Part shown: positions 1 through 24,000 of the stretch, one piece after another
Numbering within the stretch: position 1 is the stretch's first letter
Layout: every line of letters begins with the position of its first letter
Assembly (NCBI GenBank): GCA_030917065.1
Contig: JAUPVL010000042.1
Span: 2,419-26,418 of the forward strand
Length of the DNA stretch: 24,000 bases
Source: Patescibacteria group bacterium
GTDB lineage: Bacteria > Patescibacteriota > Saccharimonadia > CAILAD01 > BJGX01
Direction of reading: 5' to 3'
Position numbers and translations under genes: made by a program
The notes under the pieces: model-generated
Database searches by the model: none
Told to the model about the DNA's origin: nothing
What the model saw: only the letters and a program-made list of their open reading frames with translations

Positions 1-687
1 GACTATATATTTGCAATCGCCAATAAAAAGTTCGATACTACATCGGCATATGGCAAGAAGCAATTTGCGGCTTTTGTATTACCAACTATCGTGAGTCTAT
101 CAGATGAAATAGAAACTCATCACTATGCCAAGCTTTTGGCTCAGTCAATCGATGTGCCAGAAGAGTCTATCTTGAACAAAATCAATTCAACAAAAGATAG
201 CAAACCAGTCACAGTCGTGAGCAAACCAACGTTAGATGACACGAAACCAACCCAAAAACCCAAGAGAGTCCTTTCTCAACAGGAAAAAATAGAGAGAATC
301 ATACTCGAGCTGATGCTTGCAAATATTTCAGCAAGAGATGCTCTAGATGATATCGAGTATGACGAAATATCAGATTTGCACACTGATGTATTCAAAGTTT
401 TGCGCACTCATCCCAAGTACGATGTCGTAAGAATAGCAAAATTATTGCCAAAATTATCTGATTATGTTAAGATACTTTCATTACGGGGAGAACAAGTGTA
501 TTCTGATTTAACAGAACACGACGCACGGCTCGAAGCCTTTACCCAAATCCATCGACTAAACAAAATCAGCAAAGAAAAGACCAAAAGACAGCTCACCAGA
601 GCGATAGCCCAGGCCGAATCAAATAAAGACTATGCAACAGCCAATAAATTGTTAAAAAAGTATCAAGCCCTAATAAACGAGGAGTAA
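1..687 (+). CDS. dnaG: 3' part of a gene entering from upstream; probably DNA primase DnaG C-terminal region
   Basis: The frame of the 91..687 ORF stays open back to nt 1 ([36 protein letters not shown]...), so the window edge truncates the gene. Stop is TAA 685-687. It sits immediately 5' of rpoD, matching the conserved dnaG-rpoD operon. No catalytic motif lies in this fragment, so the call rests on synteny. Confidence 0.5.
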
Positions 688-692
688 TTTTA

Positions 693-1802
693 ATGCCCAA
701 AAAAGCCACACCCGCACCTACCGAAGAAGAACAACATTTACAAAAAGCCATAGAGAAACTAGTGGCCAAAGGCCGCCAAAAAGGTTTTGTTACTCAACAA
801 GAAATATTGTCTGATATGCCAGATGCTGAAAACAGCATCGAAGAACTAGACGACTTGTATTCTGCACTTATTGATCAAGGCATAGAGGTAGTAGATCAAA
901 AAGATAAGATGATATGGCACACCGAGCCAGAAGAAGACATTGAAAACGCTACGAGTGATGACTATATCAAAGACATTGCTGATGACTCAGTGAGATTGTA
1001 TCTACGCGAGATAGGTAAGATCCCGCTGATAAGTGCCGAAGAGGAAGTGTCTCTTGCCAAGCGCATCGAGAAGGGTGACAAGGCTGCCAAAGACGCGCTA
1101 GCCGAAGCCAATTTGCGTCTAGTAGTAAGTATCGCCAAGAAGTACATTGGACGAGGACTAGACCTGCTTGATCTCATCGAAGAGGGCAATACTGGCTTGC
1201 TTCGAGCTGTTGAGAAGTTTGATTACAAAAGAGGGTTTAAGTTTAGCACCTATGCCACTTGGTGGATTCGCCAAGCTATCACCCGTGCTATAGCTGACCA
1301 AGCTAGGGTTATTCGTATACCAGTACACATGGTAGAAACTATCAATAAGCTTGTACGTACTCAAAGACGACTTACAACTGAACTAGGTAGAGAACCAACC
1401 CCGGAAGAATTAGCTAAAGAGCTCGAAATAGATGTAGAAAAAGTCAATCATATATTCAAGATCAGCCAAGATACAACAAGTCTCGACGCAACTGTAGGAG
1501 AAGATGAAGATTCTAGCCTAGGGGACTTTATTGAAGATCAAGATACCGTTAGTCCTCACGACGCAGCTACATTTGAACTGCTCAAGGAGCATATCGATGA
1601 GACATTGAGCATGTTGACTCCGCGCGAACAGAAGATACTACGTATGAGATTTGGACTAGAAGATGGGCGCAGCCACACACTCGAAGAGGTAGGTCAGGAG
1701 TTTGGCGTGACCCGTGAACGCATCCGTCAGATAGAAGCCAAGGCTCTTACCAAGCTACGCAAGCACAAAGACTCCAAGAAGCTCAAAGACTATATTGTAT
1801 AG
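693..1802 (+). CDS. rpoD: Primary RNA polymerase sigma-70 factor
   Basis: SD GAGGAG at 679-684 precedes ATG 693. Region 1.2 ([24 protein letters not shown]), region 2 ([56 protein letters not shown]), region 3 and region 4 ([15 protein letters not shown]...[24 protein letters not shown]) are all recognisable. Confidence 0.95.
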
Positions 1803-1805
1803 TAC

Positions 1806-2069
1806 CTAGTTTCTGTCTATTCTATTCAAGATATCGTAAAGTGCTTGCTCATCTGGGTCCAGTGCTTCGGATAATGCACGCTTACTATATATTGTTACAA
1901 GCATCTTTCTAGCTCTTTCTGTAAGAGCAAGAATTATTTCAGCATTTTGTTCTACAGTAGAGAGACGCTTAACCCCACCATCCTCACCTGTGCGTGTGAC
2001 TATTGGGTCTTCACCATCAGGCAAGGTCATCTCGATATCACGTTCATCAAATCTTTCTGATTCTGACAT
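1806..2069 (-). CDS. Hypothetical small acidic protein (87 aa)
   Basis: Complete ATG ORF convergent with rpoD. Weak SD (AGGAAA) upstream. An extended -10 (TGcTATAAT, revcomp of 2102-2110) lies about 33 nt upstream of the start. No recognisable domain. Confidence 0.4.
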   Translation of the reverse strand: MSESERFDERDIEMTLPDGEDPIVTRTGEDGGVKRLSTVEQNAEIILALTERARKMLVTIYSKRALSEALDPDEQALYDILNRIDRN

Positions 2070-2182
2070 TGTTTCCTATCTAGTTACTTTCTTTAGCTAT
2101 GATTATAGCATAATCATTTCAGCAATTTTGATAATTAAACTAAGACCAAGCTGAGTGCTTAGTCTTTGATTGCCTGCAAAAG

Positions 2183-2494
2183 TTAGGTATTTTTATTTTC
2201 ACGTCTTGCGCGCCTTTGTGCCAAGAATTGTATCTCATCACGATCTAGTGGCTGACCTGCTTCTCTCTTTGCAATGAGTTCTGCTTCACGCTTAGCATCG
2301 GGTGTTTGAGTATGTGCCGCTCGAAGGCCTTGTTCATTAGTGCTTTGTTGTATTCCTTCTGCTATACGTCGTGCAGTTTCAGGATCAGGATCGTTGCTGT
2401 ACCCAATATCTTCTCGAGTCTCTTCATCTACTCTAAACTCACTAGGAGGATGTGGAGGTACTCCTCTGGCTGGGTTTGGCGTTGGTTCAGGCAT
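2183..2494 (-). CDS. Hypothetical Pro/Glu/Arg-rich protein (103 aa), probably disordered
   Basis: Complete ATG ORF divergent from polA. No clear SD and no recognisable domain. Composition is slightly GC-richer than the neighbours. Confidence 0.35.
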   Translation of the reverse strand: MPEPTPNPARGVPPHPPSEFRVDEETREDIGYSNDPDPETARRIAEGIQQSTNEQGLRAAHTQTPDAKREAELIAKREAGQPLDRDEIQFLAQRRARRENKNT

Positions 2495-2542
2495 ACTGTT
2501 ATTTAATCACATATGATATCTAGATGCTATAATAATTATCAT

Positions 2543-5392
2543 ATGAAGAGTCGTAAAAAAATAGTTGTTTTTGATGGCCATGCCTTGGTACACCGAGGTT
2601 ATCATGCTATACCATATCTTACTACTAAAGACGGTACACCCACCAACGCTGTCTATGGCTTTACCATGATGATGCTACTGGCTTTGCGTGAGATACGACC
2701 AGACTACGCTATAGTAGCGTGGGACGCCCCTGGTAAGACTTTTCGACACGATCAGTTCAAAGACTATAAGGCTACACGTGTAAAGGCTCCAGACGAGCTC
2801 TACGCCCAAATGCCACTCACCAAGGACGTGGTCAGTGCATTCAATATTCCACTCATAGAGTCTGCTGGCTATGAGGCAGATGACATCATTGGTACACTGA
2901 CCAAAAACTACGAAAAATCACACGATGTAGTAGTGGTTACCGGCGATCTGGACGAATTACAGCTAGTCAGTGATACTGTCAGTGTATACACTATGCGCAA
3001 AGGCTTCACTGATACATTTATGTACGATCCAGCTGCAGTACACGAGCGCTACGGCGTTACCCCTGAAGAATTCATAGTATACAAAGCACTAAAAGGGGAT
3101 AGTAGTGACAATATACCAGGTGTTGCTGGCATAGGCGACAAAGGAGCGACAGAGCTAGTCGAGAAATACAAAACACTAGATAATATGTACAAACATCTAG
3201 ATGAGATCAAGCCAGCCCTAGCCAAGAAGCTAGAGGCCGGCAAAGACAATGCATATCTGAGTCTAGAACTATCTACTATCAAAAGAGATGTAGATATTGA
3301 ATTTAAGCTCCAAGATGCAGCACTGCATGAATATGATAGAAAAAAAGTCTTTGATCTTTTTCACAAGCTAGAATTCAAAAGCTTGCTATCGAAGTTACCC
3401 AATCAGTCATTTACAGAGGAACAGCAGCTCTCTACCCAAGAAGCAGTAGAGGAGATAGAGACTGCCACTAAGAGTCGAGACCATCTGAAAAAAGCCAAAT
3501 ATCATACTGTGGATTCTGACAAGTCTCTCGACACACTAGTGGCAAAACTAAATAAACAATCAGTGTTTTCGATAGATACCGAGACAACTAGCACCGACGT
3601 GATGAAAGCACATCTGGTGGGTATTTCTGTGTGCTTCGAGGAGTGTGAAGCTTACTACATACCAGTCGGTCACACATTGAACGACAAAGATGACAGTCAT
3701 TACATTGATGACAATAAGAAGACTCAAGCTTCAATTTTTGAAAAAGATGCATCTGAGTATGAGAATCTTAGCCTAGCCGACGGTCAATTGTCCAGACAAA
3801 AAGTACTAGATGCTTTAAGGCCCGTACTAGAAAGCACCAAGATAGGCAAGATCGGCCACAATCTCAAATATGATTATCAGATATTTGCAAACAACGGTGT
3901 GCATATGGAAAATATTGTATTTGATACGATGGTCGCAGCATTTCTTATCAATCCTATCGGTAGAGCACAGACTTTATCAGAGCTAGCATACGCGGAGTTG
4001 GGTATATCGATGATAGATATAGAAGAACTAATAGGAAAAAAAGGTAAGAGCCAAGGATCTTTTAACGAGGTGGAGGTATCAAAGGCCACTCAGTATGCCG
4101 CCGAAGATGCCGATGTTGCATTGCGCTTGTACAATAAACTGACTCAAGCGCTCGAACATGAACCTACTGGTACCAAAAAACTCGCCAATATGGCTCGGCA
4201 ATTGGAGTGGCCACTGATAGAAGTATTGGGTGATATGGAGTTGACTGGCGTCACTCTGGACGTGGCATATCTAGGCAAACTAGCCAAAGAGTTTGGTTCA
4301 AAACTGGATAAAATAAAATCAGCCATCTACAAACATGCTGGACGTGAGTTCAATATTAGTTCTACCCAACAGCTCAAAGTGATACTTTTTGATGAGCTCA
4401 AGATAGACACTACTGGTCTCAAAAAGATCAAAACAGGTGTGAGCACTGCAGCAGGAGAGCTAGAGAAGCTCAAAGGTAAGCACCCTATAGTAGATGAGTT
4501 GTTTGAGTATCGAGAACTTACCAAGCTCATGAGCACCTACGTCGAAGCTTTGCCTAACTATGTAGCAAGCGACGGAAAGATACACACTAGCTACAACCAG
4601 ACTATCGCTCAAACTGGACGTCTCAATAGCACCAATCCCAATCTACAAAACATACCCGTACGAACAGTAGAGGGCAAACGCATTCGCAGAGCCTTTGTAG
4701 TAGATGAAAGGAATGTATTTGTATCCGCAGACTACAGCCAGATAGAGCTCAGACTAGCTGCCGATCTTGCAGGTGACAAGCCGATGATCAAGGCATTCAA
4801 AGACGGTATGGACATACATACGCTGACAAGTGCTGAGATGTTTGGTATCAAACCCAGTGAAGTTACACCTGAGCAGCGCTATGCCGCCAAGGCCATCAAC
4901 TTTGGTGTGTTATACGGCATGAACACCCATGGTCTGGCAGTAGCTACAGGGTTTAGTTACGAGCAGTCCAAAGAATTTATAGATAGGTATTTTGAGTTGC
5001 GAAAGGGTGTGGCTGACTACATAGCTAGCATCAAAAAGATGGCACACGACAAAGGCTACACTGAGACTATCTTTGGCAGAAGAAGACCTTGCCCGGACGT
5101 GCGTTCGAGCAATTTTATAGTACGTTCGGCGGCTGAACGAGCAGCTGTCAATATGCCTTTGCAAGGTACCGCTGCCGATATGATGAAGCTAGCGATGATT
5201 CGGATACACAAGAAGCTACCCAAAGATGCCAAGTTGATATTACAAATCCATGATGAATTGGTGGTAGAATGTCCAAAAGCTTTGTCCAAAGAAGTTGCCA
5301 AGATTATGCAAACTGAGATGGTAGGGGTACATAAGTTCAAAGTGCCGATAGAAGTAGATATATCCTTCGGAGACAACTGGGGAGAGCTGTAG
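2543..5392 (+). CDS. polA: DNA polymerase I (5' nuclease + 3'-5' exo-like + family A polymerase domains)
   Basis: 5' nuclease motifs are present (VVFDGHALVHRGYHA, GDSSDNIPGVAGIGDKGA). Pol A motif A is DYSQIELR, motif B is RYAAKAINFGVLYGM and motif C is QIHDELVVE. I prefer ATG 2543 (MKSRKKIVVFDG...) over the track start 2513 because TGcTATAAT at 2525-2533 lies inside the longer ORF. Confidence 0.95.
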   Translation: MKSRKKIVVFDGHALVHRGYHAIPYLTTKDGTPTNAVYGFTMMMLLALREIRPDYAIVAWDAPGKTFRHDQFKDYKATRVKAPDELYAQMPLTKDVVSAFNIPLIESAGYEADDIIGTLTKNYEKSHDVVVVTGDLDELQLVSDTVSVYTMRKGFTDTFMYDPAAVHERYGVTPEEFIVYKALKGDSSDNIPGVAGIGDKGATELVEKYKTLDNMYKHLDEIKPALAKKLEAGKDNAYLSLELSTIKRDVDIEFKLQDAALHEYDRKKVFDLFHKLEFKSLLSKLPNQSFTEEQQLSTQEAVEEIETATKSRDHLKKAKYHTVDSDKSLDTLVAKLNKQSVFSIDTETTSTDVMKAHLVGISVCFEECEAYYIPVGHTLNDKDDSHYIDDNKKTQASIFEKDASEYENLSLADGQLSRQKVLDALRPVLESTKIGKIGHNLKYDYQIFANNGVHMENIVFDTMVAAFLINPIGRAQTLSELAYAELGISMIDIEELIGKKGKSQGSFNEVEVSKATQYAAEDADVALRLYNKLTQALEHEPTGTKKLANMARQLEWPLIEVLGDMELTGVTLDVAYLGKLAKEFGSKLDKIKSAIYKHAGREFNISSTQQLKVILFDELKIDTTGLKKIKTGVSTAAGELEKLKGKHPIVDELFEYRELTKLMSTYVEALPNYVASDGKIHTSYNQTIAQTGRLNSTNPNLQNIPVRTVEGKRIRRAFVVDERNVFVSADYSQIELRLAADLAGDKPMIKAFKDGMDIHTLTSAEMFGIKPSEVTPEQRYAAKAINFGVLYGMNTHGLAVATGFSYEQSKEFIDRYFELRKGVADYIASIKKMAHDKGYTETIFGRRRPCPDVRSSNFIVRSAAERAAVNMPLQGTAADMMKLAMIRIHKKLPKDAKLILQIHDELVVECPKALSKEVAKIMQTEMVGVHKFKVPIEVDISFGDNWGEL

Positions 5393-5403
5393 CAAACAGA
5401 AAA

Positions 5404-5436
5404 CCCACCCTGGACTCTGCAGGAGTCCAGGGTGGG
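5404..5436. terminator. 14-bp GC-rich hairpin between convergent polA and a small membrane gene
   Basis: cccaccctggactc (5404-5417) pairs with gagtccagggtggg (5423-5436) around loop tgcag. On the minus strand it is followed by TTTTCTGTTT, giving an intrinsic terminator for the 5454..5651 gene. It lies 12 nt after the polA stop, so it may also stop polA transcripts. Confidence 0.7.
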
Positions 5437-5453
5437 ATATAGGCGACTTGCGG

Positions 5454-5651
5454 CTAGTCACTCAAGTGGGAGATATCACCCCACCAAAAGAATATTCGAA
5501 CTACAAAACAGGCAAAGACGACTATTAGAAATGGGATGGCGTATATTGGCTTTGCATTGAACAGTACTAGTACAAACATCGCCAAGGCGGATAGGATAGA
5601 TATACCCATTAGGCTTCTGTCAATCCATACGGGTCGGTCGGCAATATCCAT
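5454..5651 (-). CDS. Small two-helix membrane protein (65 aa), hypothetical
   Basis: Good SD (AGGAG, 6-nt spacing) precedes the ATG on the minus strand. There are two hydrophobic segments (ISILSALAMFVLVLF, AIPFLIVVFACFVVRIFFWW). A TTGCAT-16-TATAAT promoter-like sequence lies upstream on the minus strand and a terminator downstream. Confidence 0.6.
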   Translation of the reverse strand: MDIADRPVWIDRSLMGISILSALAMFVLVLFNAKPIYAIPFLIVVFACFVVRIFFWWGDISHLSD

Positions 5652-5743
5652 TTTTAGCTCCTGTCATTCGAACTTCGAGGGTGCAAAAATCAGCAAAGTT
5701 ATTATAGCCCAATCTGTACAATATGCAATAATATGTATATTAC

Positions 5744-5764
5744 TGGTAGCTCTTGGCTTGTTTG
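5744..5764. repeat. Direct repeat copy 1 (tggtagctcttggcttgtttg); relic copy of the ABC-gene 3' end
   Basis: A 21/21 nt match to 6156-6176. Read on the minus strand it encodes KQAKSYQ followed by TAA, the same C-terminal peptide as the live ABC gene. Confidence 0.85.
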
Positions 5765-5800
5765 CTAGTGTGAGATATAACTGTTCTAATCAAGTGATTA

Positions 5801-6124
5801 TTATAACAATTCAAACCAAATAATTTTGATGATAGTTTCTGGGCCAACACTACAGTTATAGTATCTAGAATATGTATCATACATTTCCCGTTCAGAATCA
5901 AAGGTCTCGTGACCTTCCTTGTCTTCTTCTGTTAGTTTTGCTAGGGGTTTTTCAACTACTTTGGTAACAACTGCTTTCGCAAAAGGCTGTAGTGTCTCCC
6001 AGACTATCAGCTCTAGACTATTACCTACTTTGATGTCTTTGTCATCAAATAATCGCCAAGTAGATTTCTTTGTTCCATCAAGCACTAACTTCGATAGACT
6101 TTTCCTAAACTTCAGCGCTTTCAT
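5801..6124 (-). CDS. ASCH-domain (YqfB-like, PUA-fold) protein, 107 aa
   Basis: The pattern LDGTKKSTWRLFDDKDIKVGNSLELI ... LTEEDKEGHETFDSEREMYDTYSRYY ... IIKIIWFELL parallels E. coli YqfB ([23 protein letters not shown] ... [26 protein letters not shown] ... YVIEFKCL). The similarity is recalled from memory, not computed. Confidence 0.65.
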   Translation of the reverse strand: MKALKFRKSLSKLVLDGTKKSTWRLFDDKDIKVGNSLELIVWETLQPFAKAVVTKVVEKPLAKLTEEDKEGHETFDSEREMYDTYSRYYNCSVGPETIIKIIWFELL

Positions 6125-6151
6125 AAGTAGTGGTTATATCAATAAAATATA

Positions 6152-7954
6152 TCATTGGTAGCTCTTGGCTTGTTTGGTAAATAGTTCATGGTACACGCCT
6201 TTGTTTTTCATAAGATCGGCGTGAGTGCCTTGTTCTATTATCTTGCCGTGGTCTATTACTACTATATTGTCAGCCTCGCGCACAGTACTGAAGCGGTGTG
6301 ATATGACTATAGCGCCCTTCTGGGCTTGCCGTTTCCAGAGGCGGTGAAATATCTCGGCTTCGGCCCTGGCGTCTATAGCACTGGTGGGTTCGTCAAGTAC
6401 CAGTATAGGAGATTGCTTATAGAAAGCTCGAGCAAGGGCAATTTTCTGCCATTGTCCACCTGAGAGCTCTACCGAGTCTTCGAATACACGCGTCAGCCTC
6501 GTATTCTCTTGTTGAGCCAGTTCTTTTACAAACCCAGCCTGCGCATCGTTGAGCGCAGATTTTAATCTCTTACTATCCGGTTTATTATCAAGGTCAAAGC
6601 TGATGTTTTCTCCCACAGTCAGTGGATATCGATGAAAGTCTTGAGATATTATTGCGAGCTTCTTATACCAACTATTGAGATCTATCTTGCGTAGATCCAT
6701 GCCATCAATGAGTATTCGACCTTCTGTAGGGTCATAGAATCTCAGTAGCAACTTGGTGATAGTAGTCTTGCCGGCACCATTCACACCGATAAGCGCCATT
6801 TTTTCTTTTGATTCTAGCTTAAAGCTTACGGTATGCAGTATCTGTTTCTTGGTATTGGGGTAAGTGAAGCTAACATTTTCAAACTCGATACTAGGTACTT
6901 TGTTGTCATCTTTGAGTACGATAGGGTCTTTTGGCTTGGCCAATCGCGAAGGAGCATTCATGAAAACAAAATAATCTTCGATGTTGATGAGTTCTTCATA
7001 CACATCCTTGAAGTTGCGTACCAGTGAAGTACTGGAGTTCTCGAGTCGAGATATTAAACTATCATAGAAGGTATAGTCACCAATACTAAATATACCCTTG
7101 GTACTTATAATCTTATAAAACAACCATATACGCGTAAGTACAGCTGTTAGCACACCCGTCACATCGGCAACAGCTTGTATCTGTGAGTATTTTTTTTGTG
7201 CATTTGTTTCGATATCGTACATCTCGTTTTGATTTTTACGCATACGGCTTAAGAATGCTTTTTCAGCCATAAAAGGCCTGATCTCTTTGAGCAGATTCCA
7301 ATCCATCAACACATCTCTAAGATGCCAGTTGAACCTTCTGCGTTCAGATATCAAGAGATTGATCTTGCGCCAACTACCAGCGGTGTAGATACTCGATATT
7401 AGTCTAGGTAGAGTAGATATGACTGCTAGTACAAACAACACCCAGTTGAGTTGGAGTATGGCAACGCTGGCTATTAGTACGGTTACGATATCGGAGATCA
7501 TCTTGCTAGTACTGCGCATTACCCAGCTGATATTGAGTTTTTCTACGCGTGACAGAGTATTTTGAAATTCAGCATCCTCAAAGTGTGCAGCATCTATTTC
7601 TGAGCTACGTTTGGCAATGTGTAAATTGAGTGAGTATTGAGCCTTCAAGTCTAGTTTGGTCATGAAATAATCTTGGATGTTTCGGATCAGTGGCTCAGCT
7701 ACTCCTGCTAGAGTTGCAATACCTACTAGGTACCAGAACTTCGGAAATACCGTCGTGACCTTACCTCCTATGAATAGTGCTATGAGATTGATGATCTGAG
7801 CATATATATAGCTTCTACCTATTGATATCAGAGTAGCCAAAACATCTAATATTGGATAAATAATAGATCGCCAGCCTGTCAGCTGCCATTGCAACTTAAA
7901 TACTTGTACAAAATATTTAAGCAAGGGTTTTCTAGTCTTGGGTTTGTCTTGCAT
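6152..7954 (-). CDS. ABC transporter, fused permease/ATPase (type I exporter, MsbA-like)
   Basis: N-terminal six-helix TMD-like hydrophobic region. Walker A is GVNGAGKTT, the signature is LSGGQWQKIALARA, Walker B is ILVLDEPTSAID and the H-loop is ISHR. Confidence 0.9.
   Translation of the reverse strand: MQDKPKTRKPLLKYFVQVFKLQWQLTGWRSIIYPILDVLATLISIGRSYIYAQIINLIALFIGGKVTTVFPKFWYLVGIATLAGVAEPLIRNIQDYFMTKLDLKAQYSLNLHIAKRSSEIDAAHFEDAEFQNTLSRVEKLNISWVMRSTSKMISDIVTVLIASVAILQLNWVLFVLAVISTLPRLISSIYTAGSWRKINLLISERRRFNWHLRDVLMDWNLLKEIRPFMAEKAFLSRMRKNQNEMYDIETNAQKKYSQIQAVADVTGVLTAVLTRIWLFYKIISTKGIFSIGDYTFYDSLISRLENSSTSLVRNFKDVYEELINIEDYFVFMNAPSRLAKPKDPIVLKDDNKVPSIEFENVSFTYPNTKKQILHTVSFKLESKEKMALIGVNGAGKTTITKLLLRFYDPTEGRILIDGMDLRKIDLNSWYKKLAIISQDFHRYPLTVGENISFDLDNKPDSKRLKSALNDAQAGFVKELAQQENTRLTRVFEDSVELSGGQWQKIALARAFYKQSPILVLDEPTSAIDARAEAEIFHRLWKRQAQKGAIVISHRFSTVREADNIVVIDHGKIIEQGTHADLMKNKGVYHELFTKQAKSYQ
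6156..6176. repeat. Direct repeat copy 2, inside the last codons of the ABC gene
   Basis: Identical 21-mer to 5744-5764, encoding KQAKSYQ followed by TGA on the minus strand. Weaker similarity continues about 25 nt further downstream (minus-strand sense) in both copies. Confidence 0.85.
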
Positions 7955-8082
7955 TTAAGGGGTTATATTATAATTGCTTATTCACTTTCGCTCTTATGCT
8001 AGCAATTGTATCCTACTAGGAGCTCATCAGTACAGACCTTATCTGTAGAGTGAATTTGAAGAAGGAGAGAAGAGGAGGGGTG

Positions 8083-8154
8083 GAGCCGCAAGGCACCAGG
8101 GAGTATGAATAGTCCTTGAAGGATGTTTTCAGGGACTCCCTGGTGCTGCGGCTC
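8083..8154 (-). terminator. Long (about 20 bp) GC-rich hairpin starting at the stop codon of the 78-aa ORF; terminator-like without a U tract
   Basis: gagccgca-ag-gcaccagggagt (8083-8104) pairs with actccctggtgctgcggctc (8135-8154), with a 2-nt bulge. On the minus strand it is followed by a pyrimidine tract (cccctcctcttctctccttcttc), not a T run. Confidence 0.45.
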
Positions 8155-8389
8155 ACCACCTGCGGGCGCGGTCGAGATCTCGTTGGAGATCACGGTTCTG
8201 GGCTCGCAGGTCCTCAGCACGACGGCGCTGGAGCACTAGCAGGGTGATGAGGACGACCACGACAGCGATCAGTCCGAACACCACCGGGTAGCTTGCACAT
8301 GCCGCGATGATGAACACTCCCGCAGCTAGGGCGAATATCCCTTTCGCCAGGTTGTCGAAGAACTTCTGGACGGGCTTGGACTCAGCCAA
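8153..8389 (-). CDS. High-GC small membrane protein (78 aa) with Arg-rich helical tail; hypothetical
   Basis: SD AAGGAG precedes the ATG (revcomp of ctctccttctg). One or two hydrophobic helices (GIFALAAGVFIIAACASYPVVFGLIAVVVVLITLLVL) are followed by QRRRAEDLRAQNRDLQRDLDRARRW. Local GC is about 62% (37/60 at 8221-8280) and third positions are mostly G/C by eye. Confidence 0.6.
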   Translation of the reverse strand: MAESKPVQKFFDNLAKGIFALAAGVFIIAACASYPVVFGLIAVVVVLITLLVLQRRRAEDLRAQNRDLQRDLDRARRW

Positions 8390-8441
8390 GTTTCTCTCCT
8401 TCTGTCAAGGTACGGCTCAGATACTTTCCGGGCCATAGGAT

Positions 8442-8470
8442 AGGATAGCACAAACACTATAAACTGTCAA
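8442..8470 (-). promoter_or_regulatory. Near-consensus sigma-70 promoter for the 78-aa ORF
   Basis: On the minus strand: TTGACA (8470-8465), a 17-nt spacer ending in TGc, then TATCCT (8447-8442). Confidence 0.5.
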
Positions 8471-8526
8471 TACTATTTAACACTTTTTATGATGAGTATC
8501 ATACAGGAGTAGGCTATAATAGTATT

Positions 8527-9414
8527 ATGCCAGAATTACCAGAAGTAGAAACAGTACGTGCCGGACTTGCCGAGATACTAGTAGATCAACGTATCAAAAG
8601 TGTTAGTACAGACTGGCCCAAAAGCTTTCCGAACGATCCCAAGATAGTGCGAGACAAAGTAGTCGAGTCCACTATCTTATCTGTAGATAGACGCGGAAAG
8701 GCGCTTATCATCCCACTTAGTGGTGGGTATAGTTTACTTATACACCTCAAGATGACCGGACAGTTGGTATATAGAGCTCGCAACTCAGCCGAGGGGTTTG
8801 GCGGCGGTCACCCTACAGACAGCCTTATACACAAGCTACCAGATCGGTCTACTAGAGTGATATTTGAGCTCACTGATGGTACGTTGTTCTTCAACGATCA
8901 ACGTAAGTTTGGATATGTGAAGCTAGAAAAGTCCAAAGATATATACAAGACCAATGCTTTTTTGCGCAAATTAGGACCAGAGCCACTAACTGACGACTAT
9001 ACCTTTGAGATGTTCAAGACAGCACTCATGAAAAGACAGAATACTACTATCAAGGCTGCCATACTTGATCAGACAGTTCTTGCAGGGGTAGGCAATATCT
9101 ATGCTGATGAAGGACTGTTCGCAGCTCGCATACACCCCAGCACCAGAGTGGGCGATATTAGTACTATCAAGCTCAAACGACTGTACAACGCACTTAGAGA
9201 GGTGATGAAGCTCAGTATTGAGCTAGGAGGCAGTTCAGATAGAAACTATGTGGATGCCAAGGGCAACAAAGGCAGTTATCTCAAATTTGCCAAAGTTTTT
9301 CGTCGCGAAAAACAACCTTGTATCAATTGTAAGACTGAAATCAAAAAGATACGTGTGGCGGGCCGAGGAACCCATGTTTGTCCACATTGTCAAAAGCTAA
9401 CAACAAAAAAATAA
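8527..9414 (+). CDS. mutM: Formamidopyrimidine-DNA glycosylase (Fpg/MutM)
   Basis: Canonical N-terminus MPELPEVETV, an H2TH region, and a C-terminal zinc finger CINCKTEIKKIRVAGRGTHVCPHCQK. Confidence 0.9.
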   Translation: MPELPEVETVRAGLAEILVDQRIKSVSTDWPKSFPNDPKIVRDKVVESTILSVDRRGKALIIPLSGGYSLLIHLKMTGQLVYRARNSAEGFGGGHPTDSLIHKLPDRSTRVIFELTDGTLFFNDQRKFGYVKLEKSKDIYKTNAFLRKLGPEPLTDDYTFEMFKTALMKRQNTTIKAAILDQTVLAGVGNIYADEGLFAARIHPSTRVGDISTIKLKRLYNALREVMKLSIELGGSSDRNYVDAKGNKGSYLKFAKVFRREKQPCINCKTEIKKIRVAGRGTHVCPHCQKLTTKK

Positions 9415-9459
9415 TATCTCTTACTTGATACTTTATATAACTTCATAAATACTAGATAC

Positions 9460-10380
9460 ATGCTTATATACTTATATGGAGAAAACCAATACGCTATCAA
9501 GCAAAAGATAGACGGCATCAAACGACAATATATCGATAAGACAGGGGGAGACGCCGATATGCAGACATTTGATATGTCGGAGCATAGTCTGTCTGATTTA
9601 TTGAATGCTTTTAGCGTAATGCCAATGTTCGTGAGTAGTCGATTGTTTGTGTTGCGCAATTTGGATATTCTGAAGCTCTCCAAAGACAAGCTAGACAAGC
9701 TTATCAGTTCCATATCAGATAGTACCAATGTAGTAGTGGTAGACACCAAGCCAGACAAGCGCAGCGTGTATTTCAAGACTATCACAAAGCTCAAGAATGC
9801 CAAATATTTTGGTCAGCTCACCCCTCAGCAGTTAGTCAATTGGATAAGGGAGAGGGCCAAAGAACTAGGTGGAGATATTGATAACACAGCTGTGAGCCTA
9901 CTAATAGATAGGGTGGGCAACGATCAATGGCAACTCGATCAAGAACTCCAAAAGCTCACAAATAATAACTCCCATATTTCTAAGGAAAGTATTGAGCAAT
10001 TAGTTGTTCCAAATTTGAGTAACTCAGCATTTATGATGATAGACGCCATCATCCGCAAAGACACCAAGAAGGCAGCATCTATATATGAGAGTCTGATAGT
10101 GCAAGGCGAGGCTGATCAGATGATACTTGGCGCCATCACCTATCAATATCGCATATTGGTACTAGCTAAGGATAATGCAGGAAAGAGTAGCGACTGGCAA
10201 AATGAGCTAGGTATTTCGCCGTATGCTGCTACCAAAGCTCAAAATCTCATCAAGAATATAGAAATGGGGCAACTAAGATCTGCATACCAAAGTATCATTG
10301 ATACTGATATGGTCATCAAGACTGGTGCGCTCAACTCAAATGATGCACTAAGAGATCTGATACTGAAATTATCTACGTAG
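9460..10380 (+). CDS. holA: DNA polymerase III delta subunit
   Basis: HolA-like layout: the LYGEN N-terminus, MPMFVSSRLFVLRN, LVNWIRERAKELGGDIDNTAVSLLIDRVGNDQWQLDQELQKL, and FMMIDAIIRKDTKKAASIYESLIVQGE...QYRIL. Size is 306 aa. Confidence 0.75.
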   Translation: MLIYLYGENQYAIKQKIDGIKRQYIDKTGGDADMQTFDMSEHSLSDLLNAFSVMPMFVSSRLFVLRNLDILKLSKDKLDKLISSISDSTNVVVVDTKPDKRSVYFKTITKLKNAKYFGQLTPQQLVNWIRERAKELGGDIDNTAVSLLIDRVGNDQWQLDQELQKLTNNNSHISKESIEQLVVPNLSNSAFMMIDAIIRKDTKKAASIYESLIVQGEADQMILGAITYQYRILVLAKDNAGKSSDWQNELGISPYAATKAQNLIKNIEMGQLRSAYQSIIDTDMVIKTGALNSNDALRDLILKLST

Positions 10381-10388
10381 TATAGTTT

Positions 10389-10416
10389 TTGTAAGATTGT
10401 TCAGGTATGTTATTCT
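10389..10416 (+). promoter_or_regulatory. Possible promoter directly after the holA stop
   Basis: TTGTAA (10389-10394), a 16-nt spacer ending in TGt, then TATTCT (10411-10416). This is a weaker match than the other island promoters. Confidence 0.3.
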
Positions 10417-10628
10417 AAAGCTGATACTACAAAAGTATAGAACCTCTAGAGTAGAAAGGCATTGCTACATGGAGCATGTAGGCAGTAGCGAAATACAATC
10501 ATTGCTTGTCCTCGTTAAGCCGAAAAGCATAATTTGTTCAGAGTGTCACGGAGTCGCAGTTTTAGATCAACACAAATCCAATTGTTCTCGTTGGATTTCG
10601 CCCAGCGCATACAAAAAGGAGAACGGTC

Positions 10629-10856
10629 ATGGATAAAGATTTGGAGCGCACACTTGATGCCGAAGAACGGGCGGGATGTCTTGGTGTTTTGCAGTTTGTT
10701 GCCGCTATTGTTGCAACGGGTTGTGTACTTTTCGCCGATATCTGGTGGCTGACTCGTGTGGCTTATGTAGTTATTGCTATTGGTATGTGGCTGGGTGCAT
10801 GGCGCAATCTCACGAATCCATGGCGACTTATAGATCGTAAGGATAACAATGACTGA
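10629..10856 (+). CDS. Small two-helix membrane protein (75 aa), hypothetical
   Basis: SD AAGGAG with 7-nt spacing precedes ATG 10629. Two hydrophobic helices (CLGVLQFVAAIVATGCVLFA, VAYVVIAIGMWLGAW). Its stop overlaps the next start (ATGACTGA, 10849-10856), implying translational coupling. Confidence 0.55.
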   Translation: MDKDLERTLDAEERAGCLGVLQFVAAIVATGCVLFADIWWLTRVAYVVIAIGMWLGAWRNLTNPWRLIDRKDNND

Positions 10857-11226
10857 TCAAGAAAACCCGTCTTTTGATGATTGGGCAACTCGAGTGAAGC
10901 CCAGTGAGTACGCAGAGTATCTTGGAGGACACTTCCGTCGACCTTGGATGTCAAAAGTCGACCTAGCTGACCGAGCATTAATTGCATCTTTTCTAGAAAT
11001 GCAGATGCCTGATGGTCGTACTATCGCACATTGGTTGGATGAATTACCTGAGGCGGAGGACGAAATACGCCTCTTGCGGGCCGAGAACGAAGAAGCCCGC
11101 CATGCCATCAATGAGGCGCTTGGGTGTGCGTTCATTCATCACATGTGCGAATGCGGTGATACTGTGAATTGCGGTGTATGCCACATGGTTGCTCGGCTAC
11201 AGGCGTCGTCAGGGAGACAGTCCTAG
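10849..11226 (+). CDS. Hypothetical 125-aa protein with a C-terminal Cys/His cluster (putative Zn site)
   Basis: It overlaps the upstream ORF by 8 nt. It contains the acidic helix ELPEAEDEIRLLRAENEEARHAINEA followed by HHMCECGDTVNCGVCH. No family recognised. Confidence 0.5.
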   Translation: MTDQENPSFDDWATRVKPSEYAEYLGGHFRRPWMSKVDLADRALIASFLEMQMPDGRTIAHWLDELPEAEDEIRLLRAENEEARHAINEALGCAFIHHMCECGDTVNCGVCHMVARLQASSGRQS

Positions 11227-11360
11227 AATAAATATAGTCGTCAAAGAGTAGTAATATTTGGTCAGTAATGACCATCTAGCTCTTTGGCGGCGTCTATCTA
11301 AAACTTCTTAGTTTTACTGATGAGCTCTAGATAAGGGCGAAATAGACAAACAAAACAAAG

Positions 11361-11385
11361 ACTCGAGTGATTCTCGAGTTTTTTA
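11361..11385. terminator. Bidirectional intrinsic terminator between island B and rpsT
   Basis: actcgag (11361-11367) pairs with ctcgagt (11373-11379). A T6 run follows on the + strand and an A-rich run (caaaacaaag) precedes it, which reads as a T-rich run on the - strand. Confidence 0.65.
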
Positions 11386-11403
11386 GAGGTTATTGAGGCT
11401 TTA

Positions 11404-11808
11404 TTATTTCTTCTTTGCTACAGTTTTCTTAGGAGTATCTTTTTTGGTAGATACTTTGGCTTTGGGTTTTGTAGCGGTTTTCTTGGTTACTTTTTTCTTT
11501 GAGCTTTTTGCACCTGGTTTACCAGGATTTTCAGTACCATACGGCTTGGCTGCAGTGGCGTTATAGGCTTTGGTGAGGCGAGACTTACGTCGGGCTGCAG
11601 TACGCTTGTGCAATACGCCTTTTTTGACTGCTAGGTCTATCTCAGCAACAGCTTTGACAAGATCGGCATTGGATTTTACAGAGCCTTGAGCAATTTGTTC
11701 CTTTACAAGCTTTATTTGCTTCTTTACAGCAGTTTTGACGTCGACATTGTACTCTCGACGCTTTTCGGCTTGTTTCATTCTTTTCTTGGCTGATTTGATT
11801 ATTGGCAT
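11404..11808 (-). CDS. rpsT: 30S ribosomal protein S20 with a Lys-rich C-terminal extension
   Basis: MPIIKSAKKRMKQAEKRREYN ... LHKRTAARRKSRLTKAYNA is the S20 core. About 45 extra residues follow, rich in K/T/A (PGAKSSKKKVTKKTATKPKAKVSTKKDTPKKTVAKKK). Confidence 0.9.
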   Translation of the reverse strand: MPIIKSAKKRMKQAEKRREYNVDVKTAVKKQIKLVKEQIAQGSVKSNADLVKAVAEIDLAVKKGVLHKRTAARRKSRLTKAYNATAAKPYGTENPGKPGAKSSKKKVTKKTATKPKAKVSTKKDTPKKTVAKKK

Positions 11809-11848
11809 ATCTAATATAAATTCTATAATTTAATAAGTAACAGATGAA

Positions 11849-11877
11849 AGTATATCTCAAAAATTGCTTCTTGTAAA
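11849..11877 (-). promoter_or_regulatory. rpsT promoter
   Basis: On the minus strand: TTTACA (11877-11872), a 17-nt spacer, then TATACT (11854-11849). Confidence 0.5.
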
Positions 11878-11919
11878 GAGTAGAGTAGTAAAAATTATCT
11901 AATATATTGTTGACATATA

Positions 11920-11948
11920 TTGACAACAACCGAAAAACGTGCTACACT
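11920..11948 (+). promoter_or_regulatory. Promoter of the TrmB-like gene (probably a leaderless mRNA)
   Basis: TTGACA (11920-11925), a 17-nt spacer ending in TGc, then TACACT (11943-11948). ATG 11955 begins 6 nt after the -10 and there is no SD. A second TTGACA lies at 11910-11915. Confidence 0.55.
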
Positions 11949-11954
11949 AAGCAT

Positions 11955-12716
11955 ATGCAAATTATAGAACTAGCAACCAAACTCCAATCTGTTGGGCTTA
12001 GCGAAAAGCAAGCTCGAGTTTATGTTGCTGCACTGTTTTTGGGCCCTAGTGCCGTACAAAAGATCGCCGAGCAAGCCGAGATCAATCGAGCCACTACCTA
12101 TGTGATACTGGACGAACTGGCTGCTATGGGGCTAGTAAGCGAATCTACAGAAGGTAAGAAGACAGTATTTGTGGCCGAGCCACCTCAGTCGATTGAGCGC
12201 TACCTAGATGCACAGAACAAGCAGATATCTGATAAGCAAGACGAACTCAAGAACATCTTGCCTAGCCTCAAAGAAGTGTCGAGATCATCTGACGGAGTAG
12301 AGACTCCAGTAGTAAGGTTTTATAAGGGTATTGAGGGCTTAAGATCTAAGACTAGTATTTATGCTAGAAAAGCAAAACCAAAGAGTATGGTGTATGGATT
12401 TTCAAATTTCGATCAGGTATTAAAAGAATTTCCAGATATACTGCAATCTGGACCTAGTCTTAGGAGTAGAAAAAAAATATCGAGTAAATTAATCTATTCA
12501 CTTAGCGATGGCGAAATCAGATCTGACAAAAAACTGTTAAGAGAAACGAGAAAGATAGATCAACCTATCAGTGCAGACATCAATATATATGAAAATGCAG
12601 TTGTAATATCTACATACAAAGGCAAAGACTCCGTAGGTGTAGCTATCGAGAGCAAAGATATAGCTAGTGCCATGAAGCAATTATTTGAGATGGCCTGGAA
12701 AAATAGTAACAAATAG
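11955..12716 (+). CDS. TrmB-family (winged-helix) transcriptional regulator
   Basis: N-terminus LQSVGLSEKQARVYVAALFLGPSAVQKIAEQAEINRATTYVILDELAAMGLVSE is the TrmB-type HTH, followed by a coiled-coil (QNKQISDKQDELKNILPSL) and a C-terminal domain. I prefer ATG 11955 over track start 11907, which would overlap the promoter. Confidence 0.7.
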   Translation: MQIIELATKLQSVGLSEKQARVYVAALFLGPSAVQKIAEQAEINRATTYVILDELAAMGLVSESTEGKKTVFVAEPPQSIERYLDAQNKQISDKQDELKNILPSLKEVSRSSDGVETPVVRFYKGIEGLRSKTSIYARKAKPKSMVYGFSNFDQVLKEFPDILQSGPSLRSRKKISSKLIYSLSDGEIRSDKKLLRETRKIDQPISADINIYENAVVISTYKGKDSVGVAIESKDIASAMKQLFEMAWKNSNK

Positions 12717-12729
12717 TTGTTGCAATATA

Positions 12730-12758
12730 TTGACAAAATGTAAGTATTTTGGTATACT
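12730..12758 (+). promoter_or_regulatory. Near-consensus promoter with no gene behind it
   Basis: TTGACA (12730-12735), a 17-nt spacer ending in TGg, then TATACT (12753-12758). It starts 14 nt after the TrmB-like stop. Confidence 0.6.
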
Positions 12759-13058
12759 TCTCTTTGTCAGGCCAACGTACCATGTTTGAGTGATAGCTAA
12801 GACTCAGTCGAAAGAACGTCCAATGCTGCTTAAAACAGAGTGCAGAGGTCGCCGAGAAGTCCTCGGCATAGACACGAGCAATGGAGAGATACCGTGGACG
12901 CTGCCTTCTCCACCACCTGAACATTTCCGGCTCCGCCGGCGCAACCAACACATTTCTGACTGAACCCACGCGACGCAAGTCGTAGACACGAGCGAAAGCT
13001 CGCAACACCAAACGGTTCTGTCGGGAACTAACTGGACCAGTCATTGGTCCTTCGTCTA

Positions 13059-13095
13059 GGGCTCGGTGCCCCCGTAACTTGAGGGCACCGAGCCC
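13059..13095 (+). repeat. 13-bp hairpin related to hairpin b of the 3' T modules
   Basis: gggctcggtgccc (13059-13071) pairs with gggcaccgagccc (13083-13095). It shares the GGCYCG...CGRGCCC frame with 15324-15349 and 15930-15953. CTACA follows twice (13099-13103 and 13113-13117). Confidence 0.55.
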
Positions 13096-13116
13096 AGACT
13101 ACACTTCGATAACTAC

Positions 13117-13141
13117 AACCAGGCATTATGCCTGGTTTTTT
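13117..13141 (+). terminator. Intrinsic terminator ending the candidate ncRNA
   Basis: aaccaggca (13117-13125) pairs with tgcctggtt (13129-13137) and runs into a T6 tract (13136-13141). Confidence 0.75.
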
Positions 13142-13258
13142 CGTACAAAATGATACAAATAGCCAATTTAATGTAATTATTAATATATCTATGACACTAA
13201 ATACACGTGTTTTAACAGGTATAGAGCTATATAAATACAAATAAACTGACAAAAACTA

Positions 13259-13287
13259 TTGACAAGTTTTAATATATTTGCTATACT
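13259..13287 (+). promoter_or_regulatory. Near-consensus promoter of the second island unit
   Basis: TTGACA (13259-13264), a 17-nt spacer ending in TGc, then TATACT (13282-13287), inside an AT-rich spacer (13142-13330). Confidence 0.6.
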
Positions 13288-13339
13288 ACCAATCAGTTCT
13301 TTGAAGTGCCAATTTCCAAAACCTTTATAGGGGGATTCT

Positions 13340-13531
13340 GTGGCTAGCACGTTCACTCGCAAGTGTGGCATGGCCACTCGCACTCCTTCTGCCTTGACTT
13401 GGGCAGTCGTGGTCGAGTGCGGCAACGGGGAGGTGCACTACTTCGAACGTAGTGCTTGCCACCCCGACGCCGTCGTGGCGTACATCCAGCGGGAGTTTCC
13501 CGACTGTGACTACGTCATGGCTCTGGCCTAA
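13340..13531 (+). CDS. Hypothetical 63-aa protein with high-GC codon usage
   Basis: GTG start preceded by GGGGGA (13330-13335). GC3 is 47/63 (75%) with only 2 A-ending codons, a coding signature typical of a high-GC donor. No family recognised. An alternative ATG start lies at 13370 without an SD. Confidence 0.5.
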   Translation: MASTFTRKCGMATRTPSALTWAVVVECGNGEVHYFERSACHPDAVVAYIQREFPDCDYVMALA

Positions 13532-14441
13532 CGACTTCGGATCGGGGGCTTGATAAGTCCTGGCAACAGAAGCCTGTAGAGTGAGCAAAAAGAAGCTCTA
13601 TAGACACTATCCGAGTATGCTCTCGACAAAAGCCGCCTGGTAGTAGGCATTGAAGCCCGAGCAATCGAGCAACTACCAACCTCGTCTGATATATCAGACG
13701 AGGAGCAAGTCTGCTGGTAAAGTGCCAGCACTGATGAGCCCGAACTATCTAGTTCAACTAGGGCGAAACTGCACTTTGTAAATACTAATTCTGTGGATGT
13801 GGCCAGTGCTACATATTAAAACATACCAATAGCAGATTGGCCGCCCACAGAAATGGTAAATACAATATCCGAACCTTGTCATTATGAGCAGTAGCTTTCG
13901 AACCGAGTATATAGGTATATATATTTAGTTCGAAAGCTATGTGCTTTCAAAAAGATAGTAAGGTCACAGCAAATGGCGGGACTGCTGCCTCACTGATGAC
14001 CTGCCTGTAGTATGCGCGTTTCCCGACACGATCGGGCCGATGCATCTACGGGCGAAATCATGAACTGATATATATGAGAGTATATATCAGCTTCAACTGC
14101 TTGGGTGTCGCAGCTCTTCGTGAAAGCGGATGAGCGCCACCCGAGCAGGATATCGCTGCCACAACAATCTGGTCGGAGAGGCATCAACTTCGACGCACTG
14201 CTCAAAACGGCGTCAAGTCGGGTGAGAGTGGTGTTCTGCGTACGTCCTTCGCAGACAGTAGGGAGGTAATAATTGATCCGAGCCCGTGCAGAATCCTGCG
14301 CCGCAAACAACGCGACTCTGATAAGAGTGGGTAAAAAAAAGTCGGATCCGGGGACCCTAGTGGCCAATGATGATGTTCCTTCCCCGGTGCACGAGTGGGT
14401 GAAACCACGAGTGTTCATGAAAGGGAACGTCAAGCTCGCGG

Positions 14442-14484
14442 CAGCTCGTCGCTCTCCGTCAGTAGACGGATTGAGCGCAGCTGC
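14442..14484. repeat. Hairpin module H, copy 1 (43 nt)
   Basis: Sequence cagctcgtcgctctcc-gtcagtagac-gga-ttgagcgcagctgc. It folds as cagct/agctg + cgctc/gagcg + tccgtc/gacgga with loop agta. Confidence 0.7.
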
Positions 14485-15005
14485 CCATATTGCGGAACCC
14501 GTCCACGACCTTGCCAGTCGCCTGGTAAGATAGTAGATACGTTGTTCTGCGAGGTCTGAGTCAATCGCCACCCAAAAAGGTAACGTGGGGTTGAAACACC
14601 CCTGGCGGTAAGATCCCGAAAGAGCTGACGTAATGCTCGAAAAAATGTGCTAACATAGGCCTTTTTCCTTACGATAAAATTCAGATAGTCGTGAGGTCGT
14701 CCACCCCTTTGGGGTCCCACTAGTTGGGGCTCCGGAGGGTCTCAACAAGAGAGCTTGAATTATCAAGCTTTGCTGCTGAGACCCTAAAAAGTCTCGAACC
14801 TTGTCATTTGATGTTAAGATTTTGCTGGATGGAGCATAGAAGTGCAGATGTAATCCAGCTACTAGGGTGTCAGTGCGCACATAAGACCCCCTTCTGAGAA
14901 GTGACTAGAGTGGACTGCCCAAACGCAGACAGCTAGACAACTTTGTCAACTCAGATTAAACCAAAAAAAGCCGATAACGCTCCAATAATTCGGCCCATAT
15001 CGCGA

Positions 15006-15048
15006 CAGCTCGTCGCTCTCCAGAGTCATCTGGATCGAGCGCAGCTGC
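15006..15048. repeat. Hairpin module H, copy 2 (43 nt)
   Basis: Sequence cagctcgtcgctctcc-agagtcatct-gga-tcgagcgcagctgc. The outer arms match copy 1 except for one position. The inner stem is tccaga/tctgga, so three base pairs changed on both strands. It lies about 65 nt upstream of ATG 15114. Confidence 0.7.
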
Positions 15049-15113
15049 TAAATCCTTGAGTTTCAATCCCGCGACTCAAGCTCGTACCACACAACACCAC
15101 TGAAGGAGGTGAA

Positions 15114-15311
15114 ATGGACGAGACCAACGACCTCGACGGCATGATCCAGGCGGCGGATCTCATGCTCACGGTCATGATGGCCGAGGGCATGACCCCCGCA
15201 GAGATCTGCCTGGAGTTCTTCGCGATGGGCCACGAGAGTGGCCACATCTGCGCACAGGCGCACGAAGAGCCCCTCGAGGACGACCCCAAGGTGTCCGCCG
15301 GCTACCTGTAA
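15114..15311 (+). CDS. Hypothetical acidic 65-aa protein with very high GC3
   Basis: A perfect SD AAGGAGGTGA (15103-15112) precedes ATG 15114. GC3 is 60/65 (92%). Local GC is 36/60 at 15121-15180. No family recognised. Confidence 0.65.
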   Translation: MDETNDLDGMIQAADLMLTVMMAEGMTPAEICLEFFAMGHESGHICAQAHEEPLEDDPKVSAGYL

Positions 15312-15360
15312 GTGCCGGCACCCGGCCCGAATCTTCACAGATTCGGGCCCCTACCAAAGA
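15288..15360 (+). repeat. 3' module T, copy 1 (two hairpins + CTACC motifs)
   Basis: Sequence aaggtgtccgccggctacctgtaagtgccggcacccggcccgaatcttcacagattcgggcccctaccaaaga. Hairpin a is gccggc (15297-15302)/gccggc (15314-15319), with the ORF stop TAA in its loop. Hairpin b is ggcccgaatct (15324-15334)/agattcgggcc (15339-15349). CTACC occurs at 15302-15306 and 15351-15355. Confidence 0.7.
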
Positions 15361-15432
15361 AGGTTACAATATAATCTCTTTTGGTCGGGAAAGTCCCGAC
15401 TCACTCAGTGAGTAGCACCTTGGAGCAATCAA

Positions 15433-15885
15433 ATGGAAGATTTCAAAGAGTTGTTCGATCGGTTTCTGACCGTCGTGCGTGTGTCCAACGACATCCCTGA
15501 CGAGATGACTATCGAGGAGTTTCTGAGCAAGAAGTGGAACTTCTGCGACCCAAGCCCTTGCAACATGAGAGTGGAGGTCACTTGGGATGGCAGCTACTCC
15601 CTGTGGAGCCTTCGCTTCGACAGCACGGGTCGAGTCAACGATGAGCGCCTCTGGATCCGTCGCGACTGCACGCATGAGGAGGCCATCACCCAGGCCATCG
15701 GCCAAAATATGGGCGGCAACGTTGTCGAAATCTTGACCAAAGTCATCCCAGACATTCAGATGACCTCTGGGACTGGTGACGATTCGGAGGAGTTCTGGAT
15801 CGTTTGGGAGTGGTACAGCCCAATTTTCACCGGGAAGGAGGACAGTGGTCTGCAGGACGGAGATTGGCAAGAGGCCTTGCTCTAG
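15433..15885 (+). CDS. Hypothetical Trp-rich acidic 150-aa protein
   Basis: SD GGAG (15422-15425) with 7-nt spacing precedes ATG 15433. Third positions look mostly G/C by eye (not counted). Two tight 5' UTR hairpins lie at 15384-15400 and 15400-15412. It runs in the same direction as the flanking modules. The 187-aa antisense ORF 15364..15927 is treated as a shadow ORF. Confidence 0.6.
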   Translation: MEDFKELFDRFLTVVRVSNDIPDEMTIEEFLSKKWNFCDPSPCNMRVEVTWDGSYSLWSLRFDSTGRVNDERLWIRRDCTHEEAITQAIGQNMGGNVVEILTKVIPDIQMTSGTGDDSEEFWIVWEWYSPIFTGKEDSGLQDGDWQEALL

Positions 15886-15893
15886 AGAGTGCA

Positions 15894-15964
15894 AAGGTGA
15901 CCGCCGGCTACCTGTAAATGCCGGCACTCGGCTCGAGTCTTTTGACTCGAGCCCCTACCAAAGA
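15894..15964 (+). repeat. 3' module T, copy 2
   Basis: Sequence aaggtgaccgccggctacctgtaaatgccggcactcggctcgagtcttttgactcgagcccctaccaaaga. Hairpin a is conserved. Hairpin b is ggctcgagtc (15930-15939)/gactcgagcc (15944-15953), with two compensatory pair changes relative to copy 1. CTACC occurs at 15908-15912 and 15955-15959. Confidence 0.7.
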
Positions 15965-16007
15965 TATCAAGCACATTGATGCATTTGGTAAGAAATCAAT
16001 AATATAC

Positions 16008-16036
16008 TTGACATAAGAAGTTTAGTTTGGTATAAT
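16008..16036 (+). promoter_or_regulatory. Consensus promoter of the DHH-family gene
   Basis: TTGACA (16008-16013), a 17-nt spacer ending in TGg, then TATAAT (16031-16036). Confidence 0.6.
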
Positions 16037-16061
16037 ACTGCATTAATTAGACAAATTAGTT

Positions 16062-17171
16062 ATGCAACAAGAATTGACCCCCAAACAACAAACTGTAGAG
16101 CTTATCAAACAAGCCAACCACATACTGCTCGTTACTGGCAAAAACCCCAATAACGACCAGCTTAGTGCTATGGTAGCTCTGGAACTTATCCTGAAACGTG
16201 CAGGCAAACAAGTGAGTGCGATAGTCACTAGTGAACTACCCAAGGTAGCCAAGATACTAGACACCCACACCATTAGTAGAGATCTGACCGGTATAAGGGA
16301 TTTTGTAGTACGACTAGACACCACCAATGTAGAAGTAGACAAACTACGCTATGAGGTCAATGATAACAATATCGAAATAATAGTATCACCGTTTTCAGGC
16401 AATTTTACTTCCCAAGATGCTAGTTTTGACTACGGAGCATACAAATTTGACTTAGTGATAGTACTAGGAGTGAGCCAGATAGCACGTATAGACTCTATAC
16501 TCGAGCAAAACCCTACAATATTTGATGGGTTGCACTTGGTAAATATCGATTGCCATAGAAGCAACGAACAGTACGGTAGTGTGAACTTTGTAGACGCCGG
16601 TGCTAGTAGTGTTTGTGAGATGCTAGTAGGTATCATCGAGTCAGTTGCTCAAGGCATGATTGATTATCATGTAGCAACAGCATTACTTGCCGGTATCATG
16701 GGAGCAACTCAGGGATTTACAAATCAAAACACCTCTGCCAAGAGTCTTACTATAGCTGCCCAGATGATGAGTGGTGGTGCCAAGCAACAAGATATAGTCA
16801 ATACATTGTTTGCAGGGCAATCAAATACTGCCAACACTGAGAGCAATAGAGCTGATCGCAATAATGCCAAGACAGAGCTCAAATCACATCAATCAAAAAA
16901 TATCCGCAAAGATGAGCCAAAAGCACAAGAAACTATTGCCCAAAAACTAGCCAAACAAGGTATAGAGCTCACCGAAGAAGGTGTCGTAGATGCCAGGACA
17001 GGCAAGGTACTAGAAGAAGAAGTATTGGATGATGACTTGGACAAAATAAACGATGGGGATGAGCAGAGCTCAAAAAAGTTCAAAAATCCGCAAGCGGATC
17101 AGTCGCACCAGGAAACTTCAAGGGCAAATACACATCAGCAGGCATCCAAGGGCTCTAAAAAAAACCGATAA
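16062..17171 (+). CDS. NrnA-like DHH-domain protein with degenerate catalytic motifs and a low-complexity C-terminal tail
   Basis: It is collinear with B. subtilis NrnA (recalled from memory), but key residues are replaced. ILLVTGKNPNNDQLSAM stands where NrnA has HRHVRPDPDAYGS. VIVLGVSQ replaces VIVCDTAN, NIDCHRSN replaces KIDHHPNE, and GIMGATQGF replaces GIVGDTGRF. There is no DHHA1 GGGH domain; about 130 residues of K/Q/E/N-rich tail take its place. Confidence 0.6.
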   Translation: MQQELTPKQQTVELIKQANHILLVTGKNPNNDQLSAMVALELILKRAGKQVSAIVTSELPKVAKILDTHTISRDLTGIRDFVVRLDTTNVEVDKLRYEVNDNNIEIIVSPFSGNFTSQDASFDYGAYKFDLVIVLGVSQIARIDSILEQNPTIFDGLHLVNIDCHRSNEQYGSVNFVDAGASSVCEMLVGIIESVAQGMIDYHVATALLAGIMGATQGFTNQNTSAKSLTIAAQMMSGGAKQQDIVNTLFAGQSNTANTESNRADRNNAKTELKSHQSKNIRKDEPKAQETIAQKLAKQGIELTEEGVVDARTGKVLEEEVLDDDLDKINDGDEQSSKKFKNPQADQSHQETSRANTHQQASKGSKKNR

Positions 17172-17356
17172 GTCCTCTCGTAAGAGCATATCTTTGGTAT
17201 TTAGAGAACTAATATTAACAACCAAGAGCATTGCTTAAATACCTAGCTTAGCAAATTATCTGCTAGACAATCATCCCAGAGTATAGTAGGATATATCAGT
17301 TCTATAACCTTAGAACTTTCATTTCTGGCAACAGAAACAGATCGAGGAGGAATAGA

Positions 17357-17581
17357 ATGTCCTTACTCTGCGAACATACTCAGGCATTGCTGTTTGGTAG
17401 AAATATCACAATATGCGGCCATTGTCGTAAGAGGATTGTAACCCAGAAGGGAAGAAGAAGTTGCCCAAATTGCCATACAGTATTTCTGTACTGTGCATCC
17501 GACAGTCGTCAGCTCGGAGGGTCTGGAGATGAATTGGCGAGAGAGTACTTCCCTGATCTTGTGTATCAAGGAAGCATATAG
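17357..17581 (+). CDS. Small zinc-ribbon protein (74 aa), hypothetical
   Basis: A strong SD GAGGAGG lies 7 nt before ATG 17357. Two CxxC pairs (CGHC ... CPNC) fit a zinc ribbon. It sits in a 540-bp intergenic gap. Confidence 0.5.
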   Translation: MSLLCEHTQALLFGRNITICGHCRKRIVTQKGRRSCPNCHTVFLYCASDSRQLGGSGDELAREYFPDLVYQGSI

Positions 17582-17727
17582 ATAACAATTTGAAGAGCAA
17601 ATACTGGATAATTATTTGCTATTCATACCTACTAATCAATGCTTCTCAGATAAAATCCCGATCTTAAATACATAGCGATCGGGACAACTCCTAAGTCCAG
17701 TAGGTTATACTGGTTTTGGAAGTTGTT

Positions 17728-18363
17728 ATGATATTTGAACCAGGTATATATTTAGTGAATAAACCCAGAGGCAGAAGTAGTTTCAGTATAGTGGCGCAAG
17801 TACGCCGACTTAGTGGTATCAAAAAGGTAGGTCATGCCGGCACGCTCGACCCCGAAGCTGAGGGGCTACTGATAGTATTGGTGGGTAAAGACTACACGAG
17901 ACAATCTGACAAGTTTCTCAAGCTAGATAAGACCTATCAGTTTGACGTAAAACTTGGTGAAAACAGTTCTACAGGTGATGAAGAAGGCACAAAGACCAAG
18001 CTAAGCTCACTAGAGCCCGATATTAATACCATCAAGACCGCTACAAGCCGTTTTGTCGGTGAAATATTGCAAACCCCTCCACAATACAGTGCCATCAAGA
18101 TAAACGGCCAAAGAGCCTACAAAAGCGCCCAAAAAGGCATAAAAGTAGATATAAAACCGAGAAGTATCACCATCAATCATCTCAAACTGATCAGCTATAA
18201 GTATCCAGTATTGAGCCTTGAGGCAGATGTCAGCTCTGGCACTTATATAAGATCGCTCGCTGAAGATATCGGTAAGGAATTAAAAACAGGGGGATATTGC
18301 ACGAAGATAGTCAGAACTCGCATAGGTGATTATTATCTTAAAGATGCAATAACACTTGATTAA
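17728..18363 (+). CDS. truB: tRNA pseudouridine(55) synthase, short form without a PUA domain
   Basis: GIYLVNKPRGRSSFSIV ... KKVGHAGTLDPEAEGLLIVLVGK includes the catalytic Asp motif, plus QTPPQYSAIKINGQRAYK. I prefer ATG 17728; the track ORF starts at TTG 17716. Confidence 0.9.
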   Translation: MIFEPGIYLVNKPRGRSSFSIVAQVRRLSGIKKVGHAGTLDPEAEGLLIVLVGKDYTRQSDKFLKLDKTYQFDVKLGENSSTGDEEGTKTKLSSLEPDINTIKTATSRFVGEILQTPPQYSAIKINGQRAYKSAQKGIKVDIKPRSITINHLKLISYKYPVLSLEADVSSGTYIRSLAEDIGKELKTGGYCTKIVRTRIGDYYLKDAITLD

Positions 18364-18395
18364 ATCTCTTAAATCTGCTACTATAAGGTAATCAT

Positions 18396-18662
18396 ATGTT
18401 AGCTAAAACTACGAAGAAGAAAGTAATAACTGCGCACTCATCGCACAAAAAAGATACCGGCTCTGCAGAAGTACAGATAGCTTTGTTTACTGCAAAGATA
18501 AATGAACTCACTGAACATCTCAAAGAGCACAAAAAAGACAATCACTCTAGAAGAGGATTGCTCGCGATGGTGAGTAAAAGACGTAGACTACTTGACTACT
18601 TACAGCGTAAAAGCCCCGAGCGATATGCCGCGGTGATAAAAAAACTCAAATTACGTCGCTAG
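18396..18662 (+). CDS. rpsO: 30S ribosomal protein S15
   Basis: [48 protein letters not shown] is typical S15. The conserved rpsO-pnp linkage supports the call. Confidence 0.95.
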
Positions 18663-18827
18663 TAATATAGTCCAAAACATCTAGACATATGTGATTGAAA
18701 ATAGAATAATTAAACTATTCACGTGGTTGGTGATAGAGTTGTCTGATTATAAAATGTGTTCATGTTTATAATAAAATAACTCTCTTATCGAACAGTGGAT
18801 GTTTGAAGAAGGAAAAACTATAAATTT

Positions 18828-20972
18828 ATGAATATTATTCACCCTTTTGGTGGTAAACAAATAAAACTAAATACTGAATTTGCTGGTAAAAAGCTGGAAT
18901 TTGAAACAGGCCAAATGGCGTTTCGAGCTGACGGTGCTGTGACTGTACGCTATGGTGATACAGTGATATTGGCAACTGCCGTGGTGGCACCAAAACCCAA
19001 ACCAGAGACTGACTTTTTTCCGCTACTTATTGATTATGAAGAACGGATGTATGCTAGCGGAAAGATTTCTGGCAGTAGATTTATGAAGCGCGAGGGTAGG
19101 CCAAGCGACCAAGCAATACTTACTAGTAGGCTTATAGATAGACCTATTCGTCCACTGTTTCCCAAAGGATTCCGTAATGATGTGCAAGTAATGGTAACAG
19201 TACTAAGCGCAGACCTAGTGCACGAGCCAGATGTGATTGCAGTGATTGCAGCTAGTACGGCGCTCATGCTTACAGGCGTACCATTTGACGGCCCCGTAGC
19301 AGCAGCTCGAATAGGCCAAATAGACGGTAAACTAGTGGTAAACCCAACTGTTCAAGAACAAGAAAAAAGCGATCTCAACCTAACAGTAGCAGGTACAGGC
19401 GATGCCATCATGATGGTTGAAGCTGCAGCTGTAGAAGCAGATGAAAACGTTGTCACAAAAGGCTTAGACCTGGCTCTTAAGAGCTGGCAACCGGTCATCA
19501 AATTGCAACAAGAGCTCGCTACTAAGATGGACATCAAGCCCATGGAGTACGAGGTATTTGATAAAAACGATGAAGTATATGATAAGATATCCAAATTCTT
19601 GGAGGCAGACCTAGGTGATAGTATTCGTCATGAGAACAAACAGGTACGACACGAGGCCATAGCAGAGCTGGAAGCCAAGGTATTGCAAGAATTCGGTACC
19701 CTGCCTGAAGAAGTGCAAGACGATGGCAAGCAACGATACTCTCACAATGATATATCAGTAGCTTTTGAAAAACTTATCGATACCGAGGTACGCAAAGCTA
19801 TACTCAGTGATGGTTTGCGGCCAGACAATCGCAAAACTACCGAGGTAAGACCTATCTCTACAGCCGTCTCTGTACTACCAAGAACTCACGGATCCGCGTT
19901 ATTTACACGCGGTACTACACAAGGACTTAGTGTTACTACACTTGGTTCTGTATCTGACGCTCAATTGGTAGATACTATGGAAGAAGACACCACCAAGCGC
20001 TATATGCATCATTACAATTTTCCGCCATACAGCACTGGAGAAGCAAGACCCGTAAGATCTACCGGACGCCGTGAAGTAGGTCACGGATACCTGGCTGAGA
20101 AAGCGTTGCTACCTGTTCTACCTACTGTAGAAGATTTCCCTTACACTATAAGAGTAGTAAGTGAGATGCTTAGTAGCGCCGGATCTACTTCGATGGCTGC
20201 AGTATGTGGTAGTACGTTGACGCTTATGGACGCCGGTGTACCGATAAAAGAACCTGTTTCTGGTGTGGCTATGGGCTTAATGATAGATCATGAGAACCCT
20301 AAAAAATACGTGATTCTTACTGACATCCAGGATGCCGAAGATTTTGCCGGTGATATGGACTTCAAGGTAGCTGGTACCAAGAAGGGCATTACTGCCTTGC
20401 AGATGGACATAAAAGTCAAAGGTATTTCTTCAGAGATCATGTCTAAAGCACTAGAACAAGCCAAAGAGGGCAGGATGCACATTATGACAGAGATGTTAAA
20501 AGCTATCGCAAAGCCTCGCGATGAAGTTAGTCAATATGCTCCTAGAATTACCAAGATATCTATCAACCCAGAGAAAATACGAGAAGTTATTGGTAAGGGT
20601 GGAGAGACTATCCAAAAGATTACTGCAGAGACTGGTGTTGAAATAGACATAGAGGATTCTGGGCTGGTACTTATCTATTCCGAAGATGAATCCAAGGCCA
20701 ATGCGGCAAAAGAATGGATAGAATCTATCACGGCTGAAGCAGAGATCGGCAAGACGTACAAAGGGAAAGTAATAAGAGTGATGGACTTCGGTGCCTTTGT
20801 TGAAATAATGCCTGGTCAAGAAGGACTCGTGCATATCAGTCAATTTTCCGACACACATGTTGAAAATATTCATGATGTAGTGAAAGAAGGAGATGAGTTT
20901 ATGGTCAAACTCACTGAAATAGACGATAAAGGTAGACTCAACCTATCTAAAAAACAAGCCGAGAATGGATAG
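18828..20972 (+). CDS. pnp: Polyribonucleotide nucleotidyltransferase (PNPase)
   Basis: Two RNase PH-like domains (FFPLLIDYEERMYASGKISGSRFMKREGRPS; GRREVGHGYLAEKAL), a KH domain (VIGKGGETIQKI) and an S1 domain (GKVIRVMDFGAFVEIMPGQEGLVHISQ). Confidence 0.95.
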   Translation: MNIIHPFGGKQIKLNTEFAGKKLEFETGQMAFRADGAVTVRYGDTVILATAVVAPKPKPETDFFPLLIDYEERMYASGKISGSRFMKREGRPSDQAILTSRLIDRPIRPLFPKGFRNDVQVMVTVLSADLVHEPDVIAVIAASTALMLTGVPFDGPVAAARIGQIDGKLVVNPTVQEQEKSDLNLTVAGTGDAIMMVEAAAVEADENVVTKGLDLALKSWQPVIKLQQELATKMDIKPMEYEVFDKNDEVYDKISKFLEADLGDSIRHENKQVRHEAIAELEAKVLQEFGTLPEEVQDDGKQRYSHNDISVAFEKLIDTEVRKAILSDGLRPDNRKTTEVRPISTAVSVLPRTHGSALFTRGTTQGLSVTTLGSVSDAQLVDTMEEDTTKRYMHHYNFPPYSTGEARPVRSTGRREVGHGYLAEKALLPVLPTVEDFPYTIRVVSEMLSSAGSTSMAAVCGSTLTLMDAGVPIKEPVSGVAMGLMIDHENPKKYVILTDIQDAEDFAGDMDFKVAGTKKGITALQMDIKVKGISSEIMSKALEQAKEGRMHIMTEMLKAIAKPRDEVSQYAPRITKISINPEKIREVIGKGGETIQKITAETGVEIDIEDSGLVLIYSEDESKANAAKEWIESITAEAEIGKTYKGKVIRVMDFGAFVEIMPGQEGLVHISQFSDTHVENIHDVVKEGDEFMVKLTEIDDKGRLNLSKKQAENG

Positions 20973-21319
20973 AATTATGAAGGATATTTCTACGTCAAAA
21001 CTTCCGATTCTCGCTCTGCGTAGGCAAACTACGCTTCACTCTGATTCTCAGTTTTTCCTTGAACTACCTCTTCAAATTATATCCATAAATAATACCTAGT
21101 ATGTAATTCCAGACGCGTTCCGGTAAAGTACACCGGAATGTCACTGGGGAGACATCAAACCCTCTGCTTTGTAATAAGTTAGTATAAAAATGGATTATTT
21201 TGAGCTCAAAATTTACAATAATTTTAGAAGCATAGCCATAGCTACGTTGATAAAATTTTATAAATTTTGGGCCAAAAAAGACGTTTTTAGGCAAGTTATT
21301 GTAAGGCTGGGGGTTTGTA

Positions 21320-21898
21320 ATGAATACTGAAGATAAGCAAGCCAAGTTAGACACTATTGCATCGAAAATACTCGATAGGTCTTGCGGGCTCGATATCGCA
21401 AAATCATGTCTAAACCCAGTACCTGGAGATGGAGATCCGGACGCCCAGCTACTTTTTGTAGGTGAAGCACCCGGTGCCCAAGAAGACAAGCTAGGCAGGC
21501 CTTTTGTAGGTGCAAGTGGTAAATTTCTAGATGAGATGCTCAGTACTATCGGACTTAGGCGTGACGATGTATTTGTGACCAATATAGTCAAGTTTCGACC
21601 ACCCGACAATAGAGATCCATCCAAAGAAGAAATAGATATTTGCTTGCCTTATCTTTTGTCTCAAATCAAGATCATCCAGCCCAAGCTCATAATCTTTCTG
21701 GGTAGACATAGTATGAATGTGTTCTTACCCGAGCTAAAGATATCTGAAGCACATGGCAAGGTATACAAAAGATCTGGTATGGTGTTTTTGCCACTCTATC
21801 ATCCAGCAGCAGCCCTGTATAACGGTGGCATGAGACAAACCCTGATAGAAGATTTTTCAAAAATACCAAAAATCCTCAAGTCATTAACAACCAAATAG
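21320..21898 (+). CDS. Uracil-DNA glycosylase, family 4
   Basis: LLFVGEAPGAQEDKLGRPFVGASGKFLDEML, VFVTNIVKFRPPDNRDP and LYHPAAALY match family-4 UDG motifs. Confidence 0.85.
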   Translation: MNTEDKQAKLDTIASKILDRSCGLDIAKSCLNPVPGDGDPDAQLLFVGEAPGAQEDKLGRPFVGASGKFLDEMLSTIGLRRDDVFVTNIVKFRPPDNRDPSKEEIDICLPYLLSQIKIIQPKLIIFLGRHSMNVFLPELKISEAHGKVYKRSGMVFLPLYHPAAALYNGGMRQTLIEDFSKIPKILKSLTTK

Positions 21899-22028
21899 CA
21901 ATTCATTGCATTTCGTGTCGAGTTGAATCCTTCGACTTTACTCGAGATGACAATAAATTCATCAACATTATTAAAAAGGTCGATTGAACTAAATCAACCA
22001 TAAAACGAAAGGAATCTAATCAATATAT

Positions 22029-24000
22029 ATGGATTCAAACAATAAACAACTAAATAGCCGACCTCTAACAGAGCAGGATTTGCAATCTACGGGTCGCGTT
22101 AAACCAAGCAATACTCACAACAAGCCGAGTAAGCCTAACCCGCAAACGTCTGCAAGTTCGAGTAATGGCAACTTCAATAAAAACAAAATACAAAACAACA
22201 ATCATAACAAGCCCAATCACAACAACAACCAGAATAGAGGCAATAACAATCGTCGAAAAAATGACAATTATGCTATGCGTCGTCGTCACGACAAAGGTCC
22301 TGCAGTATTTTCTGAAGGCAGCTTCAACGCTGATAATGCAAACAAACAAATAGAAGCACCTAAGCCAGTCACTATGAATAAAGCTGATGCCGGCAAGCTC
22401 AAGATAATCCCTTTGGGTGGACTAGATAAAATCGGTAAGAACATGATGGCCATAGAGTATGAAGATGACATTATCGTGATGGATCTAGGATTTATGTTCC
22501 CAGGTCCTGATATGCCAGGAATAGACTATATCATTCCAGATACTAAGTATTTAGAAGAGCGTAAGCACAAGATTCGTGCTCACCTTATAACTCACGCACA
22601 CGAAGACCATGTTGGAGGCATACCCTTTATATTGCCAAAACTACCTGCGCCTATTTATGGAGCACAGTTTACTATCAAGTTTATAGAAAGAAAACTCGAA
22701 GAATACAAATTGCCATTTAAGCCCGACTTAAGAATAGTCAACCAAGATAGTGGAGAAAAGATACAGCTTGGAGCATTCTCTATAGAGTTCGTAAGAATCA
22801 CTCACTCTATACCGGACGCTTGTAGCATAGTCATAAAAACTCCTGTTGGTACTATTATCAACACTGGAGACTGGAGATTTGATGATGACCCAATAAGTGG
22901 TAAACCAGCCAACAAAGCTAGACTCAAAGAACTAGGCGATGAAGGCGTGTTGCTACTTATGTGCGATAGCACAAGTTGCGAAAACGTAGGTAGTAGTCCT
23001 TCTGAGCACGAGATAGTCAAGACACTCGATGAGATATTTGTACGCAACTACAACAAACGCGTTATTATCAGCTCTTTTGCTTCGCAAGTAGATAGGATAC
23101 AAGTATTTGTAGATGCTGCTCAGAAAGCTAAGCGCAAACTAGCATTAGCAGGGCGTAGCTTGCTATCAAATATGGAAATAGCTGTGAAGCTGGGGTATGT
23201 CAAAGTTCCACCAGGCGTACTCATAAAGGCCTCTGATGTTAGTAAGTATCAAGATGGTGAAGTTGCGGTGCTTACTACCGGACACCAAGGTGAAGAAAAT
23301 TCAGGATTGGTTCGAATGGGTAAAGGGGAACACAAGGATATCAAACTCAAGAGTTCTGATGTAGTAGTATTGTCTAGCTCTATTATTCCCGGCAACGAGA
23401 AGTCTGTTTGGGGCATGATAGACGACATATTCCGCTGGGGTCCTTATGTATATCAGCAAGCCACCAAAGACTTCGATGATCTAGGTATTATGCACACCTC
23501 AGGTCACGCTTATTTTGAAGAAGTCAAAGAAATGATAGAGCTTGTACGTCCTAAATATTACCTACCTATTCACGGTGAGATACATCATATGGTGCACAAT
23601 GCTGAAATCGCCAAGCGTGGAGGTATCGTCAAGCCCGAAAACATCTTTGTAATCGAAAATGGACAAACTCTAGAAGCCAACAAAGAAGGTGAAGTGAAAC
23701 TAGGGCCTATCGTACAGTCTGGCTCTATTCTAATCGATGGTTCTGGAATAGGAGACGTACAAGAGATAGTACTCAAAGACCGTCTCGCCATGGCAAGTGA
23801 TGGTATATTTACAGTGATAGCCACAGTCAATCGTAAGACTGGCAAACTTGTTACTAGCCCAGATATCATCTCTAGAGGCTTTGTATATGTTAAAGACAAT
23901 GAAGAGTTGATGAATAAATCTCGTTTGATTGTCAAAAACATCTTTGCCAAAAGAAATCCTAAGTCACCGCCAAATTCACCTATCGTAAAGTCACGTATGC
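22029..24000 (+). CDS. rnj: Ribonuclease J (5' part; runs off the window end) with an Asn-rich N-terminal extension
   Basis: KIIPLGGLDKIGKNMMAIEYEDDIIVMDLG and HLITHAHEDHVGGIP (the HxHxDH metallo-beta-lactamase motif), plus beta-CASP-like downstream sequence. The frame is open from ATG 22029 through 115 codons of N/K/Q/H-rich low complexity. An alternative start lies at ATG 22374. The ORF track omits this gene because it has no stop in the window. Confidence 0.85.
   Translation, partial: MDSNNKQLNSRPLTEQDLQSTGRVKPSNTHNKPSKPNPQTSASSSNGNFNKNKIQNNNHNKPNHNNNQNRGNNNRRKNDNYAMRRRHDKGPAVFSEGSFNADNANKQIEAPKPVTMNKADAGKLKIIPLGGLDKIGKNMMAIEYEDDIIVMDLGFMFPGPDMPGIDYIIPDTKYLEERKHKIRAHLITHAHEDHVGGIPFILPKLPAPIYGAQFTIKFIERKLEEYKLPFKPDLRIVNQDSGEKIQLGAFSIEFVRITHSIPDACSIVIKTPVGTIINTGDWRFDDDPISGKPANKARLKELGDEGVLLLMCDSTSCENVGSSPSEHEIVKTLDEIFVRNYNKRVIISSFASQVDRIQVFVDAAQKAKRKLALAGRSLLSNMEIAVKLGYVKVPPGVLIKASDVSKYQDGEVAVLTTGHQGEENSGLVRMGKGEHKDIKLKSSDVVVLSSSIIPGNEKSVWGMIDDIFRWGPYVYQQATKDFDDLGIMHTSGHAYFEEVKEMIELVRPKYYLPIHGEIHHMVHNAEIAKRGGIVKPENIFVIENGQTLEANKEGEVKLGPIVQSGSILIDGSGIGDVQEIVLKDRLAMASDGIFTVIATVNRKTGKLVTSPDIISRGFVYVKDNEELMNKSRLIVKNIFAKRNPKSPPNSPIVKSRM

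What the first reader, a model, noticed from the sequence alone, without database searches (positions are those of the whole stretch)
12730..15964. 3.2-kb high-GC, ORF-poor island between the TrmB-like regulator and the DHH gene
Backbone genes here are densely packed and about 37-42% GC (22/60 at 9481-9540). This 3.2-kb segment is about 52-62% GC (36/60 at 15121-15180). Only about 810 nt of it (three ORFs of 63, 65 and 150 aa) looks coding. The rest is hairpin-dense sequence organised into units with consensus promoters, terminators and repeated structured modules. Both borders carry similar promoters (AATATAnTTGACA ... TTTGGTATAMT at 12724-12758 and 16002-16036), as if an insertion duplicated or captured the DHH promoter. 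No recombinase, transposase, tRNA or inverted terminal repeat is visible. It is therefore neither a recognisable IS, prophage or ICE nor any system I can name. It is the best candidate in the window for an undescribed RNA and small-protein locus.
Basis: partly seen in the sequence, partly recalled or inferred. Interest (0 to 1): 0.85.

Follow-up and report, generated by a model that had tools for sequence, protein, structure and literature searches.

The report
Hammerhead-ribozyme RNA and small-protein locus

Summary
Window 12730-15964 is 50.9% GC against 41.9% elsewhere, only 26% coding, and folds far better than shuffled sequence (z -5.7 and -10). It appears in more than 20 independent assemblies, so it is not a chimera.

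It is not a recent insertion. Every Saccharibacteria relative recovered carries a version of the TrmB-DHH interval, some with ssrA (tmRNA) and tRNA genes inside it.

The known element is a type III hammerhead ribozyme at 13704-13773. All core nucleotides are invariant and stems II and III covary across five lineages. Two more type III hammerheads lie in the window at 7980-8055 (-) and 11291-11348 (+), each just after a small orphan ORF.

Downstream of the hammerhead is about 1.3 kb of ORF-free RNA. In its first 717 nt, 225 predicted pairs are 99.8% maintained and 15 show compensatory changes. ORF63, ORF65 and ORF150 are real genes (GC3 0.73-0.91) with no known family or fold.

Direct repeats of conserved hairpin modules bracket segments that relatives lack or replace.

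Best reading: a ribozyme-processed polycistronic RNA and small-protein locus that diversifies by recombination. Function is unknown. It is a new variant of the known "clustered hammerheads flanking variable genes" arrangement.

The parts
12730..12758 (+). Promoter P1 (TTGACA-17-TATACT with TG extension)
   Evidence: Scores 11/12 in the consensus scan. Conserved in L017, L040 and L042.
12764..13145 (+). Unit 1: a roughly 380-nt stand-alone structured small RNA that ends in an intrinsic terminator (13117-13137 plus a U tract)
   Evidence: Minimum free energy -142 kcal/mol, z = -5.7. Terminator found. The 3' half is conserved in L017, L038, L040 and L042, while the 5' half is replaced in L038 (A5). 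No homologue in the more distant relatives.
13259..13287 (+). Promoter P2 (TTGACA-17-TATACT with TG extension), the conserved start of the hammerhead transcription unit
   Evidence: Scores 11/12. The -35, the -10 and the first transcribed bases are conserved in window, L017, L020, L032 and L033.
13340..13531 (+). ORF63, a small Cys-rich orphan protein (GC3 0.73)
   Evidence: The L017 ortholog differs mainly at third codon positions and has ATG where the window has GTG. The only homologues are 81-84% identical. No Pfam, PHROG, NCBIfam or PADLOC match. Distant relatives carry unrelated small ORFs at this position.
13536..13703 (+). 3' UTR hairpins upstream of the ribozyme, including the conserved CCUGGCAACAGAAGC and a covarying hairpin at 13681-13702
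   Evidence: RNAalifold on four lineages gives 76 pairs for the whole domain, 16 with compensatory changes. The hairpin just before the cleavage site has 10 of 11 pairs changed on both sides (A4).
13704..13773 (+). Type III hammerhead ribozyme (HH-C), predicted to cleave between C13711 and U13712
   Evidence: Rfam RF00008 scores 29.8 bits here and 37-39 bits in the L033 and L032 orthologs. CUGAUGA, GAAA and C17 are invariant. Stem II is GCCC/GGGC, GACCC/GGGUC or GCUC/GAGC in different lineages. Stem III carries a compensating insertion in L033.
13774..14490 (+). ORF-free structured RNA, part 1 (24 helices)
   Evidence: 225 predicted pairs are 99.8% maintained in 6 sequences. 15 pairs show changes on both sides, against 7.4 +/- 1.6 in shuffles (0/500). 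Slid controls give 34-40% pairing (A7). 1-nt indels in relatives exclude coding. A profile of it matches L020 (E 2e-26) and L033 (E 3e-19) in different parts.
14436..14487 (+). M3 hairpin module, copy 1
   Evidence: Direct repeat with 15000-15048. The apical stem covaries: CCGUC/GACGG versus CCAGA/UCUGG.
14488..14999 (+). Optional non-coding segment between the two M3 copies, containing the M1 leader hairpin at 14736-14785
   Evidence: Absent from L038, which has a single M3 copy, and shortened in L017. An M1 hairpin lies just upstream of small ORFs in L033, L020 and L026. 7 of its 30 pairs show compensatory changes (A8).
15000..15048 (+). M3 hairpin module, copy 2
15114..15311 (+). ORF65, an acidic orphan protein (pI 4.1, GC3 0.91) with a GGAGG ribosome-binding site
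   Evidence: Homologues of about 60% identity occur in L033 and L026. Indels against L017 are in frame. In L026 the homologue lies upstream of ssrA.
15288..15360 (+). M2 module, copy A: hairpin 1, hairpin 2 (GGCYCGAR...YUCGRGCC) and the tail CCCCNACCARAG
   Evidence: Direct repeat with 15894-15964. Hairpin 2 is 97.7% paired in nine copies from six lineages, and 5 of 10 pairs show compensatory changes (0/500 shuffles) (A2).
15433..15885 (+). ORF150, an acidic orphan protein (pI 4.2) and the cargo of the M2-flanked cassette
   Evidence: Belongs to a small family of six ~145-154-aa homologues, 32-96% identical. In relatives the family sits next to ssrA or tRNA genes and upstream of DHH. AlphaFold model pLDDT 84.6, with no match in PDB or BFVD. 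The cassette is absent in L038 and replaced by an unrelated 112-aa ORF in L017.
15894..15964 (+). M2 module, copy B
   Evidence: The differences from L004 in this copy are compensatory within the hairpin.
16008..16036 (+). Promoter P3 of the DHH gene, the right-hand border and not part of the locus proper
   Evidence: Scores 12/12 in the consensus scan. Conserved in L017.

Best explanation
The segment is an old, lineage-conserved expression locus of a Candidatus Saccharibacteria clade. Ancestrally it was the neighbourhood of ssrA (the tmRNA gene). It is not a recent insertion.

It has two transcription units, both with near-consensus promoters. P1 makes a roughly 380-nt terminated small RNA. 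P2 makes a long transcript: ORF63, then 3' hairpins, then a type III hammerhead, then about 1.3 kb of structured non-coding RNA, then ORF65, then ORF150.

Inferred steps (not shown):
- The hammerhead cuts after C13711. This uncouples the ORF63 mRNA from the downstream RNA.
- The ORF63 mRNA then ends in a 2',3'-cyclic phosphate 9 nt after a strong, covarying hairpin.
- The downstream RNA has a 5'-OH end that is base-paired in ribozyme stem I.
- The two halves can therefore have separate stabilities and expression levels.
- The small genes are packaged between conserved RNA hairpin modules: M1 upstream and M2 (hairpin plus CCCCNACCARAG) downstream. These probably define or stabilise the cistron ends.

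Because the M3 and M2 modules recur here as direct repeats, they also act as homology handles. Segments between them are deleted, duplicated or exchanged among strains by recombination, plausibly after natural transformation. Frequent recombination or repeated acquisition, together with RNA-structure constraints, would explain the high GC and GC3. The biochemical role of the proteins and of the long RNA is unknown.
For: Hammerhead:
- Three Rfam RF00008 matches in the window, E 1e-4 to 1e-2.
- The core pattern CTGATGAG-N(4-34)-CGAAA occurs 3 times against 0.02 expected.
- In 11 copies from 6 lineages the core and C17 are invariant while all three stems differ between paralogues and covary within orthologues.
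- All three copies lie 66-177 nt downstream of a small ORF.

Conservation and synteny:
- P2, the hammerhead domain and pieces of the downstream RNA are present in L017, L038, L020, L032, L033, L019 and L021.

RNA structure:
- z-scores -5.7 and -10.
- 225 pairs 99.8% kept with 15 compensatory pairs.
- M2 hairpin has 5 of 10 compensatory pairs.
- M1 has 7 of 30.

Co-transcription:
- No promoter-like site before ORF65 or ORF150.
- No canonical + strand terminator between 13138 and DHH.

Cassette behaviour:
- L038 has single M3 and M2 copies and lacks 14484-15000 and 15361-15893.
- L017 carries a different ORF between the M2 copies.
- L004 is 98.5-100% identical in the island but only 80-85% in the flanking genes.

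Link to ssrA:
- L026 has the order ORF65 homologue, tmRNA, ORF150 homologue.
- L020 has a tmRNA and 4 tRNA genes in the same interval.

Genes are real:
- Synonymous-biased divergence and in-frame indels.
- A small ORF150 family.

Background:
- Saccharibacteria are naturally competent (PMC10633639).
- Clustered hammerheads that flank variable genes, and process polycistronic RNA in vitro, have been described (PMC3088659).
Against: - No hammerhead reaches the Rfam gathering score (29.8-36.6 bits against 48.5). Cleavage, transcript boundaries and co-transcription have not been tested.
- Window stem III of HH-C is only 3 bp plus a bulged 2-bp extension.
- M2 has no U tract, so a terminator role is unsupported, and its invariant tail CCCCNACCA is unexplained.
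- A ribozyme-made 5'-OH can also target RNA for RNase J decay, as at the glmS ribozyme (my own knowledge). The effect on stability could therefore go either way.
- Near-identity with L004 could reflect very strong selection rather than recent exchange.
- GC3 of 0.73-0.91 is also what acquisition from a high-GC donor would give.
- The structure counted was derived from the same closely related sequences (about 85% identical), which inflates the percentage paired.
Confidence: 0.55

Rival explanations
1. The roughly 1.4-1.8 kb from the hammerhead domain to ORF65 is a single new class of large ornate non-coding RNA, comparable in scale to GOLLD, ROOL or OLE. On this reading the hammerhead releases its 5' end, and the small ORFs are neighbours rather than cargo.
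For: About 1.3 kb has no conserved ORF on either strand. 24 helices are 99.8% maintained with 15 compensatory pairs. A predicted long-range helix (13569-13573 with about 13948-13952) encloses the hammerhead domain. Distant relatives keep significant similarity, E 2e-26 and 3e-19. All relatives have a 0.9-1.3 kb ORF-free stretch after the hammerhead.
Against: The RNA is modular rather than a fixed architecture. L038 lacks 517 nt and L017 about 340 nt of it. L020 keeps only the first third and L033 only the last third. Most helices are local hairpins. There is no Rfam match to any large RNA class even at E = 10.
Confidence: 0.2
2. The interval is the decayed remnant of one or more integrative elements (a prophage, satellite or genomic island) that targeted the ssrA/tRNA cluster. 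The GC-rich small ORFs and the ribozyme would be leftover foreign cargo.
For: tmRNA and tRNA genes are classic integration sites (my own knowledge), and they lie in this interval in L020, L024, L026, L029 and L030. GC3 is 0.73-0.91 against 0.36-0.45 in backbone genes. Content varies between strains. Bacterial hammerheads are often prophage-associated (PMC3088659).
Against: There is no integrase, no phage-like protein (PHROGs), no match in 50,697 phage records, and no direct repeat of a tRNA or tmRNA 3' end. The tmRNA ends ...CCAGCUCCAC, which is unlike M2. The promoter, the hammerhead and the order of elements are syntenic across relatives whose TrmB is about 70% identical to the window's, which fits vertical descent. 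The other two hammerheads sit beside housekeeping genes (an ABC transporter and rpsT).
Confidence: 0.15
3. M2, and perhaps M3, are recombination sites of an integron-like cassette system. A site-specific recombinase encoded elsewhere would insert and excise the small-ORF cassettes.
For: The arrangement is ORF followed by a conserved imperfect-palindrome module, all in one orientation, downstream of a strong promoter. The ORF150 cassette is bounded by 73-nt direct repeats. It is precisely absent in L038 and holds different cargo in L017. The module follows ORF150 homologues in distant lineages.
Against: No integrase lies in the 24 kb or in any related locus. M2 lacks the attC R' GTTRRRY and R'' RYYYAAC boxes (read directly from the sequences). 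Homologous recombination between 70-nt repeats explains deletions and swaps without any special enzyme. The strict co-orientation with transcription and the compensatory changes fit an RNA-level role equally well.
Confidence: 0.07
4. The segment is an assembly chimera or contaminant from a higher-GC organism.
For: There is a GC jump, and many contigs from other samples break inside the interval.
Against: More than 20 independent assemblies from JGI, ENA and Logan span both junctions at 99.9-100% identity. Diverged orthologous loci have the same order.
Confidence: 0.01

Closest known systems
Clustered hammerhead ribozymes flanking variable genes in bacterial prophage-like regions (Perreault et al. 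2011, PMC3088659)
   Same: Several hammerheads lie within a few kb of each other, next to single small genes or short gene blocks whose identity is not constant. The proposed role is processing of polycistronic RNA into gene-length pieces.
   Different: Here the host is a Saccharibacteria (Patescibacteria/CPR) chromosome, for which the paper searches found no hammerhead or self-cleaving-ribozyme report. The context is housekeeping genes with no integrase or phage genes. All three copies are type III. One of them heads about 1.3 kb of conserved structured RNA.
Hammerhead ribozyme type III (Rfam RF00008)
   Same: Full catalytic core, cleavage site C17, three helices with stem III open, and covariation in the stems.
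   Different: Scores are below the family's gathering threshold (29.8-39.2 bits against 48.5). Stem II carries 19-26-nt insertions in some copies.
Large ornate bacterial non-coding RNAs (GOLLD, ROOL, OLE)
   Same: A long, GC-enriched, ORF-free, heavily base-paired RNA. In relatives it is next to tRNA and tmRNA genes, as GOLLD and ROOL often are (my own knowledge).
   Different: There is no match to these Rfam models even at E = 10. Its content is modular and partly dispensable between strains.
Integron gene cassettes with attC sites
   Same: Small orphan ORFs, each followed by a conserved hairpin-forming module, co-oriented behind a strong promoter, with cassette presence, absence and replacement between strains.
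   Different: There is no IntI integrase and no attC consensus boxes. The module has an invariant single-stranded tail, CCCCNACCA.
Genomic islands integrated at ssrA or tRNA genes
   Same: A variable segment of atypical composition at the ssrA/tRNA neighbourhood, seen in relatives.
   Different: There is no integrase and no att repeats. The window's own interval has no ssrA or tRNA gene. The core elements are syntenically conserved.

Membership tests
Hammerhead ribozyme, type III (RF00008) | Conserved catalytic core C3-U4-G5-A6-N7-G8-A9 and G12-A13-A14 | tested here: met
   CUGAUGA and GAA(A) are invariant in all 11 copies: window 13704-13773, 11291-11348 and 7980-8055(-), plus orthologues in L017, L020, L021, L032 and L033.
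Hammerhead ribozyme, type III (RF00008) | Cleavage-site triplet N-U-H (H not G), with an A15.1-U16.1 pair next to the core | tested here: met
   The triplets are GUC, AUC, CUC or UUC, and C17 is present in all copies. A15.1-U16.1 is present in all copies.
Hammerhead ribozyme, type III (RF00008) | Three helices around the core, with stems I and II closed by loops and stem III open, supported by covariation | tested here: met
   Stem I has 5-8 bp and differs among paralogues (UGCUGG/CCAGCA, UAAAAC/GUUUUA, UACAGA/UCUGUA). Stem II is GCCC/GGGC, GACCC/GGGUC, GCUC/GAGC or GCCUU/AAGGC. Stem III has 3-8 bp, with a compensating insertion on both strands in L033.
Hammerhead ribozyme, type III (RF00008) | Score at or above the Rfam gathering threshold (48.5 bits) | tested here: not met
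   29.8, 35.0 and 36.6 bits in the window, and 37.4 and 39.2 bits in L033 and L032. Loop insertions and short stems cost score. The threshold is a curation cut-off, not a structural feature.
Hammerhead ribozyme, type III (RF00008) | Self-cleavage activity | not testable with these tools
   This needs in-vitro transcription or in-vivo end mapping.
Integron / attC cassette array | IntI tyrosine recombinase with an attI site next to the array | tested here: not met
   No recombinase ORF or Pfam hit in the window or in related loci.
Integron / attC cassette array | attC sites with R'' RYYYAAC and R' GTTRRRY boxes | tested here: not met
   The nine M2 copies contain neither box, as read from the sequences.
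ssrA/tRNA-targeted genomic island or prophage | Integrase gene, and direct repeats derived from the tRNA or tmRNA 3' end | tested here: not met
   There is no integrase. M2 and M3 do not resemble the tmRNA 3' end of relatives. PHROGs and the phage-record search found nothing.
Known large non-coding RNAs (GOLLD, ROOL, OLE, HEARO, RNase P, tmRNA, group I/II introns) | Match to the family covariance model | tested here: not met
   No such match at E <= 10 over 12500-16200, nor at E <= 1 over the whole window. ARAGORN found no tmRNA.
Intrinsic (Rho-independent) terminator, considered as a role for M2 | GC-rich hairpin followed directly by a U tract | tested here: not met
   The M2 hairpin is followed by CCCCNACCARAG, not by U residues. 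Only 13117-13137 meets the definition within the island.

The most novel reading that the evidence does not exclude
The hammerhead heads a previously undescribed class of long (at least 1 kb) structured RNA specific to Saccharibacteria. The RNA would be released by self-cleavage and would carry swappable small-protein cassettes bracketed by dedicated RNA modules (M1, M2, M3). This would be an RNA-centred system for diversifying small acidic proteins, possibly used in the epibiotic interaction with host bacteria.
Probability: 0.25. Interest if true: 0.8.

Novelty: new variant of a known kind. Interest (0 to 1): 0.6.

Why it matters
Saccharibacteria and other Patescibacteria have tiny genomes with very little non-coding DNA. 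Devoting more than 2 kb of a conserved locus to structured RNA therefore implies function.

The paper searches run here found no report of hammerheads or other self-cleaving ribozymes in this group. Three copies in 24 kb, each behind a small orphan gene next to housekeeping genes, give a clean, prophage-free setting in which to ask what bacterial hammerheads are for. That question has been open since hundreds of them were found in 2011.

The locus also supplies several candidate new RNA motifs: the long post-ribozyme RNA, and the M1, M2 and M3 modules. It supplies orphan protein families (ORF63, ORF65 and ORF150; ORF150 has a confident predicted fold with no match in PDB or BFVD). It shows cassette-like strain variation. 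All of these could be tested in the genetically tractable, naturally competent Saccharibacteria strains.

Tried and rejected
- Known-family searches found nothing for the island apart from the sub-threshold hammerhead: Rfam at gathering score, ARAGORN, and Pfam, PHROGs, NCBIfam and PADLOC on all small ORFs and on the two long minus-strand ORFs.
- blastn of the island against 50,697 phage records gave no match.
- Viral-contig scans with the hammerhead and M2 patterns gave only chance hits in coding DNA: L023, L043, L044 and L045.
- The single metagenome scan returned one relative, L032.
- The ORF150 hits to two giant proteins (P0003, P0008) are weak matches to Ig-like beta-hairpin repeats and tell us nothing.
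- A second 'CUGAUGA...GAAA' at 13993-14056 was considered as another hammerhead and rejected. Three unpaired bases separate the core from the helix, and L020 has CUGAUAA, which loses G8.
- M2 was considered as a tRNA-like minihelix or as a copy of the tmRNA 3' end (an att site) and rejected. The tail is 7 nt, not NCCA; there is no T-loop; and it does not resemble the relatives' tmRNA 3' end.
- A duplicated-promoter origin for the borders was rejected, because the similarity is confined to consensus promoter elements.
- A complement of the M2 tail (UGGUNGGGG) was sought as a pairing partner. No convincing partner was found.

Full report
**Observation**

The backbone of the window is about 42% GC. 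It carries densely packed housekeeping genes: an ABC transporter, fpg, holA, rpsT, a TrmB-type regulator, a DHH protein, truB, rpsO, pnp and RNase J.

- Positions 12730-15964 are 50.9% GC, with 150-nt windows up to 0.65 and two AT-rich spacers.
- Only 843 nt (26%) belong to ORFs that look real.
- The segment folds far better than dinucleotide shuffles: z = -5.7 for 12764-13145 and z = -10 for 13290-14000.
- It has three near-consensus extended -10 promoters, one canonical terminator and two pairs of direct repeats.
- Rfam at gathering score, ARAGORN, Pfam, PHROGs, NCBIfam and PADLOC find nothing.
- The same sequence, junctions included, is present in more than 20 independent assemblies from JGI, ENA and Logan. 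This excludes a chimera.

**Organism and conservation**

The TrmB protein finds six Candidatus Saccharibacteria MAGs. Exact-protein look-ups add further contigs, several from activated-sludge samples.

- Every relative has a TrmB-DHH interval of 2.2-5 kb built on the same plan.
- L017 and L038 (backbone about 80-87% identical) carry the island at backbone-like divergence.
- L033, L020 and L032 (TrmB about 70%) keep promoter P2, the ribozyme domain and parts of the downstream RNA.
- The contigs of L019 and L021 end inside the ribozyme domain.

The locus is therefore old and vertically inherited. It is not an insertion that captured the DHH promoter. The two border promoters share little beyond the consensus hexamers (65% over 31 nt).

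In several relatives the same interval holds ssrA and tRNA genes:
- L020 has a tmRNA and four tRNAs.
- L026 has the order ORF65 homologue, tmRNA, ORF150 homologue, tRNA.
- In L029, L030 and L025 the contig starts with the 3' end of a tmRNA gene, followed by small ORFs that include the ORF150 homologue.

The window's lineage has lost or moved ssrA from this site.

**The hammerhead**

An E-value Rfam scan gives one meaningful hit: Hammerhead_3 at 13704-13773, 29.8 bits against a threshold of 48.5. Scanning the whole window the same way gives three type III hammerheads: 7980-8055 (-), 11291-11348 (+) and 13704-13773 (+). The bare core pattern occurs three times against 0.02 expected.

Orthologues of each copy exist in relatives, 11 copies in all.
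- CUGAUGA, GAAA and the cleavage-site C are invariant.
- All three stems differ between the three paralogues and covary among orthologues.
- Stem II is GCCC/GGGC, GACCC/GGGUC or GCUC/GAGC.
- L033 has one extra base on both strands of stem III.

I regard these as genuine hammerheads, pending cleavage assays.

Each lies 66-177 nt after a small ORF and a hairpin:
- a conserved 78-aa two-TM protein (GC 0.61 here), driven by a TTGACA-17-TATCCT promoter on the minus strand;
- ORF75 plus ORF125;
- ORF63.

The ORFs in front of the second and third ribozymes differ between lineages, while the ribozyme and its position stay the same.

**Structured RNA**

*Around the third hammerhead.* RNAalifold on four lineages predicts 76 pairs, 16 of them with compensatory changes. 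The hairpin that ends 9 nt before the cleavage site has 10 of 11 pairs changed on both sides. A long-range helix encloses the domain.

*Downstream, 13774-14490.* No ORF is conserved, and 1-nt indels occur in relatives. The region folds into 24 helices.
- 225 pairs are standard in 99.8% of cells across six sequences.
- 15 pairs show changes on both sides, against 7.4 +/- 1.6 in shuffles.
- No shuffle reaches the observed values, and slid controls pair at 34-40%.
- Caveat: the structure was derived from these same, fairly close sequences.
- A sequence profile of this RNA matches L020 in its first third (E 2e-26) and L033 in its last third (E 3e-19).

The RNA is conserved but modular.

*Unit 1, 12764-13145.* This is a separate promoter-to-terminator small RNA. 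Its 3' half is conserved among close relatives and its 5' half is replaced in L038.

**Genes**

- ORF63 diverges from its L017 ortholog mostly at third codon positions.
- ORF65 has a GGAGG ribosome-binding site, in-frame indels against L017, and homologues of about 60% identity in L033 and L026.
- ORF150 belongs to a small family of six homologues, 32-96% identical. Where the contigs extend far enough, they lie next to ssrA or tRNA genes and/or upstream of DHH.
- Its AlphaFold model is confident (pLDDT 84.6, pTM 0.82) but matches nothing in PDB or BFVD.
- Nearly all the small proteins of these loci are acidic, pI 4.1-4.9.
- Their GC3 is 0.73-0.91, against 0.36-0.45 for backbone genes. A similar excess is seen in relatives.

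**Modules and cassettes**

*M2.* This is a hairpin GGCYCGAR...YUCGRGCC followed by the invariant tail CCCCNACCARAG. It follows ORF65 and ORF150 here, and follows or adjoins small ORFs in L017, L024, L025, L026 and L033. The hairpin is 97.7% paired, and 5 of 10 pairs are compensatory.

*M1.* A long hairpin at 14736-14785, which precedes small ORFs in L033, L020 and L026.

*M3.* Copies at 14436-14487 and 15000-15048, with a covarying apical stem.

The two M3 copies and the two M2 copies are direct repeats that bracket optional DNA:
- L038 has single copies and lacks 14484-15000 and 15361-15893, which includes ORF150.
- L017 has a shortened M3-M3 segment and an unrelated 112-aa ORF between its M2 copies.
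- L004 differs from the window by 15-20% in the flanking genes, but by only 0-1% over 14400-15900. This is best explained by recent exchange.
- Outside the island, about 975 nt (10381-11355: ORF75, ORF125 and the second hammerhead) are missing in L017 and L018.

**Mechanism**

Shown:
- the sequence anatomy;
- conservation and synteny;
- covariation in the RNA helices;
- cassette presence and absence between strains.

Inferred:
- P2 transcribes ORF63, the ribozyme, the long RNA, ORF65 and ORF150 as one RNA. No promoter-like site and no canonical terminator lies in between.
- The hammerhead cuts after C13711.
- The ORF63 mRNA is left with a hairpin-protected end carrying a 2',3'-cyclic phosphate.
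- The downstream RNA is left with a base-paired 5'-OH end, so the two parts have separate fates.
- M1 and M2 define or stabilise the cistron ends.
- The repeated M3 and M2 copies serve as homology for deletion and exchange of the segments between them. This is plausible in naturally competent Saccharibacteria (PMC10633639).

High GC would follow from RNA pairing plus recombination-linked bias or repeated acquisition.

The closest precedent is the clustering of hammerheads around variable genes in prophage-like regions, where polycistronic RNAs were shown to be cut in vitro (PMC3088659).

**Rivals**

- A single new large ornate RNA (0.2).
- A decayed element integrated at ssrA or tRNA (0.15).
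- An integron-like site-specific cassette system (0.07).
- An assembly artefact (0.01).

The membership tests show that the defining features of integrons, ssrA islands and known large RNAs are not met.

**Verdict**

The finding is real and worth follow-up. Part of it is a known RNA family (hammerhead type III) in a phylum and context where the paper searches found no report of it. The rest, about 2 kb of conserved structured RNA, three hairpin modules and three orphan protein families, is undescribed.

I classify it as a new variant of a known kind, with interest 0.6. There is about a one-in-four chance that the post-ribozyme RNA and its cassette modules are a truly new RNA-based system.

Noticed in passing
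window 7980-8055 (- strand), with ORF78 at 8153-8389 (-) and a promoter at 8470-8442 (-): A second type III hammerhead (36.6 bits), predicted to cut at C8048/U8047. It lies 97 nt after a GC-rich (0.61) 78-aa two-TM membrane protein and 25 nt before the ABC-transporter start codon. It is conserved in L017 and L032. This explains the GC peak at 8001-8500.
   Followed up: partly
window 10381-11355 (+), with the hammerhead at 11291-11348: A third type III hammerhead (35.0 bits), predicted to cut at C11298/U11299. It ends a roughly 975-nt segment (ORF75 with two TM helices, and ORF125 with a Cys/His motif). L017 and L018 lack this segment entirely, so holA runs straight into the rpsT terminator. 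The same ribozyme sits next to rpsT in L021 and L033, behind different ORFs.
   Followed up: partly
window 13560-13571 and 17325-17336: The 12-mer CTGGCAACAGAA occurs twice (0.13 expected). One copy is in the conserved domain before the third hammerhead. The other is just upstream of the small Cys-rich ORF74 (17357-17581), in the variable DHH-truB spacer, which holds other small ORFs in L004, L029 and L033.
   Followed up: no
window 5474-5490 (+): An M2-like tail (ACCCCACCAAAAG) after a short hairpin, downstream of the 959-aa gene and a terminator-like hairpin at about 5404-5440. The CCCC(N)ACCA motif may therefore be a more general 3'-end signal in this genome.
   Followed up: no
window 13870-13883 and 14795-14808: An identical 14-mer, CGAACCTTGTCATT, occurs twice within the structured RNA, each time just after a large hairpin domain. 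Its meaning is unknown.
   Followed up: no
L018, L019, L021, L024, L029 and many Logan contigs (L039-L042 and others): Contigs from many samples end inside or at the edge of the TrmB-DHH interval. L019 and L021 end at the same alignment position in the hammerhead domain, and several Logan contigs end at the M3 repeat. This suggests strain microdiversity or repeats that break assemblies at this locus.
   Followed up: partly
L020 13393-14194; L026 814-1159; L024 666-942: In relatives the same interval contains ssrA (tmRNA) and three or four tRNA genes, interleaved with homologues of ORF65 and ORF150. The window's lineage has none here, so its ssrA must lie elsewhere or be absent.
   Followed up: partly
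window ORF63, ORF65, ORF150 and ORF78; relatives L020, L026, L029, L033: GC3 is 0.7-0.9 in these small ORFs and 0.3-0.45 in neighbouring housekeeping genes. The excess persists across lineages that have diverged by 20-30%. This fits recombination-associated GC bias or repeated acquisition from high-GC donors, and Actinobacteria are the usual hosts of Saccharibacteria.
   Followed up: partly
window 13993-14056: A hammerhead-like CUGAUGA...GAAA arrangement inside a conserved, covarying hairpin. It is not canonical: three unpaired bases lie next to the core, and G8 is lost in L020. It could be a degenerate ribozyme relic.
   Followed up: partly

Follow-up and report, generated by a model that had tools for sequence, protein, structure and literature searches.

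The window analysed here, a stretch of 24,000 nucleotides, is part of a Saccharibacteria (TM7) MAG and carries rpoD, polA, fpg, holA, rpsT, genes for a TrmB-like regulator and a DHH phosphoesterase, truB, rpsO and pnp. The nearest relatives of the TrmB-like protein are encoded in Candidatus Saccharibacteria/Saccharimonadales MAGs, and a JGI metagenome contig, Ga0451708_0000316, holds a sequence identical to that of the window. Between the TrmB-like gene, whose stop lies at 12716, and an operon for small proteins there is a unit of 378 nt (12765-13142) with a GC content of 54%, compared to about 33-40% in the adjoining TrmB-like gene and spacer and ~40% in the genome. A sigma-70 promoter that begins 14 nt after the TrmB-like stop precedes the unit, and an intrinsic terminator closes it (Table 1). 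Downstream of this terminator follow an AT-rich spacer of ~115 nt, a second promoter at 13259-13287 (11/12, with TG) and the small-protein operon, which has a 63-aa ORF at 13340 and is syntenic with the unit in all relatives examined. A Pfam search with the small ORFs neighbouring the unit gave no matches.

Table 1. Features of the unit downstream of the TrmB-like gene and of its promoter context (positions in the window; RNA features as predicted)
Feature	Position	Strand	Description
Four top promoter sites	11802; 12730; 13259; 16008		ahead of TrmB, the unit, the next operon and the DHH gene, respectively
Sigma-70 promoter	12730-12758	+	TTGACA at 12730-12735, 17-nt spacer, extended -10 TGgTATACT ending at 12758
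Lineage-specific 5' domain	12765-12850	+	closing helix 12770-12773/12847-12850 around a long irregular hairpin
Hairpin H	12851-12867	+	GCCGAG-AAGUC-CUCGGC; same place after the closing helix in other family members
SD-like GGAGAG	12883-12888	+	5 nt upstream of GUG; predicted to be sequestered in a helix
SD/mini-ORF helix	12883-12888 (SD strand)	+	SD pairs with CUUCUC inside the mini-ORF; helix columns 4-9/26-31, with double changes
Mini-ORF 2	12894-12920	+	GUG GAC GCU GCC UUC UCC ACC ACC UGA = MDAAFSTT*
Small hairpin	12927-12939	+	CCGGC-UCC-GCCGG, directly 3' of the mini-ORF stop; 5/5 pairs identical in 6 sequences
Three-way junction	12954-13026	+	long-range helix 12954-12966/13014-13026 encloses the GCAA and GAAA hairpins
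GNRA hairpins inside the junction	12971-12982 (GCAA); 12989-13002 (GAAA)	+	
Hairpin GGACCAG-UCA-UUGGUCC	13034-13050	+	A-U to G-C double change in L169
Long 17-bp hairpin	13054-13099	+	GUCU-A-GGGCUCGGUGCCC ... GGGCACCGAGCCC-AGAC; stem strands invariant, loop variable
G-poor single-stranded spacer	13100-13116	+	UACACUUCGAUAACUAC; sequence and length vary
Intrinsic terminator	13117-13143	+	9-bp stem, 3-nt loop, U tract; hairpin part 13117-13137

The promoter of the unit is near-consensus, with a score of 11/12 plus the TG extension. Only four sites in 10 kb scored 11-12 of 12, each of them ahead of a transcription unit, and from the one at the unit transcription would start near 12765. The palindrome AAGTAT..ATACTT (12741-12760) overlaps the -10 element and could be an operator. 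At the 3' end, the terminator is the only strong one on the + strand after the TrmB-like gene and also the first one downstream. As no terminator lies between this gene and the unit, transcripts that read through from TrmB must end at the 13117 terminator too, and the unit RNA probably doubles as the 3' end of the TrmB-like mRNA. Changes in the terminator of relatives fall mostly in the loop, and the sole stem pair that varies remains paired. With a promoter and a terminator of its own, the unit has the layout of a self-contained structured-RNA gene, whose transcription we infer from these signals. An earlier, sequence-only reading of this DNA had described the promoter 14 nt past the TrmB-like stop, a GC-rich stretch of ~375 nt, a 13-bp hairpin, two GNRA hairpins and a terminator with a 9-bp stem and a T run, and every one of these features was found in place.

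The conservation of long ORFs was followed in an alignment of the unit with L009, L010 and L089, the relatives nearest to it (~84% identity), for all ORFs of at least 20 codons on both strands. The 46-codon ORF that the sequence-only reading had considered to be non-genic is indeed not a gene, as its AUG is missing in the closest relatives and indels of 1-2 nt break the frame. It is not, as had been claimed, the sole ORF, since ORFs of 34 and 26 codons exist on the + strand and several more on the - strand. The 34-codon ORF is frameshifted in L009, and the 26-codon ORF, which starts with GUG, survives only through the conservation of the region, its changes being mostly non-synonymous. None of the ORFs of at least 20 codons on either strand was conserved in these three relatives: their starts were lost, their frames were shifted or their changes were mostly non-synonymous.

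A far shorter frame had been overlooked when the unit was described as having no ORF. Mini-ORF 2 is SD-led and has eight codons, and relatives retain its start, its stop and its frame. The encoded peptide is MDAAYSTT* in L009 and L173 and MDAFFSAAT* in L010 and L089. In three relatives that will be referred to as bridging sequences (L169, L171 and L176, see below), GAGGAG is followed after 5 nt by AUG GGU GGA CUU UUC CUU CCC ACC (ACC) UGA, the peptide being MGGLFLPT* or MGGLFLPTT*; MGGLFFPTT* is a further version among the relatives. The SD, the start, the stop and the frame are kept in six distinct sequences, with a start that alternates between AUG and GUG. Two independent indels were found within the mini-ORF, both of 3 nt, and indels of 1, 2 and 4 nt occur just downstream. 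The stop codon is embedded in a nearly invariant motif, CCACCUGA, of which CCACUUGA is the variant in L176. With GGAGAG, the window mini-ORF has a weaker SD than other members, which have GGAGG or GGGGG, and its start codon is GUG. Small ORFs of the same genome are preceded by comparable SDs, but a large number of housekeeping genes lack an SD and appear to be leaderless, so arguments based on an SD weigh less here. Taken as a whole, the unit is best regarded as a structured RNA with an embedded mini-ORF that is probably translated. The proposal of an ncRNA candidate stands as regards a structured RNA with its own promoter and terminator; the purely non-coding part of it is made insecure by the mini-ORF.

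When folded, the + strand of the unit gave an MFE of -142 kcal/mol (z = -5.4 compared to dinucleotide shuffles). As the - strand also folds well (z = -4.5), the strand is not given by the z-score alone, and the orientation rests on the promoter and the terminator. Paired columns change less than unpaired ones in alignments with close relatives (odds ratios of 0.51 and 0.36; p = 0.015 and 0.0007). The consensus obtained for the 3' domain from six sequences contains seven elements, which in order are the SD/mini-ORF helix, the CCGGC hairpin, the three-way junction, the 13034-13050 hairpin, the 17-bp hairpin, the spacer and the terminator. The first of them is formed, according to the prediction, by the SD and codons 4-6 of mini-ORF 2, whose start region pairs with its last codons. 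An extra hairpin is inserted at the position of the 13034-13050 hairpin in L171 and L176. The 13-bp hairpin (13059-13071/13083-13095) grows to 17 bp through the pairing of GUCU with AGAC, and at this length it would be long enough for an RNase III site or a protein site. The 5' domain of the window contains AUG UUU GAG UGA at 12782-12793, without an SD.

Covariation was tested in sets of 4-6 sequences each. For the 3' domain, four sequences had 96% of their cells paired and 8 double-change pairs, compared to 2.7 +/- 1.3 after shuffling (0/500) and 1-3 in slid controls, in a test that has a small sample and a structure derived from those same sequences. Covariation thus gives moderate support to the predicted structure of the 3' domain. 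A counterpart of hairpin H is present elsewhere in the family, for example as CCCCAGG-AAGGU-CCUGGGG, and 5/7 of its pairs (helix 4) are double-changed in the distant group. A switch through the repeated UAGACACGAGC (12869 and 12983) was also considered and dropped, as the repeat is not kept in L171 and L176.

Loci were sampled with the TrmB-like protein as an anchor, which yielded 80 genome and 80 metagenome loci. At ~30 Saccharibacteria loci, an equivalent promoter-to-terminator unit was found directly after the same TrmB-like gene, so the unit is not the orphan that it had been called. In these relatives, a sigma-70 promoter lies 15-90 nt past the TrmB-like stop, and from there the sequence is GC-enriched for 325-900 nt. 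Its 3' end usually consists of a long hairpin, a spacer poor in G and an intrinsic terminator, beyond which an AT-rich gap leads to another strong promoter. The combination of a long GC-rich hairpin, G-poor spacer and terminator was recognized by inspection in L014, L016, L017, L019, L024 and L026, and positions 13054-13143 of the window have it likewise. The primary sequence turns over fast and can be aligned only inside sub-groups, in one of which (six sequences) 33/90 predicted pairs carry compensatory changes. Most of the 34 units compared have no alignable sequence in common.

In spite of this turnover, SD-led mini-ORFs of 12 codons or fewer were present in 30/34 units, 45 in total, compared to 8.1 +/- 2.2 units (max 14) and 9.5 in total for dinucleotide shuffles, a control that overstates the significance because the units are related. 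In distant relatives, the first of them (mini-ORF 1) begins with an AUG behind a strong SD (GGGGG or GGAGG) and reaches its stop 4-5 codons later, as in MDGI*, MGAL*, MGGV* and MGEGL*. A second mini-ORF often follows ~100 nt further downstream, with MGSI*, MEGI*, MGGI* and others as its peptides. Many of the mini-ORFs are Gly-rich. Among 18 aligned distant 5' domains, the start of mini-ORF 1 is always there (AUG, and GUG once) and its stop is UAA, UAG or UGA, never UGG.

A consensus computed with RNAalifold on the MAFFT alignment of these 18 domains missed the closing helix owing to register errors, and for this reason folds of each sequence and a hand-written structure were used instead. Folded separately, most of the 18 sequences gave the same nested architecture by MFE, in which a closing helix surrounds an SD that pairs with a strand rich in C, and the stop of the mini-ORF is located in the loop of the ORF hairpin or close to it. 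The hand-written structure counted 8 double-change pairs in six of the 18 sequences, compared to 3.0 after shuffling. On these predictions, the hallmark of the family is the presence of one or two SD-led mini-ORFs of 3-11 sense codons whose SDs would be buried in helices. The TrmB-adjacent mini-ORF RNA, as we call it, appears to be an RNA family without previous description, which evolves fast and is found in the position directly after the TrmB-like gene.

The place of the window unit in this family had to be established through intermediates. Direct blastn and nhmmer searches with the unit reached only its close clade (~84% identity). The covariance model R1, built on the 5' domain of the distant group, matched 21 loci, all of them just after a TrmB-like gene and the window not among them, and model R2, built on the window-type junction domain, matched only the clade with a TrmB identity of ~75% or more. 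A profile of the window-type 5' domain (12765-12868) was restricted to six near-identical loci (the window, L009, L173, L175, L010 and L089) and detected no second copy within the window. The link was provided by L169, obtained via a TrmB protein with 75% identity, and by L171 and L176, which belong to a series (L171-L177) obtained via the neighbouring 63-aa protein. These three units have the typical closing helix, SD, MDGI* mini-ORF and hairpin H at their 5' end and continue into sequence clearly homologous to positions 12894-13144 of the window. In an nhmmer search, the L169 unit matched the window with E = 3e-33 and L012, L011 and L014 with E = 2.5e-5 to 3e-4.

As the bridging units join the distant 5' domain to the window-type 3' domain, the window unit can be assigned to the family of TrmB-adjacent mini-ORF RNAs, with a homology that is transitive through these units. 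Because R1 misses the window and only a narrow clade has 5' and central domains of the window type, membership rests on synteny and on the bridging sequences. Furthermore, since the window-type 5' domain is limited to six loci and the bridges carry the MDGI* domain, the 5' domain of the window is a replacement restricted to a small sub-clade.

The reading that we prefer, with a confidence a little above even, is that the unit is a structured RNA gene of ~375 nt, a member of this family, whose fold is coupled to translation of the mini-ORF. Across the family, conservation extends to start, stop and frame but not to the peptides, which suggests that the engagement of ribosomes, and not the peptide, is what matters. 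The mini-ORF peptide would then not be the relevant product. Rather, the loading of a ribosome and its passage over the mini-ORF would refold the RNA at the SD helix, at the invariant CCGGC hairpin just after the stop and in the junction that follows, and the remodelled fold may couple the activity or the stability of the RNA to translational status. What the sequences show are the gene signals, the membership in the family, the conservation of the mini-ORF and structure in the 3' domain, from which transcription, translation of the mini-ORF and any regulatory output are inferred.

An unlikely alternative, although a serious one, is a purely non-coding structured sRNA, or a structured 3' UTR of the TrmB-like mRNA, in which helix strands and conserved motifs happen to produce an apparent SD, start and stop that no ribosome ever engages. 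In the consensus fold the SD is base-paired, and this purine-rich segment could be no more than one side of a helix; the stop sits in the nearly invariant motif CCACCUGA. The weak SD and the GUG start of the window, the poor conservation of the peptide across the family and the lack of an intervening terminator between the TrmB-like gene and the unit fit this alternative as well. However, mini-ORFs are ~4x as frequent as in the shuffles, a ratio subject to the relatedness of the units, also among units without alignable sequence in common, and the stop codon varies in identity yet is always a stop. Within the window-type mini-ORF, indels are only of 3 nt and the start alternates between AUG and GUG, never a non-start triplet. 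The sRNAs embedded in 3' UTRs that have an internal promoter, such as DapZ or MicL, resemble the unit in having a promoter near the stop of the upstream gene and a terminator common with that gene. Unlike in these cases, the promoter of the unit lies in an intergenic gap of 13 nt and not within the coding region.

We consider it quite improbable that the unit is an mRNA for a micropeptide of 8-9 residues (M-x-x-x-F-x-x-T-T), the remainder being a long structured UTR. Some similarity between peptides does exist in the clade with the window-type 3' domain, where the frame is held, but most substitutions are non-synonymous, and the peptides of other members are unrelated 3-5-mers (MGSI, MSGI, MEGI, MGGI). 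Moreover, such an mRNA would not account for ~350 of the 378 nt, among them invariant helices. Dual-function sRNAs such as SgrS/SgrT, RNAIII/delta-haemolysin and SR1/SR1P, or the attenuator-derived rnTrpL/peTrpL, share with the unit an independent, terminator-ended structured RNA and a small ORF, which in the unit is predicted to be translated. To our knowledge, all functional peptides encoded by sRNAs are far longer than 3-11 sense codons. The ORFs of the family differ from those of dual-function sRNAs in having just 3-11 sense codons (8 in the window) and in their unconserved peptides.

A similarly small probability, if anything a slightly smaller one, is given to a cis-acting leader or attenuator of the downstream small-protein operon (63-aa ORF at 13340), in which translation of the mini-ORF would control read-through of the 13117 terminator. 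An SD, a short ORF and a terminator make up the architecture of leader-peptide attenuators, and the synteny between unit and operon in all relatives examined agrees with such a role. In the leader-peptide and uORF attenuators (trpL, ermCL, the cat-86 leader and the Corynebacterium ilvB uORF, PMC11109978), as in the unit, a very short ORF with its SD, its start codon and a conserved in-frame stop is embedded in helices, and a terminator hairpin is present on the same RNA. What counts in them is that translation takes place, whatever the peptide, which for the unit is our interpretation. Nevertheless, the transcript of the unit has no regulated main ORF: a strong terminator and a separate consensus promoter (13259-13287) stand between the mini-ORF and the operon, and the same is true in relatives. 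The mini-ORF also lies ~200 nt upstream of the terminator with no evident anti-terminator pairing, and no alternative partners for the terminator strands were seen in the MFE or consensus folds of the unit. The family differs further from uORF attenuators in its length, 325-900 nt, and in its several extra conserved domains.

A very divergent housekeeping RNA (RNase P RNA, tmRNA, 6S or SRP RNA) missed by the Rfam models is highly improbable. The size of the unit suits RNase P RNA or tmRNA, and no tmRNA is detectable in the window, although relatives have one nearby. Rfam 15 gave no match at gathering thresholds in the whole window and, with the unit alone as query, no relevant one at E <= 10, ARAGORN found no tRNA or tmRNA, and the units of relatives had no Rfam match either, with those of L012 and L171 matching none of RNase P RNA, tmRNA, 6S or SRP RNA at E <= 10. 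The sequence-only reading, which had looked by eye for the hallmarks of these four RNAs without finding them and had left open an ordinary housekeeping identity, is in this respect borne out, as no housekeeping RNA explains the unit.

The RNase P RNAs of CPR bacteria often fall under the Rfam thresholds, and thresholds as low as 5 bits have been needed to find them (PMC8172020). Because they can escape Rfam in this way, the P4 motif (GGAAAGUCC ... ACAGAAnCCGGCUUA) was checked by hand, in addition to the lack of an RF00010/RF00011 match at E <= 10 for the unit and for the L012 and L171 units. The only resemblance, AAGUCC at 12857-12862, belongs to a local hairpin, as its loop and 3' strand, and varies within the clade (AGAUCC or AAAUCC in L009 and L010), so it is not a conserved P4 strand, and the 3' P4 strand is absent from the + strand of the unit. 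Bacterial RNase P RNA (RF00010/RF00011) is like the unit in its size, in being GC-rich in an AT-rich genome and in having its own promoter and terminator; unlike it, the unit lacks the P4 consensus strands, any Rfam signal and a core conserved across close relatives. The swapping of the 5' domain between sub-clades would not be tolerated by a universal catalytic core.

With tmRNA (RF00023), the unit shares a structured RNA of ~350 nt, an internal short ORF with its stop at a hairpin and, in relatives, the same neighbourhood. A tRNA-like domain and a CCA end characterize tmRNA, which lacks both SD and start codon; the unit, by contrast, possesses these two signals but no T-arm, CCA end or tRNA-like domain, and relatives encode a normal tmRNA 2-3 kb downstream besides the unit. 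For 6S and SRP RNA, the predicted fold is multi-domain and not a single rod. A phage or mobile origin was rejected as well: none of 50,697 phage records showed similarity, and a conserved 19-mer was not matched exactly in viral contigs. Finally, a chance arrangement or a functionless, decaying remnant is barely credible: the primary sequence does turn over fast and exact conservation is narrow, but promoter, terminator, size class, GC excess and mini-ORFs are held at one locus in ~30 diverged genomes, and stems are invariant where loops vary.

The identity with the best support is therefore that of a structured-RNA gene from an undescribed Saccharibacteria family, which is defined by mini-ORFs with a sequestered SD and is akin to uORF-bearing or dual-function sRNAs. 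The family has no Rfam model, and a literature search found no paper on it, no described Saccharibacteria or CPR RNA at this locus and no regulatory RNA described for CPR bacteria. Given this and the small genomes of these bacteria, a strongly promoted structured RNA that is kept at one locus is likely to be important. It can be recognized in annotation as a GC-rich unit after the TrmB-like gene with a promoter, a mini-ORF, a long hairpin and a terminator, and it illustrates that annotation calls of 'no ORF' can overlook functional mini-ORFs.

Extreme sequence turnover together with persistent SD-led mini-ORFs points to translation itself as what may control an RNA. A broader proposal, speculative and of low probability, is that Saccharibacteria, and possibly other Patescibacteria with a TrmB-like gene and an SD-led 'MDG...' mini-ORF, have abundant translation-gated RNAs that sense translational capacity or aminoacyl-tRNA supply. 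In RNAs of this class, initiation by ribosomes on mini-ORFs of 3-11 sense codons, each with a sequestered SD, would determine the conformation of the RNA and its output. If true, a translation-gated RNA would be a direct sensor in organisms that are unable to make their own amino acids.

The region of about 2.7 kb at positions 13259-15960 of the window, with 50-60% GC and small ORFs only, is headed and driven by a predicted promoter, the second of consensus type. The small GC-rich ORFs of the window have strong SDs, unlike several of its housekeeping genes: when 18 ORF upstream regions were inspected, the latter, among them fpg (8527), were without an SD and had a -10 box a few bases from the ATG, and for these reasons they look leaderless. 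No Pfam match was found for the 63-aa, 65-aa or 150-aa ORF. The stretches between the ORFs of this region keep around 77% nucleotide identity to distant relatives, and therefore may be structured RNA.

Features of the window in and around the small-ORF region (L009, close relative; L169, bridging relative; L014, distant relative)
Feature	Positions	Strand	Remarks
Type III hammerhead candidate (second)	7980-8055	-	36.6 bits, E = 3.5e-6 (700-nt search)
78-aa membrane-like ORF	8153-8389	-	own promoter-like site, 8470-8442
Inverted repeat AAGTAT-N6-ATACTT	12741-12760		overlaps -10 of the promoter of the structured-RNA gene
Second consensus promoter	13259-13287		11/12, TG present
63-aa ORF	13340-13531		conserved in L009, L169
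Type III hammerhead candidate	13704-13773	+	29.8 bits, E = 0.0014
Hairpin element, ~49 nt, two copies	14436-14484; 15000-15048		long hairpin
65-aa ORF	15114-15311		strong SD; conserved in L014, L169
Duplicated 73-nt module	15288-15360; 15894-15964		copies 90% identical
150-aa ORF	15433-15885

The copies of the 73-nt module form the 3' ends of the 65-aa and 150-aa ORFs, one each. Both ORFs share the C-terminus ...AGYL*, and in both the stop codon falls within a GCCGGC hairpin, in its loop; this hairpin is followed by a second one and then by CCCCUACCAAAG. Relatives including L012, L014 and L016 carry a standard tmRNA after their homologue of the 65-aa ORF, a position occupied in the window by the 150-aa ORF, and no tmRNA was detectable at this locus in the window, L009 or L169. 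The repeated hairpin element (UCGCGRCAGCUCGUCGCUCUCC...GGAUYGAGCGCAGCUGC) was also found in L014 (~8556-8603) and L169 (~6905-6950).

The plus-strand hammerhead candidate scored under the gathering score of 48.5, with an intact CUGAUGA / GAAA core and GUC as cleavage site. L169 shows this element too (~6256-6325), and matches exceeding the gathering score were obtained in the region downstream of the TrmB-like gene at three further relatives' loci (L024, L037 and L029). The second candidate, whose stem II carries a long insertion, lies immediately downstream of the 78-aa ORF, where the intergenic region has 53-60% GC.

At the promoter of the structured-RNA gene that follows the TrmB-like gene, the distant family members L011 and L012 have the -35 covered by a palindrome different from that of the window. 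The palindromes of all three could serve the TrmB-like regulator encoded next to them as operators.

In some distant Patescibacteria with TrmB identities of 34-40% (L053, L055, L061, L063, L065, L134, L135, L141 and L047), a strong SD and a mini-ORF lie 80-170 nt past the TrmB-like gene. These mini-ORFs begin with AUG GAY (MDG*, MDGD*, MDGL*, MDL*, MDPMAS*) and, in most loci inspected, are followed by a terminator and a putative mnmA-like gene, which by its N-terminal motif only looks like a tRNA 2-thiouridylase. As TrmB is also paired with a mini-ORF in these distant genomes, this arrangement may predate Saccharibacteria.

Follow-up and report, generated by a model that had tools for sequence, protein, structure and literature searches.

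Evidence for a large structured RNA preceded by a type III hammerhead motif at a tmRNA-associated locus of Saccharibacteria

The 24,000-nt stretch of Candidatus Saccharibacteria chromosome analyzed here (hereafter, the window) contains, flanked by housekeeping genes, an interval (13532-15060) for which the original prediction had described a GC-rich composition, the lack of a credible gene, and a wealth of hairpins. The GC content of the interval is 0.495, compared with 0.419 in the window outside a surrounding island (12717-16000), so that the description holds relative to the genome, and all the features listed previously, including two long ORFs of 193 and 86 aa, perfect stems, nested helices, and A runs, are present (Table 1). 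The original observation is confirmed, although the boundaries of the interval had to be redrawn slightly, giving four parts, namely, the 3' UTR of an upstream 63-aa ORF (ORF63), a predicted hammerhead ribozyme, a conserved RNA that we denote X, and the 5' UTR of a downstream 65-aa ORF (ORF65), the last of these parts being conserved in the related loci L014 and L025. Related loci (designated by L and a number) were collected from genome contigs and from contigs encoding TrmB homologs, whereas a pattern scan of metagenomes yielded one partial locus, L024. The order of a TrmB-like gene, X, and a DHH gene is common to these loci. The island, in which the GC content is above that of the genome, is 98% identical to L004, in contrast to about 80% for the flanks, a pattern suggestive of recent exchange. 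The island also encodes a 150-aa protein whose only relatives are near-identical copies, so that it provides no functional lead.

Table 1. Coordinates of the features in and around the interval
Feature	Position	Strand	Description
Promoter P2	13259-13287	+	TTGACA, 17 nt, TATACT, with TG before the -10 element; for the ORF63-hammerhead-X transcript
ORF63 (63 aa)	13340-13531	+	Cysteine-rich; judged real and lineage-specific
3' UTR of ORF63	13532-13703		
Perfect 12-bp hairpin	13680-13703 (13680-13691/13692-13703)	+	8 nt upstream of the predicted ribozyme cut; inverted repeat I11
Type III hammerhead (predicted)	13704-13773	+	Predicted cut C13711/U13712; stem I 13712-13730; core CUGAUGA 13731-13737; stem II 13738-13764; then GAA and stem III
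Conserved RNA X	about 13712-14800	+	
X domain 1	13790-13851	+	Nested helices 13790-13796/13845-13851 and 13799-13810/13831-13844
X long hairpin	13886-13946	+	25 bp, AU-rich tip
Perfect 12-bp stem	13892-13903/13928-13939		
X hairpin	13961-14002	+	Apical GGCGGGACUGCUGCC
193-aa ORF	13990-14571	-	GTG start; from the ORF list
X hairpin	14003-14053	+	Near-invariant AUGCGCG..CCGAyACGAUCGG..CGAUGCAU
Two hairpins, 14063-14150	14065-14090; 14097-14148	+	Limited to the window, L004, L014, L025, and L037; diverged in L028
Perfect 10-bp stem	14065-14074/14081-14090		
X central multi-helix domain	14155-14435	+	Overlaps most of the 86-aa ORF and a portion of the 193-aa ORF
Central-domain helices	14196-14203/14226-14233; 14258-14262/14295-14299; 14315-14328; 14330-14343; 14348-14354/14381-14387; 14389-14398/14405-14414		Helix 14330-14343 lies around the A8 run
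86-aa ORF	14273-14533	+	TTG start; from the ORF list
A8 run	14333-14340		
Hairpin B9	14442-14483	+	Conserved; CAGCUCGUCGCUCU..apical stem..GAUUGAGCGCAGCUG; repeats D2, D5, D8
Linker	14484-14704	+	Less conserved; includes the two-level hairpin; patchy similarity to L018 only
Two-level helix	14566-14607		
X 3' domain B10	14705-14782	+	Helix 14705-14713/14730-14738; long hairpin 14739-14757/14764-14782 (GGAGGGUCUCAACA...)
Nested helix	14736-14785		
5' UTR of ORF65	14800-15113	+	Holds the second B9 copy; Shine-Dalgarno GGAGG at 15104
A7 run and hairpin	about 14964-14995		
B9, second copy	15006-15047	+	
ORF65 (65 aa)	15114-15311	+	GHESGHxCA motif, C-terminal AGYL; conserved partner of the locus

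The promoter P2 matches the consensus at 11 of 12 positions, its region is retained in most of the related loci, as detected by blastn or by regular expression, and it is probably used in vivo. ORF63 has no match in Pfam or PHROGs, but L014 and L037 preserve its 192-nt frame, and L025 encodes a 63-aa homolog starting with MASTFTRRCG. In other lineages, unrelated small ORFs occupy the same place, so that the identity of the ORF upstream of the hammerhead varies by lineage. At the position of the perfect 12-bp hairpin, the aligned homologs each have a different, yet self-complementary sequence; cleavage would be expected to leave this hairpin as the stem-loop that terminates the ORF63 mRNA at its 3' end.

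The adjacent segment displays the canonical anatomy of a hammerhead ribozyme of type III, with stems I and II capped, stem III open, a GUC (NUH) cleavage triplet, and a core consisting of CUGAUGA and GAA. Stem I comprises 8 bp, stem II consists of 4 bp and an inner hairpin, and stem III (AGU/ACU) is lengthened by GC/GC across a bulged A; the centroid fold of the segment is a three-way junction. All 22 hammerhead instances identified in the window and the related loci could be parsed into CUGAUGA, GAA, and a UC cleavage dinucleotide. The three stems covary through compensatory changes across 14 orthologous sites, with variants including UGCUGG/CCAGCA, GGUAAG/CUUACC, UCCUG/CAGGA, and CUCGGA/UCCGGG in stem I, GCCC/GGGC, GUUC/GAAC, GCUCU/AGAGC, and GUCG/CGAC in stem II, and GCAGU/ACUGC, GCUGU/ACAGC, and GAUAGU/ACUAUC in stem III. 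Against the Rfam model Hammerhead_3 (RF00008), the segment reaches 29.8 bits, which is below the gathering score of 48.5 and corresponds to E values of 1e-3 in 2.4 kb and 9.7e-3 in 24 kb; the window contains two further hammerheads, at 36.6 and 35.0 bits, and these three are the only Rfam matches at E <= 0.5 in the entire 24 kb. The orthologous hammerhead of L021 reaches 43.9 bits (E = 7e-8). Because all the copies found here fall below the gathering threshold, standard annotation misses them. The predicted ribozyme presumably cleaves itself in vivo. Another CUGAUGA, at 13993, was considered as a second hammerhead and rejected, being the 3' strand of a covarying hairpin without an Rfam match.

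The stems of the interval exceed chance expectation. In 150-nt windows, each compared with 30 dinucleotide shuffles, the z-score of folding stability within the interval averages -3.7 (+ strand) and -2.3 (- strand), compared with about -0.55 and -0.50, respectively, outside, with single windows reaching z = -13; for the 201-nt stretch 13960-14160, z is -7.1, and none of 200 shuffles was equally stable. X is conserved in 12 related loci, with a constant order of motifs (domain-1 loop, domain 4, B9, and B10), always on the + strand, and is 84% identical between the window and L014, compared with 78-81% for the flanking housekeeping genes. The test proposed in the original prediction, namely, collecting homologs and examining covariation, was carried out on three alignments of only 7-11 sequences, with structures predicted from the same sequences. 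In the alignment that includes domain 1, the long hairpin, and the hairpins at 13961-14053, 28 of 80 pairs show double changes, compared with 11.1 +/- 2.5 in shuffled controls; the corresponding values are 26 of 53 compared with 12.6 +/- 2.4 for the central domain, and 15 of 24 compared with 7.7 +/- 1.9 for B10 (9 sequences from both clades). For each alignment, none of 500 shuffles scored as high, and slid controls gave 2-10. The first of the options entertained originally, a very large structured RNA, is thus supported by both the conservation across 12 loci and covariation above every control, and we regard it as highly probable that the interval holds a conserved structured RNA on the + strand with a hammerhead at its 5' side.

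At least 17 helices are predicted in X, arranged in collinear conserved domains. The covarying helices of domain 1 close a conserved A/U-rich loop (CAGUGCU..AUAUUAAAA..AGCAGAUUGG), and a covariance model of this domain (R1) recovers exactly one + strand copy in each of 12 loci, with E values from 1e-10 to 4e-14. In the long hairpin, 9 of the 25 pairs have changes on both sides, and in the two hairpins that follow (13961-14053), GGUCACAG/CUGAUGACC is replaced by GGUUGAGG/CCUCAACC in L018 and L030. The next pair of hairpins is absent in L018 and L030; the second of these is maintained in L014 by compensatory changes and weakened in L004 from -33.3 to -21.9 kcal/mol. The central domain may be closed by pairing of 14155-14157 with 14433-14435. 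The apical stem of B9 covaries, being CCGUC/GACGG in the first copy, CCAGA/UCUGG in the second copy and in L014, and CUCAAC/GUUGAG in L016. The B10 domain is deleted in L014 and L025, and its hairpin is weakened in L004, bringing the hairpins destabilized in that locus to two. Searches with nhmmer, motif regular expressions, and model R1 did not find X in the more distant loci L031, L034, and L039, which have the hammerhead 110-170 nt from an ORF or tmRNA, and the A/U-looped hairpin 3' of the L034 hammerhead is accordingly no more than an architectural resemblance.

The surroundings of X differ among the relatives. Neither ARAGORN nor Rfam RF00023 identified a tmRNA in the window, and no tRNA was found in the interval, whereas in seven relatives (L016, L018, L020, L021, L022, L023, and L028), the tmRNA gene lies 70-130 nt, or one small ORF, 3' of X. 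In the window, the terminator scan found no + strand terminator between X and ORF65, and the same X-ORF65 arrangement without an intervening terminator is seen in L014, L025, and L018; the ORF65 frame is intact in these three loci and in L004. By contrast, in L016, L020, L021, L022, and L023, a canonical intrinsic terminator separates X from the tmRNA, and tblastn detected no ORF65 homolog. For instance, in L021, a promoter is located at 3169-3197, and the terminator (4650-4669) lies 85 nt 5' of the tmRNA, with no promoter found between the terminator and the tmRNA; in L018, no consensus promoter was found from P2 to the tmRNA. In L030, a terminator is followed by a promoter (8352-8380) and then directly by X, with neither an ORF nor a hammerhead. 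Homologs of ORF65 are located directly 5' of the tmRNA in L031, in the order hammerhead, ORF65 homolog, tmRNA, and upstream of the hammerhead in L034, where the hammerhead lies 166 nt 5' of the tmRNA with no promoter or terminator between them. Given the loss of the tmRNA from the window locus, X runs into ORF65. Neither the hammerhead nor the association with the tmRNA locus had been noticed in the original prediction.

X has no counterpart among the known RNA families searched. In the window and 16 related loci, Rfam 15 gave no match at the gathering score other than tmRNA and tRNA; at E <= 10 (13100-15500 of the window and 3100-4780 of L021), the only matches were Hammerhead_3, the tmRNA edge, and chance hits to miRNAs and sRNAs. 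Thus, the Rfam search that had been advised recovers only hammerheads in the interval, and the covariance models of OLE, GOLLD, ROOL, HEARO, and raiA remain unmatched. A phage or mobile origin was considered as well and rejected: none of 50,697 phage records matched 13100-15450 in a blastn search, IMG/VR contained no match to the DNA pattern of the hammerhead plus domain 1, the small ORFs had no PHROGs match, and the flanks are housekeeping genes. Inspection by eye of the repeated 73-nt ORF-end module revealed no R'/R'' core sites, which argues against an integron attC. Hammerheads, large RNAs, or tmRNA-linked elements of Saccharibacteria were not encountered in our literature search.

Two of the readings left open originally conflict with most of the evidence. 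That the interval is a graveyard of decayed, horizontally acquired coding DNA could be argued from the GC content of the island, the higher identity of the island than of the flanks to L004, and the very existence of the 193-aa and 86-aa ORFs. However, both frames are broken in L014 by in-frame stops and indels that are not multiples of three, and the substitutions show no third-position excess (12/17/12 by codon position in the 86-aa ORF and 30/28/23 in the 193-aa ORF), with 23 nonsynonymous vs. 2 synonymous changes relative to L014; ORF63 and ORF65, which served as positive controls, keep their frames in homologs. Ten ORFs have no Pfam match, the 193-aa ORF has a single match among 5.8 billion proteins, namely, a call of the same species with 99% identity, and the same DNA forms covarying helices. 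A protein-coding gene or pseudogene within X was therefore rejected on frame, substitution, and database evidence alike; the ORF list and homolog tests bear out the absence of a credible gene, and we consider the graveyard scenario extremely improbable. Scarcely less improbable is a functional transcript on the - strand, the case for which consists of the T runs read on that strand (14333-14340 and 14961-14994), a terminator-like site at 14357-14344 in the scan, and a hairpin at 14971-14995 that precedes T7. No - strand promoter or gene feeds these sites, though; the A8 run corresponds to an A-rich linker retained on the + strand of homologs, and L014 and L025 have an interrupted A7 run. The helices of X contain 157 G-U as opposed to 20 A-C cells, folds are more stable on the + strand, and the hammerhead is readable only there. 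Hence the strand, left undecided in the original prediction, is assigned as + on the basis of the promoter, the direction in which the hammerhead reads, and the preponderance of G-U over A-C cells.

The remaining two alternatives carry more weight. X could be a cis-acting structured leader or spacer, that is, a long 5' UTR of ORF65 that was ancestrally part of a promoter-ORF-hammerhead-tmRNA transcript and acted like an external transcribed spacer that guides how downstream products are processed, folded, or stabilized. The lack of a terminator before ORF65 and of a tmRNA promoter 3' of X in L018 and L021 indicates that X could be part of one long operon transcript, and the compact arrangements in L034 and L031, together with the loss of 3' parts of X (about 340 nt in L014 and about 600 nt in L025) in the other two tmRNA-less loci and the weakened B10 hairpin of L004, fit a role tied to what lies downstream. 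Such a role is, however, at odds with the five relatives in which X ends at a terminator and has no ORF65 homolog next to it, with the promoter that X possesses in L030, and with a length of about 1 kb of conserved loops and covarying helices that far exceeds the needs of known leaders; furthermore, the best energies of X-tmRNA pairing computed with RNAduplex for six genomes did not surpass those obtained with shuffled tmRNA, and the pairing sites are not conserved. The original proposal of a leader for the ORFs at 15114 and 15433 hence agrees with the layout of the window but not with that of these relatives, and we view the leader or spacer as a real, if clearly less favored, possibility. 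Alternatively, the window copy could be the decaying remnant of a genuine RNA family that has drifted since the tmRNA left the locus, as might be surmised from the tmRNA next to X in seven relatives, the deletions in L014 and L025, and the comparison with L004, in which X differs at 25 of 1135 nt (2.2%) but the ORFs at 1 of 651 nt (0.15%), an approximately 10-fold contrast, with two hairpins destabilized. Yet the window copy retains every conserved block in order, the strongest fold z-scores of the window fall within X, the hammerhead and promoter are intact, as are the helices, whose pairing follows that of the tmRNA-linked copies, and L014 preserves the 14097-14148 hairpin by compensatory changes; we accordingly deem decay rather unlikely.

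On balance, X is probably a functional RNA in its own right as opposed to a cis leader or spacer, and the best explanation, which we favor with some reservation, is that the interval is a gene for a structured + strand RNA, a new large noncoding RNA matured by a ribozyme. In the mechanism we propose, transcription would start at the sigma-70-type promoter P2, with ORF63 as the first unit, and the hammerhead would cleave its own transcript at the predicted site. The ORF63 mRNA would be left with a 2',3'-cyclic phosphate, ending 8 nt past the 12-bp hairpin, whereas X, about 1.1 kb in length, would be released with a 5'-OH and would fold into its predicted helices. In relatives, X would constitute a separate unit, either closed off by an intrinsic terminator that lies 70-130 nt 5' of the tmRNA or transcribed from its own promoter without a ribozyme; in the window, with the tmRNA gene gone from the locus, it would continue into the conserved ORF65. 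The 5'-OH and the terminal helices might stabilize X against the 5'-end-dependent RNase J. X itself would then act as an RNA, possibly a stable noncoding RNA or an RNP scaffold tied to the tmRNA locus. More speculatively, X may represent an undescribed, Saccharibacteria-specific class of large ornate RNA that is matured by a hammerhead and functionally coupled to the tmRNA rescue locus, with sub-threshold type III hammerheads serving these reduced genomes as a general, protein-free means of cutting operon transcripts.

To our knowledge, large structured bacterial RNAs of unknown function are few (OLE, GOLLD, ROOL, HEARO, and raiA), and the candidate phyla radiation is not known to have any. 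Each of these RNAs opened new biology or structural biology, and the tiny genomes of the candidate phyla radiation are not expected to carry a noncoding luxury of 1 kb. The locus described here is a concrete, testable gene, with a defined promoter, a single phosphodiester at which the ribozyme is predicted to cut, and, in relatives, a terminator; the predicted 5' end of X is supported by a natural variant in which a promoter replaces the ribozyme. Hammerheads are linked here to the tmRNA locus, and their density of about 1 per 8 kb, with all of them below the Rfam threshold, suggests that ribozyme-mediated RNA processing is underannotated in Saccharibacteria. Were X only a spacer, it would still be a conserved, structured spacer of 1 kb in a ribozyme-processed tmRNA operon, for which we found no described precedent.

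The locus may be compared with several known systems. With the RF00008 hammerheads, the motif shares the CUGAUGA/GAA core, the GUC triplet, the three helices with an open stem III, and covarying stems, as well as its position between units of one transcript, where many bacterial hammerheads are found. It differs in its sub-threshold score, the bulge in stem III, the strong hairpin consistently present on its 5' side, and the linkage to a large noncoding RNA and a tmRNA locus, an association for which we found no report. Similar to OLE, GOLLD, ROOL, HEARO, and raiA, X is about 1 kb long and noncoding, combines many covarying helices with sequence-conserved loops, and is GC-rich in an AT-rich genome; it adjoins the tmRNA in relatives, and GOLLD and ROOL often neighbor tRNA or tmRNA genes. 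Unlike these RNAs, X is confined, as far as seen, to one clade of Saccharibacteria and is proposed to be cut by a ribozyme from a joint mRNA-noncoding RNA transcript. Finally, X resembles the leaders of rRNA and tRNA operons in being structured, noncoding, and, by our proposal, processed off a transcript that in relatives also carries the tmRNA, but it is much longer than such leaders, its conservation extends beyond processing stems to the sequence of its loops, and it is separated from the tmRNA by a terminator in several genomes and persists where the tmRNA is gone.

The interval 13532-15060 of this candidate-phyla-radiation bacterium encodes a conserved structured RNA of ~1.1 kb (X; about 13712-14800, + strand) with predicted processing by a ribozyme. 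Among related loci gathered through the DHH protein, TrmB homologs and one DNA pattern (contigs designated by L numbers), blastn, nhmmer and MAFFT aligned 13712 to ~14800 block by block, with the order kept. X-homologous DNA lies between the TrmB-like and DHH genes in L004, L014, L016, L018, L020-L025, L028, L030 and L037. Four X motifs (domain-1 loop, domain 4, B9 and B10) occur in single copy, without exception on the + strand and in this order, and a covariance model of the domain-1 hairpin detected one copy per locus in 12 loci (E 1e-10 to 4e-14), with no other credible match in the 261 kb searched. DNA identity to L014 is 84% for X versus 78-81% for housekeeping genes. RNAalifold structures for three parts of X were scored for pairing and double changes against 500 shuffles and slid controls, and in all three tests none of the 500 shuffles scored as high as the observed alignment (see the table). 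The count of double-change pairs is described as seldom misled by the relatedness of sequences; nevertheless, because the structures were drawn from the same sequences as tested and the alignments are shallow, this support is strong but not final. The very large structured RNA offered as one explanation in the original prediction is thus upheld by conserved order and covariation.

Positions of the features in the window, with covariation statistics for the three parts of X
Feature	Position	Strand	Details
ABC-transporter gene	7954-6152	-	
Hammerhead_3	8055-7980	-	36.6 bits, E 1.2e-4; predicted cut after 8048
78-aa ORF	8389-8153	-	GC-rich, membrane-like
125-aa ORF	10849-11226	+	
Hammerhead_3	11291-11348	+	35.0 bits, E 3.3e-4; predicted cut after 11298; also given as 11292-11347
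T1	12730-13145	+	~380 nt; fold z near -8
Promoter P1	12730-12758	+	predicted, near-consensus
T1 hairpin	13059-13095		13 bp, perfect
Terminator	13117-13137	+	predicted
Promoter P2	13259-13287	+	predicted, near-consensus; conserved in most loci
63-aa ORF	13340-13531	+	
Pre-hammerhead hairpin	13680-13703		perfect 12-bp stem
Hammerhead_3	13704-13773	+	copy at X; Rfam 15, E-value mode
Domain-1 hairpin	13790-13851	+	
X 5' part	13790-14090	+	7 sequences; 80 pairs; paired cells 94.0% (shuffled 86.7%); double-change pairs 28 (shuffled 11.1 +/- 2.5; slid controls 4-5)
X centre	14150-14500	+	7 sequences, both clades; 53 pairs; paired cells 88.8% (shuffled 77.9%); double-change pairs 26 (shuffled 12.6 +/- 2.4; slid controls 5-10)
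B9 hairpin	14442-14483	+	
X 3' domain	14690-14800	+	9 sequences; 24 pairs; paired cells 91.6% (shuffled 80.6%); double-change pairs 15 (shuffled 7.7 +/- 1.9; slid controls 2-6)
B10	14705-14782	+	
65-aa ORF	15114-15311	+	
73-nt direct repeat	15288-15360, 15894-15964		copies 85% identical
150-aa ORF	15433-15885		orphan
Promoter	16008	+	predicted, near-consensus

Every stem, ORF and T-tract feature listed in the original prediction is present in the sequence, and the interval is GC-rich as claimed (49.5% versus 41.9% in the remaining window). When 150-nt windows over the 24 kb were folded for both strands and each compared with 30 dinucleotide shuffles, the mean z-scores of the + and - strands were -3.7 and -2.3 within the interval and -0.55 and -0.50 beyond it; the lowest single window reached -13, and 13960-14160 (z = -7.1) was matched in stability by 0 of 200 shuffles. 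Thus, the stems are genuine, far above chance, and stabler on the + strand. Summed over the three alignments, G-U cells outnumber A-C cells 157 to 20, an excess consistent with a + strand RNA, so that the choice of strand, previously left open, now favours +; a minus-strand transcript is effectively excluded.

The same applies to decayed, horizontally acquired coding DNA, another of the earlier explanations. Compared with L014, the 86-aa and 193-aa ORFs, already judged not credible, each carry three non-3n indels plus in-frame stops, substitutions without preference for any codon position (12/17/12 and 30/28/23), and non-synonymous to synonymous codon changes of 23:2 and 46:9. Ten ORFs of the interval had zero Pfam matches, and the sole match of the 193-aa ORF among 5.8 billion proteins was a truncated prediction, 99% identical and of the same species. 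The 63-aa and 65-aa ORFs on either side, in contrast, hold exact length and frame in homologs.

An Rfam 15 scan, as envisaged in the original prediction, gave no match anywhere in the window at gathering thresholds and, in E-value mode on both strands, just three with E <= 0.5, all Hammerhead_3. The copy at X has a complete CUGAUGA/GAA core and a GUC triplet; stem I is 8 bp long, stem II has 4 bp and carries an inner hairpin, and stem III requires one bulged A. The three-way junction is the centroid fold, and cleavage is predicted between C13711 and U13712. A regular expression combined with a stem parser recovered orthologous ribozymes in 13 more loci, with stems I, II and III differing in sequence and pairing always kept; that of L021 scores 43.9 bits (E 7e-8). 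A strong hairpin, its sequence specific to each lineage, stands directly 5' of the hammerhead in every locus. The ribozyme is a new type III hammerhead that scores below the threshold of its family. The CUGAUGA at 13993 was rejected as a second ribozyme, as it belongs to one arm of a hairpin for which L018 and L030 show covariation.

Of the other two hammerheads, the minus-strand one lies between the 78-aa ORF with its hairpin and the ABC-transporter gene and has orthologs with covarying stems in L014, L025, L030 and L034, and the plus-strand one, conserved in L035, follows the 125-aa ORF and precedes a terminator-like hairpin facing rpsT. Since all three in these 24 kb fall under the Rfam gathering score, standard annotation would miss them. 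More canonical type III hammerheads occupy other intergenic sites in the distant loci L031 (1229-1178, -) and L034 (1652-1602, -), and the hammerhead therefore seems to be widely used in the Saccharibacteria lineage.

Two loci delimit X as a unit. In L021 the order is P2 (3169-3197), a small ORF, the hammerhead (predicted cleavage after 3576), X, and then an intrinsic terminator (4650-4669) that precedes tmRNA by 85 nt; by alignment, L016, L020, L022 and L023 share this terminator. L030 has neither ORF nor ribozyme upstream, with a terminator (8251-8276) and a promoter (8352-8380) leading into an X that starts within a few nt of the position 3' of the ribozyme elsewhere. That a promoter naturally stands in for the ribozyme argues that the ribozyme serves to define the 5' end of X. 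No terminator was found 3' of X in the window, so that the transcript should continue through the 65-aa and 150-aa ORFs to about 15940.

In L016, L018, L020-L023 and L028, Rfam detects tmRNA 3' of X and in the same orientation. The distant Saccharibacteria L034 and L031 have the hammerhead without X. In L034, 166 nt separate it from the downstream tmRNA, and neither promoter nor terminator lies in between; in L031, a 77-aa homolog of the 65-aa ORF (9750-9983) comes after it, with a stop codon 10 nt 5' of tmRNA. From these loci, the older module comprised promoter, small ORF, hairpin, hammerhead, an optional gene of the 65-aa ORF family and tmRNA, with X an insertion or expansion within one clade; the site of X is ancestrally the tmRNA operon. 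The locus is more interesting than the first reading of the sequence alone could reveal. At the locus, tmRNA is absent from the window, L014 and L025; 3' parts of X are lost in L014 and L025, and X is complete in the window.

The 65-aa ORF family, which accompanies the hammerhead and tmRNA module, has a GH[ED][ST]GHxCA motif and a C-terminal AGYL (relatives at L031 9750-9983 and L034 8466-8798) and no Pfam match. The 73-nt repeats flank the 150-aa ORF, each containing the final codons of the 65-aa ORF (KV[ST]AGYL, stop), a hairpin and CCCCTACCAAAGA; this module lies 5' of tmRNA in L018 and is single in L014, which lacks the 150-aa ORF. The cassette of the 150-aa ORF seems to occupy the former place of tmRNA.

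L004 is 98.3% identical to the window over 13979-16100 (L004 1-2124), whereas its DHH, truB and pnp genes are only ~80% identical, with the change in identity close to the DHH promoter (about 16100). This pattern indicates that related Saccharibacteria exchanged the locus recently, by recombination or transfer. L004 carries 25 differences in X (2.2%) and a single one in the 651 nt of ORFs. Hairpins are weakened by two groups of the differences in X (from -33.3 to -21.9 and from -29.5 to -18.6 kcal/mol), and others are in loops or convert G-U to G-C, which leaves room for relaxed constraint on X where tmRNA is absent.

Housekeeping genes flank the locus on either side: by Pfam, rpoD, polA, an ABC transporter, fpg, holA, rpsT and the TrmB-like regulator precede the GC-rich island (12717-16000, ~50% GC in a ~42% GC genome), and a DHH-family (NrnA-like) gene, truB, rpsO, pnp, a UDG-family gene and RNase J lie beyond it. 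Activated-sludge metagenomes are the source of contigs that encode these same proteins, and the nearest public genomes are Candidatus Saccharibacteria MAGs. The independent assemblies L026, L030, L032, L035 and L036 end ~0.03-1.2 kb past the TrmB-like gene, in or close to the T1/X region, which may reflect strain variation or difficult assembly of a structured, GC-shifted locus. T1 is a separate GC-rich, ORF-poor unit, with P1 just past the TrmB stop codon, a strong hairpin, a terminator and no Rfam match. Its sequence is conserved in L014, L025, L037 and L038 only; almost all related loci, L030 and L034 among them, nevertheless have P1 and then GC-rich sequence that terminates in a strong hairpin, which a T tract follows in L018 and L030. 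T1 may be a second RNA outside known families.

The best-supported reading, which we consider probable, is that X acts as an independent RNA, freed by the hammerhead from an mRNA-ncRNA co-transcript. Cleavage would leave the upstream mRNA with a 3' hairpin and X with a 5'-OH; a 5'-OH is expected to retard 5'-end-dependent decay by RNase J, the gene for which lies at the window end. The conserved neighbourhood suggests a functional link to tmRNA; a search of six genomes for base-pairing between X and tmRNA gave nothing better than with shuffled tmRNA. The main rival, a cis-acting role for X as leader or spacer in the operon of the 65-aa ORF and tmRNA, is possible if doubtful: the original prediction had proposed a leader for the ORFs at 15114 and 15433, with which the terminator-less X of the window agrees, but the L021-type terminator and the promoter of its own in L030 speak against it. 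That this copy of X is decaying seems rather improbable and would be compatible with either the independent RNA or the leader.

We found no account in the literature of X or of hammerheads tied to tmRNA or Saccharibacteria. Among 4227 Rfam families X matches none, including OLE, GOLLD, ROOL, HEARO and raiA, and likewise RNase P, 6S, SRP and group I/II introns; its likeness to the "ornate large RNAs" is one of size and style only.

Follow-up and report, generated by a model that had tools for sequence, protein, structure and literature searches.

A conserved RNA stem-loop module in a predicted hammerhead-cut leader of a Saccharibacteria subgroup

Described systems closest to the locus

Processing hairpins of the RNase III kind, such as T7 R1.1-type sites and the stems of rRNA operons, are perhaps the closest described counterparts of the hairpin module examined here, which we designate H and which occurs as copies H1 and H2 in the window (the whole 24,000-nt stretch of DNA that was analysed; Table 1). 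In its predicted shape and its arrangement H resembles these hairpins: both are stem-loops of about two turns with small bulges or internal loops, both recur along a long transcript, between RNA segments and ahead of cistrons, and in both the shape is kept more than the sequence. RNase III-type enzymes accept helices of about 20 bp or more and tolerate small bulges, and the predicted H helices, which range from 19 bp in the window to 28 bp in the related loci L013 and L018 and have small bulges, fit this. What sets H apart from RNase III hairpins is the unusual invariance of its internal core, GCUCU..GAU(N)GAGC.

The RNA around H shares with the GOLLD, ROOL, OLE and raiA-type RNAs that it is long, GC-enriched, multi-helix, intergenic, covarying and lineage-restricted, and differs from them in its modular build, in a length that varies by species, in the predicted self-cleaving ribozyme on its 5' side and in its link to tmRNA. 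The ribozyme has the complete core and three covarying stems of the type III hammerhead (RF00008), but scores below the gathering score of that family and lies in a tmRNA-linked leader. Further downstream, structured inter-ORF modules recall integron attC sites and Vibrio VCR arrays, with small promoterless ORFs each followed by a conserved, strongly palindromic element of about 110–140 nt and with cassette number and content that differ between close relatives; on inspection, they are unlike integrons in having no integrase nearby and no GTTRRRY core. H itself, unlike attC sites, does not lie at cassette boundaries. Rfam 15 gave no match over H, whether the cut-off was the gathering score or an E-value of up to 5, and none over the surrounding RNA besides the sub-threshold hammerhead. 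Searches of a library of papers found no description of the leader RNA or of H, and no report of a hammerhead in a tmRNA-linked Saccharibacteria leader.

Other described classes were compared with H as well. Neither copy in the window looks like an intrinsic terminator, a GC-rich hairpin with a U-tract right behind it: the sequence after H1 is CCAUAUUG, that after H2 is UAAAUCC, and the terminator scan was silent at both. H copies were seen at the syntenic locus only (about 250 kb plus a metagenome scan), unlike dispersed REP, MITE or IS200/IS605 elements, and the window holds no gene for a TnpA/RAYT-type transposase. The GTTRRRY/RYYYAAC motifs of integron attC sites are missing from H, which is located within a non-coding leader and not after cassette ORFs. 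CRISPR arrays have at least three short repeats with regular spacers of 25–50 nt; here, two copies are spaced 564 nt apart and there is no array. In type III antitoxin RNAs, repeats of about 36 nt stand in tandem right before the gene of a toxin endoribonuclease; H copies are not tandem, and the downstream ORFs have no Pfam match. The boxA element of nut sites has the consensus YGCUCUUUAACAA, single-stranded and next to a boxB hairpin, of which H carries CGCUCU only, paired in its stem. A K-turn at the bulge was rejected, as there are no tandem G.A pairs. No tRNA or tmRNA was found in the window, and BLAST of the tmRNAs of L015 and L038 against it returned only a 14–15-nt motif (M1).

Table 1 Features of the leader region and the start of the small-ORF array in the window
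Feature	Position	Strand	Sequence or structure	Remarks
Sigma-70-type promoter	13259-13287	+	TTGACA-17-TATACT	strong; conserved across relatives
First small ORF	13340-13531	+	63 aa	kept in close relatives only (L011, L035)
Motif M1	13559-13572	+	CCUGGCAACAGAAG	preceded by a G-run
Type III hammerhead ribozyme (predicted)	13704-13773	+		predicted cleavage after C13711
Block C core	14024-14042	+	CGACACGATCGGGCCGATG	kept in L011, L035, L015, L038, L019, L017, L018, L013
H0	14100-14145	+	CUUGGGUG-uc-GC-a-GCUC-UUCG-ugaaag-CGGA-u-GAGC-GC-CACCCGAG
Conserved 3' domain	14200-14439	+	three-way junction and long hairpin (GUUCCUU..GGGUgaaaCCAC..AAGGGAAC)	upstream of H1
H1	14440-14485	+	GGCAGCU-c-G-u-CGCUC-UCCGUC-agua-GACGGA-uu-GAGCG-C-AGCUGCC	model R2 38.6 bits; final helix of the conserved 3' domain in the leader; orthologues in L011, L015, L022, L030, L013, L017, L018, L020
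Block B	14702-14811	+	GGAGGGTCTCAAC and long hairpin	in relatives about 180 nt upstream of tmRNA or before ORF cassettes
H2	15004-15049	+	second H copy; apical stem AGA/UCU	model R2 35.6 bits
H'	15055-15080	+	CUUGAGU-uucaaucccgcg-ACUCAAG	second hairpin of the ORF65 leader
ORF65	15114-15311	+	65 aa	motif GHESGHICA
Structured inter-ORF module	15288-15425	+	closing stem and five hairpins	z = -7.5

Structure, conservation and distribution of the stem-loop

A preliminary description of the window had reported two 43-nt copies with an identical 16-nt 5' arm and a one-base difference in the 3' arm, the second copy about 65 nt upstream of a 65-aa ORF. Reading of the sequence confirms all of this: on the + strand the copies are CAGCTCGTCGCTCTCC-GTC-agta-GAC-GGATTGAGCGCAGCTGC (14442–14484) and CAGCTCGTCGCTCTCC-AGA-gtca-TCT-GGATCGAGCGCAGCTGC (15006–15048), and 65 nt separate the end of copy 2 from the ATG at 15114. 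The single T/C difference between the 3' arms sits in a bulge, and three apical pairs are altered on both sides. The repeat in fact extends beyond 43 nt, by 6 nt on the 5' side (TCGCGR, family D14) and by 1–2 nt at each stem end. With up to 3 mismatches allowed, each arm occurs twice in the window (expected number 0.07), and two or more arm occurrences were reached in 0 of 100 shuffles of the window.

Both copies adopt one common fold in RNAfold (−31.0 kcal/mol for H1 and −23.6 kcal/mol for H2), with a basal stem GGCAGCU/AGCUGCC of 7 bp in H1 and 5 bp in H2, followed by a C bulge, a single G-C pair, a U bulge and the helix CGCUC/GAGCG, and topped by a 6-bp upper stem, UCCNNN/NNNGGA, whose 3' strand carries a 2-nt bulge, and by a 4-nt loop. 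H1 and H2 are genuine copies of an RNA stem-loop with conserved base pairing. By our own arithmetic, a swapped 10-nt tip would form three matching pairs by chance with a probability of about 5% ((6/16)^3), so that the window alone is no more than suggestive of a selected fold.

Relatives were drawn from a genome scan with the DHH-family protein (L011–L020; all Candidatus Saccharibacteria assemblies), a metagenome pattern scan (L022), the ORF65 homologue P0002 (L030) and homologues of the TrmB-like protein (L035, L038 and L043–L045). Exact-protein look-ups of ORF65 yielded the same strain only, 100% identical, and were therefore uninformative for comparison. Outside the window, canonical H was present twice in L011, twice in L022, once in L015 and once, as an H2-type copy, in L035; divergent, clearly homologous hairpins occupied the syntenic place in L019, L017, L013, L018, L020 and L030. 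The position of H is syntenic in 10 related genomes. Structure models R1 and R2, run over about 250 kb (window and relatives), matched this syntenic locus only, and the metagenome pattern scan gave one true contig, again syntenic, along with eight chance matches in high-GC DNA. The same kind of scan over viral contigs gave 0 matches.

H was absent from L038, L012, L016 and L043–L045. As L038 and the more distant L043–L045 nonetheless keep the hammerhead and a tmRNA, the core function of the locus does not depend on H. The most distant H-bearing locus, among those with a TrmB-like gene available, encodes a TrmB-like protein about 62% identical to that of the window, and on the genomes compared H is restricted to a subclade of Saccharibacteria. 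Three further contigs with TrmB homologues (P0011, P0013 and P0015) stop directly after the TrmB gene, which probably reflects assembly breaks in a repeat-rich region.

Thirteen hairpins from nine genomes each fold independently into the common H architecture, to which L030 and L020 add variants. A plain MAFFT alignment of the divergent hairpins (A4) was structurally inconsistent, and a structural alignment of 12 H copies from nine genomes (A5) was used instead, made by hand to fit the fold and with N treated as a gap. In this alignment 99.1% of cells were paired, compared with 25–40% in slid registers, and both sides changed in 11 of 23 pairs (32 cells), counts that lean towards structure because the alignment was fitted to the fold. 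Its covariation score was 0.406 against 0.133 for shuffles, a value reached by 0 of 500 shuffles. Two further results, the agreement of the hairpins when folded one by one and the drop of pairing in slid registers, argue for a real covariation signal.

Six different apical stems were recorded (GUC/GAC, AGA/UCU, UGG/CCA, UUGA/UCAA, UCAACG/UGUUGA and UUAGCA/UGUUAA) together with seven loop sequences (agua, ugcc, guca, guaa, guaaa, gcaa and gaga), divergent members having 6-nt loops. The core GCUCU..GAU(N)GAGC was invariant in all 12 aligned copies. Constants of H-type hairpins are the GCUC/GAGC helix, the U-A and C-G pairs, a 1–2-nt bulge on the 3' strand and single-base bulges on the 5' strand, while the remaining pairs and the loop vary freely. 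At the extremes, L030 replaces the middle and apical stems by other pairs and retains the basal stem, the C bulge and the 2-nt 3' bulge; L019, L017, L013 and L018 replace the lower stems by other pairs and lack the conserved basal sequence.

All 11 G.U cells of A5 fall on the + strand (for example an A-to-G change in the basal stem, and a C-to-U change in the UCC of L015), and the structure model scored 38.6 bits on the + strand versus 14.7 bits on the minus strand. Together with the hammerhead upstream on the same strand, these observations indicate that the fold is that of a + strand RNA. In L011, L015 and L022 all ORFs that overlap H, among them an 86-aa ORF on the + strand and ORFs of 193, 96 and 87 aa on the minus strand, are interrupted by in-frame stops or frame breaks; a coding reading was rejected, and the region is therefore taken as non-coding. 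The compensatory changes in the hand-fitted alignment, the confinement to one strand and the non-coding status are those of a conserved structured RNA element. The structure, conservation, strand, non-coding status and genomic context of H are thus shown, and by comparison across relatives H is a structure-conserved RNA element with constrained function.

Several statements of the preliminary description can be judged against these data. It had proposed a fold under selection, as RNA or single-stranded DNA, and suggested looking for additional copies: these exist at the syntenic locus in relatives and their stem changes are compensatory, which supports selection on the fold, in the form of + strand RNA. 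Its three compensatory apical changes do preserve pairing, but they do not look like three separate events in this genome, since the same tips recur among relatives, H1 having a GUC-type tip in the window and in L015 and an AGA-type tip in L011 and L022. GUC/GAC and AGA/UCU look like alternative tips exchanged by block swap or gene conversion. A flanking motif said to be shared by the copies fared less well: the sequence before H2 is cttatat in L011 and ctcatac in L035, and the sequence after H1 differs in L011, L015 and L022, so that the shared flank cccatat... of H1 and H2 is probably due to chance. Similarity between relatives ends immediately 3' of H1 and 5' of H2, and L011 lacks window positions 14488–14824, a gap beginning right after H1.

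The leader RNA and the small-ORF array

The window is a piece of Candidatus Saccharibacteria chromosome with ORFs for RpoD, PolA, an ABC transporter, Fpg, HolA, S20, a TrmB-like regulator, a DHH-family protein, TruB, PNPase and UDG. H is located in a gene-poor gap of 3.3 kb between the TrmB-like and DHH genes, with a GC content of 50–60% compared with 42% for the genome; among relatives this gap ranges from 0.7 kb (L016, where it is essentially empty) to 5.6 kb. No recombinase or transposase gene is present within the locus, and a phage or mobile origin was rejected after blastn of 13600–16100 against 50,697 phage records returned no match.

A motif map of all loci gave a conserved order of promoter, small variable ORF, M1, hammerhead, block C, H, block B and tmRNA. 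H is, as far as the comparison of these loci allows, one helix of a previously undescribed modular non-coding leader RNA, predicted to be hammerhead-cut and adjacent to tmRNA in a Saccharibacteria subgroup. The promoter at 13259 is presumed to start a long transcript. A scan of 13137–15926 predicted no terminator on the + strand, and a strict consensus pattern (TTGACA, 16–18 nt, TATA[AC]T) matched no second promoter of this type between the first one and the tmRNA in L013, L015, L017, L018, L019 and L038, which suggests that leader and tmRNA may be co-transcribed. In other species unrelated small ORFs stand in place of the 63-aa ORF.

The hammerhead obtained 29.8 bits in the window (E = 0.0011), 33.5 bits in L019 (E = 5.1e-05) and 45.0 bits in L013 (E = 3e-8); across all tested copies the scores were 29.8–45.0 bits, every one below the RF00008 gathering score of 48.5. 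Its catalytic core is complete (CUGAUGA, GAAA and GUC) and stem III is open, as in type III; in 10 orthologues the CUGAUGA..GAAA core is intact and stems I, II and III covary. We regard this predicted ribozyme as genuine. A second candidate at 13992–14056 (CUGAUGA...GAAA) was rejected because its stem II does not abut the core and it is absent in L015. The 14-mer of M1 is found again within the tmRNA of relatives. A switch in which M1 would pair with hammerhead stem I was rejected, as stem I covaries while M1 is invariant.

Between hammerhead and H1 the window holds block C, H0 and the 240-nt 3' domain. The latter gives agreeing minimum free energy folds in the window (z = −4.1), L015 (z = −2.3) and L030 (z = −3.0), with compensatory changes in L030. 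H0 is a weaker third H-type hairpin that shares the GCUCU..GAU-GAGC core, with a 1-nt bulge; in the window it scored 12.9 bits with model R2 (filters off, E = 0.03), and its counterparts scored 17.7 bits in L011 and 14.4 bits in L035. Alignment A1 shows covariation of the outer stem in L011.

H2 was found in four genomes only (window, L011, L035 and L022), in the 5' UTR of the 65-aa ORF, and was copied with exact module boundaries, from TCGYGR to GCC. As L015 and L030 have ORF65 without H2, their leader holding block B and a GUCGGGA..CCCGA hairpin instead, H2 is a lineage-specific duplication of H into an mRNA leader. In these four genomes H2 is intact, at 46–66% identity of the ORF65 protein to that of the window. 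H' begins 5–6 nt after H2 in all four, followed by a Shine-Dalgarno sequence and ORF65; its loop CAAUCC is invariant, and RNAalifold over the four genomes shows four pairs changing on both sides. Together, H2 and H' span about 75 nt as a unit of two hairpins immediately ahead of the cassette array, and H0 and H1 have no H' partner. The idea that H copies consistently precede small ORFs did not hold, as H2 alone does so, in the four genomes that carry it. L035 lacks H1 and the entire 3' domain through a deletion of 14170–14860 and still keeps H2, which argues that the module works on its own.

The series of modules ends in a tmRNA in L013, L015, L017, L018, L019, L020 and L038 and in the distant L043–L045. 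The window, L011, L022, L030 and L035 have no tmRNA at the locus and carry the 65-aa ORF and further small ORFs instead. ORF65 is found here in the six genomes with canonical H and has almost no homologues and no Pfam family. L044 shows the minimal form: only about 170 nt separate its hammerhead from the tmRNA downstream, and the hammerhead follows a 110-aa ORF that shares the motif GHxxGHxCA with ORF65. The inter-ORF module recurs in the window at 15894–15990 and in relatives after each ORF cassette; its hairpins have no U-tracts and so are not clear terminators. Modules at the locus carry the pattern CCAACCAAAG...TTTTGGTYGGG.

Possible roles of the stem-loop

We favour the reading, with a probability of about 0.5, that H is a discrete cis-acting RNA stem-loop module and the recognition site for a putative trans-acting factor involved in processing or protection; it is suggested by the invariant bulge-flanking core, by the occurrence of three H-type hairpins in one presumed transcript and by the exact boundaries of the duplication. 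The transcript would start at the 13259 promoter and be cut by the hammerhead after C13711, separating the upstream small-ORF RNA from the H-containing RNA, which would continue through block C, H0, the 3' domain, H1, block B, H2 and H' into the small-ORF cassettes. Invariant core and bulges together may be recognised by one trans-acting factor, the likeliest being a double-strand-RNA-binding protein or a nuclease of the RNase III kind, which would process or protect the RNA at the H hairpins. Segments of the leader released by the hammerhead, and the 5' end of the ORF65 mRNA, would then be delimited or stabilised by the H sites, H1 acting within the non-coding leader and H2 bringing the mRNA of the 65-aa ORF under common control. 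Transcription as a single RNA, the existence of the factor and its role in processing or stability are what we infer from the arrangement.

What speaks against a dedicated factor is that no sequence element of H is universal, only its shape, the middle part being missing in L030 and the basal part in L019, L017, L013 and L018. For this reason a purely architectural helix would fit too: H would be a strut of one big non-coding RNA that folds autonomously and reaches from the hammerhead to block B (about 1.1 kb in the window), with no trans factor, and H0, H1 and H2 would be alike merely through duplicated internal segments. The surrounding RNA is indeed conserved and well folded with covarying helices, conservation extends to both sides of H in L013, L018 and L019, and basal and middle H sequences are both non-universal. 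We nevertheless hold this to be rather unlikely, because H2, placed in an mRNA leader and not in the large domain, keeps the full module with its bulges in four genomes, because it is retained in L035 despite the loss of H1 and the 3' domain, and because a core invariant across 12 aligned copies exceeds what a structural strut needs. An improbable alternative is a hairpin for antitermination or attenuation of the put, nut or EAR kind, with polymerase reading through the hairpins of the leader and between the ORFs. The very stable hairpin clusters on the path of the transcript (z = −7.5), the H2–H' unit just ahead of the cassettes and the CGCUCU of the 5' strand, equal to the first six bases of the boxA consensus, would suit such a role; boxA, however, acts single-stranded and CGCUCU is paired here, H1 and H0 lack an H' partner, the module hairpins without U-tracts are not clear terminators, and no Rfam antitermination family matched.

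A role in DNA, as a hairpin or cruciform for a recombinase or transposase (like attC, REP or IS200 ends) with direct copies bounding an exchangeable segment, would account for the break of similarity right at the 3' edge of H1 and the 5' edge of H2, for the segment missing from L011 from the H1 edge onwards, for the H2-type tip on H1 of L011 and L022, which suggests exchange between copies, and for the variable cassette-like array at the locus. The contrary evidence is stronger and makes this role quite improbable: the locus has no recombinase or transposase gene, H is syntenic only (about 250 kb of relatives and one metagenome contig) with no viral match, the L035 deletion ends elsewhere than at H, orthology extends across species (TrmB-like protein at about 62% identity) with H forming part of a covarying RNA domain that adjoins a ribozyme, a GTTRRRY-type core is missing, and G.T pairs on one strand are expected for RNA. 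Hardly credible at all is a recent neutral duplication with tips paired by chance: the roughly 5% probability of three pairs in a swapped tip would leave room for it in the window alone, but the independent folds and the covariation test already contradict it, as do covariation across species, the intact H2 of four genomes with diverged ORF65 and the invariant core.

Returning to H as a recognition site, a broader and more tentative proposal is that the stretch from 13704 to about 14811 represents a large non-coding RNA of a new class, modular in build, processed by a ribozyme and ancestrally co-transcribed with tmRNA from a single promoter in Saccharibacteria, in which the H hairpins would dock a dedicated protein and H2 would couple the cassette array to control by the resulting RNP. 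The whole locus, a predicted ribozyme-processed, tmRNA-linked modular leader with a variable small-ORF array, would seem more novel than H itself. Saccharibacteria are ultra-small epibiotic bacteria with reduced genomes, in which long conserved non-coding stretches are unexpected and likely to be important; here, an undescribed RNA locus places a predicted hammerhead and conserved helices between a strong promoter and either tmRNA or a variable array of small ORFs. A new RNA family could be built from the alignment and models of H. Should the hammerhead free a tmRNA precursor from small-ORF mRNA, this would be a new biological role for the ribozyme; and if H is a site of protein recognition or processing, it would offer a handle on the maturation of tmRNA-linked transcripts and the control of small-protein cassettes, and would give a bacterial hammerhead a natural function in the cell that can be put to the test.

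Hammerhead ribozyme and neighbouring hairpins

A type III hammerhead ribozyme was found to be conserved at the same position in at least 11 Saccharibacteria loci (see the table). The copies have an intact core and display covariation in stems I, II and III, and every one tested scored below the Rfam gathering score (29.8–45.0 bits versus 48.5 bits). A stable hairpin lies directly 5' of the ribozyme. In the distant relative L044, the hammerhead is located upstream of tmRNA at a distance of only about 170 nt.

A near-perfect palindrome with 22-nt arms (UAGCUUUCGAACCGAGUAUAUA / UAUAUAUUUAGUUCGAAAGCUA) is placed between the hammerhead and block C of the leader; it is kept in the related loci L011 and L035, and the same site in L038 carries a hairpin of unrelated sequence. 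Hairpins with similar AT-rich tips were identified at two other positions. Outside the locus, a hairpin in L030 (GAGUU-cguc-UCGAUCCAUC-gcaa-GGUGGAUCGA-gc-AACUC), flanked by an ORF and rpsO, gave 24 bits against the first model of the conserved 43-nt hairpin module H, and could be either a distant relative or a chance match.

Separately from the leader, a candidate RNA of ~380 nt with its own consensus promoter, and a terminator plus T-run, was observed (fold z = -5.9). It had no match in Rfam; L011 and L035 conserve part of it, and L044 has a unit in a similar position.

Coordinates of features in the window and in related loci (L0xx)
Feature	Locus	Position	Strand
Hammerhead	window	13704-13773	+
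Hammerhead	L011	~4990-5060	
Hammerhead	L035	~8750-8830	
Hammerhead	L015	~4750-4820	
Hammerhead	L030	~5005-5062	
Hammerhead	L038	~8915-8970	
Hammerhead	L019	4476-4535	
Hammerhead	L017	~5445-5505	
Hammerhead	L018	~4570-4625	
Hammerhead	L013	3850-3904	
Hammerhead	L044	~8930-8985	
Palindrome	window	13892-13939	
AT-rich-tip hairpins	window	13680-13703, 14065-14090	
H-like hairpin	L030	11494-11548	+
Candidate RNA	window	12766-13145	+
Candidate RNA promoter	window	12730-12758	
Candidate RNA terminator	window	13117-13137	
M1 14-mer	window	13559-13572	
M1 14-mer	L015	4521, 6461	
M1 14-mer	L038	8733, 10550	
M1 14-mer	L030	4820	
Inter-ORF module	window	15288-15425, 15894-15990	
Inter-ORF module	L022	985-1080, 1533-1640, 2340-2400, 2775-2840	
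Inter-ORF module	L015	6121-6220, 7260-7330, 7900-7930	
Inter-ORF module	L030	6178-6290	
High-GC small ORF	window	2183-2494	-
High-GC small ORFs	window	10629-10856, 10849-11226, 13340-13531, 15114-15885	+
Small ORF	L044	8466-8798	

tmRNA and the M1 motif

The gap between the TrmB-like and DHH genes (window 12716-16061) houses a tmRNA gene in L013, L015, L017-L020, L038 and L043-L045, often accompanied by tRNA-Lys and other tRNAs. No tmRNA was present in this gap in the window, L011, L022, L030 or L035, nor was one found across the whole 24-kb window; the tmRNA of the window's lineage must be located elsewhere or be highly divergent. The 14-mer M1 (CCUGGCAACAGAAG), preceded by a G-run, was found 3' of the locus's first small ORF; in the same genomes it also lies within tmRNA. 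This sharing could mean that one protein recognises both places, or that a tmRNA duplication left a remnant.

Small-ORF cassettes

After each small ORF comes a conserved, structured module of ~110-140 nt (z = -7.5), whose closing stem is AAGGUG/CACCUU and whose other parts are a GCCGGC hairpin, a hairpin rich in GC, CCAACCAAAG...CUUUUGGUYGGG and GGGAAAGUCCC. The final module, ahead of the DHH promoter, ends in TTTGGTAAG rather than TTTGGTCGGG. Both the number and the identity of cassette ORFs vary among close relatives (two in the window, four in L022). The arrangement of ORF plus module is reminiscent of a cassette array; no integrase was found near it.

Several small ORFs dispersed among housekeeping genes had a GC content of 50-63%, compared to 42% for the genome. 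None contained a Pfam family, and tblastn of two of them (2183-2494 and 10849-11226) against the related loci returned no homologue. These ORFs may have been gained from a high-GC donor. A small ORF of L044 lies upstream of the hammerhead and ends in ..GYAIGFQAGHFDGHFCAEG..; this is similar to motif GHESGHICAQAH of the window's ORF65 (65 aa), which is situated downstream of the leader. This family of small proteins may be a long-standing partner of the locus.

In three independent relative assemblies (L040, L041 and L042), contigs end no more than ~1 kb past the 3' side of the TrmB-like gene, consistent with the region being rich in repeats, or variable between strains, in natural populations.

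Follow-up and report, generated by a model that had tools for sequence, protein, structure and literature searches.

The attC sites of sedentary chromosomal integrons, such as the repeats of Vibrio cholerae, are imperfect hairpins of 57-141 nt with RYYYAAC/GTTRRRY cores and an active bottom strand, one of them following each small, promoterless orphan ORF of a uniformly oriented array that is headed by intI, attI and Pc. Hairpins between the cistrons of read-through polycistronic RNAs are described from the RNase III sites of T7 early mRNA and from operon-internal stabiliser stem-loops, and the upstream RNA of an RNase III site keeps a 3' hairpin while the downstream RNA obtains a structured 5' end. 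REP/BIME elements are palindromes transcribed from intergenic DNA at the 3' ends of genes; they stabilise the upstream mRNA, can promote rearrangements and occur genome-wide in hundreds of copies and both orientations. Intrinsic and I-shaped terminators place a GC-rich hairpin at 3' ends.

Here we present a structured RNA motif, module T, from Saccharibacteria, a group of ultra-small bacteria, together with its distribution in related genomes and a discussion of its possible functions. T is so far undescribed, has good covariation support and delimits the units of an unusual, variable and RNA-rich island with a strong promoter, a self-cleaving hammerhead ribozyme and a family-less non-coding RNA of about 1-1.3 kb. 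Literature searches revealed no description of the locus, and in Rfam T has no match at the gathering threshold; at E<=10 only a chance-level hit to Acido-1 on the minus strand was obtained (17.9 bits, E 3.3).

The two copies in the window and their locus

The window, i.e. the whole stretch of 24,000 nucleotides that was analysed, contains two copies of one module on the plus strand, T1 (15288-15399) and T2 (15894-15992). Two look-alike blocks had been noticed here in a preliminary description, and they are real: a repeat finder matched 15288-15335 with 15894-15941 and 15340-15360 with 15944-15964, each at 90% identity, and the window has the 27-nt core CCGCCGGCTACCTGTAANTGCCGGCAC at exactly two sites (15295 and 15901), with none expected from shuffles. 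In a MAFFT alignment the homology of T1 and T2 extends from AAGGTG, which at 15288 forms the left edge of the module in T1, to CCAAAGA. The fold z-scores of the T1 and T2 blocks are -4.8 and -5.8. An extent of about 72 nt had been assumed for the blocks, but each copy is longer at its 3' side, since a downstream (C)UUUUGGU forms a third helix, X, with CCUACCAAAG; this helix was overlooked at first, as was hairpin hc. T1 therefore reaches to 15389 (15399 with hc) and T2 to about 15992.

Hairpin a is the same in both copies, and hairpin b shows two pairs altered on both sides between T1 (GGCCCGAATCT/AGATTCGGGCC) and T2 (GGCTCGAGTC/GACTCGAGCC), both as originally described. The last seven codons of ORF1 (KVSAGYL) lie inside hairpin a of T1, with the stop codon (15309-15311) in its loop; in T2 codons of this type begin at 15894, 8 nt past the TAG of ORF2 (15883-15885) and out of frame. 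A frameshift at the end of ORF2 had been considered. Nine independent assemblies agree at 99.95-100% identity in the region, so that the out-of-frame codons are not due to a sequencing frameshift. The loop of helix X is AU-rich in T1 (15360-15377) and contains a mini-hairpin (AUCAA/UUGAU) in T2, which is of the terminal type, without hc and with promoter P3 next to it.

Table 1. Features of the island and of the two module copies, with positions in the window
Feature	Positions	Strand	Description
Promoter P2	13259-13287	+	TTGACA-17-TATACT, with TG
Type III hammerhead ribozyme	13704-13773	+	5' side of the large non-coding RNA
Large non-coding RNA	13774-15113	+	GC-rich, conserved, without Rfam match
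ORF1	15114-15311	+	65 aa, strong RBS; conserved first ORF after the large non-coding RNA
T1 hairpin a	15288-15323	+	stem 15297-15302/15314-15319 (GCCGGC/GCCGGC), 11-nt loop UACCUGUAAGU
T1 hairpin b	15324-15349	+	GGCCCGAAUCU/AGAUUCGGGCC, 11 bp, loop UCAC
T1 helix X	15350-15389	+	5' strand CCUACCAAAG (15350-15359), 3' strand CUUUUGGUCGGG (15378-15389)
T1 hairpin hc	15385-15399	+	UCGGG AAAGU CCCGA; overlaps the 3' strand of X in its outer part
ORF2 cassette	15433-15885	+	150 aa orphan protein
T2 hairpin a	15894-15929	+	stem 15903-15908/15920-15925; ORF1 C-terminal codons recur, out of frame with ORF2
T2 hairpin b	15930-15953	+	GGCUCGAGUC/GACUCGAGCC, 10 bp, loop UUUU
T2 helix X	15954-15992	+	UACCAAA (15956-15962) pairs with UUUGGUA (15984-15990)
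Promoter P3 of the DHH gene	16008-16036	+	starts about 16 nt past the end of T2; right island edge

Two elements of the preliminary description were not retained. A repeated CTACC is no feature of the module, since the tail reads CCAACC in most copies. The hairpin at 13059-13095, proposed as a third relative, does exist (13 bp) but is not a module member: the module covariance model gives no match there even at E<=10, and the hairpin belongs, as an invariant element, to another small RNA, which has its own canonical terminator.

ORF0, the hammerhead, the large RNA, ORF1, T1, ORF2 and T2 have a single strong promoter upstream of them, P2. Consensus promoters were detected only at P1, P2 and P3, with none between P2 and the last cassette, and the loop of X was rejected as an internal promoter. 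The window contains the gene for PNPase; that for RNase J lies on the same contig (L001), a little further downstream. ORF1, ORF2 and eight further cassette proteins are without relatives in Pfam, PHROG or PDB, and the family of ORF2 comprises 7 clusters only among 1.8 billion representatives. For ORF1, AlphaFold gave a low-confidence model (pLDDT 62), in which the C-terminal residues 50-54 and 56-65, including those encoded by the seven codons inside hairpin a, are unstructured (pLDDT below 50). In relatives the locus also holds tmRNA and tRNA genes, and the small orphan proteins of the island form a strain-variable set that includes lipoproteins and membrane proteins.

Distribution, covariation and cassette variability

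Across all copies the module, 60-100 nt long and repeated after every unit, consists of hairpins placed side by side: an optional hairpin a, hairpin b, helix X and, where an ORF follows, hc. Hairpin b is GC-rich and of any sequence. X is a long AU-rich hairpin of about 40-45 nt with the consensus CCNACCARAG ... CUYUUGGUNGG, the base of which (ACCARAG/CUYUUGGU) is kept in sequence. The sequence-conserved parts are the loop of hairpin a, the core of X, and hc, the latter being present only in copies with a cassette ORF downstream.

Beyond the pair in the window, the module recurs in relatives, giving 23 distinct copies across about ten related Saccharibacteria lineages, every one of them on the sense strand in gene orientation. 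All copies but one are located in the island between a gene for a TrmB-like regulator and a gene for a DHH phosphoesterase. Covariance model R1 returned none outside the island over about 307 kb (both strands) of some 20 related loci, and none in about 270 kb of flanking Saccharibacteria DNA; the sole copy elsewhere lies upstream of rpsO. It had been suggested to check whether the module always follows small accessory ORFs; small orphan ORFs do precede the module, but so do tRNA-Lys (in L011 and L262) and the hammerhead-led large RNA. The large RNA carries T at its 3' end in L011 and L012 with a canonical terminator about 70 nt further on, which places T inside the transcript of the large RNA. 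Weaker X-type variants occur downstream of tRNA-Glu and of tmRNA; in L262 a module variant follows the tmRNA, and the tRNA cluster of L261 has T on one flank and a weaker X-type hairpin on the other. The exact 23-nt pattern of hairpin a had no match among the genome contigs searched, and among the matches listed for the hc pattern in metagenomes one was a true locus (L163) and the others were due to chance. Scans of viral contigs with hc, a hairpin b/tail segment and a motif of the large RNA delivered chance matches or none, and thus no sign of a phage carrier.

Pairing was counted in 20 distinct copies aligned to R1, and in this alignment, which is itself fitted to the model, 92% of the cells are paired. 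Hairpin b reaches 99% pairing, and nine of its ten pairs have changed on both sides. For X the value is 87%; here three pairs have changed on both sides and five are invariant. None of 500 shuffles matched the observed pairing values, slid controls collapsed, and both hairpin b and X were recovered independently by RNAalifold. The covariation of hairpin b is strong and that of X is real, whereas hairpin a shows no true compensatory change. The compensatory pattern first seen between T1 and T2 thus extends to the additional copies of the R1 alignment, where non-compensatory variation would have spoken against it. The plus strand folds more stably in 20 of the 23 copies (mean -5.5 kcal/mol) and bears 58 G.U pairs as compared with 15 on the minus strand; a conserved G.U pair is found within X in 13 of 20 copies. 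The structure is under selection, and it acts in the sense strand.

The cassettes vary between close relatives, whose arrays comprise 1 to 4 of them. ORF2 is missing from strains L257 and L259, and relative to L257 its cassette is an insertion/deletion with direct repeats of 72 nt, T1 and T2, on its two sides. In L096 ORF2 stands behind a different cassette with the breakpoint within the module, the homology to the window beginning at the 3' strand of X, and L095 is without one cassette, the junction lying within a 57-nt repeat. As judged from these sequence comparisons, the breakpoints show deletion, duplication and swapping of cassettes via module homology. The island is 99-100% identical between strains with flanks of only 75-82% identity, its cassettes are GC-rich (GC3 0.7-0.9) in a genome of 41% GC, and the repeats are alike within a genome and unlike between lineages. 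The proposal of a portable structured 3' unit, as opposed to conservation at the protein level, is supported by the cassette insertions/deletions and the compensatory copies.

Possible functions of the module

We tentatively favour, at somewhat less than even probability, T as a punctuation module of the sense-strand RNA for processing and stabilisation, with repeats that also drive the shuffling of cassettes. One long composite transcript would run from P2 through ORF0, the hammerhead, the large non-coding RNA and ORF1 into the cassettes, and in relatives also across tmRNA and tRNA genes. An endoribonuclease, possibly of the double-strand-specific RNase III type or a dedicated one, would recognise and cut the conserved hairpin X or the adjacent region; hairpin b might then remain on the upstream RNA as a 3' cap against 3'-to-5' exonucleases, and hc could become a 5'-terminal stem that shields the downstream mRNA from 5'-end-dependent decay. 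The module behind each unit would at the same time offer the homology for deletion, duplication and swapping of cassettes between strains. Internal copies must be read through, given that the cassettes beyond them lack promoters. Further points in favour are the copies behind RNA genes as well as ORFs, the restriction of hc to copies with an ORF next to them, and the richness of the locus in RNA processing signals, with its covarying hammerhead. The position between cistrons and the helices of 10-11 bp next to 13-16 bp fit an RNase III-type intercistronic site with putative cleavage, but X, with 13-16 bp, is short for classical RNase III, and the conserved sequences of X, hc and the hairpin a loop are also what a recombinase or a sequence-specific protein might recognise. 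The confinement of the module to one locus argues against a signal for a general housekeeping nuclease, as such a signal should also occur at other loci.

A hairpin-only, factor-dependent or partial terminator (attenuator) is somewhat unlikely as the function of T. Hairpin b, perhaps aided by X, would here stop or pause RNA polymerase without a U tract, insulate the DHH gene and produce a decreasing gradient of expression along the cassettes. Hairpin b is indeed strong, GC-rich and situated at gene 3' ends, and an X-like stem (AACCAGGC/GCCTGGTT) is part of the terminator of the small RNA next to the island genes. Some termination activity is plausible, because the last copy always lies right before P3 with no other terminator between them, and because L267, which lacks the island, has canonical terminators with a similar stem (GCCACCAGA/TCTGGTGGC plus U tract) at the same positions. 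At internal copies a strong or plain terminator is unlikely, since no promoter serves the cassettes beyond them and read-through is needed. The absence of a U tract, noted early for T1 and T2, holds for every copy; ordinary U-tract terminators are used elsewhere in the same locus, and at the end of the large RNA T still precedes a canonical terminator. The sequence conservation of X, hc and the hairpin a loop would be left unexplained. An intrinsic terminator in the strict sense was rejected, as the GC-rich hairpin is followed by CCUACCAAAG instead of a U tract; the terminator scan listed neither hairpin b as a hairpin with a T run, found the canonical terminator at 13117-13145 nearby and gave one weak 5-bp match (15926-15938) overlapping the 5' arm of hairpin b in T2.

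It is unlikely that T is an attC-like recombination site, at which a recombinase encoded elsewhere would recognise the folded top strand or the inverted repeat of X and insert or excise cassettes. The preliminary description had likened the locus to a gene-cassette array, and the layout of promoterless orphan ORFs in one orientation, each with a structured repeat of conserved base and variable apex, agrees with this, as do the strain-variable content, the same cassette in different contexts with breakpoints in the module, the repeats homogenised within a genome, the near-identity of the island between divergent flanks and the GC-rich cassettes. The defining features of integron attC sites are nevertheless absent. 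T1 and T2 have CCCTACC ... GGTCGGG and GGTAAGA in place of the cores, all hc-type junctions read GTC and not GTT, and CCCAAC...GTTGGG is present in only some copies in relatives. Neither intI nor attI or Pc was found at the head of the array, which consists of P2, ORF0, the hammerhead and the large RNA, and no integrase or other recombinase, suggested earlier as a possible partner of the module, was detected among the scanned ORFs of the window or the called genes of the 10-kb flanks in more than ten related loci. X measures only about 40-45 nt, three to four separate hairpins take the place of a single one, and the better folding of the top strand (20 of 23 copies) and the abundance of G.U pairs favour RNA. 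Copies also lie behind tRNA genes and the large RNA, units that are fixed and not mobile, and homologous recombination between repeats of 57-72 nt can explain all rearrangements observed. We regard as quite improbable the further idea of crossover sites of a cassette-capture system without neighbouring integrase, a functional counterpart of the integron in the Candidate Phyla Radiation; its recombination or processing activity would be supplied either by a factor with a gene at another site or by the hammerhead-led 1.3-kb RNA together with the ORF1 protein, and T would define the cassette ends in both DNA and transcript.

A binding platform for an island-encoded factor (the ORF1 protein or the hammerhead-led large RNA) that would serve regulation or RNP assembly and not as a nuclease signal is quite improbable. 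The retained sequences of the hairpin a loop, X core and hc, the restriction of the module to the island locus and the position of ORF1, the one ORF always present and overlapping hairpin a, are consistent with such a platform, but complementarity of T to the upstream RNAs does not exceed that in shuffled controls, ORF1 matches no known nucleic-acid-binding family and has a low-confidence structure model, and L011 and L012 possess T while ORF1 is absent.

An ordinary duplicated 3' end, a neutral and functionless remnant of the duplication from which the array arose, is highly improbable and close to refuted by the covariation: T1 and T2 do flank an insertion/deletion as direct repeats and hairpin a does carry a piece of ORF1 coding sequence, but the module is kept across lineages with DHH proteins 63-72% and PNPase 59% identical, and more than ten entirely different hairpin b stems are all perfectly paired. 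CRISPR and self-cleaving-ribozyme readings were rejected on defining features, a tRNA-like minihelix, in which single-stranded NCCA comes directly after a stacked helix of about 12 bp, because the invariant ACCA lies 3-9 nt from hairpin b and is base-paired within X, and a REP/BIME element because dispersed copies were absent from the R1 search (about 307 kb, some 20 related loci).

Comparison with known systems

As a processing signal, T would illustrate how a bacterium with a reduced genome divides a single transcript into stable RNAs and mRNAs; as a recombination site, it would represent a new cassette system. In either case the covariance model is a handle for finding the whole island and the large RNA in metagenomes.

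With intrinsic and I-shaped terminators T shares the GC-rich hairpin at 3' ends, and its terminal copy occupies the position of the canonical terminator of L267; it differs in the lack of a U tract, in internal copies that are read through and in the sequence-conserved X, hc and hairpin a loop. REP/BIME elements resemble T as transcribed palindromes at gene 3' ends and in their effects on mRNA stability and rearrangements, but T is limited to one island and one orientation and has a different architecture. The attC sites of sedentary chromosomal integrons are like T in the structured repeat after each small promoterless orphan ORF of the same orientation, in structure being kept more than sequence, in repeats that are alike within a genome and in strain-variable cassettes. 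Unlike them, T is a row of separate hairpins without attC cores or adjacent intI, attI and Pc, follows tRNA and ncRNA genes as well, folds better in the sense (top) strand and contains many G.U pairs. Compared with the RNase III hairpins of T7 early mRNA, the cleavage of T is putative, X is shorter, its base is conserved in sequence, and the module is confined to one locus; like them and the operon-internal stabiliser stem-loops, T lies between the cistrons of a read-through polycistronic RNA, and it would likewise provide the upstream RNA with a 3' hairpin and the downstream RNA with a structured 5' end.

Layout of the island

The window has about 41% GC and belongs to a Saccharibacteria-like genome (Patescibacteria) that recurs in activated-sludge metagenomes. 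A GC-richer island with three near-consensus promoters interrupts it (see table). Downstream of P2, ORF0 comes first, then a type III hammerhead and a conserved non-coding stretch of about 1.3 kb, and finally ORF1, T1, ORF2 and T2, where T1 and T2 are the two copies of T, a conserved multi-hairpin module. In one relative, L264, the site is empty and the TrmB-to-DHH gap is 70 nt.

Features of the island and its neighbours in the window
Feature	Position	Remarks
TrmB-like regulator gene	11907-12716	left neighbour of island
GC-richer island	about 12720-16003	50-55% GC; between TrmB-like regulator and DHH phosphoesterase genes
Promoter P1	12730 (12730-12758)	near-consensus
P1 small RNA	12760-13145	~380 nt; canonical terminator 13117-13145
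Promoter P2	13259	near-consensus
Type III hammerhead	13704-13773	RF00008, 29.8 bits, below gathering score
Conserved GC-rich non-coding RNA	13774-15113	about 1-1.3 kb, directly after hammerhead
ORF1	15114-15311 (+)	65 aa
T1	15288-15399	
ORF2	15433-15885 (+)	150 aa
T2	15894 to about 15992	
Promoter P3	16008	near-consensus
DHH phosphoesterase gene	16062-17171	right neighbour of island, driven by P3

The small RNA driven by P1 has no Rfam match and is conserved in position across all island-bearing relatives. Its invariant 13-bp hairpin (13059-13095), also present in four relatives and followed by a normal terminator, had been taken for a third relative of hairpin b in the preliminary description. 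R1, a covariance model of hairpin b and helix X of T, does not match it even at E<=10; the hairpin is an invariant part of the small RNA and no further copy of T.

Stems I, II and III of the hammerhead covary across 8 lineages, and the L012 counterpart scores 43.9 bits. The RNA behind it, with no Rfam match, looks like an undescribed class of large non-coding RNA, the 5' end of which would come from self-cleavage. A second type III hammerhead candidate is located at 11291-11348 (+) (RF00008; 35 bits and E 4e-6 when 301 nt were searched, again short of the gathering score), 3' of an ORF at 10849-11226 and convergent with rpsT; it has an orthologue in L091 at about 1870-1930. The 14-nt string CCTGGCAACAGAAG, found in the leader after ORF0 (13560-13574), also occurs inside the tmRNA genes of relatives (L012 ~4503, L011 ~4990, L262 ~5521 and ~7470), where the tmRNA gene lies inside the same island. 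ORF1 carries an invariant, possibly metal-binding motif, GH(E/D)SGHxCA. ORF2 belongs to a very small family, with 7 clusters in a set of 1.8 billion representatives, and residues 43-89 of ORF2 match nine repeats in the 1577-aa protein P0125.

Anatomy and conservation of the module

The blocks behind ORF1 and ORF2 are true repeats, far above chance: a 27-nt core has exactly two occurrences where none is expected, the repeat segments are 90% identical, and the folds of T1 and T2 are far more stable than those of shuffled sequences (z -4.8 and -5.8). As first described, hairpin a is identical in both copies, hairpin b keeps its pairing through two pair changes, the ORF1 stop codon lies within the loop of hairpin a, and the end codons of ORF1 recur out of frame 8 nt past the ORF2 stop. 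The frameshift suspected near the end of ORF2 can be set aside, since nine independent assemblies are 99.95-100% identical there.

The module is larger than first reported and includes a third helix, X. It forms in all related loci between the tail, CCNACCARAG, and CUYUUGGUNGG further downstream, and encloses an AU-rich loop of 14-20 nt, often with a mini-hairpin inside. Where a cassette ORF comes next, the 3' strand of X continues into a conserved hairpin, hc (GGUCGGGAAAGUCCCGA), followed by a ribosome-binding site; hc is missing where a promoter or RNA gene comes next. A further small hairpin, 3' of hc, is present in the ORF2 5' UTR (15400-15412, CUCACUCAGUGAG), and its stem is preserved in that of the ORF2 homologue in L261 (34-48, UUCACUCUAGAGUGAG).

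Related loci were collected by exact-protein look-ups with ORF2 and a 60%-identical ORF1 homologue, by PNPase anchors in species-representative genomes and by DHH homologues of 63-93% identity, and contain 23 different copies of T, which represent about 10 lineages. Strong matches of R1 (33-79 bits), searched over ~307 kb on both strands, are restricted to the sense strand and, apart from one T copy between a GC-rich ORF and rpsO in L013, a more distant genome, to this island. In the window R1 matches T1 (65 bits), T2 (75 bits) and no others. T has no Rfam match and was not found in viral contigs by pattern scans.

The structure of T is under selection on the sense strand. Among 20 distinct sequences, in an alignment fitted to the model, hairpin b is 99% paired and has both bases changed in 9 of its 10 pairs, and helix X is 87% paired, with both bases changed in 3 pairs and five pairs invariant (ACCA/UGGU and neighbours). 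The raw sequences themselves show more than 10 hairpin b stems that are unrelated to one another and all pair perfectly. None of 500 shuffles reached the observed pairing values, slid controls collapse, and RNAalifold recovers both helices. The plus-strand fold is the more stable one in 20 of the 23 copies (mean 5.5 kcal/mol), and G.U pairs number 58 on the plus versus 15 on the minus strand.

Hairpin a is almost invariant, with variants only in L262 (a double C-to-U change that retains G.U pairs) and L091 (outer pair lost); covariation therefore gives no proof, and its sequence is consistent with structure. All six homologues share the same ORF1 C-terminus, the part encoded in hairpin a, whereas the preceding residues vary; in a weak structure model it forms an unstructured, low-confidence tail, which makes nucleotide-level constraint a reasonable explanation of its conservation.

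Placement and cassette variation

T had been described as the 3' end of small accessory ORFs, and it does follow ORF1, ORF2 with its low-GC homologues, one lipoprotein cassette, two membrane-protein cassettes and two other orphan ORFs. It is not confined to them: T also follows tRNA-Lys in L011 and L262, a variant lies 3' of tmRNA in L262, and in L011 and L012 T is found where the large RNA behind the hammerhead has its 3' end, ~70 nt before a canonical terminator. T thus delimits units of every sort, in a locus where genes for stable RNAs stand among small ORFs. In L261, T lies 5' of a Lys-Gln-Glu tRNA cluster, with a weaker X-type hairpin 3' of the cluster.

The likeness to gene cassettes extends to array content, which differs among close strains: ORF1-T (L257, L259), ORF1-T-ORF2-T (window), ORF1-T-lipoprotein-T-ORF165-T-ORF112-T (L253, L254, L255) and ORF165-T-ORF2-T (L096). 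Either the window has gained the ORF2 cassette or L257 has lost it, and T1 and T2 stand on its two sides as direct repeats of 72 nt; L095 is without the lipoprotein cassette that L091 carries, with the junction within a 57-nt repeat; and L096 is homologous to the window from precisely the 3' strand of X onward. The loops of X resemble each other inside one genome and differ from genome to genome, which suggests gene conversion. Between L004 and the window the island (14350-16100 compared) is 99-100% identical versus 75-82% for the flanking genes, pointing to a recent transfer of the island by recombination; nearly all island differences lie in hairpin b of T2, as paired changes.

Possible function and relation to known elements

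The evidence points to T as an RNA-level punctuation module, because the structure belongs to the sense strand, T follows genes of all kinds within a transcript that is read through, a stable hairpin of generic type adjoins a sequence-conserved one, the 5' hairpin occurs only before ORFs, and the context is ribozyme-processed. The analysis shows the structure, the placement and the breakpoints, and cleavage and stabilisation are inferred. We tentatively propose that X would be recognised and cut by an endonuclease, whereupon hairpin b would cap the upstream RNA and hc the downstream mRNA, the T repeats doubling as substrate of cassette turnover.

It is unlikely that T is a hairpin-only terminator or attenuator: in the window, L253 and L091 no promoter was found between P2 and the final cassette, so internal T copies must allow read-through. 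The terminator reading is favoured by L267, a relative without the island, in which canonical terminators with a stem resembling the X core occupy positions held by T elsewhere; the same terminator occurs there twice (7203 and 8882; GCCACCAGA-gaga-TCTGGTGGC plus U tract). A canonical terminator was rejected for T itself, which indeed has no U tract, whereas such terminators are in use nearby.

The cassette-like arrays would also suit an attC-like recombination site with a recombinase encoded elsewhere, which we consider improbable: no recombinase was found within reach of T in the window and related loci, and homologous recombination between the repeats is enough for all cassette variation seen. 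Integron attC sites were rejected, their cores being absent from T, as were REP elements, T not being dispersed in the R1 search over ~307 kb. It is still less probable that T serves to bind a factor which the island itself encodes, and a neutral relic is hardly credible for a structure under selection.

No description of T or its locus was found in the literature. The motif by itself is moderately surprising, and more notable is the island around it, which combines a large RNA behind a hammerhead with an array of cassettes. As a structured RNA motif T is new, and it represents a variant of the known intergenic structured repeats in an undescribed locus.
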